Source of the DNA: an uncultured candidate division Zixibacteria bacterium
GTDB taxonomy: Bacteria > Zixibacteria > MSB-5A5 > UBA10806
Assembly: GCA_963801605.1 (NCBI GenBank)
Contig: CAWDFP010000006.1
Location: 1,792,001 to 1,856,000 of the forward strand
DNA length: 64,000 nucleotides
Direction of reading: 5' to 3'
The translations under genes were made by a program, and so were the position numbers. Of this stretch, positions 1 to 64,000 are shown one piece after another. Position 1 is the stretch's first letter. The number at the start of each line of letters is the position of its first letter. A model generated the notes under the pieces. That model saw nothing but the letters and a program-made list of their open reading frames with translations. It ran no database searches and was not told the DNA's origin.

Positions 1-582
1 CCTTTAGGCAAATCGTTTAAACCGCTGGCAGGCGATTCAGGACCGGGGAATATGCTAATCGATCTTGCCATGCGCAGATTGTTTGATCAATCTTATGATG
101 TCAATGGCTACATGGCGCAAAAAGGAATCCCCAATATTGATTTAATCAATAATACGCTTAAAAATCCCTATTTCAAACTCCGGCCTCCGAAATCAACCGG
201 CAGGGAACTTTTCGGTCAAAGCTTCCTTGAAAGCGTTATGAAGGAGCTCAGGGGAAGATCATCAGAAGATATTATTGCCACTCTCAGTATGATCACGGTG
301 GCATCGATTACCGATTTTATTAAGCGCTATGGTCCCAGGGTTGAGGAGATATATCTCTGCGGCGGCGGCGCCAAAAATGGATTTATCGTCGATCACTTAA
401 AAAGCGCTTTCAAGGGTAATGTGGTCGAATCAACCGCAAGCGTGGGATACAATCCCGATTATTTAGAAGCCCTGCTCTGGGCTTTTTTGGCATATCGTTT
501 TATCACCGAAAATCCAATCGAAGCTCGCAGTTTTACAGGAGCCGTCAAACCATACATTCCGGGAAAATTATGCCTGCCATAA
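1..582 (+). CDS. anmK: Anhydro-N-acetylmuramic acid kinase, 5'-truncated by window edge
   Basis: Frame open from base 1; motifs DSGPGNMLID, PPKSTGRELF, LCGGGAKN, EALLWAFLA. Confidence 0.92.
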   Translation, partial: PLGKSFKPLAGDSGPGNMLIDLAMRRLFDQSYDVNGYMAQKGIPNIDLINNTLKNPYFKLRPPKSTGRELFGQSFLESVMKELRGRSSEDIIATLSMITVASITDFIKRYGPRVEEIYLCGGGAKNGFIVDHLKSAFKGNVVESTASVGYNPDYLEALLWAFLAYRFITENPIEARSFTGAVKPYIPGKLCLP

Positions 583-1820
583 GAAAAATCTTCTTTGCAA
601 TCATGATGGTATCGATTTTGGCTTTACGTTCCAACGCTCAACAAGACCCCATATCGGAGAAACTGAAAAATTTTAATCGTGAGATACCGATTGAGTTGTT
701 TGAGGGCCAGGAGGCTACTCTGGGAGTGCGAAATGGAGAAGCTGTCCTGGAATGTTATCGAGGAGTAAAGCTTTCAGAAATATTCTATTTTAATACCACC
801 GTTATACTGGATTTTCGGGAGAACGGAATTGAAATCGATGATGAAGATGGCCCTCTGGCAATCGGGCTAACCGAAGTCCGTTGTAAACCCCGTCAGGATC
901 TGGCGCTTTTGACTTTTGGCGATCATTCATTTCGAGGATATTTCAAAGCCCAGTACCAGGAAACTCCTAAGGGGATTATGCTTATTAACGTAGTTGATAT
1001 CGAGGATTATGTTAAGGGAGTGTTGCCGGGAGAGATTGGAGATCGTACTCCGGAAGAGTATGAGGCTGTAAAAGCCCAGGCAGTAGCCGCCAGGACCTAT
1101 GCTGTCTGGAAGTTAACGGATAACGAAACATCGAAGAGACTTGCTCCGACCATAGCCGACCAGCTTTACACGGGGGCCGATACGGAGAAAGACCTGCTTT
1201 CCAAAGGAGTCGATGACACTCAGGGTGAGATTATAACCTTCAAAAATCGCCCGATCTCGGCTTATTATCACGCTGTATGCGGAGGGCACACCGCTCCCAT
1301 AGAGAAGGTTTGGCCGGAAAAACATCCGTCGCCCTATCTGGTAGGCGTGGATGATCGCGATTATTGCGCTTGGGCCAAATCGTATTCCTGGACGGAAGAG
1401 TTTAGTTTATCAAAACTTCAGGAAACGCTTGATAAATATTTCACCGACAAAGGTAAATGTCAGCCGGGCGCTTTTGGTCCGATACGCGATATCGAATTTA
1501 CGCGCGATAAAGAAACCGGGCGGATGGAATTCATGAAAGTCAGCACCTTAACCGGCACTTACAAGGAGACCGACGACCATATTCGTTGGGCGCTGGTACG
1601 GCCCTCCTCGCCGGGAGCAATTCTGCCGTCGACGAAATTTAGAGTCGAAAAAGTAATGGACGGCAATAAACTCAATGGTTTGAGGATTTTCGGGACCGGC
1701 AACGGCCACGGAGTTGGCATGTGTCAATGCGGAGCGATAGGCCAGTCTCGCCTGGGAAATAAATATCAGGATATATTAAAATATTACTATAAGCATATTA
1801 AAATCGTAAAAGTCTATTAG
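570..1820 (+). CDS. SpoIID/LytB domain protein (peptidoglycan lytic transglycosylase-like), exported
   Basis: Signal peptide; EDYVKGVLPGE, EAVKAQAVAARTYA, GNGHGVGMCQCGA, ILKYYY motifs. Confidence 0.9.
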   Translation: MPAIRKIFFAIMMVSILALRSNAQQDPISEKLKNFNREIPIELFEGQEATLGVRNGEAVLECYRGVKLSEIFYFNTTVILDFRENGIEIDDEDGPLAIGLTEVRCKPRQDLALLTFGDHSFRGYFKAQYQETPKGIMLINVVDIEDYVKGVLPGEIGDRTPEEYEAVKAQAVAARTYAVWKLTDNETSKRLAPTIADQLYTGADTEKDLLSKGVDDTQGEIITFKNRPISAYYHAVCGGHTAPIEKVWPEKHPSPYLVGVDDRDYCAWAKSYSWTEEFSLSKLQETLDKYFTDKGKCQPGAFGPIRDIEFTRDKETGRMEFMKVSTLTGTYKETDDHIRWALVRPSSPGAILPSTKFRVEKVMDGNKLNGLRIFGTGNGHGVGMCQCGAIGQSRLGNKYQDILKYYYKHIKIVKVY

Positions 1821-1918
1821 TAATTATGCCAGGTATAAATCGATATAAGACAGCTTGATTTATACTCGAATGCGATTATCTTTTGGCGCGCGCGAAGGTA
1901 CGCCAGTCGGGGATTAAA

Positions 1919-2693
1919 ATGACTACTATTAGACCTTTAAAAATTGCGATAGTGCAGGATGTACCCGGAATCGGCTTGCGCGAAAATTATCGGCAAATTA
2001 TAGGTGGTTTTAAGCCCGACATATCTGGCCTTTTCCGAATATTTTCTCGTGGGTCCGGAGCAGACCGATACGGCCGCCTCATCGAAAAGGCGTGATGATA
2101 ATATTGGTCTGATAAAACAATGGTCTCTCGAATTTAATTGTCTGGTGGTCGGCGGGACGATTGTAGATGTCGAAAATAATCGCAATTTCAATCGTTGTTA
2201 TTTAATCGACAAGGGGAATATCATCGGTCATTATGATAAGATTCATCTCTACCGAAATGAAGGCAACGGACAGATAACCCCCGGAAACGAACATCGAGTT
2301 ATCCAATGGGGCGAGCTTAAGATTGGGCTTCTGATTTGCGCTGATGTTCTTTATCCGGAGTCATTTCAGGCGCTCGCCGGGATGCATCCGGATTTAGTTT
2401 TTATTCCGACAACATCACCTTTCAAGCCGGGAGAGGGACCGGAGGCTAAATTTGCCCGAGATGATAATCTTTACGCTAAAGGAGCGGCTATATCCGATGC
2501 GATTTTATTCAAGGTCAATGCTACAGGTTCAATAATTGGGCATCGGCTCCAAGGGAGGAGCCTGATCGCCAGTCCCCATAGGATACATTGGCGAATCGAA
2601 CCTATCGATGAAGATAAATCAGCTCTTGCTCTGGTTACCCTTAGGGGAGATAAGCGAAATCCGCTGCTTGACATAGTAACTCATCTGGACTAA
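1919..2693 (+). pseudogene. Carbon-nitrogen hydrolase (nitrilase family), one +1 frameshift near 2024 (probably an assembly error)
   Basis: N-terminus LKIAIVQ...FKPD in one frame continues as LAFSEYF in the next; E-K-C triad in FSEYF / YDKIHLY / LICADVLYPE. Confidence 0.8.
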
Positions 2694-2705
2694 CTTATAA
2701 GCTAT

Positions 2706-3146
2706 ATGGTTCCTTTCAAGCCTGCAGAGATCAGGGTTATTGCGGTGTTGTCGGTTTTGGCGCTGGCAGGTTCGGTTGTAACTATACTGCAAAGGCAAGG
2801 GCGAATTTCCCGTCTCGACCTGGGTACATTTTCCGAAAAGAGCATTTATAATTATAGTTATCGCTCCAAAGAATTAAAAGAGGCATCCGTTCAAAATGCT
2901 TCTGATCAATTAAAAGCGCTATCGACAGTTCCGGAGGCTAAAGGAGCCGGAGAGACTCTGGATATCAATCATGCCGGCCTCTATGATCTGGAGGCGCTTC
3001 CGGGCATCGGGCCAGTCATGGCTCAGCGGATTATAGATTTTCGCGATAGTCTTGGGGGATTTACAGCAGTCGATGATCTCAAAAAAGTAAAGGGAATTGG
3101 ACCGGCCAAATTTGCCCTGATAAAAGATAAAGTGGCCATAAAATGA
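2706..3146 (+). CDS. comEA: ComEA-family helix-hairpin-helix DNA-binding protein with N-terminal TM
   Basis: LDINHA..LEALPGIGPVMAQRII..DDLKKVKGIG double HhH. Confidence 0.85.
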   Translation: MVPFKPAEIRVIAVLSVLALAGSVVTILQRQGRISRLDLGTFSEKSIYNYSYRSKELKEASVQNASDQLKALSTVPEAKGAGETLDINHAGLYDLEALPGIGPVMAQRIIDFRDSLGGFTAVDDLKKVKGIGPAKFALIKDKVAIK

Positions 3147-3949
3147 AATTAGGAATAACGCTTCTCGATGATAGACTGCTTCTATCGTACCACTACGGCG
3201 ATATAAAAGAACCGGAATTCAGGGCTTTTCCGATTAAAGACAAGGCCGATTCGCCGGGTTGGGTATGGCGGGCCGCGGGGGAAGAGGCTTTCGAATCGTT
3301 CAGGCGCGCCGAGCAGGCAATTTTGGCTCTTCCCGCTGGAGGTACCTACCTGAAGCGTTTGGAGGTCGATGGCAAACTCGCCAGGGAACAGTCGACCTAT
3401 TTGCAGTGGCTGGCTTCGACTCAGATTCCCGGATCACTCACCGATTATCGTTATGATTTTATTTCGCTTCGCGAAAGTTTCGATAGCAGAATGGTCGAGA
3501 TGCTTTTCTACGCCATTCCAGCCAGACTTATTGATAGTCTTTTATACGGCCTTAAAACCGAGAATCAACCATCGCCGATTAATTATTTTCCGGAGCAGCT
3601 CGGGTTGGTCAGAGTAGTGGAAAAGTCAGTTCAAAGAGATGATATCGCCCAGGCCGGGATAGTCAACTGCGATATGCGGGGGGCCGGAGCGGTTTATATC
3701 AGAGATGGGCGTTTTAATCACTGCCGCTATTTCCCAATTCATGCCTCCAGACGCGAAGACCTTTCAACAGACATAGAAACATATTTTCTCAGCCGCGCGG
3801 ATGCCTCCGAATCGTTGCCCTTGATAGTAACCGGCTTTCCCGAAGATTTTAAGACCAACTGGTCGCCCGTGGTGCCGGCATTCATGGGAATCCATAATCT
3901 CGAATTTGCGGCGGGTTGGGGCGTGGCAGATTTTACCGGTGCCGGATGA
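3143..3949 (+). CDS. Hypothetical protein, possibly a divergent PilM-like (actin-like fold) protein
   Basis: Translationally coupled (ATGA overlaps) between comEA and rsmD; pattern ILALP..YLKRL / QIP...YRYDF / LFYAIP / VYIRDGR resembles PilM. Confidence 0.55.
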   Translation: MKLGITLLDDRLLLSYHYGDIKEPEFRAFPIKDKADSPGWVWRAAGEEAFESFRRAEQAILALPAGGTYLKRLEVDGKLAREQSTYLQWLASTQIPGSLTDYRYDFISLRESFDSRMVEMLFYAIPARLIDSLLYGLKTENQPSPINYFPEQLGLVRVVEKSVQRDDIAQAGIVNCDMRGAGAVYIRDGRFNHCRYFPIHASRREDLSTDIETYFLSRADASESLPLIVTGFPEDFKTNWSPVVPAFMGIHNLEFAAGWGVADFTGAG

Positions 3950-4509
3950 GAATCGCAGGGGGCGAATTTCGGGGGCGTATCATCAAGACGCCAAAAATCC
4001 CCACTATCAGGCCATCGACAGAGAAAACTCGGGAGGCGATTTTCTCCGTATTAGGCGCTGATATTCTCGACGCTAAGGTCGCGGACCTATTTTGCGGATC
4101 GGGGGCGTTAGGGCTTGAGGCAATTTCGCGCGGGGCGTCAAGCGCTCTATTTATTGATATCAATTCAGCATGCACTACCACTGTAAAAGAGAATGTTATA
4201 ACGCTGGGGCTTGAATCCTGCACAAAAGTTATGACTTTGAATGCGCTGGGGCTCAGGGCCTCGCATCTTAATGATGTGGGAATCATTTTTGCCGATCCGC
4301 CATATAAGATGGGATATGCTGAGCGCCTGGTTTCGTTATTGTCCTTGCAAAAATTACTCTGGCATGGGATATTAGTATTGGAACACGAGCCTAAATGGAT
4401 TTATGAAGGCGATAGGTTTGAGTTGGCGAAAAGACTTGAGTTTGGAGATACAGCAGTGAGTTTCCTTCTGGGGCGAAAGGATGTAGAAAGGATTGATTCC
4501 AATGATTGA
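3946..4509 (+). CDS. rsmD: 16S rRNA m2G966 methyltransferase
   Basis: MRIAGGEFRGR, RPST..REAIF, DLFCGSGALGLEAISRGA, DPPY. Confidence 0.93.
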   Translation: MRIAGGEFRGRIIKTPKIPTIRPSTEKTREAIFSVLGADILDAKVADLFCGSGALGLEAISRGASSALFIDINSACTTTVKENVITLGLESCTKVMTLNALGLRASHLNDVGIIFADPPYKMGYAERLVSLLSLQKLLWHGILVLEHEPKWIYEGDRFELAKRLEFGDTAVSFLLGRKDVERIDSND

Positions 4510-4984
4510 TACCGCGCTTTATCCCGGCACATTCGACCCGATTACGCTGGGCCATGTGGATATCATCAAGAGGGCCAGGCGAATATTCGGGAAATTAGTG
4601 GTGGCAGTCGCCGATAACCCCGAGAAAAATCCGCTGTTCTCGGTTGAGGAAAGGATCGAAATTATTAAGGACGCCACTCGCGAGATGGGCGATATTACGG
4701 TAGCATCCTTCAGCGACCTGACGGCGCGCTATGCCAAATCAATCGATGCACTCGTTATTATTAGAGGTCTGCGGGCCGTTTCCGATTTCGAATTCGAATT
4801 CCAGATGGCGCTCATGAATCGTAAAATAGAGCCGACCGTTGAGACGGTTTTTTTAATGCCTAATGAAAAATACAGCTACCTGTCATCGTCGCTGGTAAAA
4901 GATATTGCCCGTCGCGGCGGGGATATCTCCTGTTTTGTACCTGATGGAGTAAAAGAGAGACTGGCGCGACGCTTTTCCGGGTGA
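4502..4984 (+). CDS. coaD: Pantetheine-phosphate adenylyltransferase
   Basis: YPGTFDPITLGH, RGLRAVSDFEFE, SSSLVK. Confidence 0.97.
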   Translation: MIDTALYPGTFDPITLGHVDIIKRARRIFGKLVVAVADNPEKNPLFSVEERIEIIKDATREMGDITVASFSDLTARYAKSIDALVIIRGLRAVSDFEFEFQMALMNRKIEPTVETVFLMPNEKYSYLSSSLVKDIARRGGDISCFVPDGVKERLARRFSG

Positions 4985-5007
4985 AACCGCCATATAGGGA
5001 GAAGATA

Positions 5008-6510
5008 ATGAACGAAGAGTTAAGCGAAATTTTACAGAATAGACGTCAAAAATTAGACAAACTGCGCGAACTTAATATAAATCCATTTCCATTTCGATAT
5101 GAAAGAACGCATCAATCAACTCAGGTTATTTCTAATTTCGATCTTCTGGAGTCAAGCGGTGCGACAGTCAAAGTGGCCGGACGATTAATGAGTATCAGGC
5201 TGCATGGGAAAACCTTGTTTGCTCATATCAAGGACGGCGTGGGAACGATCCAGATTTATGTAAGGCGGGATGATATTGGCCAGGAAATATTTGATCGTTT
5301 CGGCCTGTTCGATATGGGCGATATTATCGGAGTTGAGGGAACTATTTTTAAGACGCATACTGGCGAGATAACGATTCGGGTATCGTCCTTCGAGCTGTTG
5401 ACAAAATCGCTTCAGCCGCTGCCGGAGAAATGGCATGGGCTTCAGGATAAGGAGCTCAGGTATCGCCGGCGCTATCTCGATCTTCTGGGCAGCCCGGAGG
5501 TGCTCGATACGTTCAGGATGCGTACCAGGATCATCAATGCAGTCAGACGATTCCTCGATGAGCGCGGTTTTCTGGAAGTTGAAACACCAGTGCTGCAACG
5601 TATCTACGGAGGCACCAATGCCAAGCCGTTTATGACTCATCTCAACGCGCTTGATATGGATCTTTATTTGCGTATCGCAGACGAGCTTTATCTAAAGCGT
5701 CTGGTCATTGGCGGGATAGAGAAGGTGTATGAAATATCCAAAGACTTCCGCAACGAGGGGATGGATCGGAATCACAACCCCGAATTCACGATGCTGGAAT
5801 TCTATTGGGCTTATGCCGATTATATCGATCTCATGAAGCTTATCGAGCTTATGTATTTTAAGATTTCTACCGAGCTTTTAGGAACAGATAAAATTAAGAG
5901 AGAAGAAAAGGATATTTCTCTGACCCCGCCCTTTAAAAGGCTTCCTTATTATGAGGCTTTCAATCAATATCTGGGAGTTGACGTCATAGATTACGATGAG
6001 AATCAATTAAAGGCCCTGGCGGTTGAGAAGGGTTTGATTAAAGAAGAGGCCAAGATTATCGGCCGAGGCGGTTATCTCGATATTATCTCAAAGGAATTGG
6101 TTGAGCCTCATCTGGAACAGCCGACTTTTATTACCGATTACCCCATAGAGCTTTCGCCCCTGGCAAAAAAGCATCGCAGCGATCCGCGATTGACTGAGCG
6201 TTTTGAGCTTTTCATCGATGGTGTGGAATATGGCAACGGTTTTTCAGAGCTAAACGATCCTGACGATCAACGGGCTCGTTTTGAGGCTCAGCGCGCTCGC
6301 AAGGAAGCAGGAGACGAGGAGGCTCATCCCATAGACGAGGATTTCCTCTTTGCGCTTCAACACGGCATGCCGCCAACCACAGGTTTTGGCCTGGGGGTGG
6401 ATCGCTTTATAATGCTGCTTACCGGCGCCCACTCGATCCGCGATGTCATCTTTTTCCCGATTATGAAACCGGAGGCAACCAGAAGCACTATCCCTCTCGA
6501 AGATGAATAA
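5008..6510 (+). CDS. lysS: Lysine--tRNA ligase (class II)
   Basis: OB-fold N-terminus, YRRRYLDL, FRNEGMDRNHNPEF, GMPPTTGFGLGVDR. Confidence 0.97.
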   Translation: MNEELSEILQNRRQKLDKLRELNINPFPFRYERTHQSTQVISNFDLLESSGATVKVAGRLMSIRLHGKTLFAHIKDGVGTIQIYVRRDDIGQEIFDRFGLFDMGDIIGVEGTIFKTHTGEITIRVSSFELLTKSLQPLPEKWHGLQDKELRYRRRYLDLLGSPEVLDTFRMRTRIINAVRRFLDERGFLEVETPVLQRIYGGTNAKPFMTHLNALDMDLYLRIADELYLKRLVIGGIEKVYEISKDFRNEGMDRNHNPEFTMLEFYWAYADYIDLMKLIELMYFKISTELLGTDKIKREEKDISLTPPFKRLPYYEAFNQYLGVDVIDYDENQLKALAVEKGLIKEEAKIIGRGGYLDIISKELVEPHLEQPTFITDYPIELSPLAKKHRSDPRLTERFELFIDGVEYGNGFSELNDPDDQRARFEAQRARKEAGDEEAHPIDEDFLFALQHGMPPTTGFGLGVDRFIMLLTGAHSIRDVIFFPIMKPEATRSTIPLEDE

Positions 6511-6512
6511 TC

Positions 6513-7742
6513 ATGTCATTTGAGTTTTTCATAGCCAAACGGTATTTCACGTCACGGCACAGGCAGGGATTTCTTTCGCTCCTGGGAGTAATTTCTATCG
6601 GAGTAGTTCTTCTTTCGACGGCATCGCTGTTACTGGTCATGTCGGTGATGAATGGTTTCGAGACGGAAGTCCGCGACCGCATTATCGGCACTATGGCGCA
6701 TATTATGGTGGCCTCCCGGTTTATGGGAGGGATCGAGGACTGGCCGCAGGTCGAAAAAGATATCCAGTCCGTGCATGGAGTAACATCCACCAGCCCGGTT
6801 ATTATCGCCAAATCGGCGATCTCCTCAAAATATGAAACTGACGGCGTTGTCGTCCGCGGTATCATTCCGGGAAAAGAAGCCGAAGTCTCAAATATATCGG
6901 AATATTTGATCACTCATGAACTGTCATTTGAAACCCCTGATACCAATTTTGTGGGCGTCTGGCTGGGAATCGATCTCGCTAATCGCCTTAATGTTTCTTT
7001 AGATGACAAAATCCGCCTATACTCTCTAAAGGACGTCGGCAGTGCCCTGACGGGTTTTACTCCCAAGGTAATGCTATGTATGGTTACCGGGATAGTCGAA
7101 ACCGGCATGTCGACTTATGATGATAATTTTGTATATATGCCTCTGGCCAGAGCTCAGGAGCTATTCAATCTCGGAAGCGCTGTCACTACTATTGAAGTTA
7201 AAACCACCGATTTTTATACCGCCTGGAAAGTTGCCAGGGATATCGCTGAGAAAGTGGGTCTTAAATACAGCGCCACCGATTGGAAAGATTACAATCGCAA
7301 TCTTTTTTCCTGGATGACCCTTGAAAAATGGATGATGTTTTTGGTGCTCATGTTGTTCGTGCTGGTGGCAGCCAGTAACATCATCGCTCTTTTAATCATG
7401 ATGGTTTTAGCCAAGCGAGCCGATATTGGCATCCTGATGGCAACGGGCTTATCGAGAAACCGGGTCAAACGGATATTCGCGTTCCAGGGACTGATTATTG
7501 GGGCAGTTGGCGGAATATTGGGAGTTACAATCGCTACGATCCTGGGTTTGATTCAAAAAAAATATTCGGTGATTTCGCTTCCCAGCGATATCTATTTTAT
7601 CTCAGCTCTGCCCATAGATATCAGGCCTCTTGATATTGTTTTAATATTGGCGCTGGCGGTATTAATTGGCCTGCTTTTCTCGATCTATCCCGCCTTAAGA
7701 GCCTCGCGGCTTGAACCGGTGGATATTATCCGTTATGAATGA
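6513..7742 (+). CDS. lolE: Lipoprotein-releasing ABC transporter permease (LolC/E family)
   Basis: FFIAKRY, VMSVMNGF, four TM segments, YPALRASRLEPVDIIRYE. Confidence 0.9.
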   Translation: MSFEFFIAKRYFTSRHRQGFLSLLGVISIGVVLLSTASLLLVMSVMNGFETEVRDRIIGTMAHIMVASRFMGGIEDWPQVEKDIQSVHGVTSTSPVIIAKSAISSKYETDGVVVRGIIPGKEAEVSNISEYLITHELSFETPDTNFVGVWLGIDLANRLNVSLDDKIRLYSLKDVGSALTGFTPKVMLCMVTGIVETGMSTYDDNFVYMPLARAQELFNLGSAVTTIEVKTTDFYTAWKVARDIAEKVGLKYSATDWKDYNRNLFSWMTLEKWMMFLVLMLFVLVAASNIIALLIMMVLAKRADIGILMATGLSRNRVKRIFAFQGLIIGAVGGILGVTIATILGLIQKKYSVISLPSDIYFISALPIDIRPLDIVLILALAVLIGLLFSIYPALRASRLEPVDIIRYE

Positions 7743-8436
7743 GGACAGCCGCGTGAACAACGATCAAATGCTTTTATCCGCCGATGGAATAACCAAACGA
7801 TTTCGCTCCGGAGACACCTATCTTGAGGTCTTGAAAGGGGCCAGTCTGGAGCTAAAACCGTCCCAATTTGCAATACTTTCAGGGCCATCGGGATCAGGCA
7901 AAAGCACCCTGCTTTATATTTTGGGTGGGTTAGAAAAGCCGGATAATGGACGGATAATGTTCGATGGCGAAGCGATAGATTCCCTTACCAATAGCCAGAT
8001 AGACAATTATCGCAATCAAAAGATCGGATTTGTATTCCAAATGCACTATCTATTGCCGGATTTTACCGCTCTGGAGAATGTGATGATACCGGCCATGATA
8101 AGCGGTCAGCCGCGTGAGGCTATACAGGAACGAGCCCTGGCGCTTTTGGCGAAATTATCGCTTTCAGAGCGAATAAATCATTATCCCAACCAGTTATCCG
8201 GGGGAGAGCAACAGAGGGTTGCAGTAGCCAGAGCCTTAATTAACTCACCACGCCTCATTTTTGCCGATGAACCAACCGGCAACCTCGATAGAGAAAACGC
8301 AATATTACTCTTAAAGTTATTTCGGAAACTTGTCGAAGATACTGGTGTATGCGTGCTAATTGCGACTCACGATCCGGAATTAGCGCAAATGGGTGATATG
8401 ACCTTTCGCCTCCATGATGGTAAAATTCTGGCGTAA
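7735..8436 (+). CDS. lolD: Lipoprotein-releasing ABC transporter ATP-binding protein
   Basis: GPSGSGKST, GFVFQMHYLLPDFTALENV, LSGGEQQR, DEPTGNLD. Confidence 0.92.
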   Translation: MNEDSRVNNDQMLLSADGITKRFRSGDTYLEVLKGASLELKPSQFAILSGPSGSGKSTLLYILGGLEKPDNGRIMFDGEAIDSLTNSQIDNYRNQKIGFVFQMHYLLPDFTALENVMIPAMISGQPREAIQERALALLAKLSLSERINHYPNQLSGGEQQRVAVARALINSPRLIFADEPTGNLDRENAILLLKLFRKLVEDTGVCVLIATHDPELAQMGDMTFRLHDGKILA

Positions 8437-8529
8437 AAGGTCTTGCAGACGACCGAAAACCCTGACATAATAATAACGCGGGAACAGTGGTCTAAGACCT
8501 TAAGTTCAAAGAATTGAAGGAAAAAAGGG

Positions 8530-9045
8530 ATGCTTTGTCAAGATTGCAACCAAAACGAATCTACGGTTCATCTCACGCAGATTGTCAATAACAAGAAGCT
8601 GGTCTTGAACCTGTGTAAGGATTGCGCCGAAAAGAGGGGTTTTCATTCTCCTTTTGAACATATGCCATTCCCGTTAGCTGAACTGGTAACCGGCATGGTG
8701 GGACCGAAAACCACATCTCATAAAAGTGGACGGAAATCCACCAAGATCAAAAAATGTCCCGGTTGCGGAATGACATTTGAGGATTTTGGCAAGTCGGGCC
8801 GGCTTGGCTGCGGTCAATGCTACGATACATTTCGTGTCGAAATGACCGATCTGCTTCGCAAGATTCACGGATCGCCGAAACATCGCGGTAAAGGAATGGT
8901 TGTAGAACCTGAGATGGTTAAGCCGATGAAAGAGGAATCGCGTTTGAGAGAAGAACTCAAAAAAGCTGTTGAAAACGAGGATTTTGAAAAGGCGGCCACT
9001 CTTCGCGACCAAATAAGATCGTTGACCGGAACGGAGCAGGTATAA
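8530..9045 (+). CDS. mcsA: McsA, activator of protein-arginine kinase (CxxC motifs plus UVR domain)
   Basis: Four CxxC motifs, GRLGCGQCY, FEKAATLRDQI. Confidence 0.95.
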   Translation: MLCQDCNQNESTVHLTQIVNNKKLVLNLCKDCAEKRGFHSPFEHMPFPLAELVTGMVGPKTTSHKSGRKSTKIKKCPGCGMTFEDFGKSGRLGCGQCYDTFRVEMTDLLRKIHGSPKHRGKGMVVEPEMVKPMKEESRLREELKKAVENEDFEKAATLRDQIRSLTGTEQV

Positions 9046-9046
9046 G

Positions 9047-10111
9047 ATGACTGTCGATATGTTAAATGAAATGGCCAGGCATACTGCTCCCTGGCTCAAT
9101 GGGGAAGGCCCCGATTCGTCTGTGGTACTATCTTCCAGAATTCGTCTGGCTCGTAATATCTCCGAATTTCCCTTTCCGCCGGCAGCCTCGGTAGATACCA
9201 GGGAAAAAGTAATCGATCTGATGGAGACCGCGGTAAAGCGTCTGCCGGGCTTAAAGCAGGGCGGCTTTTACCGGTCGCAGGATATCGAATCTTTGGATCA
9301 AATGTTTCTGGCGGAACGGCATCTGATTTCACCTCAGTTTATGAGAGACGGCATTGGGCGCGGGCTGGTAATCGACCCTAAAGAGCGGGTTTCGATCATG
9401 CTCAATGAGGAAGATCATATCAGATTGCAGGTCCTCTCGTCGGGCATGTCTCTTTATGATTGCTGGGAATATGCCAACAAGATTGATAACGATCTGGGAA
9501 AAGTATTGCAGTTCGATTTTGATGGCGATTTCGGATATTTGACCGCCTGTCCTACCAATGTTGGAACCGGATTGAGAGCATCCCTATTGATTCATCTTCC
9601 GGGCCTGGTGTTGACTCGTGAGATCGATAATGTTATCGGGCGGATTTCCAAAGTTGGGCTGATGGTTCGCGGTTTCTATGGCGAGGGCACCGACGTATTG
9701 GGCAATCTGTTTCAGATTTCCAATCAAACGACTCTGGGCCGCACCGAGGAGGAGATCATTGATTCTCTGGCCAAGATCTCCAAACAGATTATCGAATACG
9801 AGAAAGGCGCCCAGGAAACTCTGATGAAAGACGCTCCCGAGCAGATCGAGGATAAGGTCTGGAGATCGTACGGAATTCTGACCAACGCCAGAGTATTGAC
9901 ATCAACCGAGGTTATGAATCTGCTTTCGGCAATGCGTCTGGGCCTGTCTTTGGGCCTCACCGATAAATGCGACTACAAGATGCTTAATGAGCTTTTGATA
10001 ATAACCCAGCCGGCGCATTTACAGAAATACGTCGGCAGGGAAATGGATACGACCGAGCGCGATATGGTTCGTGCCGATCTGATAAGAAAAAGATTTACTG
10101 GTTCCAAGTAG
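9047..10111 (+). CDS. mcsB: Protein-arginine kinase McsB
   Basis: SSRIRLARN, NEEDHIR, LTACPTNVGTGLRAS, FQISNQTTLG. Confidence 0.96.
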   Translation: MTVDMLNEMARHTAPWLNGEGPDSSVVLSSRIRLARNISEFPFPPAASVDTREKVIDLMETAVKRLPGLKQGGFYRSQDIESLDQMFLAERHLISPQFMRDGIGRGLVIDPKERVSIMLNEEDHIRLQVLSSGMSLYDCWEYANKIDNDLGKVLQFDFDGDFGYLTACPTNVGTGLRASLLIHLPGLVLTREIDNVIGRISKVGLMVRGFYGEGTDVLGNLFQISNQTTLGRTEEEIIDSLAKISKQIIEYEKGAQETLMKDAPEQIEDKVWRSYGILTNARVLTSTEVMNLLSAMRLGLSLGLTDKCDYKMLNELLIITQPAHLQKYVGREMDTTERDMVRADLIRKRFTGSK

Positions 10112-10141
10112 AATCATGATAATTAGAAAGGGTGTTAAGCG

Positions 10142-12613
10142 ATGAACGAAATGTTCACCGAAAAAGCACGGAAGGCAATTGAATACGCTCGAGACGAGGC
10201 AGCCCGGCTCAAGCACGATTATATCGGAACCGAGCATCTGCTTTTGGGCCTGATTCGGCTCGGCGAGGGTTATGCCATCGATGTTTTAAGGAATATTGGC
10301 ATCGACGTAAACGAGCTTAAAGGTTCCATCGAGGAGATAGTCCAGCCATCCGGCGGCACGATGCAGATGGGGCAGTTGCCGTTAACCGCCAGAGCCAAGA
10401 AGACTCTGGAGGTTTCGGGCAATGAGGCCCGGGCCTTGAAATCGAAAGATATCGATACTGAGCATATTCTTTTGGCCCTGTTGAAGGACGAGGAAGGCGT
10501 GGCCTCCCAGGTGCTTTCGATGTACGATGTGGATTATAAAGAAGCCTACGAGGAGCTTCGCAATATACAATCGGGCAAACCATCCGCATTTGGCCACAAG
10601 CGCAAAAAAACCAAAACGCCGGCGCTCGATCATTTCGGCCGCGATCTAACCGAATTGGCTCGTCGCGGGCAGCTTGACCCGATAATCGGACGCGAAAACG
10701 AGATCGAACGCGTTACACAAATTCTATCGCGCCGCAAAAAGAATAATCCGGTACTGATCGGCGAGCCTGGCGTCGGCAAAACAGCTATCGCCGAGGGCTT
10801 GGCTGAGCGCATTGTTGAAAACAAGGTGCCTCAAGTTCTGGAGGATAAGCGGATAGTAACGCTCGATATGGCCTCTTTAGTTGCGGGCACCAAGTACCGC
10901 GGCCAGTTTGAGGAGCGTCTCAAAGCGGTCATGAATGAGATTTTGAGCTCCAAGGATGTCATCATCTTTATAGATGAATTGCATACTATCGTGGGAGCAG
11001 GCGGTGCGGAGGGATCGCTTGATGCCTCCAATATCTTCAAGCCGGCCTTGTCACGCGGCGAATTGCAATGCATTGGCGCCACTACCTTAAACGAGTACCG
11101 CAAGTATATCGAAAAGGATGGCGCTTTAGATCGCAGATTCCAAACCGTCATGATTGATCCTCCCACAACCGAGGATACGATCAAAATCCTCAAAGGACTT
11201 CGTCCTAAATACGAGGAACATCACAAGGTCATCATTTCGGATGAAGCGGTTGAAACTGCGGTTCATCTTTCGGATCGCTATATTTCCGGTAAATTCCAGC
11301 CGGATAAGGCTATTGATATTATCGATGAAGCCGGTTCGAGAGCTCATCTGACAGCCTACACCAAGCCTGAGATGTTCGCCAAGCTTGAGGAAGATATTCT
11401 CGAAAGCTCGAAGCAAAAGGAACAGGCAGTCAAGAATCAGGAATTCGAAAAAGCCGCTCAGCTGCGCGATACTATCAAGTTCAAAAAAGAAGAGCTTGAG
11501 CAAATGAAGCGCGATTGGGAGGAGAAACGCAATAAAGAGCGTATTGAGCTTAAGGAAGAGGATATCGCTATTGTTATCTCCAAGATGACCGGCATTCCGC
11601 TTTTCAAGCTTGAGGAGAAGGAATCCCAGAAGCTGCTTCGCATGGAAGACGAACTTGCTAAGCGTGTAGTTGGCCAGGAAGAGGCGATTACGGCAATCTC
11701 CAAAGCCATTCGCCGCACGAGGGCCGGACTCAAAGACCCCCGCAGGCCGATTGGCTCATTCATATTCTTAGGTCCTACGGGCGTAGGCAAAACCGAGTTG
11801 GCCAAAGCGCTATCCGAGTTCCTCTTTGAGGATCAGGACGCGTTGGTCAGGATCGATATGTCGGAGTACATGGAGAAATTCGCGGTATCTCGTTTGATTG
11901 GCGCTCCTCCCGGATATGTGGGTTATGAGGAAGGCGGCCAGTTAACCGAGAAGGTCAGACGTAAACCTTATGCCGTGGTGTTGCTCGATGAGATCGAAAA
12001 AGCTCATCCTGAGGTTTTCAATATATTATTGCAGATGCTTGATGACGGCCAGTTGACAGATTCATTCGGCCGCAAGGTTGATTTCCGAAACACGGTGGTT
12101 ATTATGACATCGAACATGGGCACGCGCGAAGCTCGGATCGGCAAGTCGCTTGGATTTGCCAAAGATAATATCCAATCCGATTACGATAAGATGAAAGGGA
12201 AAATCCTCGATGAGATGAAGAGGACTTTCAATCCCGAGCTAATCAACCGAATTGATGAAACGGTGATTTTCCACTCTCTGGAGAGACATCATATTCTGGC
12301 CATAGTAGATATTCTATTGCGCGATATCGTCAAGCGGATGTCGAGCAAGGCGATCACGCTGGAGCTTCGCCCCGAGGCCAAGGAGTTCTTAGCCGATAAG
12401 GGTTGGGACCCGAATTTTGGCGCCAGACCGCTTCGTCGTTCTATCCAGCGTTATCTTGAAGACCCATTAGCCGAGGAAATCCTGCGCGGCGAGCACATGA
12501 ATAATATCAATGTAATCGTCTCCAAGGATGAAACCGATGGCAAACTCAGTTTCAAAGTTGTGCCCGTTCCCAAGAAGGTTGACGAGGAAGAAGAAGAGCC
12601 AGCCTCCAAATAG
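10142..12613 (+). CDS. clpC: ATP-dependent Clp protease ATP-binding subunit ClpC
   Basis: Clp-N repeats, two AAA+ modules ([16 protein letters not shown]), UVR M-domain, LGF ClpP-binding loop. Confidence 0.96.
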
Positions 12614-12633
12614 TATTTCGATAATTGATAACT

Positions 12634-12673
12634 AAGCCCCCGGTGAACTTTGATGAGGACGCCGGGGGTTTTT
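12634..12673 (+). terminator. Intrinsic terminator after clpC
   Basis: AAGCCCCCGG...CCGGGGGTT stem followed by a T tract. Confidence 0.75.
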
Positions 12674-12916
12674 AATTGGTACTGAATTATAAGTAATGAG
12701 TGCTCGAGAATTTAGCGACGAGTATTCCGCCATTTTGGTATAAATGATATTTTATTATCATAAATTATCTCTGGACTTTAGCGCCGTTTTTATGTAAATG
12801 TATACATTCTATGAACGGAGACAAGGAAACATCTTTTTAATTTGGCAGTATAAAGCAAATTGAGTTTAAGACACAACGATGCTAAGCGAGATACAACAAT
12901 TTGAAGGAGGAGTAAG

Positions 12917-13657
12917 GTGACGAAGAGACTCATGGCAGCGATTATGGCGACATTGTTTGTGGCCAGTATGGCATTTGCCCAGGCTAAAGTTGAACCGCCT
13001 AAAACAGAGGCACCGAAAACTGAACCAAAGAAAGCGGAGCAGAAAGTGACTAATCCAATTGTGGAGATGCAAACCAATTACGGAAATATCTATCTCGAAG
13101 TATTCCAGAAGGAAACCCCGATTCACGCCGGTAACTTCCTGGCTAAAGTTGACGCCGGAAAATATGACAAGCTGACATTTCATCGCGTAATTCCGAATTT
13201 CGTAATCCAGGGTGGCGACCCCAGAGGAAACGGAACCGGCAGCATGGACGGTCCGGCTCTTGCTGATGAGAAATCACCATATCCCGAAGTTCGCGGAACA
13301 GTTGCTATGGCCCGTTCCGATTCAGCGTCAAATTGCCAGTTCTATATCAATCTGAAAGACAACTTATTCCTCGACCAGCAAAAGTTCTCGTCATTTGCCA
13401 AAGTCGTAAAGGGTATGGACGTGGTTGACAAGATCGCCATGGTGAAAACCGGTCCCAATGATAAACCTGTTGAGGCGGTTGTGATGACCAAGCTCCAGCG
13501 CGTTGATCAGATTCCAACGGCCACCAAAGCCCCGGTCGAGAAAAAGGCCATCGACAATGCGCCGGTTGAGAAGAAGACCACCGACGTTGAGAAGAAAGTA
13601 ACCGAACCCGAAAAGAAAGCACCCGAGACCGAGCAGAAATCTCCCGAAACTAAGTAA
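12917..13657 (+). CDS. Periplasmic cyclophilin-type peptidyl-prolyl isomerase with K/E/P/T-rich tails
   Basis: RBS AGGAGG, signal peptide (AFA-Q), FHRVIPNFVIQGGDP, GTVAMAR, QFYIN. Confidence 0.92.
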   Translation: MTKRLMAAIMATLFVASMAFAQAKVEPPKTEAPKTEPKKAEQKVTNPIVEMQTNYGNIYLEVFQKETPIHAGNFLAKVDAGKYDKLTFHRVIPNFVIQGGDPRGNGTGSMDGPALADEKSPYPEVRGTVAMARSDSASNCQFYINLKDNLFLDQQKFSSFAKVVKGMDVVDKIAMVKTGPNDKPVEAVVMTKLQRVDQIPTATKAPVEKKAIDNAPVEKKTTDVEKKVTEPEKKAPETEQKSPETK

Positions 13658-13658
13658 T

Positions 13659-14819
13659 TTGAAAAATCTCGTAATACTTGGCTCCTCCGGTTCGATCGGC
13701 CAAAACGCCCTTTGGGTGGCAAACCGATTTCCGGAGGAGCTTAAAATATTTGGGCTATCGGTCCATTCCAATACCGCTCTTCTTGGCGAGCAAATTAAGC
13801 TCTATCGCCCCAAAGTTGTATGCGTATCCGATGCCAGGGCCGCGTCAGCGTTTGAATTCGAGGCCAAAAAGCTCGGAGTTGAGCTTCTGGTCGGTGAATC
13901 CGCATTAGAGAGCCTTGCGGGACATCACGATGCCGATATAATCCTGAATGCCGTGGTGGGCTTTGCGGGATTGAAATCAACCCTTGCGGCCGCTCGGGCC
14001 GGCAAACGCATCGCCCTGGCAAATAAGGAATCGATGGTGGCCGGGGGAGAGTTGGTTAATGAAACGGCTCGCGAAGGAAAGGCTGAGATCGTTCCGGTTG
14101 ACTCCGAACATTCTGCCATATTTCAATGTCTTAAATCCGGGCGAACTGAGGATATCAAACGTCTGATTCTAACATCCTCAGGTGGGCCGTTCAGGCAATA
14201 TCCACTCGAGAGTTTCCGATCGATATCGGTGGAACAAGCGCTAAAACATCCCACCTGGAATATGGGAAGAAAAATTACAATCGATTCGGCAACCCTGATG
14301 AATAAAGGCCTGGAGATCATCGAGGCGGCTTACCTATTCGGCCTTCCGGGTAATAAAATCGATGTTGTTATTCATCCCCAATCGATAGTTCATTCGATGG
14401 TGGAATATATCGACGGCTCAGTTATTGCTCAGCTTTCCCGTCCCGATATGCGGCTTCCGATTGAATATGCGCTTTTTTATCCGGAACGTCGGCCCTTCGA
14501 AAATGCGGCTCTTGATTTTGGCAAGCCGTTTTCATTGGAATTCGAATCACCTGATCAAACCCGGTTTCCCAGCCTGCGGATGGCAAGGTTTGCTCTGGCG
14601 GCAGGTGGAACGGCTCCGGCGGTCTTCAATGCCGCCAATGAGATTGCAGTGGAAGCCTTTTTAGATCATAAGATTGCATTCCCGGATATTTTCCGGGCTG
14701 TCGATTTTGCCCTAAATAGCGCCGCCATTTCGAGTTCGAACAGTCTTAATTCGATTATGGATGCCGATAATACTGGTAGAGGTTTGGCCCGGAAATTTGT
14801 ACTGACCAAGAGTATTTAA
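13659..14819 (+). CDS. dxr: 1-deoxy-D-xylulose-5-phosphate reductoisomerase
   Basis: LGSSGSIG, LANKES, PVDSEHSA, HPTWNMGRKITIDSATLMNKGLE. Confidence 0.97.
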   Translation: MKNLVILGSSGSIGQNALWVANRFPEELKIFGLSVHSNTALLGEQIKLYRPKVVCVSDARAASAFEFEAKKLGVELLVGESALESLAGHHDADIILNAVVGFAGLKSTLAAARAGKRIALANKESMVAGGELVNETAREGKAEIVPVDSEHSAIFQCLKSGRTEDIKRLILTSSGGPFRQYPLESFRSISVEQALKHPTWNMGRKITIDSATLMNKGLEIIEAAYLFGLPGNKIDVVIHPQSIVHSMVEYIDGSVIAQLSRPDMRLPIEYALFYPERRPFENAALDFGKPFSLEFESPDQTRFPSLRMARFALAAGGTAPAVFNAANEIAVEAFLDHKIAFPDIFRAVDFALNSAAISSSNSLNSIMDADNTGRGLARKFVLTKSI

Positions 14820-14880
14820 TCTAGGTGAGACACGGAACTTTAGACTGAATTTGACGTTGTTTAAATAGAGATGAGAGATT

Positions 14881-15969
14881 GTGATGTTTAGCTGGATTCT
14901 TCCATTTATTATTATACTTGGACTTCTGATTTTTGTCCATGAGTTCGGGCATTTTATCGCGGCCAAACGTTCTGGGATAAAGGTCGAGAGATTTTCTCTG
15001 GGATTTCCTCCGAATATTTTATCCAGGAAAATAGGCGAGACGGAATATTGCATTGGTCTGATACCTCTGGGCGGTTATGTCAAAATGAAAGGCGATATAC
15101 CGGATTTCGCCGATGATAAAACCGAACCAAGCGGTGAGCCGGGCGAATTCATGTCGGCCCCCGTATGGAAACGGGCATTGGTAATTGTATCCGGGCCTCT
15201 CATGAATTTTGTAGCGGCAATTGTGCTCTTTATGTTCATGGTTTGGGCCTGGGGTAATCCGGAAGTGAGGCCTAATTCCACCGAGATCGGTTCCGTTGTA
15301 CCCGATACACCTGCCGAAAAAGCCGGACTTAAGGAAGGGGACAAAATCCTTACTATCGACGGGCAGCAGTTCAAGGATTTCGAGGCGATCGCCCGCTATA
15401 TCAAGAGCCAGCCGGATAAGGAATTGGCAATTGTAGTTCAGCGCGATAATAAAGACCTGAATCTTATCGCGAAATCCATGAAGCTCGACGTTAAAGATTC
15501 ATCGGGGGTCAGCCGCTCCGAAGGCAGATTGGGGATAGATCCGGTTTTTGATTTTCACTCCACAACTTTATGGGAGGGGATTAAGGGAGGCTTTCAGAGC
15601 TCGTTCTATGTTGTGGCAGTGACCTTGGATTTTCTATGGAAACTTATCACGCACCAGGAATCTATCAACAAGCTGGGCGGCCCGATCATGATAGCAGATC
15701 AGGCGGGCAAAGCTCTCAAGCGAGGAATGCCATATCTGGTAAACCTGGCGGCGTTTTTATCGATCAACCTCGGAGTTCTCAATGTGCTTCCGATTCCGGT
15801 CCTCGATGGCGGGCATTTGATGTTTCTCTCAATCGAAGCAATCAGACGCAAACCAATTCCATTTAAAAAGCGTCTTTTATGGCAGCAGATCGGCATGGGC
15901 CTGCTGCTTCTTCTCATGGTATTTGTAACTTACAATGATATTGCCAGACTGATTACCGGCGGGCAATAA
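14881..15969 (+). CDS. rseP: RIP metalloprotease RseP (M50, PDZ)
   Basis: HEFGH, IPLGGYVKM, PDZ domain, NVLPIPVLDGGH; follows dxr. Confidence 0.95.
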   Translation: MMFSWILPFIIILGLLIFVHEFGHFIAAKRSGIKVERFSLGFPPNILSRKIGETEYCIGLIPLGGYVKMKGDIPDFADDKTEPSGEPGEFMSAPVWKRALVIVSGPLMNFVAAIVLFMFMVWAWGNPEVRPNSTEIGSVVPDTPAEKAGLKEGDKILTIDGQQFKDFEAIARYIKSQPDKELAIVVQRDNKDLNLIAKSMKLDVKDSSGVSRSEGRLGIDPVFDFHSTTLWEGIKGGFQSSFYVVAVTLDFLWKLITHQESINKLGGPIMIADQAGKALKRGMPYLVNLAAFLSINLGVLNVLPIPVLDGGHLMFLSIEAIRRKPIPFKKRLLWQQIGMGLLLLLMVFVTYNDIARLITGGQ

Positions 15970-15995
15970 TTATTAAAATTCGAAATTAAAATTTG

Positions 15996-16024
15996 AAGCG
16001 GCCTCAAGCGAGGTCGCTTTTTTT
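15996..16024 (+). terminator. Intrinsic terminator after rseP, overlapping the stop codon of the convergent WYL gene
   Basis: AAGCGGCCTC-AAGC-GAGGTCGCTT followed by a T tract. Confidence 0.75.
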
Positions 16025-16942
16025 ATATCTAACTAAAGTTGATTTTAGAGTATTTATCATCTCAATCCGGGCGCATTCAGGTTCTATGATTTCGGCATCG
16101 GCTCCAAATCCAAGCACCCAGCGCAGGAACTCATCCTGTCCTGCAACGCTGATTTCGTAAATTACACTGCTATCCCCGTTTTCGGTTATTATTTCCTGCG
16201 GATGGTGCTGCGAGGTTCTTATCGCGATTGCCGCCTGCCCACTAAATTTTACCCTGAATTTAGCCTGTTTTCCGCTATAGACACCAAGGCTGCCCGCAAA
16301 ATAAGCTTCAATAGAAAATTCTTTGGGAATTTCGAATTTCTCCCGCAGAATTTCCAAATTCTGAACCCGGCCCAAACGGAAAGTACGGATTTCATTCCGC
16401 AGATAACAGAAACCGATCAGATACCAGGCGTGATGGCGAAAGCAAATCGCGTAAGGGGCGATCATGCGTTTGGTCTGTTTGCCATTGAGCGATAAATAGC
16501 TGATTTTTACTTTGAAGCGATTCCTGATGGCATCCTCGAGACGCGAGGCATGTTTGTGATTGCCCGGCCGTTCGGTAGATACCGCGCCGATATTGATTAT
16601 GTTCGCCCCATCCGCCGGAATTTCTCCGCCGGTAATCTTGTCGCTTATACGTCGAATAGTTTCGTGATAAAGCTTCCCGCTCGAAAAAATAGGCGAACGC
16701 AAAATACTCAACAAGAATCCGGCTTCCTGCAAACTGAGATTCCCCGGGGGGAGGAAACCGTTATGGAGAAGCTTATATCCGCCGTCATAGTATATAGGGA
16801 TGTTGGCTTCTGAAATCGAAATAATATCGCGGTAAATGGTGCGTTCGGTAACCTCGCAACGTTTAGCCAGATCGCAGGTGCGGAGCCGGTGATTAGTACG
16901 CAGTAGCGAGAGAATGTAAAGCAGGCGTTCGGTCTTTTTCAT
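16004..16942 (-). CDS. HTH-WYL-WCX transcriptional regulator (YafY/PafB/DriD-like)
   Basis: N-terminal wHTH (LAKRCEVTERTIYRDI), WYLIGFC..RNEIRTFRLGRV, WVLGFG..EIIEP. Confidence 0.93.
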   Translation of the reverse strand: MKKTERLLYILSLLRTNHRLRTCDLAKRCEVTERTIYRDIISISEANIPIYYDGGYKLLHNGFLPPGNLSLQEAGFLLSILRSPIFSSGKLYHETIRRISDKITGGEIPADGANIINIGAVSTERPGNHKHASRLEDAIRNRFKVKISYLSLNGKQTKRMIAPYAICFRHHAWYLIGFCYLRNEIRTFRLGRVQNLEILREKFEIPKEFSIEAYFAGSLGVYSGKQAKFRVKFSGQAAIAIRTSQHHPQEIITENGDSSVIYEISVAGQDEFLRWVLGFGADAEIIEPECARIEMINTLKSTLVRYKKSDLA

Positions 16943-16973
16943 TAGCGGAAAGCCTCCGCATCTTAGGGAAAAT

Positions 16974-17645
16974 TTAAGTCTTTAAGGCAAAGGGATTAAA
17001 ATTGGTTTCATAATCATAGGTGTCGATTCCCTCGACGCGTTTGAGGAATCTGACTACGATATAAGTCAACGGAGTAAATGCAGCCTCGAATCCGACCTTA
17101 AATATATAATTGGAGACGATTACCGCGAAAAGGAGATCTCCCGGCAACACTCCGTAAAATGCAATCATCACAAAAAGGAGAGTATCGACTCCCTCGCCGA
17201 TAATGGTCGATCCGATGGTTCGTGTCCAGAGCCAACGGCCTTTTGTTAAAATCTTCATCCTGGCAAGCGTATAAGAGTTTGAAAATTCCCCGGAAAAATA
17301 AGCGAGAAGCGAGGCCACTACGATTCGCGGTGTGAGGCCTAGAATCTTATCATAGGCGTCCTGATTGACCCATCCGGAGGCCGGCGGCAGTTTACCCACG
17401 ATTATAAATGTTACGGACATTAGAAAAGCGGCAAAAAAGCCTGTCCAGATGACTCGTCGGGAATTGCGATAACCGTAAACTTCGGTTAGGATATCGCCAA
17501 AAATATAACTTATGGGAAAAAGTATCGTACCGCCATCGAATGTAAACGGCCCCAGCTTTAGAATTTTCGATGAGGCGACATTCGATATCAACAGCACCGC
17601 CACGAATAGGCCGAGTATAATATCATAATACCGGTAACGTCGCAT
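16974..17645 (-). CDS. yhhQ: Queuosine precursor transporter (YhhQ/Vut_1 family)
   Basis: SNVASSK, FPISYIFGDILTEVYG, RIVVASLLAY, RTIGSTIIGEGVDT. Confidence 0.9.
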   Translation of the reverse strand: MRRYRYYDIILGLFVAVLLISNVASSKILKLGPFTFDGGTILFPISYIFGDILTEVYGYRNSRRVIWTGFFAAFLMSVTFIIVGKLPPASGWVNQDAYDKILGLTPRIVVASLLAYFSGEFSNSYTLARMKILTKGRWLWTRTIGSTIIGEGVDTLLFVMIAFYGVLPGDLLFAVIVSNYIFKVGFEAAFTPLTYIVVRFLKRVEGIDTYDYETNFNPFALKT

Positions 17646-17650
17646 ATCCG

Positions 17651-18772
17651 CTAAAATAACCCCTGGGTTTTGTCGCGAATCATATCGCTTGCAACCATGA
17701 CGGCTCTATCGAGCGAAAGAAGCCTGGTGGATTCAAATCGTCCGCGGTAGCTTGCCTTGGCGCTGGCCGGAGATGAGTAAAATTCGATTTCGGAAAAAAT
17801 ATCGCTTTTATAAACCTGTGCTTCCGGATGGTTGGTCGTATCTATCTGTCCTTTGGAAAGCTTGATAAAGATAGCGTCGCCATTATCGCTGAGATGGCTG
17901 AAAATCGTAATTTTTGAATCTTTAAATAGGGCCGCTACCGAAAGAGCATGCAAAGCGCTGGCGGCATAAATCGGCTCGCTTAAAGGATTCCCCTTGTTAT
18001 CGTCAATAAGAACTTTATACCCCTGATAATATAATGCCCAGGGATATGCGTAGCGAATCTCGCGATCAGCGCCGAGGACGATACATCCCATATCATCGAG
18101 TTTGAGCAGCGCATTTTGCACCCTGGCTCGATCAATTTTTAGCGAATCGGCAATTTCATCAGCCTGGGGGATGTGGCCTAACCTGGGAGTTTCCAGCAGA
18201 AGATGCCTATATACTTTTGCTTCATTGCCTTTAAATATCGGGATGGCTGTAAGCTCGGCCTTGTATCCGTCAAAGGCCAATTGCTGGCCGAACCATTTAT
18301 CGGAAGTCATCGAAAATAAAAAGGTTAGCCCCAGTGTCAGCGCTATGGTCACCATGCCGACCAGGGCGTTGAGAATTTTCTTATCCGGTTTTAGGAATGC
18401 CGAGCCATAGATAAAAATAATGATAGGATAAATCCCAAAGTAGCTGAGAAGTGATTTTCGCGCGATAAAATATATCGTCAACCCGATAAGGGGCAGGCAT
18501 AATCCCGTCAATCGCATCGCCCTGATCAGCGGCTCTTTGGCTCCCAGAACAAACGCTCCGGCAGTCGACAGAATCGCAAGGACAAATAATAAAGCAAAAG
18601 TAATCAGAAAAATGTAAATGCCGCTTTTAAGATTGGTTGCGGCCTCGTAAGAAAAAAGTGCGCCGAATGCCAGATAGAGAAAAAAGAAAGATCCCCAGCC
18701 CTCGAATCCATTTTCAATATAATTACGAAAACCTGAGGGAATGAAAAAATACGCCTTAATCGCCTGATTCAT
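17651..18772 (-). CDS. Multi-TM (Yip1-like) protein fused to a MerB-fold domain lacking catalytic residues
   Basis: About five hydrophobic helices, then wHTH plus IRYAYPW..IYAASALHAL..SH...G..I..EIEFYSS..LSLDRA, colinear with MerB. Confidence 0.72.
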   Translation of the reverse strand: MNQAIKAYFFIPSGFRNYIENGFEGWGSFFFLYLAFGALFSYEAATNLKSGIYIFLITFALLFVLAILSTAGAFVLGAKEPLIRAMRLTGLCLPLIGLTIYFIARKSLLSYFGIYPIIIFIYGSAFLKPDKKILNALVGMVTIALTLGLTFLFSMTSDKWFGQQLAFDGYKAELTAIPIFKGNEAKVYRHLLLETPRLGHIPQADEIADSLKIDRARVQNALLKLDDMGCIVLGADREIRYAYPWALYYQGYKVLIDDNKGNPLSEPIYAASALHALSVAALFKDSKITIFSHLSDNGDAIFIKLSKGQIDTTNHPEAQVYKSDIFSEIEFYSSPASAKASYRGRFESTRLLSLDRAVMVASDMIRDKTQGLF

Positions 18773-18781
18773 TGAATTTCC

Positions 18782-19540
18782 TTAAGCCAGGGAATAACCG
18801 CCATCAACCACCAAAACCTGACCAGTGATCCATTTAGCCTTTTCGGAGCAGAGGAAACAGACCACGTCGGCAACCTCCTCCGGCTGTCCGACTCGGCGGA
18901 ATGGCGTGCGCCGAACGACTTCATCGAGCATTTCCTGGTAACTGGGAAATCCTTTCAACGCATCGGTATCAATAAAACCGCCCGAAACGGTATTAACATT
19001 GATGAGATGCGGAGCCAGTTCAAAGGCCAGATATCTCGTAAGTGTTTCGATCGCAGCTTTTGAGGCTCCAATTGCGGCGTAGCCCGTGATATAGCGGACT
19101 GAACCAAGCGATGAGAGCGCCACAATTTTAGCTCCGTCGGGCATCATATCTCGGGCGATTTGCACTGAACGTAGAAATGCCCAGGCGTTAGTGTCCATGG
19201 AAAGATGCCAGGCCTTTTCATCGAGGTCTCCGGCCGAGGTGAATACGCCCAGGGCGGCGTTGGAAATGAAGATATCGAGACGGCCGTACTTTTCCCTGAC
19301 CTCGTCGAAAACTTTATGCATTTTTTCAGTATTTCCGATATTACAACGGATGGCCAGATGATCGCCTCCGATTTCGGACAGCTCTTTCATCATCTGGTCG
19401 GCGGCATTGCGGCTTTTGAAGTAATTGACTGCAACATTCGCTCCACCGGCTGCCAGTTTCAGCGCAATCGATTTGCCGATTCCCTTGGTGCCGCCCGTGA
19501 CAAGCGCAACCTTGCCCTCAAATTCTTTACAATTGTCCAT
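18782..19540 (-). CDS. fabL: Enoyl-ACP reductase FabL-type SDR
   Basis: TGGTKGIG, SNAALG, SSLGSVRY, Y-x6-K (YAAIGASK), LTRYLAFELAP, SGGFIDTDALK characteristic of FabL. Confidence 0.85.
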   Translation of the reverse strand: MDNCKEFEGKVALVTGGTKGIGKSIALKLAAGGANVAVNYFKSRNAADQMMKELSEIGGDHLAIRCNIGNTEKMHKVFDEVREKYGRLDIFISNAALGVFTSAGDLDEKAWHLSMDTNAWAFLRSVQIARDMMPDGAKIVALSSLGSVRYITGYAAIGASKAAIETLTRYLAFELAPHLINVNTVSGGFIDTDALKGFPSYQEMLDEVVRRTPFRRVGQPEEVADVVCFLCSEKAKWITGQVLVVDGGYSLA

Positions 19541-19652
19541 CTTGCCTCCGAATAAAGTTCTGATACTTAATAATAACCACTAATAATAATAATATACATC
19601 GTTTATATGCAAGGTTTAATGCAATAATAGAGTCCGAATTCGAATCTTTCGA

Positions 19653-19680
19653 TTGCATTCCTCAGGAATGATGATATAAT
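19653..19680 (+). promoter_or_regulatory. Sigma70-like promoter with a palindromic operator in the spacer, upstream of the PD-(D/E)XK gene
   Basis: TTGCAT-16nt-TATAAT with TGn extension; CATTCCT-C-AGGAATG inverted repeat at 19656-19670. Confidence 0.55.
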
Positions 19681-19760
19681 AAGTCGGGGCTGTTAAAGTC
19701 AGCGGCTGCTGCCAGGTTCTTTAAACCAATACGCCACATTTTCTATTTTGGAGGTTTGTC

Positions 19761-20642
19761 ATGCTTTGGAATTTCAAAAGCCCCGTTGATTCTTCAACTC
19801 ATAAATGGTCTATGGCAAGGCAGGAAGCCTGGGACGATTGCCAGAGGAAATATTATTACCAATACAGGGGCTCCGCGAAACAATCCAAACATCCGCAAAA
19901 AGATCAAATTACGAAGCTCAAACAAAAAAGAACCTTAGCGCATCTAAAAGGAGAGATCGTTCATGCTGCGCTGTCCGACTATATCCGTTATTTTAGTGAA
20001 GGCAAACCGGAAGCGATGACAACGCTGTTCGAAACCCGCTGGTCCAAAATGATAGCAAAACCCGAGGATGCGCTGATCGAGTTCACCAATGGCCGGGGAT
20101 TGGCTGCGGCTCTCATCGAACAGGCCCGAATTGACTCCCTGAAGCTTTTGGATAATTTTGTCCAAATGTGGCCGGAGTATGAGAAGGATGAAATTCTCTA
20201 TATCGATGATCCCGATGATTATCCCGGATGGTTTAATTGCGGGGGTTTGGGAGTTTACGGAAGGCCGCATTTGATTGTTAAACGTGATAAAAATACAATT
20301 GTGAACTGGAAAACCGGAGAGGAACCCGATGATTTCTCCGATAATATTTACGAAATGTCGACTTCGATTTATATGGCCTGTTTCGATTACAATGGGAATA
20401 TCAGGGCTTACCCGGAGGAGTTCGAGGGGCTGTTTCAATACCTGCCCACCAAATCCAAATCGAAAAAAATAACTCGGACGCAAAACGACTATGAGCAATT
20501 TATTGAATCTATCGACGAGATAATAAACGATTTACCCGATTCATTTATGGAAGAACGATATATCCCGGATCCCGCTAAATGGAAATGCAAAAACTGCAAT
20601 TTCGCAACCGTTTGTCATGATGGCAGGCAGCTTCTGGATTAA
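19761..20642 (+). CDS. PD-(D/E)XK nuclease-fold protein (Cas4/AddB-like, four-Cys Fe-S motif) with atypical active site
   Basis: RBS GGAGG; WS..R..W.DCQRKYYYQY, GEIVH, GRPHLIV..IVNWKTG, C-terminal CKNCNFATVC. Confidence 0.85.
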   Translation: MLWNFKSPVDSSTHKWSMARQEAWDDCQRKYYYQYRGSAKQSKHPQKDQITKLKQKRTLAHLKGEIVHAALSDYIRYFSEGKPEAMTTLFETRWSKMIAKPEDALIEFTNGRGLAAALIEQARIDSLKLLDNFVQMWPEYEKDEILYIDDPDDYPGWFNCGGLGVYGRPHLIVKRDKNTIVNWKTGEEPDDFSDNIYEMSTSIYMACFDYNGNIRAYPEEFEGLFQYLPTKSKSKKITRTQNDYEQFIESIDEIINDLPDSFMEERYIPDPAKWKCKNCNFATVCHDGRQLLD

Positions 20643-20666
20643 TAGGTTTTGGCAGGTTCTGAAATT

Positions 20667-20753
20667 TGGTGCCGGAGGGGGGACTTGAACCCCCACGGAC
20701 TTACATCCACTGCGCCCTGAACACAGCGTGTCTGCCAATTCCACCACTCCGGC
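20667..20753 (-). tRNA. tRNA-Leu (anticodon CAG)
   Basis: Reverse complement GCCGGAGTGGTGGAATTGGCAGACACGCTGTGTTCAGGGCGCAG...GGTTCAAGTCCCCCCTCCGGCACCA; long variable arm, encoded CCA. Confidence 0.97.
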
Positions 20754-20991
20754 GTCCGCGTTTTCACAAGCCAAAAGGTTGTGAAAACAGGTCCAATAAT
20801 ATAGCAATATCTATGAATCATGCAAGGTGAATTTGTTGGCGGGAGTTTTCAAAATTGTAGATCGACGATAGTAACGGGCCGCCGGCTAATTCTTATATCG
20901 TAACAATGGCACGGATTGGTATTATTTATCCCTTGCGACAAATACAGAATTCTCCTACAATAAAAAAGAGTTTGAATTGACGGGATATTTA

Positions 20992-21399
20992 ATGGCGCAA
21001 GAAAATAAACCCTACAGCCATCTAAATTTTGAGCATCGCGGCCAGGCACTTCTACCGCGCAAAACCTTTGTGCGCCGCTTTATATTTACTGCCTCCATAA
21101 GCGTTTTAATCCTGCTGGTTTGGGTGTTTGTTGGAATGATCGGCTATCACGGGCTGGCCGGCCTGGGATGGGTGGATTCATTTCTCAATACAGCGATGAT
21201 CGTTGGAGGGATGGGGCCTGTTGATACCCTGAATAACGATGCCGCCAAGATATTTGCAGGTTTCTTCGCGATATTCAGCGGAGTGTTATTTTTAAGCGCC
21301 TTTGCTCTTATGGCTGCGCCGATATTTCATCGTTTCCTGCATAAATTTCATTTGGAAGGCAGCGATAAAATCGAACGCTCCAAAAAGAATCTGGAATAA
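20992..21399 (+). CDS. Small two-TM membrane protein with a K+-channel-like pore helix
   Basis: TM1 - W.DSFLNTAMIVGGMGP - AKIFA..TM2 arrangement; His-rich C-terminus. Confidence 0.65.
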   Translation: MAQENKPYSHLNFEHRGQALLPRKTFVRRFIFTASISVLILLVWVFVGMIGYHGLAGLGWVDSFLNTAMIVGGMGPVDTLNNDAAKIFAGFFAIFSGVLFLSAFALMAAPIFHRFLHKFHLEGSDKIERSKKNLE

Positions 21400-21548
21400 T
21401 TCGGAAATCCTCGAATTATATTCATATACCAGCAATATTTGACATAACCTATAGGTTTTCCGATTAATCCTTTCCTCAAGAAACACCCGCGGTTCCGCAT
21501 GAGTTCTTATTCCACTAAGATGAAAAGTCATTTAACGGGAGGATTATT

Positions 21549-22196
21549 TTGAAAATAGGAATACTCGGATCAGGTATGGTAGCCCAGCAATTGGGATTGG
21601 GATTTCTCAAACTGGGCAATGATGTTAAATTAGGGACTCGTCATCCCGAAAAGCTTGAAAAATGGCTCAAACAGGCAGGGGAGAAGGCATCGATTGGCAG
21701 TTTCGAGGACGCCGCTAAATTTGGGGAAATAGTTGTTTTGGCCACTAAATGGGCTGATGATGCCACACAAGAAGCTATTCGGCTCTCAGGCAAGCAGAAT
21801 TTTGCCGGCAAAGTGGTTATGGATGTGACCAATCCGCTGGTTTCGGGAGGAGAGAATCAACCGCCCAAGCTGGCATTCGGATATCCCGATTCAGCCGGAG
21901 CAACGATTCAGGGATGGCTTCCCGAATCCAAAGTTGTCAAGGCATTCAATATCATTACCGCCTACTACATGGCTAACCCCAGGCTCAAGGAAGGCACTCC
22001 TGATATGTTTATCGCGGGAAATGATGCCTCCGCCAAAAAGTTGCTCAGCGATATTGCAATCAAATGGGGCTGGGAGATTCATGATATTGGCGGGATTGAG
22101 CAATCTTACCTTTTGGAGGCGCTTGCCATGCTGTGGATCAGATATGGGGTGCTTAATAATTATTGGAAGCATGCTTTTAAACTGTTAAAAGAGTAA
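21549..22196 (+). CDS. NADPH-dependent F420 reductase-like dinucleotide-binding oxidoreductase
   Basis: MKIGILGSGMVA, DVTNPL, VVKAFN; RBS GGAGG. Confidence 0.88.
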   Translation: MKIGILGSGMVAQQLGLGFLKLGNDVKLGTRHPEKLEKWLKQAGEKASIGSFEDAAKFGEIVVLATKWADDATQEAIRLSGKQNFAGKVVMDVTNPLVSGGENQPPKLAFGYPDSAGATIQGWLPESKVVKAFNIITAYYMANPRLKEGTPDMFIAGNDASAKKLLSDIAIKWGWEIHDIGGIEQSYLLEALAMLWIRYGVLNNYWKHAFKLLKE

Positions 22197-22389
22197 ATTC
22201 AACTTCCCGCGCACCCAGCTTTTGCATCAATTAGTGGTCAATAAGGCAATGGCACCGAATACCCTTGACAAGAGTATAAACGGGCGGTAATAATTGTTTG
22301 CGTTGTTCTTTTTTAAAAATCCGTAAAGGAACAATATTATCAATTAATTTAGGCCCGACTCATTTTGGATAAGAAAGAATAAGCCGCCG

Positions 22390-23700
22390 ATGTATTGGGT
22401 AAGCAAAACGCTTCATCGCTTGGGACGAATCAAACATCAGCTCGTAATATTTATGGCCGTTTTGGGGCCGGGCATTATTACGATGGTGGCTGATAATGAT
22501 GCCGGCGGCATTTCGACTTATGCGGTTACAGGTTCTAAGTATGGTTTCAACCTGCTCTGGGTTTTTATCATCCTGATTCCCATGGCGTATTACGTTCAGG
22601 AAATGACTGTCCGTCTGGGGGCTGTAACCAAGCGCGGGCATGCCGAGGCAATTTTTGACGGTTTCGGTTCATTCTGGGGCTGGTTTTCGCTCTTTGATCT
22701 GGGGGTTGTCAACTGGCTTACCTTGATTACCGAATATATCGGAATGATCGCGGCCTGGAGCATGTTTGGCATAAATCCTATTATTACATTTATCGTGGTT
22801 ACCGCAATTTTGATGGCAGTAGTCATGACCGGAAAATACTGGACTTTTGAAAAACTCACCCTGGCTTTCTGCATTTTCAATTTCGTATATATCCCGGCCG
22901 CAATCTGGGCGATGCATATACCATCAGCCCCAGGATGGGGGGCAGTTTTTAAGGGCTTTTATCATCCTCATTTCCCCAACGGAGTAACTCCCGATCTAAT
23001 ATTTATTATTATGGCCTGTATCGGGACTACAATCACTCCCTGGCAGATATTTTTCCAGCAAAGCGCGGTGGTGGATAAGGGCGTTGATATTCACGATGTC
23101 AAATATGGCAAGCTCGATACTTTCGCCGGTTCGTTTTTAACCGGGCTTGTGGCCATATTCATTATCATTGCCACCGGGGCGGCCTTTTATTATCATCAGC
23201 CGCCAATTACCGTACAGGATGCCACCCAAACCGCCAATGCTTTAGCACCGATTTTACCCGCAGGCGAGGGACATTGGGCCAGAATTTTATTTGCTATCGG
23301 CCTATTTGACGCCGGCTTTTTGGGGGCGCTATGTATTTCGCTTTCAACATCCTGGGCGTTTGGCGAAATATTCGGATGGGCACATTCACTTAATAGGAGC
23401 GTCAAGGACGCTCCCTGGTTCTACGTAGTTTATCTTCTGACACTGGTAACAGCCGGTGCGGTTGTTCTGATTCCCGGAGCGCCTCTCATCATCATTACGA
23501 TGTTTGTACAAGTTGTGGCAGTAACATTGTTACCAGCGGCCCTGATATTTTTAATCTTGCTCCTGAACGATAAAGACCTGATGGGCCAGCATACCAACAC
23601 ACGATTTCAGAACATTGCCAATTGGGGAATCGTAATATTTGTTATAGTCATGTCAACTTTATTCGCCATATCGGTGCTGTTTCCGAACGTGTTTGCCTGA
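22390..23700 (+). CDS. Nramp-related divalent metal transporter (DNDAGG subgroup, probably Mg2+)
   Basis: GPGIITMVADNDAGGISTY, QEMTVRLG, GTTITPWQIFFQQS; about 11 TMs. Confidence 0.88.
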   Translation: MYWVSKTLHRLGRIKHQLVIFMAVLGPGIITMVADNDAGGISTYAVTGSKYGFNLLWVFIILIPMAYYVQEMTVRLGAVTKRGHAEAIFDGFGSFWGWFSLFDLGVVNWLTLITEYIGMIAAWSMFGINPIITFIVVTAILMAVVMTGKYWTFEKLTLAFCIFNFVYIPAAIWAMHIPSAPGWGAVFKGFYHPHFPNGVTPDLIFIIMACIGTTITPWQIFFQQSAVVDKGVDIHDVKYGKLDTFAGSFLTGLVAIFIIIATGAAFYYHQPPITVQDATQTANALAPILPAGEGHWARILFAIGLFDAGFLGALCISLSTSWAFGEIFGWAHSLNRSVKDAPWFYVVYLLTLVTAGAVVLIPGAPLIIITMFVQVVAVTLLPAALIFLILLLNDKDLMGQHTNTRFQNIANWGIVIFVIVMSTLFAISVLFPNVFA

Positions 23701-23707
23701 GGTGTTT

Positions 23708-25001
23708 ATGGAAATGCGGCATAGTAAAAAATTCGTATTGCCTGGCGATTCCGGGATCGGCCAGGATTTCCGATTTCTTTATTTCTCAGAGCTATTAAAA
23801 AAGCCGGTGGTATCCGGTAATATTAAGAATCGAATTGGCAAGCTCACCGATCTGGTTTTTCGTTTAAGTGAGACATACCCCGAAGCCGTCGGAATATACC
23901 TTGAATATGGTTGGGGAAAACCGACAGAGTTTATTCCCTGGGATAAAGTGATTAAAATCGAGGACGATGCCATATTCGTGCAGCCGCCTCCGGATGGCGG
24001 TCAATATCCTCCGTTCGCGGATCAGGTGGGCTGGGTGATGCTAAACCGCCATTTGATGGGCCGGACGATTCTCGATATGGATGGCCGCCGTATCGAGGTG
24101 GTTAATGATGTACATCTGCTCGAATCGCGCGGGCGGATGATAATTGTTCACGTGGATATTTCGTTTAACGGCTTCTTGCGCAGGCTCGGACTTCGGAAAG
24201 CCCGCTGGCTAAAAGAAAGGTTAATCTCCTGGAAATATGTTCAGCCGCTTTCGGTGGAGGATGCCGCTGCCACTGACGCTGTATCGCTTTCCATAACTCG
24301 AAAATCGGTTAAGGACCTTCCCAGCGAAGACCTGGCAGATGCTCTGGAAGAGCTTTCAGGCGATGAGCAAGAGGCGTTTTTCTCAGCTCTCGACCGCGAA
24401 TCCGCCGCCGATGCTTTGGTCGAAGCCGAGCCGCGCGTGCAGAGGCAGCTTATAGCCAGCCTTCGAAACGAAAGGGCCAAGGCGATCCTTTCTGAGCTAT
24501 CAATTGCTCAATTGGCTGACCTGTTTACGGTCTTGCCTCGCGATCAAATGGTCCAACTCCTTTCGCTGGTACCATCCGAGGACGCCAAGCGAATTCGAGG
24601 CATTCTTTCCGAACGGGAGCAAACCGCATCAGGGACTTATGTCACCCGAATTTGTGACCGCTCTACCGGGCGATATGGTGGCCGATGTTCTTAAGGGTAT
24701 CCGAGCCTCCAAAAGAGAACATGATGAGATCAGCTATATTTATATTGTCGATCCCGAAAAAAATCTGTTAGGCGTCGTTGATATCCGAGAGCTCCTTTTG
24801 GCGGCGGATGACACCGTTATGGAGCGGATAATGACTACCCCGGTTGTCGAGGCTGAATCAACGGACCTTCGAGAGGACCTGGAGGAGATGTTTGTGAAAT
24901 ATCATTACCGGATGATCCCGGTTGTGGAGGGTACTCGCATAATCGGAGTGGCCTATTATAATCACATTATGAAAGGACTCGTCACCCGAGCCAAAACCTG
25001 A
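23708..25001 (+). pseudogene. PRC-barrel + MgtE N-terminal + CBS-pair soluble protein, +1 frameshift at GGG 24632-24634 (probably an assembly error)
   Basis: ILDMDGRRIEVVNDV, DLADALEEL; ...EQTASG joins LMSPEFV...IYIVD..LLGVV..IPVV if one G is removed. Confidence 0.82.
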
Positions 25002-25009
25002 GGAATGTT

Positions 25010-25129
25010 ATGCCAAAAGTAAAATTGACTCGCACCGTACGAGTGGCGTTGATATTTTTGCGGATATATCTTTTGGCCATGCTGGGCTTGATAATATTCA
25101 AATTCATAAACGCATACGTAATTAAGTAA
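25010..25129 (+). CDS. 39-aa single-TM peptide MPKVKLTRTVRVALIFLRIYLLAMLGLIIFKFINAYVIK (below the ORF-track cutoff)
   Basis: GAGGA RBS overlapping the upstream stop; basic N-terminus plus hydrophobic helix. Confidence 0.7.
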   Translation: MPKVKLTRTVRVALIFLRIYLLAMLGLIIFKFINAYVIK

Positions 25130-25263
25130 CATATTTATATTGATGGTGTTACGCGATATCCATTGTCCGTTACTTTAAGCCTGTAAAATAATAATAAAAG
25201 TGGAATCATCCTTCTGATTCCCTTAATACTTTATGCTTACTAAAACCGGACTTCTGGTCGCAC

Positions 25264-27066
25264 CTACGGCTTATTCCGCAGAAAAGTCGCCTCACCATCC
25301 AATGCTCGGAGAAGGCTCTTTTTATTGTCTAAATATGTTGATAATTCCTGAGGCGAGAAGGTTTTCGGAGGCAGATACAATTCCAGTTGAACCAATAAGG
25401 AATCATCATGCGAGCGATTCAAAATCTTATAGCTGAAATTATCATAATCCAGGCCGGCCGATTTTTCTTTTGCCAGGGAATAGACGGGTTGAGCCAATTG
25501 GACCTGGTATGATACCTGGCATAATAAATTCCTCTTGAGTACGGTCGGCCAGTAGCGGGAGGTGTCGGGTTTGATGACATCACGAAGAAATTCCAGGCCC
25601 CAGGGTTTAAAGGCTACAACACTATCCCGATCAACGGCGAATCTTCTGATGTTGATATCGCCGGTCAATTTGATTTCGTCTGACGCAGCCGAATCCTCGA
25701 CGATTTTCCGAAATGTGCAGGTGGGAAGCATAGCCTCAACAAAACCTCTGGTCACCTTTTCTTTATCGAGCGTTCTAGTGTAATCATAAAGCCATTTCCA
25801 TTGTAATGGCTCGCGTCCTTTCATCCTTAGATTGGTCTTGCCGACCAGAATGCCATCGGGGGTCATGTCGCCATTAATAACTATCGATAGAGTATCCGGC
25901 TCAATAGGGGCTGTTCCCAATCTCCTTGGGTTGGCGTTGGGCAAAATCGGATAGGCGAGGCATCCGAAAAGTTGAGTTGGAAGATATCCCAGAGGGCAAT
26001 ATTCCGCAGTCAGGTCCTGATAGGCGGTATCACCCTTAGATGTGATATAGGCGGCGATCATGTGATTGAACATTCCCTGCGACGGAAAATCGATATTGCC
26101 GTAATAATCGTCGCTCGCCAGAACCAGCACCTGCCAGGATTGGTATCCGGCAATCCGTATCCAGTTCATAAATAGGTTGGCCAGCCCCTTACAGTCACCA
26201 TACCCTTTGCTCCAAACGTCATCAGGCAAAGACGGGACATACGATCCCTTGCCGATTTCGATAGCGACATAGTGGCACTGCTTGTCAATGGCGGCCAGGA
26301 TTTGTTCAGGAGTGGAGGCAATTGCCAGCATTTTAGCCGTATCGATTGCGGTCTGACTGGTTACCAACTGCTCCTGCGCCCAGCGGTAAACATCCTGCCA
26401 TTCATGGATATCTGCCTTATCGGTTTTCGATTCGAAAAGATACCATAATCCGGGAAGGAAATCGGTGGGGGCTTTTTCAAATTTGTTTCTGGCTTTGAGA
26501 TTATACCATGTAAATGTCATCTTTTGAAGGCTATCGGTGCGGACGGGCTCACCGCGATCGATACTATATTTCAATCGCCACTTATCTTTTGGATATGAAA
26601 TTGTTATCAGGGTCGTATCGACGGGCAGGTCTTCAACGGCAGCCAGATAATCGCCGCCCAATCCATCCCGTTCCTCGAGTTCGAAAAGGCAATCGATTTC
26701 GGTTCCGGGTTCTATCTTGTCAAAATCCCACTGATAGAATTTGGAATCGGAAACAAGTTCGAAAGGTTGACTTGCAGAAAGCAGAATGCCGTCTTTCTTG
26801 GTATATTCCTTTGCTTTGGGCTCTTTGCCTTTTATCGTAATAAGAACATTCCTTAACTCGCCCAGATGAGGAACCGCTATTTGCCGATTGCTGAATTTTT
26901 CAGGATCGACATCTCCAAAAATGTAATAATGCGTATGGATACTTGTCTTCTTGACTTTGCCATCAAATTTGATACTGATTTCATTTCGACTATAATGGCT
27001 AATCTCAGCCGATGAAACCCCAACAAGACACAATCCAATTAAAAAGGAGGCTAATAAGATTTTCAA
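25264..27066 (-). CDS. Exported DUF3857 + transglutaminase-like protein with intact Cys-His-Asp triad
   Basis: TTG start overlapping upstream TGA; signal peptide; YVAIEIG, GYGDCKGLA, FNHMIA, YQDLT. Confidence 0.85.
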   Translation of the reverse strand: MKILLASFLIGLCLVGVSSAEISHYSRNEISIKFDGKVKKTSIHTHYYIFGDVDPEKFSNRQIAVPHLGELRNVLITIKGKEPKAKEYTKKDGILLSASQPFELVSDSKFYQWDFDKIEPGTEIDCLFELEERDGLGGDYLAAVEDLPVDTTLITISYPKDKWRLKYSIDRGEPVRTDSLQKMTFTWYNLKARNKFEKAPTDFLPGLWYLFESKTDKADIHEWQDVYRWAQEQLVTSQTAIDTAKMLAIASTPEQILAAIDKQCHYVAIEIGKGSYVPSLPDDVWSKGYGDCKGLANLFMNWIRIAGYQSWQVLVLASDDYYGNIDFPSQGMFNHMIAAYITSKGDTAYQDLTAEYCPLGYLPTQLFGCLAYPILPNANPRRLGTAPIEPDTLSIVINGDMTPDGILVGKTNLRMKGREPLQWKWLYDYTRTLDKEKVTRGFVEAMLPTCTFRKIVEDSAASDEIKLTGDINIRRFAVDRDSVVAFKPWGLEFLRDVIKPDTSRYWPTVLKRNLLCQVSYQVQLAQPVYSLAKEKSAGLDYDNFSYKILNRSHDDSLLVQLELYLPPKTFSPQELSTYLDNKKSLLRALDGEATFLRNKP

Positions 27067-29020
27067 TTTTTCACCACCGTGATAGCAGAAAAATCGCATT
27101 TTTTCGCCCCTTGAAGGAATTTTTCGAAACTGGGGGTAAACTGCGGATCGAATAGCTTCTGATTCCGGCTGTATTGCCTCCGCACCGTAAGGCGCGATTG
27201 GGTAGAATCGTAATCTGTTAATAGCTTATAAGTTAGAAGAGTCATATCAACCGCCAGGTTAAGCCCAGCGATATTGGCCGGATGGTAGAGGTTTCCGAAA
27301 TTCCATTCGACAGTTGTAACATAGCGGGCTTTGGTGTTAAAATAGATCGGGTATTTCCGAGGCGGTTTGAGATCAAGGGAAGTATTGTCGAATGACATTC
27401 CAGGATAGACATCGAGTTCGAAATCGGGCTCTTTGACATCGACAAATTCGGGAAGCTCAACCTCGCATGACACCTGAAACATTTCGGGTTTCTGAACAGA
27501 ATCCGGAGCCAGGGCAAACGATTTTACTCCTTTTTTATCGTCCCTGAAAAACAGTTGATTTAGATAGGTTTTGCCTTCTTCAATGCCTTTCTTTTTAAAT
27601 ATTCGCCGGGCTTCAATGGCAGACTGATTATGGCAGGTGACAATTCCGTTTCCCGTAAGAGTTCCATTATCGGCCATATTTAGCTTTAGATCGGCCATGA
27701 CGCCGCTGGTCTTTTCAAAGTTAGGGGTATAGGTAATGAATGTATCAGTTGCCATGGGACGGCACATCAGGCGCTCCGATAATGCTACATCGAGATGCCA
27801 ACCTCTCCACCGGGGTCTCCGGGATCGAGGAAAAGCGAATCTCCTGGTATCCAGGTCAGGGCGTTATCGAACATCATTCGCGATGGAACCTGAGGCATCG
27901 GGCTGTTCTCGGCGTTATCGGAACAAACCCAAACAACTTCGGACTCGATCCCCATGTGTTTGAGAATCGCCCAAAGCACGATCGCTTTTTCTTCCGGGTC
28001 CATATATTTTTGTTTCATCAGATCGCTTATATCGTAAGGGGCGCCATAAACCCAGAACAGCCGGCTGTCACCCCATCTATCTCTGACCAGGTCGTGAGCG
28101 AGTTTGATTCGTTGACTTCGGTCACTGGTCACCGCCATCAGGCTATCGGCAATTTTCCTGGCTTTCTTCGAAAAATCGAAAGCGTTCTTAAATCCTTTTC
28201 TATAATCTTCCAGGAGAACCTTCCAACTGCCGGCTAAATCCATTTCGGTGCCGAGATAATTGAAGCCTTTCAAATTAATCCACAGGTCGGTTGCCAGGTT
28301 TCTTTCCGGTAGAGGATAAGTCTCATTTTCAATTGCCGGGATATTACGGGCCTCACAGATGAAGTTGTCGTCGTGGAAATAGGGGATAGGATTAATCAGC
28401 TCGCCGTTGGAGATGGCGTAGCTATAGTGGTAGCTGTAGTATTGCGATGGTTTGGGATTCATGGTAAAGCGCGCGATGCCGACCGGTATATCTTCCTGGA
28501 AACGGAAAACGGGAGGGGTGATCGAGCGCAGGTAGACGGTTCTAATAATAACATCGATAACCGAACCGGCGGTGACGCTGGGCACCGCAAAAGATTTGGC
28601 AGCCCATCGTAAATATCCTTTTTCGCTTTTGAGTATTTCCTCGATATGAACATCCTTTGAGTCCAGCTTAGTTTGCCGTCCGGTGGAATCGTAGCTGCAG
28701 GCTTCAATCGAGGTGATATCCCGGCCGCCATCGAAATATTCTCTGAACTGGGCGTAAGACAATCCTCTGTCGGTGTAAATTTTAATTCGCTTGCGGGAGA
28801 TGACATTAAGGTCGCCGGAGACAAACAAAAATTCCATCTCCTTTTGAACCATCATGGCATCAGCGGAACTATCGAGGGGGCAGTACTTCTGATTCAAAAG
28901 CTCCGGGGACGGCTTGTTCCAGTCAAGCTTCTGGAAATTCTTTGAGGCCTCCTCGGCATTTTGCGCGCCGGCTTGTGAATAAATGCTAAGGGCGAATAAA
29001 AATGCAACCAATGGTTTCAT
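27063..29020 (-). pseudogene. Exported DUF3857 + degenerate transglutaminase-like protein, -1 frameshift near 27793 (probably an assembly error)
   Basis: RBS AGGAG, signal peptide; RIKIYTDRG, VPSVTAGSVID, FRFQEDIPV; ...EVGI joins LDVALSERLMCRP if one base is added. Confidence 0.75.
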
Positions 29021-29249
29021 TTGTGGCTCCTGCTTTTCAATCGACATTTCATTTGCACATAGAAGTTGCGATTCGCCCCCAACCGCATTTTGGATTAATC
29101 GATTCAACTAAATTTAGTTGCCGGAATCGGCATCAACCGCATTTTCAGGATAAAACAAATTTGTCTTAAAAAATACAATCCCCGCCAAAAGGAATCAACG
29201 ATTATCTCATCTTTTATCGAATATTTTAATATTTTTTGTAAAAATCTTA

Positions 29250-29278
29250 TTGACAAATGGCTCCACGAGATTTATTCT
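29250..29278 (+). promoter_or_regulatory. Sigma70-like promoter
   Basis: TTGACA-17nt-TATTCT upstream of 29357. Confidence 0.5.
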
Positions 29279-29356
29279 TTTAATGTACCATTTGTCCCCG
29301 TGATTGCGGGTGGGTTGGGATACCATATAGCAACATACGATAACGGAGGTAGGTTT

Positions 29357-30997
29357 ATGAAAAATTTGCCAATTTTGTTGCTTTTGGAGTTGACGATCGT
29401 GGCTGTCATTGGGTCGGAATCTTTTGCCCAGTCACCGGGAGATACGATCGGGCAAACCCAATATGGTTATCAAAGCAATGGTTCTACCGGGCGACGAGTT
29501 GCCTGCGATGATCAGGGATATAGGCAGTTCATCTGGACTTATGCAGAGCCTTATCCCGGCCTGAGGTGGGTAAGATATGCATGTCTTGATCCAGACAATA
29601 ACCTCATTCAGGGACCGGTCAGCTATCGTAATGGAACTGGCTTTGCCCAGATTAGTCTGATGAGCGATAGCCGTGCTGTTTGTGTTTACCATCAGTCTAC
29701 GGCTAACGCCGAATCACTGTTCTGCGCAATTGATCAATTCCGATGTTTGGACGCTTTTGATACTCGTCACCCGCCGAATAGAATAGGGGCTAACAAGTTG
29801 CTATGGCCTTTTGTATCAATTGATCATAATGACCGAGTGCAGTTGGTGGCCACCACGTCTACTAATGGGCTGGCTTATACCTATGCCCCGATGGGCTACA
29901 CCCGATCTAATAATGGTGGCACTACATGGGTTTCCATAACCGCCGTTGATACTGTAAGAACTGTATCTCCGATAATAGTTGCTAGCAAGGTATCCGATAA
30001 AGTAGCCATTGTTTATAATCACCCTACGGATTCGACCTCAGCCAGAAACAATGTTTATTATATAGAATCGGCTGATGGTATCACTTGGAACAACTTTACG
30101 CCCAAAATTAATATCACCGGTTATGGCACAAATGGTGATTCCCTATATGCATGGAACGAAGTCAGTGCCGTTTACGACTACAATGACAATCTGCATATTA
30201 TCTGGAGCGCGCAGTATGTTTCAGGTTCCCCAGGTTCAGCGCCAAGATTGATCGTACCAGGCACCCGTCTTTACCATTGGGTAAGCAACACAAATGTAAT
30301 TAGTATAGTTGATAGATACGACACCACATGGCCCGAATCCGGATGCAATTTTGAGGATGGTTCTTTTATCTATTCCCAATACTCCATCGCTGTAGATTTG
30401 GCGAATCTTCTAATAATTGCCTACACAAGTTGGGATTCTACAGACTGCTCGGCTGCAGGATATGCCAATGGCGATATCTACTTACAAGCTTCTAACAATT
30501 ACGGTTCAACTTGGACTCCCAAAATGAACGTTACAAATTCGCGTACACCCGGATGTGCTTCTGGCGGTTGTGCATCGGATATTTTTCCATCATTAGCTGA
30601 AAAAATTAGTTTTGGGCCGTATGCGCATATCTTTTATGTCTGCGATAGATCAGGAGGCGGGGAGGTAACCGATTATCCTTTGCTTTATATTAAAGTGTTA
30701 GCAGAATCCATTGATGATATTCCAGCGCTGCCTGCAGGCTTTGCTCTCTCCCAAAACTACCCCAACCCCTTTAATGCTCAAACATCTATTTCTTTTACGC
30801 TGCCCTATCGATGTTCGGTCAATCTATCGATTTATGACATTCTGGGGCGAAAGCAAACGATCTTGATTGATGGAGTCCAGGAAGCAGGACAACATCAAGT
30901 GATATGGGACGCATCCAATTTTGCATCGGGTGTATATTATGCGCGGCTGCAAACCGAACAGGTCAGCCAAAACGTTAAAATGGTCGTCCTGAAGTAG
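29357..30997 (+). CDS. Secreted Asp-box/BNR beta-propeller protein with T9SS-type-A-like C-terminal sorting domain
   Basis: Signal peptide; SNNGGTTW, SADGITW, SNNYGSTW; FALSQNYPNPFNAQT...IYDILGR...SGVYY...KMVVLK. Confidence 0.85.
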   Translation: MKNLPILLLLELTIVAVIGSESFAQSPGDTIGQTQYGYQSNGSTGRRVACDDQGYRQFIWTYAEPYPGLRWVRYACLDPDNNLIQGPVSYRNGTGFAQISLMSDSRAVCVYHQSTANAESLFCAIDQFRCLDAFDTRHPPNRIGANKLLWPFVSIDHNDRVQLVATTSTNGLAYTYAPMGYTRSNNGGTTWVSITAVDTVRTVSPIIVASKVSDKVAIVYNHPTDSTSARNNVYYIESADGITWNNFTPKINITGYGTNGDSLYAWNEVSAVYDYNDNLHIIWSAQYVSGSPGSAPRLIVPGTRLYHWVSNTNVISIVDRYDTTWPESGCNFEDGSFIYSQYSIAVDLANLLIIAYTSWDSTDCSAAGYANGDIYLQASNNYGSTWTPKMNVTNSRTPGCASGGCASDIFPSLAEKISFGPYAHIFYVCDRSGGGEVTDYPLLYIKVLAESIDDIPALPAGFALSQNYPNPFNAQTSISFTLPYRCSVNLSIYDILGRKQTILIDGVQEAGQHQVIWDASNFASGVYYARLQTEQVSQNVKMVVLK

Positions 30998-31010
30998 TAT
31001 CGAGGTTAAT

Positions 31011-31033
31011 AAAGCGCGGTCGAACGCTTTTTT
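31011..31033 (+). terminator. Intrinsic terminator
   Basis: AAAGCG-loop-CGCTTT followed by a T tract after 30997. Confidence 0.55.
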
Positions 31034-31211
31034 AAGTTAGTCAAAATGGAATTTAAGATTGCTATGTTCGAAGCATGGCAATTTGCTTCTATTTTAGCCT
31101 TGCTAAATCCGTTATAAATTGTTAATTAAATAGGACCAAAAGAGGTGTTATTTTGGTTTCCGACTGGTTACGTTTTACAGGGGGCTGGGCAGGCAATCTT
31201 TGGAGGATAAA

Positions 31212-31844
31212 ATGAGCAAATTCGAGAAAATCTTGATTGTTTTGCTGATGGGCTCACTATGGGGCGCGCTGGAGCTGTTCGGCGGTGATGCCATGCGTGC
31301 GCTGGGAATACCCAATAAGTCGGCCTTCCTGTTCGCACTGGGCTTGATAATTCTCTACGCTTCAAAACGGATGGTTGATTTTACCGGTTCGGTAATTATG
31401 ATGGCCCTTATCGCGGGCCTGTTCAAGACAGCATCCGCTCATTTTTACGCCTGTCAATTTGCGGCCGTGATGATTAACGGCGCTGTATTCGATATTTCAT
31501 ACAAGGTGTTTAAGAATCAGCTCGATTCCAGCCCTATTTACAGATCAATAGCTGCTCCGATTATCGCTTATATGTCATACACGATATTTGCGGTAGCTGC
31601 AACCTACGCAATAGGCGGACCGGAATGGCACGGCTCGGGCTTGCAGGGAATCGCTGATTATTTGGCGGGAAGCGGCCTGATTGCGGCAGCAGCGTCAATC
31701 GTGACGATCAATCTTGGATATTATCTGGGCGGCGTATTACGGCCCATAGTTGTCGAAAAGCGAACCGGAATACCTGTGTCATTGATGAAGATATCATCGC
31801 TGGTGATAGTGGTCGCCATCTGGGTCGCCGGTCAAGTCTATTAA
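31212..31844 (+). CDS. Hypothetical 6-7 TM membrane protein leading the AOR operon (ECF S-component-like size)
   Basis: RBS GGAGG; ~210 aa and almost entirely hydrophobic helices. Confidence 0.7.
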   Translation: MSKFEKILIVLLMGSLWGALELFGGDAMRALGIPNKSAFLFALGLIILYASKRMVDFTGSVIMMALIAGLFKTASAHFYACQFAAVMINGAVFDISYKVFKNQLDSSPIYRSIAAPIIAYMSYTIFAVAATYAIGGPEWHGSGLQGIADYLAGSGLIAAAASIVTINLGYYLGGVLRPIVVEKRTGIPVSLMKISSLVIVVAIWVAGQVY

Positions 31845-31867
31845 TTGCTTTTAAGTTAAGGGGCATT

Positions 31868-32284
31868 ATGGAAACTAAAAGGCTTCGAGTCATTCCCGGT
31901 AAATGCAGCGGCTGCCGTTTGTGTACGCAAATATGCGCTCTCAGCCATTTTGATGTTATCAATCCTAAGAAAGCAAGTTTGCGTATCGAGGCGCGTTTTC
32001 CGCAACCGGGTCAATATAAACCGAGAGTCTGCTCTCAATGCGGCAAATGCCAGGAGATTTGTCCGGAGAACGCCATATACCGGCGCGACGATGGAGCCTA
32101 CATCGTAGTTAAGGAAAAATGCACCAATTGCGGTGAATGTATTGCAGTCTGCGCTCCGAAAGTGATATTTCAGCATAAAGATATCGATTATGTCATTATT
32201 TGCGATAATTGTTTCAAATGTACTGAACTTTGCAACACAGGTGCGTTAACAATATTCACCAGGCCTGTCAGGGAGACAATATAA
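31868..32284 (+). CDS. 4Fe-4S polyferredoxin subunit of AOR
   Basis: CSGCRLCTQIC, CSQCGKC..ICP, CTNCGECIAVC, CDNCFKCTELC. Confidence 0.9.
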   Translation: METKRLRVIPGKCSGCRLCTQICALSHFDVINPKKASLRIEARFPQPGQYKPRVCSQCGKCQEICPENAIYRRDDGAYIVVKEKCTNCGECIAVCAPKVIFQHKDIDYVIICDNCFKCTELCNTGALTIFTRPVRETI

Positions 32285-34203
32285 TGGCAAATGGGCTGGC
32301 GGGAACAACGCTGAGGATCAATCTATCAACTGGTGATATCAAGAGATATCCCACCGACGAAAAGCTGATGCGGGAATGGTTTGGAGGACGGGGGGCAATC
32401 GCCAAAATTCTATATGATGAAGTCCCTCGCGATGCTGATCCATTGGGACCCGAGAACCTGTTTATTATGACAGCCGGTCCGATGAGCGGAGCGTTTATTC
32501 CCGGCGGTGCAAAAATATCGTTTGGTTCCATTTCGCCATTAACCAATGGTCATGGTGATTCCAATATGGGCGGCCATCTCGGTCCGACTCTAAAATTTGC
32601 CGGATACGATATGGTGATATTTTCCGGTATCTCTCCTAAACCGGTCTATCTATATATCGATGATGATAAAGTTGAGATTCGGGATGCCTCCAAATATTGG
32701 GGGATAGGATCGTTAGATTGCGAGCCATTACTTAAAAAGGATTTAGGCGAGGATTTCGAGATCGCAACAATTGGGCCATCAGGGGAGAATGGTATTCGAT
32801 TTTCATGCATCACTCACGATTTTGGCCGTCAGGCAGGACGGACCGGGCAGGGCGCCGTCATGGGTTCGAAAAAGCTCAAGGCCATTGCAGTCCGAGGAAC
32901 TAAAGACCTCAAAGTGTACGATCTCAATAAGCTTACCGAACTGGTCACGGCGATTATTCTGCGAACCAAAGTCCATCCCAATATGGAACCGTGGCAAAAA
33001 TACGGCACGGCATTTTTCATTGACTGGTCGAATAAAAACGCGGTTATACCAACCCGAAATTTCCAGACTACTTATTATGAAAGTATCAGCGGTATCGATG
33101 GCGAACAGCTGGTGCAAAAATGCTTAATAACGCACAAGGCTTGTTTCGGCTGTTGGATGAATTGCGGTAAATATACCAAGGCTGTTATTCCGGGCAAGGA
33201 TACGGTTTATCTCGAAGGGCCAGAATATGAGACCGGTTCACTCTGCGGCTCCAATCTGGGAATGACCGAAATCAACCAGGTCGCTTATATCAATTGGCTC
33301 ATGGATAATGTCGGCATGGATACCATGTCGGGCGGCGGAGTGGTTGCATTCGGGATGGAATGTTTTCAGCGAGGCTTGATTACAAAGGATGATCTCGAAG
33401 GGCATTCGCTCAACTGGGGTTCCGTTGAGGATGTCGAACATTTTGTGGATATGATAGTTCATCGCCGCGGCATAGGCGAGTATTTTTCGGGCGGCACCAA
33501 ACGTGCAGCGGAATATATCGGACATAACAGCGAAAAGTTCGCCATGCAGGTTAAGGGGCAGGAGATGTCGGGCTATGATGGCCGTTACGCTCCGGGGATG
33601 ATGCTTTCGTATATGACCTGTGATATTGGCGCCCATCACAACCGCTCCTGGACCATCACAGTTGACATGGCTGAGGGGCAGGATAAGATTGAGGGCCGGG
33701 CCAAGGTTGTGGTTTATTTACAGCATATCAGGCCTCTATTCGACTGCTGGTGCATCTGCCGTTTGTTCTGGGGCGAGCTCGATATCGAACCTGAGGAGAT
33801 CGTATCAGCGTTAAATTATGTTACCGGCTGGAATATCGATGCCGCCGAGGCGTTTAAAACCTCTGAAAAGATTTGGAATTTAGTACGATGCCATTACCTC
33901 GAACGCAATAATGCCAACGGTCGCAAATTCGATTATCCGCCTGCCCGCGCCTGGGAAGATAAGATTCCGACAGGACCTAACGAAGGAAAAGGACTGACGT
34001 GGGAACAGATCGAGGGCATGCTTGATGACTACTATGCATGTCGAGGTTGGGATAATAATGGTAACCCCACCCGCGAGGTGTTGCACGACTTAAAACTTGA
34101 TTTCGCCGCTGATGACCTTGAAAAGATCGGGCTTTTGGGCAAACCGCTTGCCAACGGCATTCCAGTGGTACGCGGTGAAAGATATAAGCCAAAGGCGTTT
34201 TAA
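32284..34203 (+). CDS. aor: Tungsten-dependent aldehyde:ferredoxin oxidoreductase family protein
   Basis: GGRG, DSNMGG, AGRTGQGAVMGSKKLKAI, CFGCWMNC, EGPEYET, GMDTMS. Confidence 0.93.
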   Translation: MANGLAGTTLRINLSTGDIKRYPTDEKLMREWFGGRGAIAKILYDEVPRDADPLGPENLFIMTAGPMSGAFIPGGAKISFGSISPLTNGHGDSNMGGHLGPTLKFAGYDMVIFSGISPKPVYLYIDDDKVEIRDASKYWGIGSLDCEPLLKKDLGEDFEIATIGPSGENGIRFSCITHDFGRQAGRTGQGAVMGSKKLKAIAVRGTKDLKVYDLNKLTELVTAIILRTKVHPNMEPWQKYGTAFFIDWSNKNAVIPTRNFQTTYYESISGIDGEQLVQKCLITHKACFGCWMNCGKYTKAVIPGKDTVYLEGPEYETGSLCGSNLGMTEINQVAYINWLMDNVGMDTMSGGGVVAFGMECFQRGLITKDDLEGHSLNWGSVEDVEHFVDMIVHRRGIGEYFSGGTKRAAEYIGHNSEKFAMQVKGQEMSGYDGRYAPGMMLSYMTCDIGAHHNRSWTITVDMAEGQDKIEGRAKVVVYLQHIRPLFDCWCICRLFWGELDIEPEEIVSALNYVTGWNIDAAEAFKTSEKIWNLVRCHYLERNNANGRKFDYPPARAWEDKIPTGPNEGKGLTWEQIEGMLDDYYACRGWDNNGNPTREVLHDLKLDFAADDLEKIGLLGKPLANGIPVVRGERYKPKAF

Positions 34204-34205
34204 AT

Positions 34206-34445
34206 ATGCAGATATTCCTTAAATCTGGCGGGCAGCTTCGGGCGATGCTAAAGCCTGATGTTGATTACTATACACGCAAAGTCGAAGTGGAATCGGGCAA
34301 AACTATGGGGGAGATATTGAAATCGATCTCGCTCGATCCTGCTTATGTGGCTTTCATATATGTCGATGGCAAGATAAAAGATTTCAACTTTATACCATCC
34401 GATGGCCAGATAATCACTCTTCAACCGCCCGTATCAGGCGGCTAA
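34206..34445 (+). CDS. MoaD/ThiS sulfur-carrier protein
   Basis: 79 aa ending PPVSGG. Confidence 0.9.
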   Translation: MQIFLKSGGQLRAMLKPDVDYYTRKVEVESGKTMGEILKSISLDPAYVAFIYVDGKIKDFNFIPSDGQIITLQPPVSGG

Positions 34446-34454
34446 TACTTCAAA

Positions 34455-35180
34455 ATGCCTATCTCTAATTCTGAGCTTAAAAGATACCACCGTCAACTTC
34501 TAATTGAGGATTGGGATCAGGATAAACTCAGAAATGCGACTGTCGTGGTTGTAGGTTTGGGGGGGCTGGGAAGCGTCAGCTCGACATATCTGGCTGCAGC
34601 CGGCGTTGGTAATCTTAGAATTTGCGATAGCGATATTGTCGAATTATCCAATCTCAACCGTCAGATTTTATTTTCAACTGAAGATATCGGAAAGGCCAAA
34701 GCCATACAGGCCGCGAAACGGCTTTCGACCTTAAATCCGGATATAAAAATTGAGCCAATTTCTGATAAACTTACCGTAAATAATGTTGGGGAAATCGTTT
34801 CGGGTTGTGATCTTATTATAGACGGCCTCGATAATCATGCTGATAGGTTAACCTTAAATCGAGCCTCATACAATTTTAAAATTCCACTTATTTACGGGGC
34901 AATTAACGAATGGCAGGGACAGGTAGGTTTCTTCAATCCACCTGATTCGCCCTGCCTGGCTTGTATTATGCCCGGCGATTTTAAGAGCCCAAAACCTATC
35001 CCGGTCTTTGGAGCTTTACCGGGAAGCATCGGGACTATTCAAGCCACTCTGGCATTGGAATATCTTATAAGGGGAGAAACCCCTTTATCGGGAAAGCTAC
35101 TGATTTATCATGCCGATAGGATGACATTTGATACGGTAGTTCTTGAAAAGAAAATCGGCTGCCGCGTATGCGGTGTGTAA
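34455..35180 (+). CDS. moeB: MoeB/ThiF adenylyltransferase
   Basis: RYHRQ, VGLGGLG, DIVELSNLNRQ, PCLAC, CRVCG. Confidence 0.9.
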   Translation: MPISNSELKRYHRQLLIEDWDQDKLRNATVVVVGLGGLGSVSSTYLAAAGVGNLRICDSDIVELSNLNRQILFSTEDIGKAKAIQAAKRLSTLNPDIKIEPISDKLTVNNVGEIVSGCDLIIDGLDNHADRLTLNRASYNFKIPLIYGAINEWQGQVGFFNPPDSPCLACIMPGDFKSPKPIPVFGALPGSIGTIQATLALEYLIRGETPLSGKLLIYHADRMTFDTVVLEKKIGCRVCGV

Positions 35181-35245
35181 AGAATTTTCAGAATTTTCCT
35201 TATAAAACCTGCCTATAATTCATTTTTATTGTAGAAGAATTGCAT

Positions 35246-35275
35246 AAAAAAAGACCGGCGATTTCCGCCGGTCTT
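35246..35275 (-). terminator. Intrinsic terminator between convergent genes (T tract on the minus strand)
   Basis: A7 then AAGACCGGCG-ATTTC-CGCCGGTCTT. Confidence 0.75.
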
Positions 35276-35331
35276 GTCGTGGTAGGTTACGTGGGACGGC
35301 CGTTAACGGGCCGTTCGACGCGGTTGATTAA

Positions 35332-35772
35332 TTAACTTATTCCATTAATCGGGCCGGAAACGTGCGTATTTTCCTTGTGAATCTGAACCTTATCGACGAT
35401 GACCATTGTCGGAAGACCGCAGCGGGAACCAGGGGTCGGGCTGAGTGTTCCATGGACATCGACAACAATGCCGTTTCTCAACGGAATGGATGGCTCAGTG
35501 ATGAACTGGAGTTCAACCACATTATCTTTGGTAATGGTCAAAGTTGTGCAGTTGACGCGATCTCTAAAATAAACACCTGTAAATACAACAAATCCCGGGC
35601 TGTTAATAACGGGGGCTTGAGTATCGGGGGTTACGATCCGGTTAACATCGGACCCATTTGGCATATTCAGGTTTTCAGTTAACGGCGATGTGGTACGGCT
35701 TCCGTTTGAACATCCGATAGCTACAATCATGATTGCGATTGTGCACAGTGCCAGAATTGATTTGGCTTTCAT
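35332..35772 (-). CDS. Hypothetical lipoprotein with a small Cys-containing OB-like C-terminal domain
   Basis: RBS AGGAGG; MKAK + hydrophobic stretch + AIG-C lipobox. Confidence 0.72.
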   Translation of the reverse strand: MKAKSILALCTIAIMIVAIGCSNGSRTTSPLTENLNMPNGSDVNRIVTPDTQAPVINSPGFVVFTGVYFRDRVNCTTLTITKDNVVELQFITEPSIPLRNGIVVDVHGTLSPTPGSRCGLPTMVIVDKVQIHKENTHVSGPINGIS

Positions 35773-35821
35773 TTGATTCCTCCTAATGTTTGGTTGAGTT
35801 TTCATATTACCTTTTCAATTA

Positions 35822-36040
35822 TTATTCGTTTACCGGTTCAATCGTCAGGCTTGATTCTCCAACCTTGTGCAAGCCTATCATTCTCTCCGTTAAAAAGGTT
35901 TGGGATGAAATCCACTGATGTGACATCTCTAAGACCTGCTCCTGGCTGACTTCGTCTATCCAATCAAGTACAATCGTATCAATTGTTTTCCCGTTGACAT
36001 CAAGATTTTCCATATTTAGCGTGAACTTCATTTTCATCAT
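35822..36040 (-). CDS. Small acidic hypothetical protein (~72 aa)
   Basis: G-rich RBS, protein-like composition, sigma54-like promoter just upstream. Confidence 0.7.
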   Translation of the reverse strand: MMKMKFTLNMENLDVNGKTIDTIVLDWIDEVSQEQVLEMSHQWISSQTFLTERMIGLHKVGESSLTIEPVNE

Positions 36041-36073
36041 TCCCCCCAAGCTGTTTTCACCGACATTATCTTA

Positions 36074-36229
36074 TTCAAAGCCCGTGCCGTAAGCGCAAGG
36101 GACCTGAAACATGTTTCAGCGTAACTCTTAACATCTTGATATATAGTGGTTTAAATAGTGAAACATGGATAAAGTCGGTAGCTGCTAAAAGGGGTATACA
36201 ATCTACTTAGATATGGGGTTGTTCCCATA
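36074..36229 (-). promoter_or_regulatory. Putative sigma54 promoter with IHF site and upstream inverted repeat
   Basis: Minus strand ACGGCACGGGCTTTGAA (36074-36090); TATCAAGATGTTA matching WATCAANNNNTTR (36129-36141); TATGGG-6nt-CCCATA (36212-36229). Confidence 0.6.
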
Positions 36230-36397
36230 GCTCTTGGTCTTTCCCCATGCCAAATCTTAAATATTGGTATCCAATCTGAGATGGCAAGCGCCCATAATTT
36301 GCTTGATTGTTAGTGTAGTTGAGATATATTAAGATAAATAGCGAAATGCGGTGACTTCAACCGGATTCGGCTCAATAAATAAATCAAGATGAGAGAG

Positions 36398-38491
36398 ATG
36401 AGAAAAAAACTCGTTAGTGTTATTATCTTTGCCTGGCTTATCGCTACAGCCAATCTTGCCATCGCATTTACTCCATCCGGGCTGCTCGAAATTCATTATG
36501 TCAACGTGGGTTGGGGAACATCCGTGTTGGTAATAGGCCCTGATGGTACTCGCATGCTCATGGATGGTGGGCGAGACAACATGGGAGTCAGTCGTGTCAT
36601 CCCCTATATGGAATCGTTTAATCTTTTGCCATCAGATGGGCTGACCTATGTAGTTGCAAGTCACCTGCATTCAGATCATATCGCCGGCTTAACGGAAACA
36701 ATGAATGGGGGATATAACGTTTCTGGGGCGGTTTATTACAATGGAAGCGACAATAGCAATACTTACGTTACAGCGTTTCGCAATGCCGCTATAAATCACT
36801 CTCCGGGCGCAATAGTACCATTAGCCCTGGGAGCGGTTATCCAGCTCGGCGATAGTGCCACGGCGACCTGTGTCTGTGCCAACGGATATGTCATCGGTCA
36901 TGGATATGTGCCTGGATCGCATGACGATGAAAATGATCGCTCTTTAGGAATTCTGATCAAATATGGGCGTTTCGAATATTTATTTGCTGGCGATCTGGGA
37001 GGTGGCGAAGGAGATTATGCTTGCACCGGACGGTCAACCAGCCAGGTAAATGTCGAGACAAATCTGGCTCAGGCTATTATGCCCGGCGGCGAGCATCCAC
37101 TGCTGACCGTCGATGGAGTGGAAGTGCTGCACGTTAACCATCATGCCAGCGAAAGTTCAACCAATTCCGATTATATGAATTTATTGACACCAGCAATTGC
37201 CTGCATAGCCGTTGGTGCGGGACAGTCTCCCGATTATATGTTTCCTCGGCATGACGTTGTCAATAATGTGCTTCTGGCCGGTGGGTATTGTATTACAGCG
37301 CCTCCAGCAAAAGTTTTACAGAGCGAGGAGGGATATCCCAGCGGCAGCCTGACAAGTTTTTCGGGTTTCTGTGTTGGAGACATCAAGATTACCACATCAG
37401 GGGTAGCCAATTATACAATTACCGCCGACGGCCAGGTTACTGAGGGCCCGGACGAAAGAATCACTGCCGGATTACCACTCACACTTCCATTCGATGGTGT
37501 CCCGCCGGATAATGTACCTCCATTAGTTTCCGTGGTATCTCCTAACGGAGACGAGCAATGGGCTGCCGGAAGCTGGCATCTTATCACCTGGGACGCCTTT
37601 GATTCCGTTGGGGTAGCATCATACGCCCTTGATTTTTCGTCGAATAATGGAAATACCTGGACGAGTATACAACCGCGTACCGATGGCGATCCCCGTGTAT
37701 TCGGCTGGTCCTTGCCATCCGATACTTCGAGCAATTGCCGGATAAGAGTCACAGCCTGGGATGCCGCCAATAACTTTGCCAGTGACAGTTCATATAGTAC
37801 TTTTGCAATTATAATGTCGCAGGATACAATCGCCCCCAACGCGACCCTTCTCGTTCCAAATGGGGGAGAGACATTGTACTTTGGGGAAATCGATACTATC
37901 AGATGGCTGGCAACGGATAATGTGGGGGTCGCTTCATATTCGTTAAGCTACACTATCAATAATGGTGGAAGTTGGAATACTATTCAGCCTCGCACTCCCG
38001 GCAATCCTCAAATTTTTGAATGGATAGTCCCCACTGTCAGCACAAGCAACTGCAAAGTGAGAGTGAATGCCTGGGATGATGTTCAGCATTTAGCGTCGGA
38101 CATTTCCGATGCGCCTTTTGCGATTACCTATCGCGATAATCAGGGACCGACGGTCGACATTATCCTGCCGGATGGTGGCGAAGTTTGGAGCGTCGGTTCG
38201 CAGCGTTATATATTCTGGAGCGCTAGCGATACCAGCGGTGTTGATTCCGTTTCGCTGCAATATTCTGTTGATGCCGGCGCCAGTTGGCGTATCATCTTTC
38301 CCAATACCCATGATAATTCCGGTTTTTATCTTTGGAATATTCCGGATGCCCGATCCAGGGACGCTCTAATTCGTGCCGTTTGCATGGACACTCATGGCAA
38401 TGTCGGTTCCGGTTCTTCTCAAGCAGTATTCACTATCAGAAAATCCCCGGTAGTGGATCATAACGCCCGAATCGAGCCGTTGGTCAGATAG
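36398..38491 (+). CDS. Secreted ComEC-type metallo-beta-lactamase-fold hydrolase with three Ig-like repeats
   Basis: Signal peptide; YVNVGWG, SHLHSDH, LFAGDL, VNHHASESS; repeats VSPNGDE / LVPNGGE / ILPDGGE with I.W.A.D..GV. Confidence 0.83.
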   Translation: MRKKLVSVIIFAWLIATANLAIAFTPSGLLEIHYVNVGWGTSVLVIGPDGTRMLMDGGRDNMGVSRVIPYMESFNLLPSDGLTYVVASHLHSDHIAGLTETMNGGYNVSGAVYYNGSDNSNTYVTAFRNAAINHSPGAIVPLALGAVIQLGDSATATCVCANGYVIGHGYVPGSHDDENDRSLGILIKYGRFEYLFAGDLGGGEGDYACTGRSTSQVNVETNLAQAIMPGGEHPLLTVDGVEVLHVNHHASESSTNSDYMNLLTPAIACIAVGAGQSPDYMFPRHDVVNNVLLAGGYCITAPPAKVLQSEEGYPSGSLTSFSGFCVGDIKITTSGVANYTITADGQVTEGPDERITAGLPLTLPFDGVPPDNVPPLVSVVSPNGDEQWAAGSWHLITWDAFDSVGVASYALDFSSNNGNTWTSIQPRTDGDPRVFGWSLPSDTSSNCRIRVTAWDAANNFASDSSYSTFAIIMSQDTIAPNATLLVPNGGETLYFGEIDTIRWLATDNVGVASYSLSYTINNGGSWNTIQPRTPGNPQIFEWIVPTVSTSNCKVRVNAWDDVQHLASDISDAPFAITYRDNQGPTVDIILPDGGEVWSVGSQRYIFWSASDTSGVDSVSLQYSVDAGASWRIIFPNTHDNSGFYLWNIPDARSRDALIRAVCMDTHGNVGSGSSQAVFTIRKSPVVDHNARIEPLVR

Positions 38492-38524
38492 CAATCCTTT
38501 AAAATCCCTTAGAATCGCATACAA

Positions 38525-38667
38525 GCGCGGGTTCCGCCTTTTGTCCCGATGAAATCGGGACAAAAGAGAGATATCCGATTGGGTAATTAGTCGTCCCGAT
38601 TCTTAGGGGCGGAGGCCAATCGGATTTCCGCGTCCCGATCAAGGATCGGGACGGGCGGAACCCGCGC
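38525..38667. repeat. Nested-palindrome intergenic element 1 (four-way junction, REP/MITE-like or ncRNA)
   Basis: 14-bp terminal IR GCGCGGGTTCCGCC/GGCGGAACCCGCGC enclosing three hairpins; GTCCCGAT occurs three times. Confidence 0.8.
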
Positions 38668-38807
38668 GCCTTTGCTATTGGCGATCAATTCCTTTTGACG
38701 GAATTACCCGACGCCGGTTAATCAGATATGGTACTCTTTTTTAGGAACTACCTTAATTGATGGCGGGTTCAAATTTTGAAACGCGAAACTATTTTATAGG
38801 AGGAATC

Positions 38808-39338
38808 GTGAAATCGATAATGTGGTTATTTATGGCGGTAGCGACGATGCTTGTTGCGGGAACTGCGGCGGCTCAATTTAAGGTGGGCGATCAGGCTCCG
38901 GAATTTAAGCTTCCTTATGCGACTAAGGATACTATCATGTTTGACGGTATCAGCTCAAAGGATTTGGCCGGTAAGAGGTATTTATTGGCTTTTTATCCTG
39001 CCGATTGGTCGCCGGGCTGTACAAAGGAAGTATGCCGCTTCAGGGATACGATGTCAGATTTCGAAGCTCTAAAACTAACCGTACTGGGAGTGTCGGTCGA
39101 TAATCTTTTTAGCCATCGGCAATGGGCAATATATGATAACCTGAATTTCAAGCTGCTTTCCGACCAAACGCACAAACTCGGAAAGGCCATGGGTGTCTAT
39201 GATGAGGATCGAGGAGTATTTAAGCGTTCCGTTTTTGTAGTCGGCCCTGATGGTAAATTCGAATATATTAATTATAACTATTCGGTACAGGACGATAACG
39301 ATTTCAATGCATTGAAGAATGCCCTGGCAGCGAAATAG
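38808..39338 (+). CDS. Exported peroxiredoxin (AhpC/TSA, BCP/PrxQ-like)
   Basis: RBS AGGAGG + GTG; signal peptide AAA-Q; FYPADWSPGCTKEVC, GVSVD, RSVFVV. Confidence 0.88.
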   Translation: MKSIMWLFMAVATMLVAGTAAAQFKVGDQAPEFKLPYATKDTIMFDGISSKDLAGKRYLLAFYPADWSPGCTKEVCRFRDTMSDFEALKLTVLGVSVDNLFSHRQWAIYDNLNFKLLSDQTHKLGKAMGVYDEDRGVFKRSVFVVGPDGKFEYINYNYSVQDDNDFNALKNALAAK

Positions 39339-39341
39339 GGC

Positions 39342-40698
39342 TTATTCCGGTTCCGCAATATTGTACTTTTTCATTCTGTAGATAAGCACATGCCGCGGAA
39401 TTCCCAGGCGTGCGGCTGCTTTGCTCTGGTTCCATCCGGTGCTCTTGAGAGCCTCGGTAATAAGTTTGATTTCCGATGAGCTTAAAGCAGACTGGTTATC
39501 ATGAGTAACCAATTGATCTTTGCCCCCGTTATCGGTTTTAATAATCTCGGGTGGCAAATCGGATGGTGTAATTATTTTATCGTCGTTGAATATTATTACT
39601 CGCTTAATTACGTTCTCGAGCTCTCTAATATTACCCGGCCAGCGATATTGAGTTAGAAGCTCCAGAGCCTTGCGGTCGAGTGTCAATTCCCGATTGTTCG
39701 AAAACTTACGCATAAAATGATCGACTAACATAGGAATATCCTCGCGACGGTCTCTTAGCGGAGGGATATTTATGGGAATCACGTTTAGCCTGTAGAACAG
39801 ATCTTCGCGGAATTCGCCATTTTTTGTTTTGCCGGCTAAATCCTGATTGGTGGCAGCGATGACTCTGATATCCACGGCCATACTCCGATTGGACCCGACC
39901 GGCTCGACGACCTTTTCCTGCAAAACTCGCAGAAGCTTGGATTGCAGCTCGGGATGGAGGTCACCAATCTCATCCAGGAAATATGGTACCACCGTCAGCC
40001 AAAACAAATTTCCCCATCTTATCTTTCACCGCTCCCGTAAAAGCGCCAGTGACATGTCCAAAGAGTTCGCTTTCGAGAAGGTCCTTTGGGATTGCGGCGC
40101 AATTTACGGTGACTAACTGTCTGCGCGACCTGTCGCTCGATTGATGAATTGCCCTGGCTATAAGCTCCTTGCCGGTACCGGACTCTCCCGAAATCAGCAC
40201 CGTAGCGTCAGTAGCCGCTACCTTTTTTATGGTAGCGAAGATCTCCTGCATAGCCCGGGAGCTTCCAATGATTTCGGAAAATGCGTTTATGCCGTCGAGT
40301 TCGGTGCGCAACTTGAGATTCTCATCTTTGAGACGTTGAAATTCGAGTGCCTTTTCGATTGTCAGAAGCAACTCATCGCGATCAAACGGTTTGGTGATAT
40401 AATCGTAAGCTCCAAGTTTCATAGCCTCAACTGCTTTTTCAATAGTCCCAAAAGCGGTAATAAAAACGATTGGCAACTCCGGCTGGATTTTTTTGGCCTC
40501 GCCCATAAGTTCGATGCCGTTTAATCCGGGTAATTTCATGTCGCTTATTAAAAGGTGGAATTCCGTTTTGGGTAAAATCTGTAAAGCCTTCTCAGCGGTC
40601 TCGACGGCGGTAGTGTCATAGCCTTTTTGCTTTAAATTATATTCAACGATTCGTCTTTGGGATTCGTCGTCCTCAACTATTAATATTCGGCTCATCAA
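39342..40698 (-). pseudogene. Sigma54-dependent response regulator (NtrC/AtoC-like), +1 frameshift at 39979-39981 (probably an assembly error)
   Basis: REC domain, [26 protein letters not shown] joins LDEIG if one base is removed; WPGNIRELEN, Fis-type HTH. Confidence 0.88.
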
Positions 40699-41757
40699 TT
40701 ACTCCGGGTCACTTGCGGGAAAACTGATAATAAATGCGGTTCCTTTCCCAATGACGCTCTCTGCTTTAATTTTGCCGTTATGGTCGTTCACTACCGCTTT
40801 GGCAGTTGCTAAGCCAAGTCCCGTGCCTTGCGTTTTAGTAGAGAAAAATGGCTCAAAGATACGGCTCAGGTTTTCTTGAGCAATGCCCGGTCCGGTGTCG
40901 CTAATCCTCGATTCAATCCAGGGACGAGATTCAATAATTGTTTGGCTGCAACTAATATCAATTTTGCCGCCATTTGGCATGGCTTGAAGCGCATTGAGGA
41001 TAATATTGAGATATAGCTCTCGAAGCTTATCGGGATCGCCTTTTATGAGGGGAACGGTTTCGGGATTGAAAGACAAATGCACGTTGTGTTCATTGCATTG
41101 AAATTTCATCTGTTTGATTACGGATTGCAGGATTTCGTTGAGATTGATCTTTTCGGATTTGGCAGGGGCCGGCCTGGCGAATGTCAAGTAATCCTTAACG
41201 ACATTATCCAGCCGATCAACTTCCTTTTCTATTATCGATGTGAACTCTTTACGGTCTTTTTCAGGCGTGGTTTTATCTCCTAAAATTTGCACGGCTCCTT
41301 TGATTGAGCCTAAGGGGTTTTTAACCTCGTGAGCAATCGAGGCAACCATTTGGCCCATGAGTGAGAGGCGCTCTGCCTGAAGGAGACGCTTTTCTGCCTC
41401 CTCTTTTTTATTTCGGCTGGAACGTTCGCTATCGAGCAGAATTCCCGCAAAACCTCCTATAGCGAAATAAAAGGCAATCTCAGCATATTCGCCATACAGG
41501 TCGGCCGGGTCGGCAATGGGTCTTATATAGATATATAGCACCGAGAAAAGGGATATAGTCAGGGCGGTTAGGAGACCTCCTCGCAAGCCGAACCAGAAGG
41601 CCGCCAGGACTATGGGGATATAGCAGAGTCGCCCGTGGATCGCGTGCATGAGATGCGAATGCCCAAAAATCCCCATAAAGAGGAGATCATAGTAATGAAA
41701 CCCCAAAGTAGCGGCAGTAATCAATACAACAATCATCAGCTTTGAGTTTTTGTTCAT
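40699..41757 (-). CDS. Sensor histidine kinase with a His-rich membrane sensor domain
   Basis: Four N-terminal TMs incl. FHYY..GHSHLMHAIHGRLCY; AHEVKNPL, NIILNA, DTGPG, FFSTK..GTGLGL. Confidence 0.93.
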   Translation of the reverse strand: MNKNSKLMIVVLITAATLGFHYYDLLFMGIFGHSHLMHAIHGRLCYIPIVLAAFWFGLRGGLLTALTISLFSVLYIYIRPIADPADLYGEYAEIAFYFAIGGFAGILLDSERSSRNKKEEAEKRLLQAERLSLMGQMVASIAHEVKNPLGSIKGAVQILGDKTTPEKDRKEFTSIIEKEVDRLDNVVKDYLTFARPAPAKSEKINLNEILQSVIKQMKFQCNEHNVHLSFNPETVPLIKGDPDKLRELYLNIILNALQAMPNGGKIDISCSQTIIESRPWIESRISDTGPGIAQENLSRIFEPFFSTKTQGTGLGLATAKAVVNDHNGKIKAESVIGKGTAFIISFPASDPE

Positions 41758-41798
41758 TGGGTATTAATGTATAGTTTTAATGTATAATTGTCAACAAA

Positions 41799-41928
41799 AT
41801 TGTAGAATAGTCTACAATAAATATATTCAATTAAATAACCATGAACCCGATCAATAATCATAAGTCATAATGTATCAATAAGTTATATTATGATTTTTAA
41901 CCATTTGGTTTTTGGCATGTTGATTGCT
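41799..41928 (+). promoter_or_regulatory. Sigma54 promoter of cusCBA with UAS and IHF site
   Basis: ATTGTAGA-ATAG-TCTACAAT palindrome (TGT-N10-ACA) 41799-41818; TATCAATAAGTTA IHF match 41873-41885; TTGGCATGTTGATTGCT -24/-12 at 41912-41928. Confidence 0.8.
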
Positions 41929-42084
41929 TTAAAGGAAGAAAAAGGGGACTGGAAAGGGCAAATATTATACTTGCCAGAAAGAAATAAATTGGATGATGCC
42001 GATATTTATGATAGAATCCACAAAATATGTTAAATCCTTCGGAGAACGGTAGAAATGCTTAAACGGCATCGAGATGCAAAACAA

Positions 42085-43374
42085 ATGAGATATTTAATAA
42101 TAATCTTGTTATTAATGGCACCGCCGCTGATAGCTCAGGATCACGGCTTATTTGGTGATACGCTAAGCATGGAAGATGTGGTCAAATATGTGGTCAAACA
42201 TAATGACCGCGCTGCTGCCATGCGCTATATGGAAAAGGCCGAAAGTGAGAAGATCGGCCCAGCCGGCGCCTGGGATGATCCCATGCTAATGATAGGAGTA
42301 ACAGGCCTGCCGACCTCCTTAAGTTTTACCGAGGAAGATATGACCATGAAGATGATTGGCCTTAGTCAGAAGATACCATACGCCGGTCAAAGGAGATTTG
42401 AAGGCAAAGCCGCCTCATCGCAGGCCGCGGCCGCCCGAGAGAATACTCGCGAAACCGAACTTGATTTAAGTACAACAGCCCGAAATGCATATTTGAATCT
42501 ATATTACCGTCAGCAAGCGCTAAATCTCATCATCAGCCAGCGAGAGATTCAAAACGATATAGTTTCAACTGTGATCTCGAAGCTTCAGACCGATCAGGCG
42601 AGTCAGGCTGACGTTGCCGCCGCCCAGGCCGATCTCTGGCGTCTCGATGCCGATATACTGTCATCACAACAGGAAATTGACGCCTCAATAAATGATCTTT
42701 ACGCCGTTATGGGCCAGGAAAAACCGATGGGAGTTCCCAAGCTTGCCGAGCCGGACTTTAGCGCTATTCCCGCCGATTTGGATAAATGGATTGCTTCCGC
42801 CCAGGAAGATTATCCGCCTCTTAGGCGATCCCGGAATATGGCAGATAGTTATGCTTATTCTGCCTCTGCGGCGCGTAGAATGCGTTGGCCAATGCTTGAA
42901 CTGGCCGCAAGTTATGGCATCCGTCAAAATGGTGGGATTGATCCAATGACCGGTTTAACCATGCAGCGCAGAAACATGATTAGTTTTCAAGCCAATATCT
43001 CGCTTCCGATTTTCTCCGGCAGGTCGCAGGGGAAAATGGCATCATCAATGGAGGCTATGAGGCTGAGCGCCGTGGCCGAGTTGAACCAAACCTGGCGCGA
43101 TACCAAAGCCAATCTCGAAACCCTTTACTCTGGTAAGGAACGTTTGACCCAGAGCTTGAAATTATACCAGAAACGGATTATTCCGGCTGATGAGGATGCG
43201 TATCGAAGTGCCATGGTCGGATACTCAGCAAGCAGGGTGCCGTTCGTGAGTCTCTTGAATTATGCGATGAATATCTATCGTGATCGTCTGGCCGCCAATC
43301 AGATTGCTTATCAATTGGATCAAATTATGGTGCAGGCCGGGCGATATATTTCAAATCCCGATAAGTGGGAATAA
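42085..43374 (+). CDS. TolC-family outer membrane factor (CusC-like)
   Basis: Signal peptide, WDDPMLM, LSQKIPY.G, ISLPIF; first gene of an RND operon. Confidence 0.85.
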   Translation: MRYLIIILLLMAPPLIAQDHGLFGDTLSMEDVVKYVVKHNDRAAAMRYMEKAESEKIGPAGAWDDPMLMIGVTGLPTSLSFTEEDMTMKMIGLSQKIPYAGQRRFEGKAASSQAAAARENTRETELDLSTTARNAYLNLYYRQQALNLIISQREIQNDIVSTVISKLQTDQASQADVAAAQADLWRLDADILSSQQEIDASINDLYAVMGQEKPMGVPKLAEPDFSAIPADLDKWIASAQEDYPPLRRSRNMADSYAYSASAARRMRWPMLELAASYGIRQNGGIDPMTGLTMQRRNMISFQANISLPIFSGRSQGKMASSMEAMRLSAVAELNQTWRDTKANLETLYSGKERLTQSLKLYQKRIIPADEDAYRSAMVGYSASRVPFVSLLNYAMNIYRDRLAANQIAYQLDQIMVQAGRYISNPDKWE

Positions 43375-43404
43375 TCACAATAAATTTGTAGCAAGGAGTA
43401 TTTA

Positions 43405-45357
43405 ATGTCCGAAAAAAATTATGATCCCACAGAGCATGAGCCATTGCCCGAAGGCACTGAAGCGCCTCCGCCTTTGACGCATACCATGGCTATCATACGC
43501 TGGGCGATTCTTATAGCGATGTCGCTTTTCGCGCTGGGAATGATTCTTTCGTGGATCGGCTTTGCTCCCTGGGAAGCTCATGCCGATAGCACGGTTCAAT
43601 ATCACTGCCCGATGCATCCCACCTATATCTCGAATCAGCCCGGCGAATGCCCCATCTGCGGCATGAGTCTGGTTCCGATTGATAAATCGGGCAAGGAGAT
43701 CAAAGCGACTCAAGATTCGAAATCGACTAAAGCCAAAACGCCAGATAAAATTACGAAATCAACTAAAATGGCAAATATGGTTCAATACACCTGTCCAATG
43801 CATCCTGAGGTTATTACTGATAAACCGGGAAAATGCCCCAAATGCGGAATGAATCTGGTGGCGATGACTCCGGAGAAAAAATCCCAGGCGCCAAAAGAGG
43901 CGGTAATCCAGGCCGCATTATATGTATGCCCCATGGATCCGGAGGTGACATCGGATAAACCCGGTTCTTGTTCAAAATGCGGGATGGATTTGGTAAAATC
44001 GTCCGGCTCCGATTCAACTGTTGCGCCCAGTTCGATTACCACTGGCAACAATGAAAATAAACCGGCAGAAATTATATCCGCTAAATATGTTTGCCCGATG
44101 GACCCGGAGATAACATCAGACAAGCCCGGTCGATGCTCGAAGTGCGGCATGTTCTTGAAGGCTGCCGCAACTGATACCACTAAGTCAATGCCGATGCCCA
44201 ATAGCGATCCGGAAAAAACGGGAGATATCGGGGATCAGAGCATGCCGGGAATGAATATGTCGGGTTCTAAAGAAACCAGCAGTATGGGAGAAGCGCCAGT
44301 CAACGGACTGGCGCCCGTTACCATTGAGCCCGAGCGGTTGCAGCTTATTGGTGTTAAAACCGCCATGGTCGCTCGTCGGAATTTAGGCGGCGAAATTAAT
44401 ATTGTTGGTTCCGTAACACCCGACGAAACCCGGATGAAAAATATTAATGCCAGAGTTAACGGCTGGGTACAGGATCTATATGTCGATAAGACCGGCCAAT
44501 ATGTCGAGGCCGGAAAACCGTTGCTTTCGCTCTATAGCCAGGAGCTTTACCAGGCCGAACAGGATTTTATTTTGGCACGAGATGCTGCTAAAGGGAATCC
44601 CTCTGATCCGGCGCTCACTAATATGCGAAACCAAATTTATAAAGCGGCCAAAGATCGCCTAATGTTATTGGGACTTTCCGACGATCAAATTAATGAAATC
44701 GATAACTCCGATGCTCCCAGGCAGGATTTGACCCTCACGAGTCCATTTTCCGGTTTCGTAATTGAGAAAAATGTTTTGCCCGGCCAATATCTCAGTCCCG
44801 ATCAAAATTTATTCACGATCGCTGATTTGAGTAAAGTCTGGATTATGGGCGATGTTTATGAACAGGATATCTCAAGTGTTCATGTTGGTCAGAAAGCAGT
44901 TGCGCATCTTACAGCTTTCCCCGGCGAGGAATTCGAGGGAACAATCGGCTATATTTATCCTGAGCTTTCGGAGCAAACCCATACAATGAAAGTTCGTATC
45001 GAATTTGCAAATCCGGCCAATCGCATTCGTCCCGGCATGTACGCGAATGTCAACCTTGAGAGCAGCAAAGGCGAAATGCTTTCTGTGCCCAGCGATGCTG
45101 TTCTCGATGGCGGCAAAGAGCAGTATGTATTTGTTGTTCATGATCGTATTCATTTTGAGCCGCGGCTGGTAAAGATCGGCCATACCTCGGATGATTATAT
45201 CGAGATTACAAGCGGTCTTCGTGAAGGGGAGACCGTTGTTTCAAGCGCTAATTTCCTGATCGATTCTGAAAGTCGTCTAAATGCGGCAGTGGCAGGAATG
45301 TCAACAATGCCGGATATGCCCGATATGCCCAAGACGAATCAAGGGACTTCAAAATAA
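43405..45357 (+). CDS. cusB: CusB-like RND periplasmic adaptor with four heavy-metal-binding (CPM[H/D]P..C..CGM) repeats
   Basis: Four YxCPM repeats; [32 protein letters not shown]. Confidence 0.88.
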
Positions 45358-45400
45358 ATATGAATCGTTTCAAACTTTGGTATAATAAAGAAAACTAATA

Positions 45401-48400
45401 ATGATAAGAGCCATAATAGATTTCTGCGCCAGAAATAAGTCTGTAGTAATTATTGCTACGCTCTTTGCCATTTTTGGAGCTTATTTTTCTATTAAGAGTA
45501 TCGCGCTCGATGCCATACCCGATCTATCAGATACGCAGGTTATAATATATACCGACTGGATGGGACGCAGTCCCGATCTGGTCGAGGACCAGGTAACTTA
45601 TCCAATCGTGACCGCTCTTCTCTCGGCGCCGCATGTTACGGCGGTTCGCGGCTATTCGATGTTTGGCATGTCGTTTGTCTATGTCATTTTCGAGGATGGC
45701 ACCGATATGTACTGGGCCAGAAGCCGCGTTCTGGAGTATATGAGCCAATTCCAGGGCAAGCTTCCGCAAGGTGTATCGCCCATCCTTGGGCCGGATGCGA
45801 CATCAATCGGTTGGGTATATCAATATGCTTTGACCGATACCACGGGCCAAAACGACCTGGCCGATATCCGGACTTTTCAGGATTTCACTCTGCGATATGC
45901 GCTTTCGTCGGTGCCAGGAGTGGCGGAGGTAGCCAGTATTGGCGGTTACCAGAAGCAGTACCAGGTTGAAGTCGATCCCGATAGGTTACGCGCCTATAAT
46001 ATATCTATCGGTGATGTCACCCGCGCCATCCGCGCCAGCAATAACGATGTGGGCGGACGGGTAATCGAGATGAGCGGTCGGGAGTATTATGTTCGCGGAC
46101 GAGGTTATATGCATGATCTCGATGCTCTTCGTCAGATAAGCCTCGGCGTTGGGGAGGGTGGCACCCCGATACTTTTAGGCAGCATTGCCAAGATTAGCTA
46201 CGGACCGGATATCAGTCGCGGCGTAGGTGAACTAGATGGTATTGGTGAGTCGGTAGGCGGTATCGTTATTATGCGTCATGGCGAAAACGCTCTTGATGTC
46301 ATCAAGCGCGTTAAAGATAAAATAGCCGAATTAAAACCGAGTTTCCCCAGCGGAATGGAACTAAAGCCTGTTTATGACCGCAGCAACCTTATAAACCGCG
46401 CTATTGATACTCTGAAACATAGCTTGATCGAAGAAGGTATTGTCGTCGCTCTCGTGATTTTTATTTTCCTGCTGCATTTCCGAAGTTCGCTGGTGCCAAT
46501 TATCGCTCTGCCTGTTTCAGTGGGGCTGGCCTTTATCCCGATGTATTTCCTTAAAATCAATTCCAATATCATGAGTCTGGGCGGAATCGCTATCGCGATA
46601 GGAGCAATGGTTGATGCCAGCATTGTACTTGTGGAAAACGCTCATAAGCGATTGGAAAAAGCGCCAGCGGGGGTAGACCGTAAAGAGGTCATCATCGCCG
46701 CCGCCAAGGAGGTTGGCCCCGCTATATTTTTCTCGCTGCTGATTATTACTGTCGGGTTTATTCCGATTTTCGCTCTCAATGGCCAGGGTGGACGGCTTTT
46801 CAAACCGTTAGCTTACACCAAAACATTCGCCATGTTTTTTGCAGCCATCGTCTCAATTACGCTGGCTCCGGCGTTGATGACACTATTGATTCGCGGCAAA
46901 ATCAAACACGAATCGGAACATCCGGTATCGAAATTTCTGATCAAGCTTTACAAACCGTTCGTCTATGTCGCTCTTAGAAACCCCAAAACTACAATCGCCA
47001 TCGGTCTCGCTGCCATTATCGCCTCCATTCCGATGATGCCCAAGATCGGCTCGGAGTTCATGCCGCCTCTAAATGAGGGCGATATCCTTTATATGCCGAC
47101 CACCTTTCCCAATATCTCGGTCGAACAGGCCAAACAGTATATGCAGTATCAGGATCGGATTATTAAGAGTTTCCCGGAGGTAATCTCAGTCTATGGCAAA
47201 GCCGGACGAGCCGAGACCCCCACCGATCCCGCGCCGCTTTCGATGCTCGAAACCGTGGTGCAGCTAAAGCCGCGTGACCAGTGGCGCAAAGTGCAGGTGG
47301 ATCGCTGGTATTCGAGTTGGGCGCCGGAATTTTTGAAATCAATGTTACATCCGCTCTGGCCGGAGGAACGAACAATTAGCTGGCAGGAGCTATTAGATAA
47401 ATTCGATAACGCCATGAAATTTCCCGGCTGGACCAACGCCTGGACTATGCCGATTAAAACTCGAATCGATATGCTTTCGACCGGTATCAGGACACCAATT
47501 GGGGTGAAGATATTCGGAACTGATCTTAATGAGATTGAAAAGATCGGGATGCAGCTTGAAAAATCGCTTTCGAAAATCCCCAGCACCCGAAGTGTTTATT
47601 CCGAACGCAATACCGGCGGGTATTTCATCGATATTATTCCCGACCGCGAGGCGATTGCCCGTTACGGCCTGACCATGAAAGATGTGCAGGATGTTATCGA
47701 AACCGCAATAGGCGGGATGCCGATTGAGGTCACTATCGAGGGGCGAAACCGCTTTACGATCAATGTGCGCTATCCACGCGATCTAAGGCAGAATATTGAG
47801 CGTCTGAAGGAAATTCCGGTACCGCTTCCGAATGTGGCCGGAAACAGCGCGCCATCATCATCGATGGAAATGGGGAGCATAATTGGCAAAGTTTCACCGA
47901 TGCTGGCCAGCACCGATCTCGATGGAATATACAACCCCTGGGGCGATGGAGTCGAGTTGGCGCAGATGAATACCATGGGTGGTGGCTCCAGCGGAGGCGA
48001 TTCGCAAAATATGCCTGGCGGCGCACCATCAGCAGGTGGTATGCAATCTTCTCAAGCGCCATCAATGGGTAAAGGTTCGGCGCCTGCTAAGAGCTTTATC
48101 CCCGAAAACAGGCCGAATATTCCTTTGGGGCAGATTGCCGATATCAAAATTGTCACCGGCCCGCCAATGATTAAAGACGAGGCCGGGATGCTGGTCGGAT
48201 ATGTCTTTGTCGATATGGATCAGGCCAAACGCGATATCGGCGGATATGTCAATGAGGCCAAGAAAGTCGTAGCCAATGAGGTGAAAATTCCGCCAGGATA
48301 TTATCTCAAATGGACCGGCCAATATGAGCTGTTGGAGCAGATGACCGCCCGCATGAAGGTCGTGGTGCCGATCACACTCATACTGATAATAATCCTGCTC

Positions 48401-48904
48401 TATTTCAATTTCCGCAATCTGACCGAGACTTTCATTGTGCTGGCATCGGTGCCGTTCGCGCTGGTGGGAAGTATCTGGCTGATGTATTTCCTCGGATACA
48501 ACTTTTCGACCGCCACCTGGGTGGGGATAATCGCCTTGGTGGGTTTGGCGACAGAAACAGGAATTGTCATGGTGTTATACCTCGATCACGCCTATGAGCG
48601 TCGCAAGAAAGCCGGACAGATGCGCAATCTCGATGATATCATCTGGGCGCACATGGAGGGCACCGTAATGCGGGTTCGCCCCAAGCTGATGACCGTGGGA
48701 ACCACCATGATCGGCCTGGTGCCGCTGCTCTGGGCGCAGGGGACAGGCGCCGATGTTATGAAGCGAATCGCCGCTCCTATGGTGGGAGGATTGATCAGCT
48801 CGACATTTTTGACGCTTGAAATTATTCCGGTGGTATACACATACTGGCGCTATTGGCAAATTAAGCATGAGAAAGCGCCAATTGAACCGAACAAAGCCAT
48901 ATAA
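45401..48904 (+). CDS. cusA: CusA-family Cu(I)/Ag(I) RND efflux pump with a Met/Gly/Ser-rich insertion
   Basis: DAIPDLSDTQV, LYMPTT, PLSMLET, RIDMLSTG, RVRPKLMT, MKRIAAPMVGG. Confidence 0.93.
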   Translation: MIRAIIDFCARNKSVVIIATLFAIFGAYFSIKSIALDAIPDLSDTQVIIYTDWMGRSPDLVEDQVTYPIVTALLSAPHVTAVRGYSMFGMSFVYVIFEDGTDMYWARSRVLEYMSQFQGKLPQGVSPILGPDATSIGWVYQYALTDTTGQNDLADIRTFQDFTLRYALSSVPGVAEVASIGGYQKQYQVEVDPDRLRAYNISIGDVTRAIRASNNDVGGRVIEMSGREYYVRGRGYMHDLDALRQISLGVGEGGTPILLGSIAKISYGPDISRGVGELDGIGESVGGIVIMRHGENALDVIKRVKDKIAELKPSFPSGMELKPVYDRSNLINRAIDTLKHSLIEEGIVVALVIFIFLLHFRSSLVPIIALPVSVGLAFIPMYFLKINSNIMSLGGIAIAIGAMVDASIVLVENAHKRLEKAPAGVDRKEVIIAAAKEVGPAIFFSLLIITVGFIPIFALNGQGGRLFKPLAYTKTFAMFFAAIVSITLAPALMTLLIRGKIKHESEHPVSKFLIKLYKPFVYVALRNPKTTIAIGLAAIIASIPMMPKIGSEFMPPLNEGDILYMPTTFPNISVEQAKQYMQYQDRIIKSFPEVISVYGKAGRAETPTDPAPLSMLETVVQLKPRDQWRKVQVDRWYSSWAPEFLKSMLHPLWPEERTISWQELLDKFDNAMKFPGWTNAWTMPIKTRIDMLSTGIRTPIGVKIFGTDLNEIEKIGMQLEKSLSKIPSTRSVYSERNTGGYFIDIIPDREAIARYGLTMKDVQDVIETAIGGMPIEVTIEGRNRFTINVRYPRDLRQNIERLKEIPVPLPNVAGNSAPSSSMEMGSIIGKVSPMLASTDLDGIYNPWGDGVELAQMNTMGGGSSGGDSQNMPGGAPSAGGMQSSQAPSMGKGSAPAKSFIPENRPNIPLGQIADIKIVTGPPMIKDEAGMLVGYVFVDMDQAKRDIGGYVNEAKKVVANEVKIPPGYYLKWTGQYELLEQMTARMKVVVPITLILIIILLYFNFRNLTETFIVLASVPFALVGSIWLMYFLGYNFSTATWVGIIALVGLATETGIVMVLYLDHAYERRKKAGQMRNLDDIIWAHMEGTVMRVRPKLMTVGTTMIGLVPLLWAQGTGADVMKRIAAPMVGGLISSTFLTLEIIPVVYTYWRYWQIKHEKAPIEPNKAI

Positions 48905-48964
48905 CATTCGTAGTAATTACTAGATGTAACAGCAACATCGGTTGGGATACCGGGGTTGCATTGA

Positions 48965-49006
48965 AGGGGCTTGAGGTTGGTATGAACTCAAGCCCCTGAT
49001 TATTTT
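48965..49006. terminator. Hairpin terminator between convergent cusA and secA
   Basis: AGGGGCTTGAG...CTCAAGCCCCT 11-bp stem followed by a T-rich tract. Confidence 0.7.
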
Positions 49007-49030
49007 TATTGTAGATCAAGACTCTTTGAA

Positions 49031-52135
<3,105 letters not shown>

Positions 52136-52353
52136 AATTCGTCCCTTTTCTACTCTTAAGTATAATCCGCTTTATCGGACATACGAATAAAGCAGTATAT
52201 GGAGTAATATAATCTCGTTCAAGCAAAAAGTTTCAGGGGGAGTTTCAGTGGAGAGGGGGCGTAAGTTAGCCAATATCGCCCACTGTGATTGATGCCCATT
52301 GCCGCGCACTGATCACCGTACAGCAAAGCACAGCACACAACTTATAACTATTT

Positions 52354-52384
52354 ACTCAGCACTCAGTCCTCATTCCTCAGTCCT
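52354..52384. repeat. Short heptamer tandem repeat
   Basis: ACTCAGC ACTCAGT CCTCATT CCTCAGT CCT. Confidence 0.6.
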
Positions 52385-52387
52385 AAT

Positions 52388-52422
52388 AAAAAAGCCCCGG
52401 TGGCTCCCTGCCAACGAGGCTT
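52388..52422 (-). terminator. Intrinsic terminator after the Ser/Thr kinase gene
   Basis: Minus strand AAGCCTCG..TGGC..GCCA..CGGGGCTT followed by a T tract. Confidence 0.65.
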
Positions 52423-52448
52423 CCATGCAATGTCTCAAGAGAGAGACG

Positions 52449-54740
52449 TTAAATAAGCTTTCTTAGGATATCCGCAACGTCCTTGGCGCGCTGGAAACGC
52501 AAATCGGGGTCCTTCACCAACGCCTTGGCAATAATCTTATCGAATATGCGCGGGATATCGAGATTCAACTCCGATGGCCTGACCGGCTCGGTGTGAAGTA
52601 TCGAATAGATCAAAGCTGAAATCGTATCGCCTTTGAACGGTTTCTCGCGAGTCAGGACTTCATAGAAGACTACGCCCAGCGAGAAGATATCGCTGCGGCG
52701 GTCCACCGGCTGGCCCTTAAGCTGTTCGGGGGAGATGTAGTTGGGCGTGCCCAGGGCGGTGCCGGTCTGTGTCATCGAGGCCGACTTATCGAGACGGGCA
52801 ATACCGAAATCCATCACCTTGACCTTGTTGCCATCGAGGATCATGATATTGGCGGGTTTTATATCGCGGTGCACGATGCCGTTTTCATGGGCGTAATCGA
52901 GCGCCTCACAAGCCTGGATCATGACGCGGGAAATGGTACGGTAGTCCCAGTCGAGCCCGGATTTGAGGATATTTTCGAGAGTGTTGCCCTGCAAATATTC
53001 CATGGCGATATACTGAGTGGTACCTTCCTCGCCAACGTCGTAGATAGTCACGATATTAGGATGGGAGAGTTTGCCGGCGGCCTTGGCCTCACGAGTTAAG
53101 CGTTCACGCAGTTCCTCGATTTCGCTGGAATCGGCCACCTGGTCCAATCTGATGGTTTTCAGCGCCACCGGCCTGTCAATCGCCGGATCGAGACCCTGGT
53201 AAACCATTCCCATGGCGCCCTTACCTATCGAACGCAAAATCTTGTATCGCCCGAAATGATCAGTGCCCGGGTTTTCCATTATGCTGATCGTAGCCTGACT
53301 GTTAGAACGGCTGGTTGCGGATGAATCGGAACTTGAATATGATGTATCCGTTCTAACGGGCTTCGGAGTATCAACTGCGACGGTGTGAACATATCTCGGG
53401 GTTGAGGATTGAGGTATGGGAGTCCGATCGGCTATTTGAATTGATTGACTGGATGAAAGAAGCGATTCGAAATCGACTTCTTCATCGTCATCATTATTAT
53501 CTTCTTCGCGTTTGAGTTCGTTATTAGTTTTGATAATTGGCGCCGCAATTAATAGAAATACGATTTCGAGCGCCGGATAAAAGGTTTTAATAACCAGATG
53601 AAATGACGAGAACAGCAGATATTCAGCTCCAATCAGCACGATAAGAAGTCCCGCCAGAACGGCAATCCTGTTTAACAGCGATACTTTTGGCAGAACCAGA
53701 GCGCTTAATATGCCAATTGCTATCAGCAGGACAAAACTCAGGTTGATACGGCTGCTGGCGCTTTTAAGGGCCTCATTATGTAAAATATTTTCAAGGATAT
53801 TGGCATCAAGCTCCATGCCTGAGAGGTTACGGCTGAGTGGAGTGGTGTAAATGTCAGTAGAACCGCGGCCATTATATCCAACAATTACCAGTTTGTCTCG
53901 AAGCTCACCGGCGGGAATCGTTTTATTTAAGAAATCTTCAGCCGAATAAAATTTGTACGTATTCGCGGGGCCGCTGTAATTGATATTCATTTGTCCCCGA
54001 GGATCAGTAGGAACGGTTGTTGAACCGAGCGCTATGCCTTTTCCGACTCTTAATCCCAGTTTGGCGGGTTCGATATCGAGATAATCGGCGGCAGCCGCCA
54101 CTTGCAGGGATGGGAAAAATTCGCCCCTGTAACCGACAACCAGAGGCTGCCATCGCACTTTGCGATCTTCATCGATATTGACATTAATAAATCCCAGCAT
54201 GTTAGCCGAATTTGCCAATAACGAATCGGGCGGGAAAATTCTGGACGCTACCAGCGGCGGATATTGTGAAAGCGCCGATTGATCGTCGATAGATTTATAA
54301 ACGCAGTTGGCCAGCCCGTCCGGTAATATCACTCCTTGGGAAACTTCACCTTGCGAGTAGTGGTATCCAATAATGACATTGCCGGCGCGAGTGATGGCTT
54401 TCGCCAGGGAATCATTATATCCCAAAGCCTTTTGATAATCATTGGGACTGAATGTCATATCGAGAGCAATCGTCTTGGGCTTTTGCGCCGAGATAGCATT
54501 CACAAGCTGCGCGGTTTTATCGCGGTTCCAGGGCCATTTGCCGACAGATTCCAGGGTGCGATCATCAATGCCCACGATAACGATATCCTGCGAGACGCTT
54601 TTCGTGCCGCGGAATTTGAGCATACCATCCTGTATCGCCACCTCGATTTTTTCCAGGCTTTCATGGCGATCCAGGAAGAGGCTGAGCACGAGCAGCAATA
54701 TGAGGATGTAAAGGATTGATCCCGAAAATTTCTTTAGCAT
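52449..54740 (-). CDS. CHASE2-domain membrane Ser/Thr (Hanks-type) protein kinase
   Basis: IVIVGIDD..WPW.R, GFIN..D.D.KVR, three TMs, GKGAMGMVY, ALK, HRDIKPAN, DFG, GTPNYISPE. Confidence 0.95.
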   Translation of the reverse strand: MLKKFSGSILYILILLLVLSLFLDRHESLEKIEVAIQDGMLKFRGTKSVSQDIVIVGIDDRTLESVGKWPWNRDKTAQLVNAISAQKPKTIALDMTFSPNDYQKALGYNDSLAKAITRAGNVIIGYHYSQGEVSQGVILPDGLANCVYKSIDDQSALSQYPPLVASRIFPPDSLLANSANMLGFINVNIDEDRKVRWQPLVVGYRGEFFPSLQVAAAADYLDIEPAKLGLRVGKGIALGSTTVPTDPRGQMNINYSGPANTYKFYSAEDFLNKTIPAGELRDKLVIVGYNGRGSTDIYTTPLSRNLSGMELDANILENILHNEALKSASSRINLSFVLLIAIGILSALVLPKVSLLNRIAVLAGLLIVLIGAEYLLFSSFHLVIKTFYPALEIVFLLIAAPIIKTNNELKREEDNNDDDEEVDFESLLSSSQSIQIADRTPIPQSSTPRYVHTVAVDTPKPVRTDTSYSSSDSSATSRSNSQATISIMENPGTDHFGRYKILRSIGKGAMGMVYQGLDPAIDRPVALKTIRLDQVADSSEIEELRERLTREAKAAGKLSHPNIVTIYDVGEEGTTQYIAMEYLQGNTLENILKSGLDWDYRTISRVMIQACEALDYAHENGIVHRDIKPANIMILDGNKVKVMDFGIARLDKSASMTQTGTALGTPNYISPEQLKGQPVDRRSDIFSLGVVFYEVLTREKPFKGDTISALIYSILHTEPVRPSELNLDIPRIFDKIIAKALVKDPDLRFQRAKDVADILRKLI

Positions 54741-54847
54741 GACGATGATTTCTCCTGCACCTAATTTTCCGGCCTTTTCGACAAAATTCCTGCAGGCCCG
54801 TTAACCTTTTATCAGTATTATATAATTCGGCATTTTCGGATAAACGT

Positions 54848-55048
54848 TTAGGGGAGAGGCCTGTCAAAATCGAGGTAAAAAACGGTTTTTTGACTGTGTA
54901 TCAAATTGAAACCCGCGTGAGTGGAATCCACAGGGCCAATGAGGCTCGATTGGGCGATTACGGGGAATAGCCCAATAAAGAGAATCATGACGGCCAGGAT
55001 AACGATAAAAATTGCCAATCTTCTAAAGAAAGACAAGCTCCCCTCCAT
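54848..55048 (-). CDS. Small hypothetical membrane/exported protein (66 aa)
   Basis: Starts 18 nt after the phosphoesterase stop; basic N-terminus and strongly hydrophobic helix. Confidence 0.5.
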   Translation of the reverse strand: MEGSLSFFRRLAIFIVILAVMILFIGLFPVIAQSSLIGPVDSTHAGFNLIHSQKTVFYLDFDRPLP

Positions 55049-55066
55049 TTATATTAATTTGAAAAA

Positions 55067-55795
55067 TTATCGTCCGACAGCTAAGCGCTCAATCAGATAT
55101 TCCGGAAGGCCGATTTTGGCCATGTCCTTCTGGGTAGCTTTGATATTATATGAGACTCGCTTATGCCTGATAATGCTCTTTGTCTCATCATAAATGAGAT
55201 AGCAGCTCCGCGGATCGCCGTCACGAGGCTGACCGACCGAGCCAATATTAACCAGATAACGCACGTCTTTTGCCAGGACTTCCTCCATTTGTTTCGAGAG
55301 AATAGCCTCATTAGCGCTGTCCTTGGAGACTATGAAAGGGCGATGAGTATGTCCGAGCAGACAGATCTGGTTCTTAAAATAATCAAACGATTCCCGGGCA
55401 TCTTCCATATCGAGGATATAGTGCCAGAGTTCGGGTTCTTTAGGGGAGGCGTGAACTAATAGCGCATTGTCAAACTCATATTGAAGCTGAAAATTGGACA
55501 TTATCTCGACAGTTTTGCGAGTAATCGAGCTTTTTGTCCAACCCATAGACTCGGCCGCATATTGATTGAAAAAATCGGTTTCCATGAGACCCAATGCGGC
55601 ATAATCATGATTGCCCATGAGCTTCACGGCGGCAACTTCATTTATTAGTTTGACGCACTCATCGGGGTAGGGGCCGTAGCCCACAGCGTCGCCCAGGAAG
55701 AAGACCTTATCGAGTTTTTCAGAGCGAAAATCGATAATGCAAGCCTTTAGAGCCTCCAAATTCGCATGGACGTCGGAGAAGAATCCGTATTTCAT
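55067..55795 (-). CDS. Calcineurin-like metallophosphoesterase (putative protein phosphatase)
   Basis: SDVHAN, GDAVGYGP, GNHD, VHASP, GHTH, NIGSVGQPRDGDPR. Confidence 0.92.
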   Translation of the reverse strand: MKYGFFSDVHANLEALKACIIDFRSEKLDKVFFLGDAVGYGPYPDECVKLINEVAAVKLMGNHDYAALGLMETDFFNQYAAESMGWTKSSITRKTVEIMSNFQLQYEFDNALLVHASPKEPELWHYILDMEDARESFDYFKNQICLLGHTHRPFIVSKDSANEAILSKQMEEVLAKDVRYLVNIGSVGQPRDGDPRSCYLIYDETKSIIRHKRVSYNIKATQKDMAKIGLPEYLIERLAVGR

Positions 55796-56487
55796 CAGGT
55801 CCTATTTTCTATAAAACGATAAACCGTTTTCCCCACTTGAATAATGTCGTCGTTTTTCAACATGTAACGCTCGACCTTTTCACCGTTGATCTTTGTCTTG
55901 CCCTTCTTCCCCAGATTGACGATCCAGAAGCCCTCACTCTCGTTGACAATTTTGGCTTGAATCCCTGAAAGGAAAAATCCTTTAGCCTTTACATTGGCCA
56001 GAGACGATTTGCCGATTGTAACGATGTTTCGTTCGATTGGGTACTGTTCGAATTCCGCTCCGGCTTCGCCTAATAGAAGAGACATACCCGATTTGGAAAC
56101 AAGCTGCTTATTGCGCTGATCTTTTGCAATAAGATCGCGCTGCTTCTTGGTTTGGAGCACCATGGTGCCATCCATTTCAAATGGCATGGTGGCTCGTTCG
56201 GTCGTTGGATGGAAGACCAGCGAAAATTTGCCGATAGTGATGGAATCGTTTTCCTTTAATACTTCCTCGGAAATACGACGGGAGTTAACGAAGGTGCCAT
56301 TGAGGCTTTCGTTGTCAATAATGACCGCCTGGTCGTCGCCAAACTCAATCTGGGCATGACGCCGGGAAACTCCTCTGTTATCGAGCACAATATCGTTGTC
56401 TGGTGTGCGCCCGATAGTAATTCTCTTTTTTTCGGTGATAAATTTCTCGATGACCTTGTCCTCGAATTTTACTAGTATCTCCGGCAT
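55795..56487 (-). CDS. Tandem FHA-domain protein
   Basis: FHA1 IGR..VSRRHA..SLNGTFVN; FHA2 degenerate IGK..LSGIQA..GKTKING; RBS GAGGGAG. Confidence 0.9.
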   Translation of the reverse strand: MPEILVKFEDKVIEKFITEKKRITIGRTPDNDIVLDNRGVSRRHAQIEFGDDQAVIIDNESLNGTFVNSRRISEEVLKENDSITIGKFSLVFHPTTERATMPFEMDGTMVLQTKKQRDLIAKDQRNKQLVSKSGMSLLLGEAGAEFEQYPIERNIVTIGKSSLANVKAKGFFLSGIQAKIVNESEGFWIVNLGKKGKTKINGEKVERYMLKNDDIIQVGKTVYRFIENRT

Positions 56488-56620
56488 AACTCCCTCCCTC
56501 AAAGGGCACAGATCCAATTTGAATTAATTAGCTCCGTTTGTCAACCATAACTTCTACGGTAATCTCAAAGCCTAGAATGACCTTGCGAGCATTCTAAGCT
56601 TCGTATATATTGTCGGAACG

Positions 56621-57619
56621 ATGTGGCCAAACTTTACGGATAGTAAACCTATAATATTTGCCCCCATGGCTGGTATCAGCGATTCGCCCGCCAGACAACT
56701 TGCAATTCGTTTTGGGGCGGATATGACAATATCGGAACTGATCTCGTCCGAAGGCATAATCCGGGGATGTCCCAGGACTTGGAAACTGGCCGAGTTTGAT
56801 AAATCAGAGCGGCCCATAGGTTTGCAGATTTTTGGGGCCAAACCGGAGTCTATGGCCAGGGCTGCCATCCAGCTATCCGAATTAAAACCTGATTTCATCA
56901 ATATTAATTTCGGCTGCCCGGCCCGGAAGATTGTGGGCAAAAATGGAGGTAGTTCCATTTTGCGCAACCTGCCGCTTTTAAAGGAGATAGTAACTGCCGT
57001 CGTCCATGCAGTTGATTTGCCTGTGACAGCCAAGATTCGATCCGGTTGGGATAGCAATGAGCTTAACTACAATGAAGTCGGAAAAATCATAGAGGAGGCC
57101 GGAGCTGTTGCAGTAGTTATTCACCCGCGGACCAGGACACAGGGTTTCTCAGGCCATTCTGATTGGCAGGTCATTAAGGCGCTTAAAGATAATCTTGAAA
57201 TAAAGGTAATTGGAAACGGTGATATTTCGTCACCCGAGGACGCCAAGCGGATGCTAGATGAAACAGGCTGTGATGGCGTCATGATTGGACGCGGGGCTAT
57301 TGCTAATCCCTGGCTATTCAAGCGTGTCAAGCATTACCTCGCTACTGGAAAAATATTGTCCGAACCTACCGCCCGTGAGCGGATTGAATTGGCATTAGAA
57401 CATCTTACAATGGAAATCGATTATTATGGTTTGCCTCACGCGGTTTTCAGAATGCGAAGTCAGTTCTGTTATTATCTTCGAGGCCTTCACGGCAACAGCG
57501 ATATAAGGATAGCAATCAACCGACTTCTTGACCCCATCGAAATAAAAAAACTGTTGTGGGAATATGTCGAAATGTTGGAAAACGAAAGTTTTCTTCAATC
57601 GTCGCAAACGGTAAATTAA
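56621..57619 (+). CDS. dusB: tRNA-dihydrouridine synthase B
   Basis: APMAG, NFGCP, KIRSGW, HPRT, GNGDI, MIGRGA..NPW. Confidence 0.93.
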   Translation: MWPNFTDSKPIIFAPMAGISDSPARQLAIRFGADMTISELISSEGIIRGCPRTWKLAEFDKSERPIGLQIFGAKPESMARAAIQLSELKPDFININFGCPARKIVGKNGGSSILRNLPLLKEIVTAVVHAVDLPVTAKIRSGWDSNELNYNEVGKIIEEAGAVAVVIHPRTRTQGFSGHSDWQVIKALKDNLEIKVIGNGDISSPEDAKRMLDETGCDGVMIGRGAIANPWLFKRVKHYLATGKILSEPTARERIELALEHLTMEIDYYGLPHAVFRMRSQFCYYLRGLHGNSDIRIAINRLLDPIEIKKLLWEYVEMLENESFLQSSQTVN

Positions 57620-57639
57620 ATCAACGAAAAATAATTTTA

Positions 57640-58407
57640 ATGAAGCCAAGAGATATAAATATCATCTTAGAAAAAGTAGCCGCTGGCAAGCTGTCATCGG
57701 CAGCCGCGATGAAAAAACTGAATTCGCTATCTTTTGAAAATTTGGAATTTGCCAAAATAGATCATAATCGTTTGGATCGAACCGGTGTCCCTGAGGTCAT
57801 TTTCGCGCCCGGCAAAACCGACGAGCAAATCGTCAAGATATTCACCCGCATGAAAAAAGCTGGAAGCGATGTTATGATCACGCGCGTTGAAAAAAAGATA
57901 TTCATAAAATTAAAATCGAAAAATAAGGGAATTAAGTACAGCGAAATCGCCAGGATAATTTATGAGCCGACGCGACTTAAAGAACCTTATGGCAAGGCAA
58001 CTATAGCCGTAGTCAGTGCCGGAACTGCCGATATGAGCGTCGCCGAGGAAGCCGCCGTAACGGCCGAGGCATTCGGGGCGAGAGTAGACCGCGTTTACGA
58101 TGTTGGAATTGCCGGTATTCATAGGCTCCTGGCACATCAGGATCAAATCAGAAAGGCTCGCGTAGTAATCGTGGTTGCCGGAATGGAAGGCGCCCTGGCA
58201 TCGGCAGTAGGGGGCTTGGTGCAGGCGCCGGTGATTGCGGTGCCAACATCGATAGGTTACGGCGCCTCGTTTGGCGGTCTGGCGGCGCTGCTCTCGATGC
58301 TTAACAGTTGCGCGCCGGGAGTGACTGTAGTAAATATCGATAACGGTTTCGGGGCTGCAGTGGCGGCTCTGAAAATGATACGAGGGATAAATCGGAAATC
58401 CAATTGA
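57640..58407 (+). CDS. larB: Nickel-pincer cofactor biosynthesis protein LarB
   Basis: AKIDH.R..RTG.PEVIF..GK, AGTADM.VAEEA, VAGMEGAL, PTSIGYG, VVNIDNGFGA. Confidence 0.94.
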   Translation: MKPRDINIILEKVAAGKLSSAAAMKKLNSLSFENLEFAKIDHNRLDRTGVPEVIFAPGKTDEQIVKIFTRMKKAGSDVMITRVEKKIFIKLKSKNKGIKYSEIARIIYEPTRLKEPYGKATIAVVSAGTADMSVAEEAAVTAEAFGARVDRVYDVGIAGIHRLLAHQDQIRKARVVIVVAGMEGALASAVGGLVQAPVIAVPTSIGYGASFGGLAALLSMLNSCAPGVTVVNIDNGFGAAVAALKMIRGINRKSN

Positions 58408-58546
58408 CCTGCCGGGCGGCATGCTTCGCTCGATATAAAATATCGAACGTTGTAAAATCCGCAAGGCATGCTCAGGAATAAATTGATTAGGATTTTACTC
58501 TTTCCCCGATCAAGATCGGGGAAAGCAAGCATGCCGCCCGTGCAGG
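58408..58546. repeat. Nested-palindrome intergenic element 2 (same topology as 38525-38667)
   Basis: Closing stem CGGGCGGCATGCTT/AAGCATGCCGCCCG enclosing three hairpins incl. CTTTCCCCGATC-AA-GATCGGGGAAAG. Confidence 0.8.
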
Positions 58547-58576
58547 CCGCGAGCGGCTGGAGGAATTCGAAGGAAC

Positions 58577-59737
58577 GTGGCACTAGCATATTTTGACTGC
58601 TTTTCCGGCACCGCCGGTGATATGATTATCGGAGCGCTGCTTGACGCCGGGTTGCCGTTTGCGGATTTTAAAGCCGAAATCGACAAACTCGGTCTTTCAG
58701 GTTTCGAGTTAAGCGCCAGGAAAGTGGTCAAAGGGAAAATCGAAGGGACCAAATTTTCGGTTGAGGTGCGAGAGAAACAGCCGGAACGTCAGCCCAAAGA
58801 AGTAACGAAAATTATTTTAGGTTCCAGGCTTGATAGCGATATTAAAGAGAAGGCCGTACGGATTTTTAATCGCTTGGCTGAGGCCGAGGCTATTGCGCAT
58901 GGCGAGACAATTGACAAGGTACATTTTCATGAGGTTGGAGCAGTTGATGCTATCATCGATATCTGTGGAGCGATGGTTGGGCTGAAACTATTGGGAGTGG
59001 ATCGAGTTTATTCGTCATCGTTACCAATGGGCAAAGGAAGTATTGCCGGTTCTCATGGGACGATGCCGATACCGGCGCCCGCGACTGCGGTTCTCGTAAA
59101 AGGCTTCCCCGTAAAAATTACGAGTATCGATATGGAACTTACGACTCCTACCGGGGCAGCAATACTGACTACGCTGGCAGCCTTTTCCGACCCCGGAGAG
59201 TTTTCGATGCGTCAAACCGGATATGGAGCTGGATCTAAATTCCTTTCGGGATTACCGAATCTTTTGAGGGTGATGATTGGGGAACAATCGAATATATTCG
59301 AAACAGATACGATTGCCCTGTTAGAATCTAATCTGGATCGGGTTTCATCGGAGAACTTAGGCGCTTTGCTTGACGAGCTTATGGCCGGTGGCGCGCTTGA
59401 TGTTTTCGCTGTCCCAATTGTTATGAAAAAGAACCGGCCGGCGCATCTTCTTTCAGTTTTATGCGAACCGGATAAAAAAGATAAGTTGGCAAAGATAATT
59501 TTCAGTTCCGGCAAGACTCTGGGAATCAGAATGGGTTCGAGCTCCAGGATGAAGCTTCCCCGAAAACAACTTACGATACCGACATCAGGCGGTGATATTT
59601 CGGTCAAGGTAGCTGAGCTTGATGGCAAAAAGCTTATTTTCCCCGAACATGACGATATAACACGCGCCATGAGGAAAACCGGTTTAAGTTATGATGATAT
59701 TTATTTTGAGATACAACGCGCCATAAGAAAGGAATAG
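58577..59737 (+). CDS. larC: Nickel-pincer cofactor biosynthesis protein LarC (nickel insertase)
   Basis: YFDCFSG.AGDM, VHFHEVGAVDAIID, PAPAT, ELTTPTGAA, MKKNRP, PEHDD. Confidence 0.94.
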   Translation: MALAYFDCFSGTAGDMIIGALLDAGLPFADFKAEIDKLGLSGFELSARKVVKGKIEGTKFSVEVREKQPERQPKEVTKIILGSRLDSDIKEKAVRIFNRLAEAEAIAHGETIDKVHFHEVGAVDAIIDICGAMVGLKLLGVDRVYSSSLPMGKGSIAGSHGTMPIPAPATAVLVKGFPVKITSIDMELTTPTGAAILTTLAAFSDPGEFSMRQTGYGAGSKFLSGLPNLLRVMIGEQSNIFETDTIALLESNLDRVSSENLGALLDELMAGGALDVFAVPIVMKKNRPAHLLSVLCEPDKKDKLAKIIFSSGKTLGIRMGSSSRMKLPRKQLTIPTSGGDISVKVAELDGKKLIFPEHDDITRAMRKTGLSYDDIYFEIQRAIRKE

Positions 59738-59741
59738 GCGA

Positions 59742-60734
59742 ATGGCTGGTGAACAGGGAATTTTAACATTTGGTGAAGTTAAAGACGGTAAACTCGCGCC
59801 GGTTGCCAAGGAGATCATCGGGGCGGCCAGGATGCTCGCGGAGCAGAAAGGCTGGAGTGTCACATCGGTGCTGATTGGCGACAAGATCGCTTTTTTGGCG
59901 GATGATCTAATCAAATTCGGTGCTGATAAAGTAATTTTTTGCGAATCCTTGAAGCTTTCGGATTTTACCGATGAATCCTATTCGAAAATACTAATCGATA
60001 TTATTCAAAATCAGGCTCCTGCGGTTATCCTGGGTGGAGCCACATTTTCGGGCAAATTCCTTTTTGGACGGTTAGCCGCGATGTTGTCATCGGGTTTGGC
60101 CGCCGATGTTATCGGATTGGAATGGGATGGGGATAGTATCCTGACTACCAGACCGGCTTATGGCGGTAAAGCGTTAATAAAGTTATCGCCGGTTGGACCT
60201 GGTCCGCAAATGGCGACGCTTCGCCCCAAGGCTTTTCCCGAACCTGTCAGAAATGCTGACCGAACCGGCGAAAAGGTCAACTGGCCGTTCGATGAAGCTA
60301 AGTATATTACGCGCGCCAAAGTGTTGCAGCATGTTTCGGAGGGCGACCAGCAAATCAGCCTTACAGATGCCGATATTATTGTCTCCGGTGGACGGGGATT
60401 ACGCGGACCAGAGAACTTCAAATTGATAAGAGAACTTGCCGCCGAACTCGGTGCGGCGGTAGGCGCCTCGCGCGCTACTGTTGATGCTGGCTGGATACCT
60501 TATGCTCATCAAGTCGGCCAAACGGGAAAGACGGTCAATCCCAAACTCTATGTAGCCTGCGGAATATCAGGAGCCATCCAGCATCTTGTGGGTATGCAAT
60601 CATCTAAAACGATTGTGGCTATCAATCGCGATGCCGAAGCGCCAATCTTTAAAGTTGCCACTTATGGGGTGGTTGGAGATATTTTTGAGATACTACCCAA
60701 ACTTACGGAACGGCTCAGGCAAATTAAGGGATAA
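59742..60734 (+). CDS. etfA: Electron transfer flavoprotein subunit alpha
   Basis: [41 protein letters not shown]. Confidence 0.95.
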
Positions 60735-60739
60735 GTACT

Positions 60740-61405
60740 TTGACTGAAACGTCACTTATAATATTGATATGGACCGCAATTTCAATCGGTTTTATTCATA
60801 CGGTTATCGGCCCCGATCATTATCTGCCATTCATCGTAATCAGTAAAGCTCGCCGCTGGTCCGTTTCGAAAACGATGTTGATAACGATCGCTTGCGGTAT
60901 CGGGCATGTTTTCTCATCGGTTCTGATTGGAGTTCTCGGTATCCTTTTGGGTACGGCCCTTGGCAGTCTTACAGCCATCGAGAAAATCCGAGGCGATATC
61001 GCCAGTGATGCCTTGATCGCGTTTGGCATGATCTATGGCATCTGGGGTCTTTGGCGGGCTAGACGAAGCCACGGCCATAAACATCTTCCCGGAGGAGAGC
61101 ATCTGGATGAGACTAATGCCAGGTCGGTTACTTTTTGGGCGCTGTTTATCGTCTTTGTACTCGGTCCCTGTGAGCCTTTAATTCCGCTCGTGATGTTTCC
61201 TGCGGTCGAACACAATTGGCATGGAGTAATGCTGGTTACACTTTCGTTTGGTTTGGTGACAATCGCAACCATGTCTACCATAGTGTTTCTGGCGATCAAG
61301 GGCTTAACGGTTTTGAAAACCACTATTCTGGAAAAATATATTCATGCACTGGCTGGAGGAATTATCGCTCTTTCCGGCATTTCGATAAGGTTGTTTGGAT
61401 TATAA
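60740..61405 (+). CDS. UreH/NiCoT-like nickel/cobalt transporter family membrane protein
   Basis: GFIHTVIGPDHYLP, GIGHV, His-containing loop HGHKH, VLGPCEPLIP. Confidence 0.78.
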   Translation: MTETSLIILIWTAISIGFIHTVIGPDHYLPFIVISKARRWSVSKTMLITIACGIGHVFSSVLIGVLGILLGTALGSLTAIEKIRGDIASDALIAFGMIYGIWGLWRARRSHGHKHLPGGEHLDETNARSVTFWALFIVFVLGPCEPLIPLVMFPAVEHNWHGVMLVTLSFGLVTIATMSTIVFLAIKGLTVLKTTILEKYIHALAGGIIALSGISIRLFGL

Positions 61406-61420
61406 TCCAGGGAGGCATTT

Positions 61421-61789
61421 ATGCTGAGAGTTATTCATTTTGAAATGCAGGCAGACCAACCCGAACGCGCCGCAAGTTTCTTTAAAAATGTATTTGGTTG
61501 GAAAATCGAAAAGTGGGGCGGCAACGAGGATTACTGGCTGGTTCAAACCGGCGAGGATAAGGAACCTGGTATCAATGGCGCTATCATGCGGCGTACGCCA
61601 ATGATCGGCCCGACCACCAATACTATCAGCGTTCCATCGGTTGACGAATTTGCGGCCAAGATTCTTGCCAATGGTGGCAAAATCGTCGCTCCCAAGATGC
61701 CGATTCCGGGTGTCGGTTATTTTGCCTATTGTCAGGATACCGAGGGCAACATTTTCGGTATCATGCAGGCAGATCCGGCCGCAAAATAA
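61421..61789 (+). CDS. VOC (glyoxalase/bleomycin-resistance-like) family protein
   Basis: VIHFE..D.PERA..FF..VFGW, PGINGAI, IPGVG..AYCQDTEGN. Confidence 0.9.
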   Translation: MLRVIHFEMQADQPERAASFFKNVFGWKIEKWGGNEDYWLVQTGEDKEPGINGAIMRRTPMIGPTTNTISVPSVDEFAAKILANGGKIVAPKMPIPGVGYFAYCQDTEGNIFGIMQADPAAK

Positions 61790-62076
61790 CACGGAAATAA
61801 TTTGTTATAAACTGTCAGATTGAACTTTATTATCTGATAGATTTATTGGTTTAGGTAATTGGGTTATAATTTATTATAGGGCCTTAATATTATCGATTTC
61901 TCGATGATAATACAGCCTCTGGACATACTTGTCTATGATATTTTTAGGCGTATAATCATTAATAAGCTCGAATGCTGAAGCATTTAGAAATACCAATTTC
62001 GCTATTGATTTAATAATTAGAATTCCTTTTATTGGAACCATTGAAAGTTATTTTAGATGAAATGGAGGACTAAACC

Positions 62077-62265
62077 ATGGCAAAAAGACAATCTTTTGCA
62101 GATAAGGCCAGCAAGAAAAAACACGTGATAGATTGCCCGGTTTGTGGGACACCAATCACACCCACAATGTTCATCTTGCCGACCCCTACCGAAAGTGGTT
62201 CAATCAAGTATAAAAGGACCATTGTTGGTGTCTGCAAGTGCAATCATAAGCAATACTACGGCTAA
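62077..62265 (+). CDS. Small basic Cys-containing protein (CxxC...CxC), possible ribosomal-protein-like
   Basis: RBS GGAGG; MAKRQSFADK, CPVC, CKC; Lys-rich. Confidence 0.75.
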   Translation: MAKRQSFADKASKKKHVIDCPVCGTPITPTMFILPTPTESGSIKYKRTIVGVCKCNHKQYYG

Positions 62266-62418
62266 GATAACAACCACTTAACCAATAGGTTAGGGGTTAG
62301 ATCATTTCACGGAAAGCTTCTTCAAAAGAAATAAGCTTGTGAAAATTTTCCGTTGATTTTAAGGATATTGAGGTTTATCTTTCCGTTCAAATACTTTTAA
62401 TCCCGGGGAGGATCTCGA

Positions 62419-62622
62419 ATGCCGAAAATCGAAGTAAATACAGCCAGATGCAAGGGTTGTGAACTTTGCATTCCGGCCTGTCCTAAGGATGTTATTGGAC
62501 TTTCGAAGACCTTTTCCTCTTCCGGATATTATCCGGCCACGATGGTCAAACCGGAGGCCTGCAACGGCTGCAAAAACTGCGCCCTTGTTTGCCCCGATGT
62601 CGCCATCACGGTATACAAATAG
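62419..62622 (+). CDS. 2[4Fe-4S] ferredoxin, delta subunit of 2-oxoacid:ferredoxin oxidoreductase
   Basis: CKGCELCIPACP, CNGCKNCALVCPD. Confidence 0.92.
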   Translation: MPKIEVNTARCKGCELCIPACPKDVIGLSKTFSSSGYYPATMVKPEACNGCKNCALVCPDVAITVYK

Positions 62623-62634
62623 GAAGGGTTGACG

Positions 62635-63726
62635 ATGGCTGAAAAATTATTCATGAAAGGCAACGAGGCTCTGGCCGAGGGTGCGGTTCGAGCCGGTTGC
62701 CGTTTTTTTGCGGGTTATCCGATCACCCCGCAAAATGAAGTACCTGAATATATGTCATGGAGAATGCCCGAGGTCGGCGGCACCTTCATACAGGCTGAAT
62801 CCGAGGTTTCCGCCATCAACATGCTCTATGGAGCATGCGGCGATGGGGAAAAGAGTAATGACATCATCGTCATCGCCGGGTATCAGCCTCAAGCAGGAGG
62901 GAATCTCGTACTGCGCTTCAGCGGAGCTTCCCGATCTTTTTCGCTAATGTTGTTCGCGGAGGCCCGGGCCTTGGCAATATCGCTCCCTCGCAGGGCGATT
63001 ATTTTCAATCAACCCGAGGCGGCGGGCATGGCGATTATCGCGTGATCGTACTGGCGCCCAAAAGCGTTTCAGAGATCGCTAATTTCCCCAGGCTTTGCTA
63101 TGATCTGGCCTTCAAGTATCGTATCCCGACCATGATTTTGGCCGATGGCATCATCGGCCAGATGATGGAGCCGCTGGAGTTCGATTTCGAACCGGTGGAT
63201 CCCAAATCATTCGGAGCTTCCCAAATGGGCGCTGCGAGGCAGCGGCGGTGCAGAAAGACGAAGAGTCAACTCTTATGATCTTCGCCCCAGCTATATGGAG
63301 AAGTGGAATTTCCGTCTCGAGGAAAAGTATAACCAGATCACCGCCAATGAAATCAGATTCGAAACCAAGAATATCGAAGACGCTGATATCGTTCTGGCAG
63401 CTTATGGCACATCCGCCAGAATCTGCGAAACAGCGTTAACTCTGGGCAGGCGCGAAGGTCTTAAGATAGGTTTGGTTCGTCCGATCACCGTCTGGCCGTT
63501 CCCGACTCAGGTTTATCGGGATCTGGCCAAGCGGGTCAAGAAATTCCTGGTAGTCGAAATGAGCCTTGGGCAGTTTGTCGAGGATGTCCAGCTTTCCGTT
63601 AACGGTAAAGCCGAGATTTATCTTCACAAACGTCCGGCAGGCGCAATTCCCACCGGCGAGGAAGTTTTGGATATCACCAAAAAGATCCTGTCCGGCGATC
63701 AATCCAAGCTTTTTGCAAGGCCGTAG
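62635..63726 (+). pseudogene. vorB: 2-oxoacid:ferredoxin oxidoreductase alpha subunit (VorB-type) with three +1 frameshifts (~62837, ~62931, ~63212), probably assembly errors
   Basis: GYPITPQ..QAESE / [14 protein letters not shown] / [23 protein letters not shown] / RPITVWPFP..VEMS.GQ spread over successive frames. Confidence 0.88.
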
Positions 63727-63735
63727 GGAGGAATA

Positions 63736-64000
63736 ATGGAAATAGTATTTTCACAAACGCCCGGTTTGACCGATGTACCGATGCGCTATTGCCCCGGTTG
63801 CGGTCATGGCGTGGTCCATCGCCTGGTGGCCGAGTCCTACACCGAGCTTGGAATGAAAGAGAAGACGATCGGCGTGGCGCCGGTTGGCTGCTCTGTTTTT
63901 GCCGATGAATATTTCAATGTCGATATGATCCAGGGCCCGCACGGCAGAGGACCTGCCATTGCCACCGGCATCAAACGCATTTCGCCGGAATCGCTGGTAT
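63736..64000 (+). CDS. 2-oxoacid:ferredoxin oxidoreductase beta subunit (TPP-binding), 3'-truncated by window edge
   Basis: RBS GGAGG; MEIVF..YCPGCGHG, APVGCS, HGRGPAIATGIK. Confidence 0.9.
   Translation, partial: MEIVFSQTPGLTDVPMRYCPGCGHGVVHRLVAESYTELGMKEKTIGVAPVGCSVFADEYFNVDMIQGPHGRGPAIATGIKRISPESLV

Follow-up and report, generated by a model that had tools for sequence, protein, structure and literature searches.

What does a protein do that has the predicted fold of the organomercurial lyase MerB and a membrane anchor, and none of the residues with which MerB cleaves its substrate? The question is raised by ORF X, an intact gene in the window, by which we mean the whole stretch of 64,000 nucleotides of Zixibacteria DNA that was analysed. 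The original prediction saw in X a MerB fold put to a new use while tethered to the membrane, possibly with a Ser/His hydrolase-like site or acting as a ligand-binding sensor. The reading favoured here, to which we give a probability of about 0.52, is that X is a non-catalytic binding or scaffold module, a MerB fold minus the catalytic cysteines, likely on the periplasmic, outer side of the inner membrane. The features of the gene and its neighbours are collected in Table 1.

Table 1. ORF X, its predicted parts and its neighbours, in window coordinates
Feature	Position	Strand	Remarks
ORF X, intact, 373 aa	17651..18772	-	5-TM anchor, wHTH and Cys-free MerB-fold core
X N-terminal membrane domain, residues 1-161	18290..18772	-	five predicted TM helices, preceded by two short ones
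X linker, residues 163-176, predicted beta-hairpin	18245..18286	-	AF2 model
X winged helix-turn-helix (wHTH), residues 182-245	18038..18229	-	corresponds to the MerB N-terminal domain; net acidic over residues 202-245
X residues 246-373, fold of the MerB catalytic domain lacking the catalytic thiols	17654..18037	-	fold searches and profile alignment
X S272-x-x-H275, at the positions of MerB Cys96/Asp99	17948..17959	-	profile alignment
X L294, at the position of structural Cys117	17891..17893	-	profile alignment
X F326, where MerB has the catalytic Cys159, preceded by a shortened loop	17795..17797	-	profile alignment
FabL-like SDR, upstream neighbour	18782..19540	-	NF005975 306 bits against a cut-off of 328; identity between related loci 79-92%
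YhhQ/Vut_1 queuosine-precursor transporter, downstream neighbour	16974..17645	-	TIGR00697 133 bits, cut-off 51
HTH-WYL-WCX regulator, adjoining here, not a conserved part of the locus	16004..16942	-	Pfam and locus comparison

The X reading frame starts 9 nt past the fabL stop codon and ends 5 nt before the start of yhhQ; an AGGA motif lies 7 nt upstream of its ATG, and it contains no in-frame TGA. The AF2 model, made from a 28-row alignment, has a pLDDT of 85.5. Its five long helices (residues 26–44, 48–75, 81–104, 108–124 and 129–161) coincide with five peaks of the family-mean hydropathy, in agreement with the N-terminal domain of about five TM helices that had been predicted. Pfam assigns the wHTH of X to TrmB (E 5.4e-6); in the model this domain is followed by an alpha/beta core. 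One cysteine, C230, is left in the wHTH, where 10 of 28 homologs share it, and another, C92, is invariant in TM3.

Fold searches with the model lead to MerB. All 11 Foldseek matches with E ≤ 0.001 are MerB or MerB2 (best E 9.6e-8). VIA-align superposes the model on MerB2 (5c17) with Z 19.4 and an rmsd of 3.3 Å over 185 residues, and on 3f2g with Z 16.8 and an rmsd of 3.7 over 179; the row after the MerB structures drops to Z 9.7. On the strength of these matches residues 175–373 of X are predicted to form the MerB fold over its full length, wHTH included, in line with the original description of a wHTH followed by a MerB-colinear domain. The PF03243 score of X is 16.1 bits, under the gathering cut-off of 27, and 10 of 28 clade members match this family at E ≤ 0.1 (best E 5e-4). 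A PDB search with the X sequence alone retrieves no more than a wHTH, at E 1.2; with the family profile it reaches MerB2 (E 0.002).

Residues were mapped with a 24-row profile, holding X together with Cys-bearing relatives, that was aligned to solved MerB (E 1.7e-12; 5e-28 against MerB2). In this alignment Cys96 of MerB corresponds to S272, Asp99 to H275, Cys117 to L294, Cys159 to F326 and Cys160 to S327, while about nine residues are deleted from the loop preceding Cys159. The earlier claim that all catalytic residues are replaced is thus confirmed; the segment IYAASALH had also been picked out correctly, but it occupies 17948–17971 and not 17948–17968, the codon for I having been omitted. 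MerB activity is described as needing Cys96, Cys159 and Asp99 (PMC10114901), and Cys117 as structural (PMC10114901, PMC8261052). Since the three essential residues are gone from the aligned positions, X cannot, by its sequence, be an organomercurial lyase of the known mechanism.

The window had been said to contain no mer genes, and among the 32 of its 54 ORFs of at least 100 aa that were scanned no MerA or MerB scores over the Pfam cut-off. The whole genome of the window (87% complete) has no match to PF03243 and no TIGR02053 MerA over the cut-off. It does encode a pyridine nucleotide-disulfide oxidoreductase, under the MerA cut-off and split across two frames (G000:C6:1205801-1207097). Elsewhere in the window lie CusCBA-type heavy-metal efflux genes (42055–48901; the MFP has 4 HMBD repeats) and, at 22390–25001, a pair of Nramp and MgtE-like genes, none of them conserved neighbours of X. 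At 62629–63723 there are two ORFs where the related locus L002 has a single ORF of 364 aa, a gene which we take to be 2-oxoacid:ferredoxin oxidoreductase-like.

X belongs to a small clade. A word-indexed search returns 28 proteins, the query included, of 304–383 aa and 43–66% identity, and wherever the taxon is named it is Zixibacteria. When 1.84 billion representatives were searched with a profile, 72 matched at E ≤ 0.001: 58 are MerB-like proteins, 11 are members of the clade or fragments of them, and 3 (P0046, P0075, P0080) are spurious. This search brought out a second subfamily, of 242–262 aa, in which the Cys-free domain is preceded by a single N-terminal TM helix (hhalign probability 100 and E 2.9e-42 against the 5-TM subfamily); a further search adds nine of these 1-TM members. 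The phylum was covered by 285 genomes, of which 10 give a match, eight with a clade member and two with a Cys-bearing MerB-like protein. All eight clade-bearing genomes fall within the 14 genomes of the window's family, four of them with the 5-TM and four with the 1-TM form, one copy of the latter being cut by a contig end. In quick trees, from which rows of <150 aligned residues were excluded, and in one case also four long branches, a branch with SH-aLRT 100 sets the clade apart. It is a narrow clade, present in one family of the phylum, and its members appear dispensable.

Conservation was assessed over 45 members, namely 29 of the 5-TM form (one a fragment) and 16 of the 1-TM form, with fragments P0029, P0035 and P0036 excluded. 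Cysteine occurs in none of the 45 at position 272 or 326, which extends to the clade the original observation that X has no Hg-binding thiols at the MerB site. The structural Cys117 position, 294, is L, I, V, F or M in all 45, position 326 is mostly F, Y, I, V or L, and D296 is invariant (45/45). Residues 321–373 are the most conserved segment of X (mean pairwise identity 0.64 within the 5-TM subfamily). Twenty positions are common to both subfamilies at ≥85%; apart from E184, D296, Y321 and S334 they are chiefly structural residues (L, I, A, G, P, W245, F331).

A Ser/His hydrolase-like site had been suggested for the S-x2-H pair, and X could accordingly be a new enzyme, at least in the 5-TM subfamily. 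Here position 272 is S in 25 members, N in 3 and D in 1, position 275 is H in 24, Y in 3 and D in 2, S327 is kept in 28/28 members covered, and Y321 and W245 are invariant along with D296. In the 1-TM subfamily, however, position 272 is G in 10 and S in 6, and position 275 Y in 11 and H in 5 (overall H 29, Y 14 and D 2 of 45). S272 and H275 occur together in only 26 of the 45; full-length 5-TM members without the pair have N/Y, D/H or S/D, and 1-TM members mostly G/Y. A clade-wide catalytic pair is therefore refuted and the hydrolase site unsupported. S272 directly precedes helix 273–282 of the AF2 model. Helix N-caps are typically S, G, N or D; position 272, which takes these four residues, is on the model a helix N-cap, and this too counts against a catalytic serine. 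A Ser/His enzyme is improbable, though the conserved S272, H275, S327 and residues 321–373 may reflect an activity particular to the 5-TM subfamily.

X might instead be a decaying merB relic without function: it has been lost from 6 of the 14 family genomes and diverges faster than FabL. Against this, the frames are intact (371–383 aa, 43–66% identity), internal stops are found in none of the eight genome matches, and in two genomes, G254 and G256, it is fabL that is broken and not X. Nei-Gojobori estimates were made on 8 sequences, with 8 pairs listed. Seven of these, between the window and other loci, are at or near saturation at synonymous sites (dN 0.26–0.54); the one unsaturated pair, L002 against L010, gives dN 0.076 and dS 0.85 for X, a dN/dS of about 0.09, with 0.068/0.74 for the core domain and 0.073/0.85 for yhhQ, the same as for X. 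By this single unsaturated pair X is under purifying selection and is not simply decaying, which leaves a functionless relic scarcely credible. Lack of S/H conservation among homologs had been proposed as a sign of simple decay; the pair is indeed not clade-wide, yet the dN/dS contradicts decay.

As selection keeps X intact, it is likely a non-enzymatic binding module and not a mercury enzyme or a new hydrolase. The original view, of a MerB fold repurposed and held at the membrane without Hg-binding thiols, is supported, as is its distinction from simple decay, and of the two roles then proposed ligand binding is the better. In the binding module that we favour, the old metal site would be filled by the N-cap residue and by the bulky side chains of H/Y and F/Y, and the site so filled would bind, without cleaving a bond, either a partner protein or some small organic ligand. 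X would be co-expressed as a dispensable accessory of its operon, in which YhhQ is the first candidate partner. The clade is a branch under purifying selection that has lost all thiols and gained a membrane anchor, likely a return of the fold from an enzyme to a non-catalytic module.

The membrane domain had been called Yip1-like by pattern. Both the model and the hydropathy have the Yip1-type layout of short N-terminal helices followed by five TM helices, and Yip1 is the third Atlas match of X (0.84). The X TM domain is colinear with Yip1 proteins by eye, and a global hhalign of the two is colinear from end to end over the helices, with E 0.0023 and a probability of 5%; other runs give 0.2–11%. 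With a Yip1 profile X ranks 26 of 261 membrane ORFs, and none of the 28 members has a Pfam match to Yip1 (PF04893) at E ≤ 0.1. The five-TM layout is predicted, and the likeness to Yip1 is a resemblance only. Folded alone, the TM domain has a pLDDT of 89.9 and retrieves nothing better than E 0.44 with Foldseek and Z 6.7 with VIA, which is no proof of a new fold. YhhQ was tried as a look-alike of the TM domain and rejected (hhalign 0.2%).

The function of X could lie in this domain, as a Yip1-like membrane organiser to which the MerB fold is a passive appendage. In addition to the colinear helices, E80, R87, C92 and P94, at the start of or within TM3 (window 18491–18535, residues 80–94), are invariant in 28/28 5-TM members. 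The 1-TM subfamily, however, retains the MerB fold and the locus without four of the TM helices, and the segment under greatest constraint is at the other end of the protein, in residues 321–373. A membrane organiser is very unlikely.

Which side of the membrane the MerB fold faces bears on its role. The four inter-helix loops of the 5-TM form contain on average 0.78, 2.64, 1.14 and 2.0 K+R, a distribution that reads as N-in/C-out and so would put the MerB fold in the periplasm. The 1-TM forms give a weaker signal: of fifteen, nine have more K+R before the TM helix than after it, four have equal numbers and two have fewer; the TM count is odd in both anchor types (5 and 1). Charge counts, on which the placement depends, thus suggest that the MerB-fold domain faces outward, to the periplasmic side of the inner membrane.

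The alternative is a cytoplasm-facing tethered regulator, with the wHTH serving for DNA binding and either the MerB core or the TM bundle as ligand sensor. At E ≤ 0.1 TrmB is matched by the wHTH of 17 of the 28 members, LexA by that of 10 and GntR by that of 9; the wHTH is well conserved (mean identity 0.59), and the topology is a prediction. Nevertheless this wHTH belongs to MerB itself, with which it aligns in one piece, and the loop charges favour C-out. The DNA-binding surface of an HTH is typically not net acidic, whereas residues 202–245 have a net charge of -2.0 in the 5-TM form (range -3 to 0) and -1.9 in the 1-TM form. With a wHTH at about -2 that is an ordinary part of MerB, the DNA-binding half of the original sensor proposal is not favoured, and a tethered regulator seems rather unlikely.

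The genomic setting was compared in 12 related loci, which are partly redundant and probably overlap with the set of genomes. Wherever the sequence extends far enough, fabL is directly upstream of X (10/10 loci) and yhhQ directly downstream (11/11). Conservation of the fabL/yhhQ/WYL neighbourhood, which the original prediction proposed to check, holds for the first two genes and not for the third: a WYL gene is directly 3' of yhhQ in only 2 of the 12 loci (L001, L005), and three others have a partial 50% WYL match about 3 kb upstream. Between fabL and a tRNA gene the window also has a PD-(D/E)XK nuclease ORF (19761–20753) that is in 0/12 related loci. Several 1-TM proteins have called N-termini that overlap the last codons of fabL. 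Apart from tRNA, Rfam finds no riboswitch or other family near the X locus, and promoter and terminator scans there are near chance (12 against 6.9±2.6 and 8 against 5.1±2.1).

Within the family fabL and yhhQ are adjacent without X in 5 of 14 genomes (G250, G251, G252, G258, G259), and a sixth, G249, has fabL with neither X nor yhhQ beside it. In G254 and G256 fabL is reduced to a remnant and the 1-TM gene is retained; the G254 locus (L024:7315-8124) keeps only a 3' remnant of fabL, upstream of the 1-TM gene, and the G256 locus (L026) has an internally deleted copy. A tree of FabL and YhhQ was built from 16 loci, not all of which have both genes. It unites the five X-less genomes (bootstrap 84) and places the 1-TM genomes next to the 5-TM locus L003 (79), a grouping that recurs in MerB-domain trees (84–87). 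With a root anywhere but on the X-less branch, X was ancestral in the operon, became shortened once and was lost once from the X-less group. The best reading of the gene order is that X is a dispensable accessory of a fabL–X–yhhQ operon.

X could serve the queuosine-precursor transporter YhhQ/Vut_1 as a capture subunit that faces outward. The proposal is based on the coupling of X upstream of yhhQ wherever the sequence extends, on its outliving the loss of fabL, and on the presence of tgt in 14/14 family genomes as against near full-length QueC in three. Those three are G260, which has X, and G249 and G252, which do not; QueF is over its cut-off in the window genome, G260 and G249. X as a tracker of queuosine synthesis was consequently rejected, since the distribution of QueC and QueF is unrelated to its presence. 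With tgt universal in the family and QueC/QueF unrelated to X, salvage by YhhQ does not require X. We hold a capture subunit to be unlikely. The window genome also has queF beside a second yhhQ-like gene, 49% identical and matching residues 2–112 only (G000:C6:1913167-1913819).

X can be set against three known systems. With MerB (PF03243; PDB 3F0O/3F2F/1S6L) and MerB2 (5C17) it shares the wHTH and the duplicated treble-clef core, over about 185 residues. Unlike MerB it has no Cys96, Cys159 or Cys117, the Asp99 position being D in 2 of the 45 clade members; its Cys159 loop is about nine residues shorter, and it has an N-terminal membrane anchor and no mer context. SaoL is described as a MerB-like selenoprotein found outside mer operons, cytosolic, with Cys/Asp/Cys-Sec kept and encoded in a nine-gene SAO locus (10.1101/2022.07.06.499078). 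It is the best NCBIfam match of X (NF040728, E 6.3e-7, 29.5 bits, far under the cut-off of 140). In contrast to SaoL, X has F326 in place of the Cys-Sec (CU) motif and no in-frame TGA, and its conserved neighbours are fabL and yhhQ, not the SAO locus.

The third is NosL, which belongs to the N2O reductase system and is described as a non-catalytic lipoprotein that binds Cu(I) and has the MerB core fold; the MerB fold itself is derived from metal-binding TRASH repeats (PMC4999995, PMC10114901). The available text of the reviews treats MerB as an evolutionary orphan, with NosL as its only known structural relative (PMC4999995, PMC10114901). By analogy X probably works like NosL rather than MerB and is a member of neither functional family. 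It differs from NosL in being a true sequence homolog of MerB with a wHTH, in having a TM-helix anchor and no lipobox, and in lacking nos context; NosL is absent among the 50 VIA-align matches listed for X, a list filled by wHTH matches.

The comparison raises the possibility that X is a NosL-like, thiol-free metal binder or chaperone of the envelope, using the oxygen and nitrogen donors of His, Asp and Tyr. In its favour, besides the TRASH descent and the Cu(I) binding of NosL, are a position 275 that is always H, Y or D, the invariant D296 and a net acidic soluble domain (mean -2.6 and -7.1). There is, however, no constant set of metal ligands in the clade, because 10 of the 16 members of the 1-TM form have G at 272, and bulky hydrophobic residues predominate at 326. 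Nor is there any metal transporter or mer gene among the conserved neighbours of X, in the 12 loci and the family genomes. We regard a metal binder as unlikely beside the binding module that we prefer.

Where X came from is suggested by a group of Cys-intact MerB-like proteins, including P0063 and P0079 and annotated as hypothetical or alkylmercury lyase, which like X have a short Cys159 loop, a W in the A-x-P/W-P motif region, D296 and a hydrophobic N-terminus. In the 120 listed of 173 matches Cys96, Asp99 and Cys159 are kept throughout (120/120), unlike in X, and D296 is shared by 97. An N-terminal hydrophobic segment is present in 95 of these 120 short-loop homologs against 4 of 53 other MerB-like matches. 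A1 aligns with P0063 with an hhalign probability of 97.3 over 196 columns, including the last TM. Free quick trees leave the sister of X unsettled; a tree constrained to unite X with the short-loop group is 21 log units above the free quick tree, and the AU test does not reject their union as one clade (p-AU 0.894). With the X profile the short-loop proteins reach a median of 36 bits and other MerB-like proteins 42, the latter having been selected by that profile. X possibly descends from this membrane-anchored, Cys-intact, short-loop group.

We found no description of a Cys-free membrane-anchored MerB clade in the literature covered, which mostly leaves out subscription papers and supplements (e.g. 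the MerB alignments of PMC8261052). A survey of MerB, as far as its available text goes, knows only 99Ser and 117alt variants (PMC8261052), and MerB has elsewhere been screened by its catalytic residues (PMC12484752). A caution for annotation follows, in that MerB-like matches are not all demethylases. X, together with the Cys-intact anchored and lipoprotein MerB-like groups, suggests that the fold has envelope roles apart from mercury detoxification.

The lipoprotein group consists of three MerB-like ORFs of about 310 aa from another family of the same phylum: L051:919-1854 (G020), L052:910-1863 (G006) and L055:1423-2352 (G009). Besides a lipobox at residues 23–27 each has an additional helical region at the N-terminus and a wHTH, and its MerB core keeps Cys96 and Cys159 and has Glu at Asp99; by sequence they are apparently exported. 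Some members of the short-loop set (P0063, P0079, P0116-P0231) have Cys-rich multi-TM leaders (e.g. P0079 and P0129, Elusimicrobia), and P0063 and P0132 (Polyangiaceae) have a signal anchor and a Cys-Cys motif. Two further MerB-like genes, L043 (G055:C75:3310-3693) and L050 (G017:C2:364982-365347), have one in-frame TGA each, falling at the Cys159-region cysteine of the uninterrupted relative L044, and are candidate selenoproteins distinct from X. Finally, P0053, P0054 and P0061 are Cys-intact MerB-like domains that appear, by eye, to be fused to MerR-like, MerA-like and MerT-like parts.

Follow-up and report, generated by a model that had tools for sequence, protein, structure and literature searches.

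Tagless, Probably REP-Derived Doublets with a Predicted Four-Way Junction Fold in an Uncultured Zixibacteria Bacterium and Its Sister Species

Introduction

The closest described systems to the repeats analysed here are those built from repetitive extragenic palindromic (REP) units: (i) REPINs; (ii) the heterodimers of GTAG REPs (Di Nocera et al., 2013; PMC3733652) and the BIMEs of Escherichia coli (Ton-Hoang et al., 2012; PMC3333891); and (iii) the E. coli terminator and stabiliser REP325 (10.64898/2026.03.23.713779). Our comparison with REPIN and BIME heterodimers is drawn from the accessible parts of PMC3116915 and PMC3733652. According to the available text of PMC8266576 and PMC3333891, E. 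coli TnpA-REP requires the tetranucleotide GTAG, and theory, in the accessible portion of its source, holds that REPINs should vanish after RAYT loss (10.1101/2021.07.10.451892). As for function, the available part of one source reports that an E. coli REP terminates transcription in a partial, Rho-dependent manner and stabilises mRNA (10.64898/2026.03.23.713779). Whether and how REPINs benefit their host is an open question, on which the family reported here may bear.

The window, i.e., the whole stretch of 64,000 nucleotides analysed, belongs to the genome of an uncultured Zixibacteria bacterium (G000; 3.06 Mb, assembly 87% complete), whose sister species is represented by an assembly that is 69% complete (G001). 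Two elements are considered in it: element 1 (38525-38667) and element 2 (58408-58546). Element 1 belongs to a family of REPIN/BIME-type REP doublets which is a derived variant rather than a plain member of that class, as the terminal tetranucleotide is missing from it and neither of the two assemblies yielded a cognate RAYT. As in REPINs, two inverted REP units surround a variable spacer, the units are extragenic, doublets outnumber singlets, the family is lineage-restricted and displays compensatory changes, and a homologous REP flanks a RAYT gene in relatives. Unlike REPINs, the family has neither the GTAG tag nor a cognate RAYT that could be found, comprises about 23 copies whose spacers are all unlike, has in each half a hairpin of its own, which results in a four-way junction instead of one long hairpin, and has most of its copies persisting at orthologous sites over near-saturated divergence, and inverting. 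With the GTAG REP heterodimers and BIMEs, as portrayed in the accessible text of PMC3733652 and PMC3333891, it shares unequal partners with different loops, spacers of 20 to more than 100 nt, and a location near 3' ends and between convergent genes. It differs from them in that the terminal tetranucleotide is lost, loop hairpins of 3-13 bp stand as fixed side arms, the closing stem runs into copy-specific paired sequence, and a chimera (element 2) exists. The E. coli REP325, which is our proposed working model, also lacks a poly-U tail and is 3'-proximal; nevertheless, in the available part of its source it is a set of 12 simple units whose action was shown by experiment, whereas the present family is known from sequence and predicted fold.

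A literature search over titles and mainly open-access papers found nothing on Zixibacteria with REP sequences and no title describing this family. New here are the loss of the tag, a RAYT with homologous REPs in relatives, and persistence across species with inversion, together with a family defined by shape only in a third species and the chimeric nature of element 2. A tagless REP-derived doublet that persists at gene borders with precise geometry, while its sequence and direction change, separates a possible host function from mobility. Furthermore, the junction is small enough to be synthesised for use in reporter and binding tests, although the organisms are uncultured and the family is narrow, which limits its reach.

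Structure of Element 1

The original prediction had placed stems enclosing a cloverleaf-like element at 38525-38667 and a twin at 58408-58546. Both sets of stems are there, and both elements are predicted to fold as four-way junctions with z about -10 on either strand. For element 1, the predicted fold has -93.5 kcal/mol and z -10.4 (reverse strand, z -10.0), and none of 200 shuffles folded as well as either element. Folding with DNA parameters gave, as with RNA parameters, a four-way junction on either strand of both elements with z around -10.

Element 1 is a REP heterodimer with its long half first on the + strand. On that strand, its parts are as follows: (i) the left arm of the closing stem P1 (38525-38537), with the core GGGTTCCGC at 38529-38537 and no GTAG tag upstream; (ii) the long side hairpin (38538-38566), of 13 bp with a 3-nt loop, which abuts P1; (iii) the left arm of the inner stem P3 (38570-38582), a GAAATCCGATTGG variant equivalent to the REP tail; (iv) the variable interior (38583-38615), unalignable with its counterpart at the orthologous G001 site; (v) the right arm of P3 (38616-38628); (vi) the short side hairpin (38631-38653), of 10 bp with a 3-nt loop; and (vii) the right arm of P1 (38655-38667). 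Three copies of GTCCCGAT occur on the + strand, as had been claimed, the third of them in the interior. The closing stem had been described as a perfect 14 bp. This is possible, as C38538 may pair with either G38654 (14-bp closing stem) or G38566, but the pattern of the family would assign C38538 to arm 1, leaving a 13-bp closing stem and a 13-bp arm. Taken alone, the short half is predicted to form an imperfect REP-like hairpin; the long half forms no such hairpin.

Upstream, a gene for a 700-aa metallo-beta-lactamase-fold protein with C-terminal Reelin/Ig-like matches (36389-38491, + strand) stops 33 nt before the element. Downstream lies a gene for an AhpC/TSA peroxiredoxin-family protein (38757-39338, + strand), whose start, judged from its sequence, is likely GTG 38808. 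Beyond it, a sigma-54 response regulator (39342-40698, - strand) is broken into two overlapping ORFs, one with the receiver and the first half of the AAA domain and the other with the second half and the Fis HTH; a frameshift or an assembly error is the likely cause.

Known identities were also considered. The absence of a poly-U tail had been correctly noted: terminator-like sites with a U-tail number 0 at element 1 and 0 at element 2, and an intrinsic (Rho-independent) terminator is rejected on that account. A tRNA-like gene is likewise rejected, ARAGORN finding none at the element. The possibility that Rfam would reveal a known family came to nothing: there were 0 matches at gathering score in the window, and at E up to 1 element 1 and 13 of the other copies had only weak miRNA-type matches that fell far short of the cut-off.

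The Family in the Genome of the Window

The genome-wide copy search proposed with the original prediction did find further copies. Element 1 is one of 23 intergenic copies in G000, all between called genes, and each of the 23 is built from one "long" and one "short" half, inverted with respect to each other and separated by a free interior, with the layout GGGTTCCGC-[hairpin]-GAAATCCGA(TTGG)...interior...(CCAA)TCGGATTTC-[hairpin]-GCGGAACCC. Since 22 other copies share the closing stem of element 1, the "structural twin" at 58408-58546, albeit a four-way junction, is not its closest relative. A scan of G000 intergenic DNA by structure only returned 22 junctions, of which 20 were family copies, one was element 2 and one a CGTC-type REP pair, and a shuffled control returned 0; thus, the motif search hid no larger divergent set in G000.

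The geometry was examined in an alignment of 39 elements: 23 from G000, 14 from G001 and two metagenome loci (L157 and L187), six later-found G001 copies of a subtype being excluded. All 39 are heterodimeric. The long arm has 10 bp in 26, in 37 no linker separates it from the closing stem, and the junction linkers measure 0-3-2-1 nt in 21. Watson-Crick pairs account for 349/351 positions of the P1 core and 334/351 of the P3 core, as well as for 392/396 and 277/279 in the side arms, where the best-hairpin search set the arm limits and the percentage is therefore inflated. Neither the P1 core nor the side arms contain any G-T pair, an absence more readily reconciled with repair or selection acting on DNA than with selection on RNA. 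Pairs changed on both sides (26 of 46) exceed 500 shuffles and slid controls in a statistic that ignores relatedness. Nevertheless, template switching is by itself enough to homogenise arms and invert spacers (PMC8604942), and covariation is thus no proof of selection.

Interiors range from 16 to 126 nt. Palindromic repeats of other kinds are present in some of them, one being a repeat also found beside a resident RAYT. No two G000 copies exceed 64% global identity, and near-identical copies are absent from this genome. Among family halves, doublets predominate over singlets and are the better conserved form: at E < 0.01, a single decayed long half lies outside doublets, plus one remnant with P3 only. 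By eye, no flanking direct repeats were seen in the copies, whose outer stems are copy-specific. Throughout G000, several unrelated REP families have short perfect hairpin tips (GTCC-N-GGAC and CCCGAT-N-ATCGGG) inserted in their loops, as though these tips were a module exchangeable between the families.

Two remnants deserve description. At G000:C7:66150-66430, a decayed remnant is circularly permuted (interior, P3, long arm, short arm) and its closing stem is missing, which suggests a circle or tandem intermediate; it lies upstream of the second identical tRNA-Ser copy, and both tRNA-Ser copies of G001 have intact junctions upstream. The other, at G000:C6:1529540-1529800, has two direct copies of the inner-stem arm, and its G001 counterpart is an intact element.

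Probable Origin from REP Units

The family very probably derives from REP units. Each half aligns with the GTAG REPs that flank a RAYT gene in G097 (locus L222; NCBIfam NF047646 for REP-associated tyrosine transposases, 116 bits, cut-off 80), where two GTAGGTCGGGTTCCGA-[hairpin]-GAGAAACCCGAC units border the gene, and G000 itself carries about 20 single units of this GTAGGTCGGGTTCCGA-[hairpin]-GAGAAACCCGAC type that match a family half arm for arm. RAYTs in G002, of the same genus, and in G004 are flanked by related REPs. The REP/REPIN candidate of the original prediction is thereby borne out, by 23 long-plus-short doublets and their likeness to RAYT-flanking REPs.

Head-to-head tagged doublets of the L222 type, GTAGGTCGGGTTCC-[hairpin]-GAGAAACCCGAC, occur in G097, G134, G028 and G233, and a RAYT gene lies between two such units in L222. 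They resemble the family in arm sequences and in their predicted four-way fold, which indicates that the junction arises from the pairing of two unequal hairpin-bearing REPs. Unlike the family, they keep GTAG, and those of G097 have short (about 17-nt), similar spacers, as in an active family. The halves of the family are likely also arranged head-to-head, although their polarity is not certain: one G002 REP matches family halves in the opposite polarity (tail-out), while the G002 junction after the orthologue of the gene upstream of element 1 has an exact REP tail inside, which favours the head-to-head arrangement. An origin from the GTAGGGCGGAACC REP of L118 is rejected, as its outer arm alone matches.

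The tag has gone from the family. GTAG stands upstream of 1/78 halves and GT[AG]G of 3/78, at chance level, compared with 16/19 for the related single REPs in G000. T[AG]G is somewhat enriched (28/78 halves versus 17 in shuffles) and could be a changed tag. The linked RAYT or GIY-YIG gene that had been proposed did not appear: searching G000 with Pfam Y1_Tnp and GIY-YIG turned up a single RAYT and four GIY-YIG matches, none flanked by family halves, and a custom RAYT profile brought in another two RAYT-like genes that Pfam had overlooked, neither of them cognate. Overall, none of the three RAYT-like genes in G000 (87% complete) or the two in G001 (69% complete) is flanked by family halves; they carry other REPs or none, and a cognate RAYT could lie in the missing part of either assembly. 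The idea of a unit moved by an enzyme encoded elsewhere therefore fits the ancestor but probably not the present copies, given the loss of GTAG and the lack of a cognate RAYT in the 87%-complete assembly.

As to the RAYT-like genes themselves, the one at G000:C6:211120-211725 has ATGCCTCAGG palindromes on its flanks, of a type that numbers about 20 in the genome and is also found inside family interiors, and the one at G000:C7:362085-362621, like a similar G001 gene (L239), has no flanking REPs. A short GIY-YIG gene (G000:C6:1489287-1489496) has a tRNA on one side and a partial tRNA-like copy on the other. RAYTs are many in some relatives (L108-L127, L232, L237), with 10 Pfam matches in G002 and 8 in G004, one of the latter IS200-like; most have their own palindrome type, which is unusual, RAYTs being described as mostly single-copy.

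Persistence and Change Across Species

Among 41 relatives, the exact half pattern makes up a family in G000 and G001 alone. Doublets in the genome collection are restricted to Candidatus Zixiibacteriota records, the remaining matches being single and chance-like, and a loose pattern applied to 285 genomes of the phylum returned mostly noise, though it led to the tagged relatives. Among 45 metagenome loci, full elements were confined to contigs with flanks mapping to G000, and no RAYT was seen in the flanks of these metagenome elements. Viral sequences gave one match, not an element.

The sequence retrieved from G001 contains 22 distinct copies, six of them with a compensated closing stem, GGGTCCCGC. 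For 13 of the 22, two of them assessed by a single flank, the corresponding G000 site is also occupied, where about 0.5 would be expected by chance (p about 1e-16 against 23/1046 spaces), and L157 provides a 14th orthologous pair. Of the rest, two stand opposite decayed G000 remnants and seven have no counterpart at the mapped G000 flank, so copies are either dispensable or still turning over; L187 is opposite a 33-nt empty gap. At four-fold degenerate sites of 59 orthologous genes, G000 and G001 are 39% identical, versus 26% by composition; synonymous sites are thus near saturation. At locus L044 (G001:C308), the left and right flanks of an element, across an N gap, map beside two different G000 copies, and this arrangement is either recombination between copies or a scaffold join.

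At the shared sites the hairpins mostly differ, and seven interiors tested aligned no better than shuffles; the G001 orthologue of element 1, for instance, has different hairpins and interior, with its orientation kept. The outer stem extensions often agree between orthologues, which also have a P3 variant in common, indicating one ancestral insertion per site. Five of the 14 orthologous pairs are inverted relative to their flanks.

These inversions bear on whether the elements are an independent structured non-coding RNA family, of 110-220 nt and transcribed from one strand, one of the two candidates put forward originally. The strong predicted fold, covariation above controls, conserved junction geometry, conserved positions and lack of an Rfam match would all suit such an RNA, but inverted orthologues (5/14), copies in both orientations between co-oriented genes (4 versus 5), equal folding of the two strands and the absence of G-T pairs speak against a strand-specific RNA. 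So do interiors free to vary from 16 to 126 nt, with other repeats within them, flanking genes unrelated in function, the clear likeness to RAYT-flanking REPs and the absence of a U-tail terminator. We regard this explanation as highly improbable.

In G002, junctions of the same layout occur with little shared sequence: six in 582 kb sampled, two of which were known beforehand, and two more outside the sample. The structure-only scan found 0 junctions in the shuffled control of G002 and 0 in 160 kb of G004. That the shape persists as the sequence changes, as originally proposed, is supported by the compensated pairs, the orthologous sites and these G002 junctions. Comparison with empty sites was only partly informative: the HIT-fusA site is empty in G002, G003 and G006, and the larB-larC spacer also has empty counterparts, but the sequence at both is too diverged for an insertion junction to be read.

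It is possible, if rather unlikely, that all this reflects an ordinary REPIN population with no shape-specific host function, in which a RAYT (unassembled, or with a changed tag) refills or overwrites favoured sites and the stems are made perfect by template switching. In Pseudomonas chlororaphis, the type of REPIN found at a conserved position changes with time (10.1101/2024.10.14.618302), and here single GTAG REPs are found near sites that bear a junction in G001 or G002. Hairpin tips are common to several REP families and differ from species to species, interiors contain REPs resembling those of a resident RAYT, the two remnants have permuted or tandem parts as if from circles or tandem copies, and the stems are Watson-Crick only. 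Against such turnover, there are neither near-identical copies nor a tag, the outer extensions and P3 variant of orthologues indicate a single ancestral insertion per site, the G002 copies are alike in shape with too small a sequence likeness for a common template, and the junction geometry is fixed.

Gene Context and Possible Roles

Gene contexts were taken from a purpose-made gene caller, with 1046 spaces of 150 nt or more as background. Copies are enriched between convergent genes (8/23 versus 96/1046 spaces, p 7e-4); nine lie between co-oriented genes, with an orientation of 4 versus 5, and six between divergent genes. Sixteen of the 17 copies adjoining a gene end are at most 100 nt from the stop codon, and one copy is located just upstream of a tRNA-Ser promoter-like sequence. 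The 40 genes flanking 20 copies are functionally unrelated. A riboswitch or leader is rejected on the basis of the orientation (4 versus 5), the inverted orthologues (5/14) and the unrelated flanking genes. G000 encodes rho, and two full-length rho genes are present (G000:C4:8088-9326 and C6:733736-734974).

The explanation we prefer, with middling confidence, is that the family originated as a RAYT-spread REPIN, lost its tag, is likely immobile, and has probably been kept at fixed gene borders because its predicted four-armed fold stops transcripts, or shields their 3' ends, irrespective of strand. In the ancestor of G000 and G001, a RAYT would have copied a head-to-head pair of hairpin-bearing REPs around the genome. 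The halves would pair as P1 and P3 and their unequal loop hairpins would be extruded, giving the four-way junction. After the loss of the tag, copies would stay put and no longer multiply, while template switching or recombination via shared stems might perfect the arms, invert the inside and swap hairpins. Finally, junctions that are intact would be retained by selection, most likely because they bring about Rho-assisted termination or protect the upstream mRNA. The role as stop or shield, proposed by analogy with the E. coli REP, is weakened because six of the 23 copies occupy divergent spaces, where no mRNA 3' end is expected.

A role at the DNA level seems quite unlikely, in which an extruded single strand or cruciform, with a 10-bp arm at the closing stem, would be bound by a nucleoid protein, a topoisomerase or another host factor. 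Several observations agree with it: the strands fold equally, G-T pairs are absent, the long arm is about one helical turn, orientation is free and 6/23 copies are in divergent spaces; in addition, REPs serve in E. coli as binding sites for IHF, DNA polymerase I and gyrase (PMC6006769). Nevertheless, copies are enriched between convergent genes and near stop codons. Along the 1.9-Mb contig they are unevenly spaced, with no orientation trend relative to replication direction (GC skew is weak there), and a model E. coli REP gave no chromosome compaction, in the available part of 10.64898/2026.03.23.713779.

A further reading is that of a fully domesticated REPIN lineage, i.e., a transposase-free, genus-wide, shape-defined junction read by a host factor on DNA or RNA, which we consider unlikely. 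In that reading, what would be recognised is a one-turn arm stacked on the closing stem with fixed linkers, a free interior and either orientation, and hairpin tips, and even closing stems, would be exchangeable between repeat families.

The Chimeric Element 2

Element 2 lies between larB (57556-58407, + strand; NF033503) and larC (58577-59737, + strand; TIGR00299, NF052512), both of nickel pincer cofactor biosynthesis. Its first base directly follows the larB stop codon and it ends 30 nt before larC. Its predicted four-way junction has -72.8 kcal/mol and z -10.2 (reverse strand, z -11.0). On the + strand, the left arm of the closing stem (58413-58426) pairs with 58527-58540 and is followed by (i) a first side hairpin (58427-58449) of 10 bp, including one mismatch, with a 3-nt loop; (ii) the inner stem (58452-58460 with 58490-58498) and interior, spanning 58452-58498; and (iii) a second side hairpin of 12 bp (58500-58525). 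Inner stem and arms follow the layout of the main family, while the closing stem matches the GGGYGGCATGCTT/AAGCATG repeat family.

By its sequence, then, element 2 is a chimera, with the inner arms of the main family and a closing stem from another REP family (GGGYGGCATGCTT...AAGCATG). The original prediction had called this closing stem unrelated; it does differ from that of the main family, but its sequence is that of a second REP family present in this genome. The structure-only scan of G000 intergenic DNA returned no other chimera of this kind. G001 has a counterpart of element 2 in the corresponding place; its left stem is identical, its first hairpin is perfect and compensated, having changed on both sides, and a contig end falls inside it. 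The larB-larC spacer is empty in G003, G004 and G005. A second type of chimera was observed in G002 (L342:14499-14664), where a junction has an inner stem from a CGTC-type repeat.
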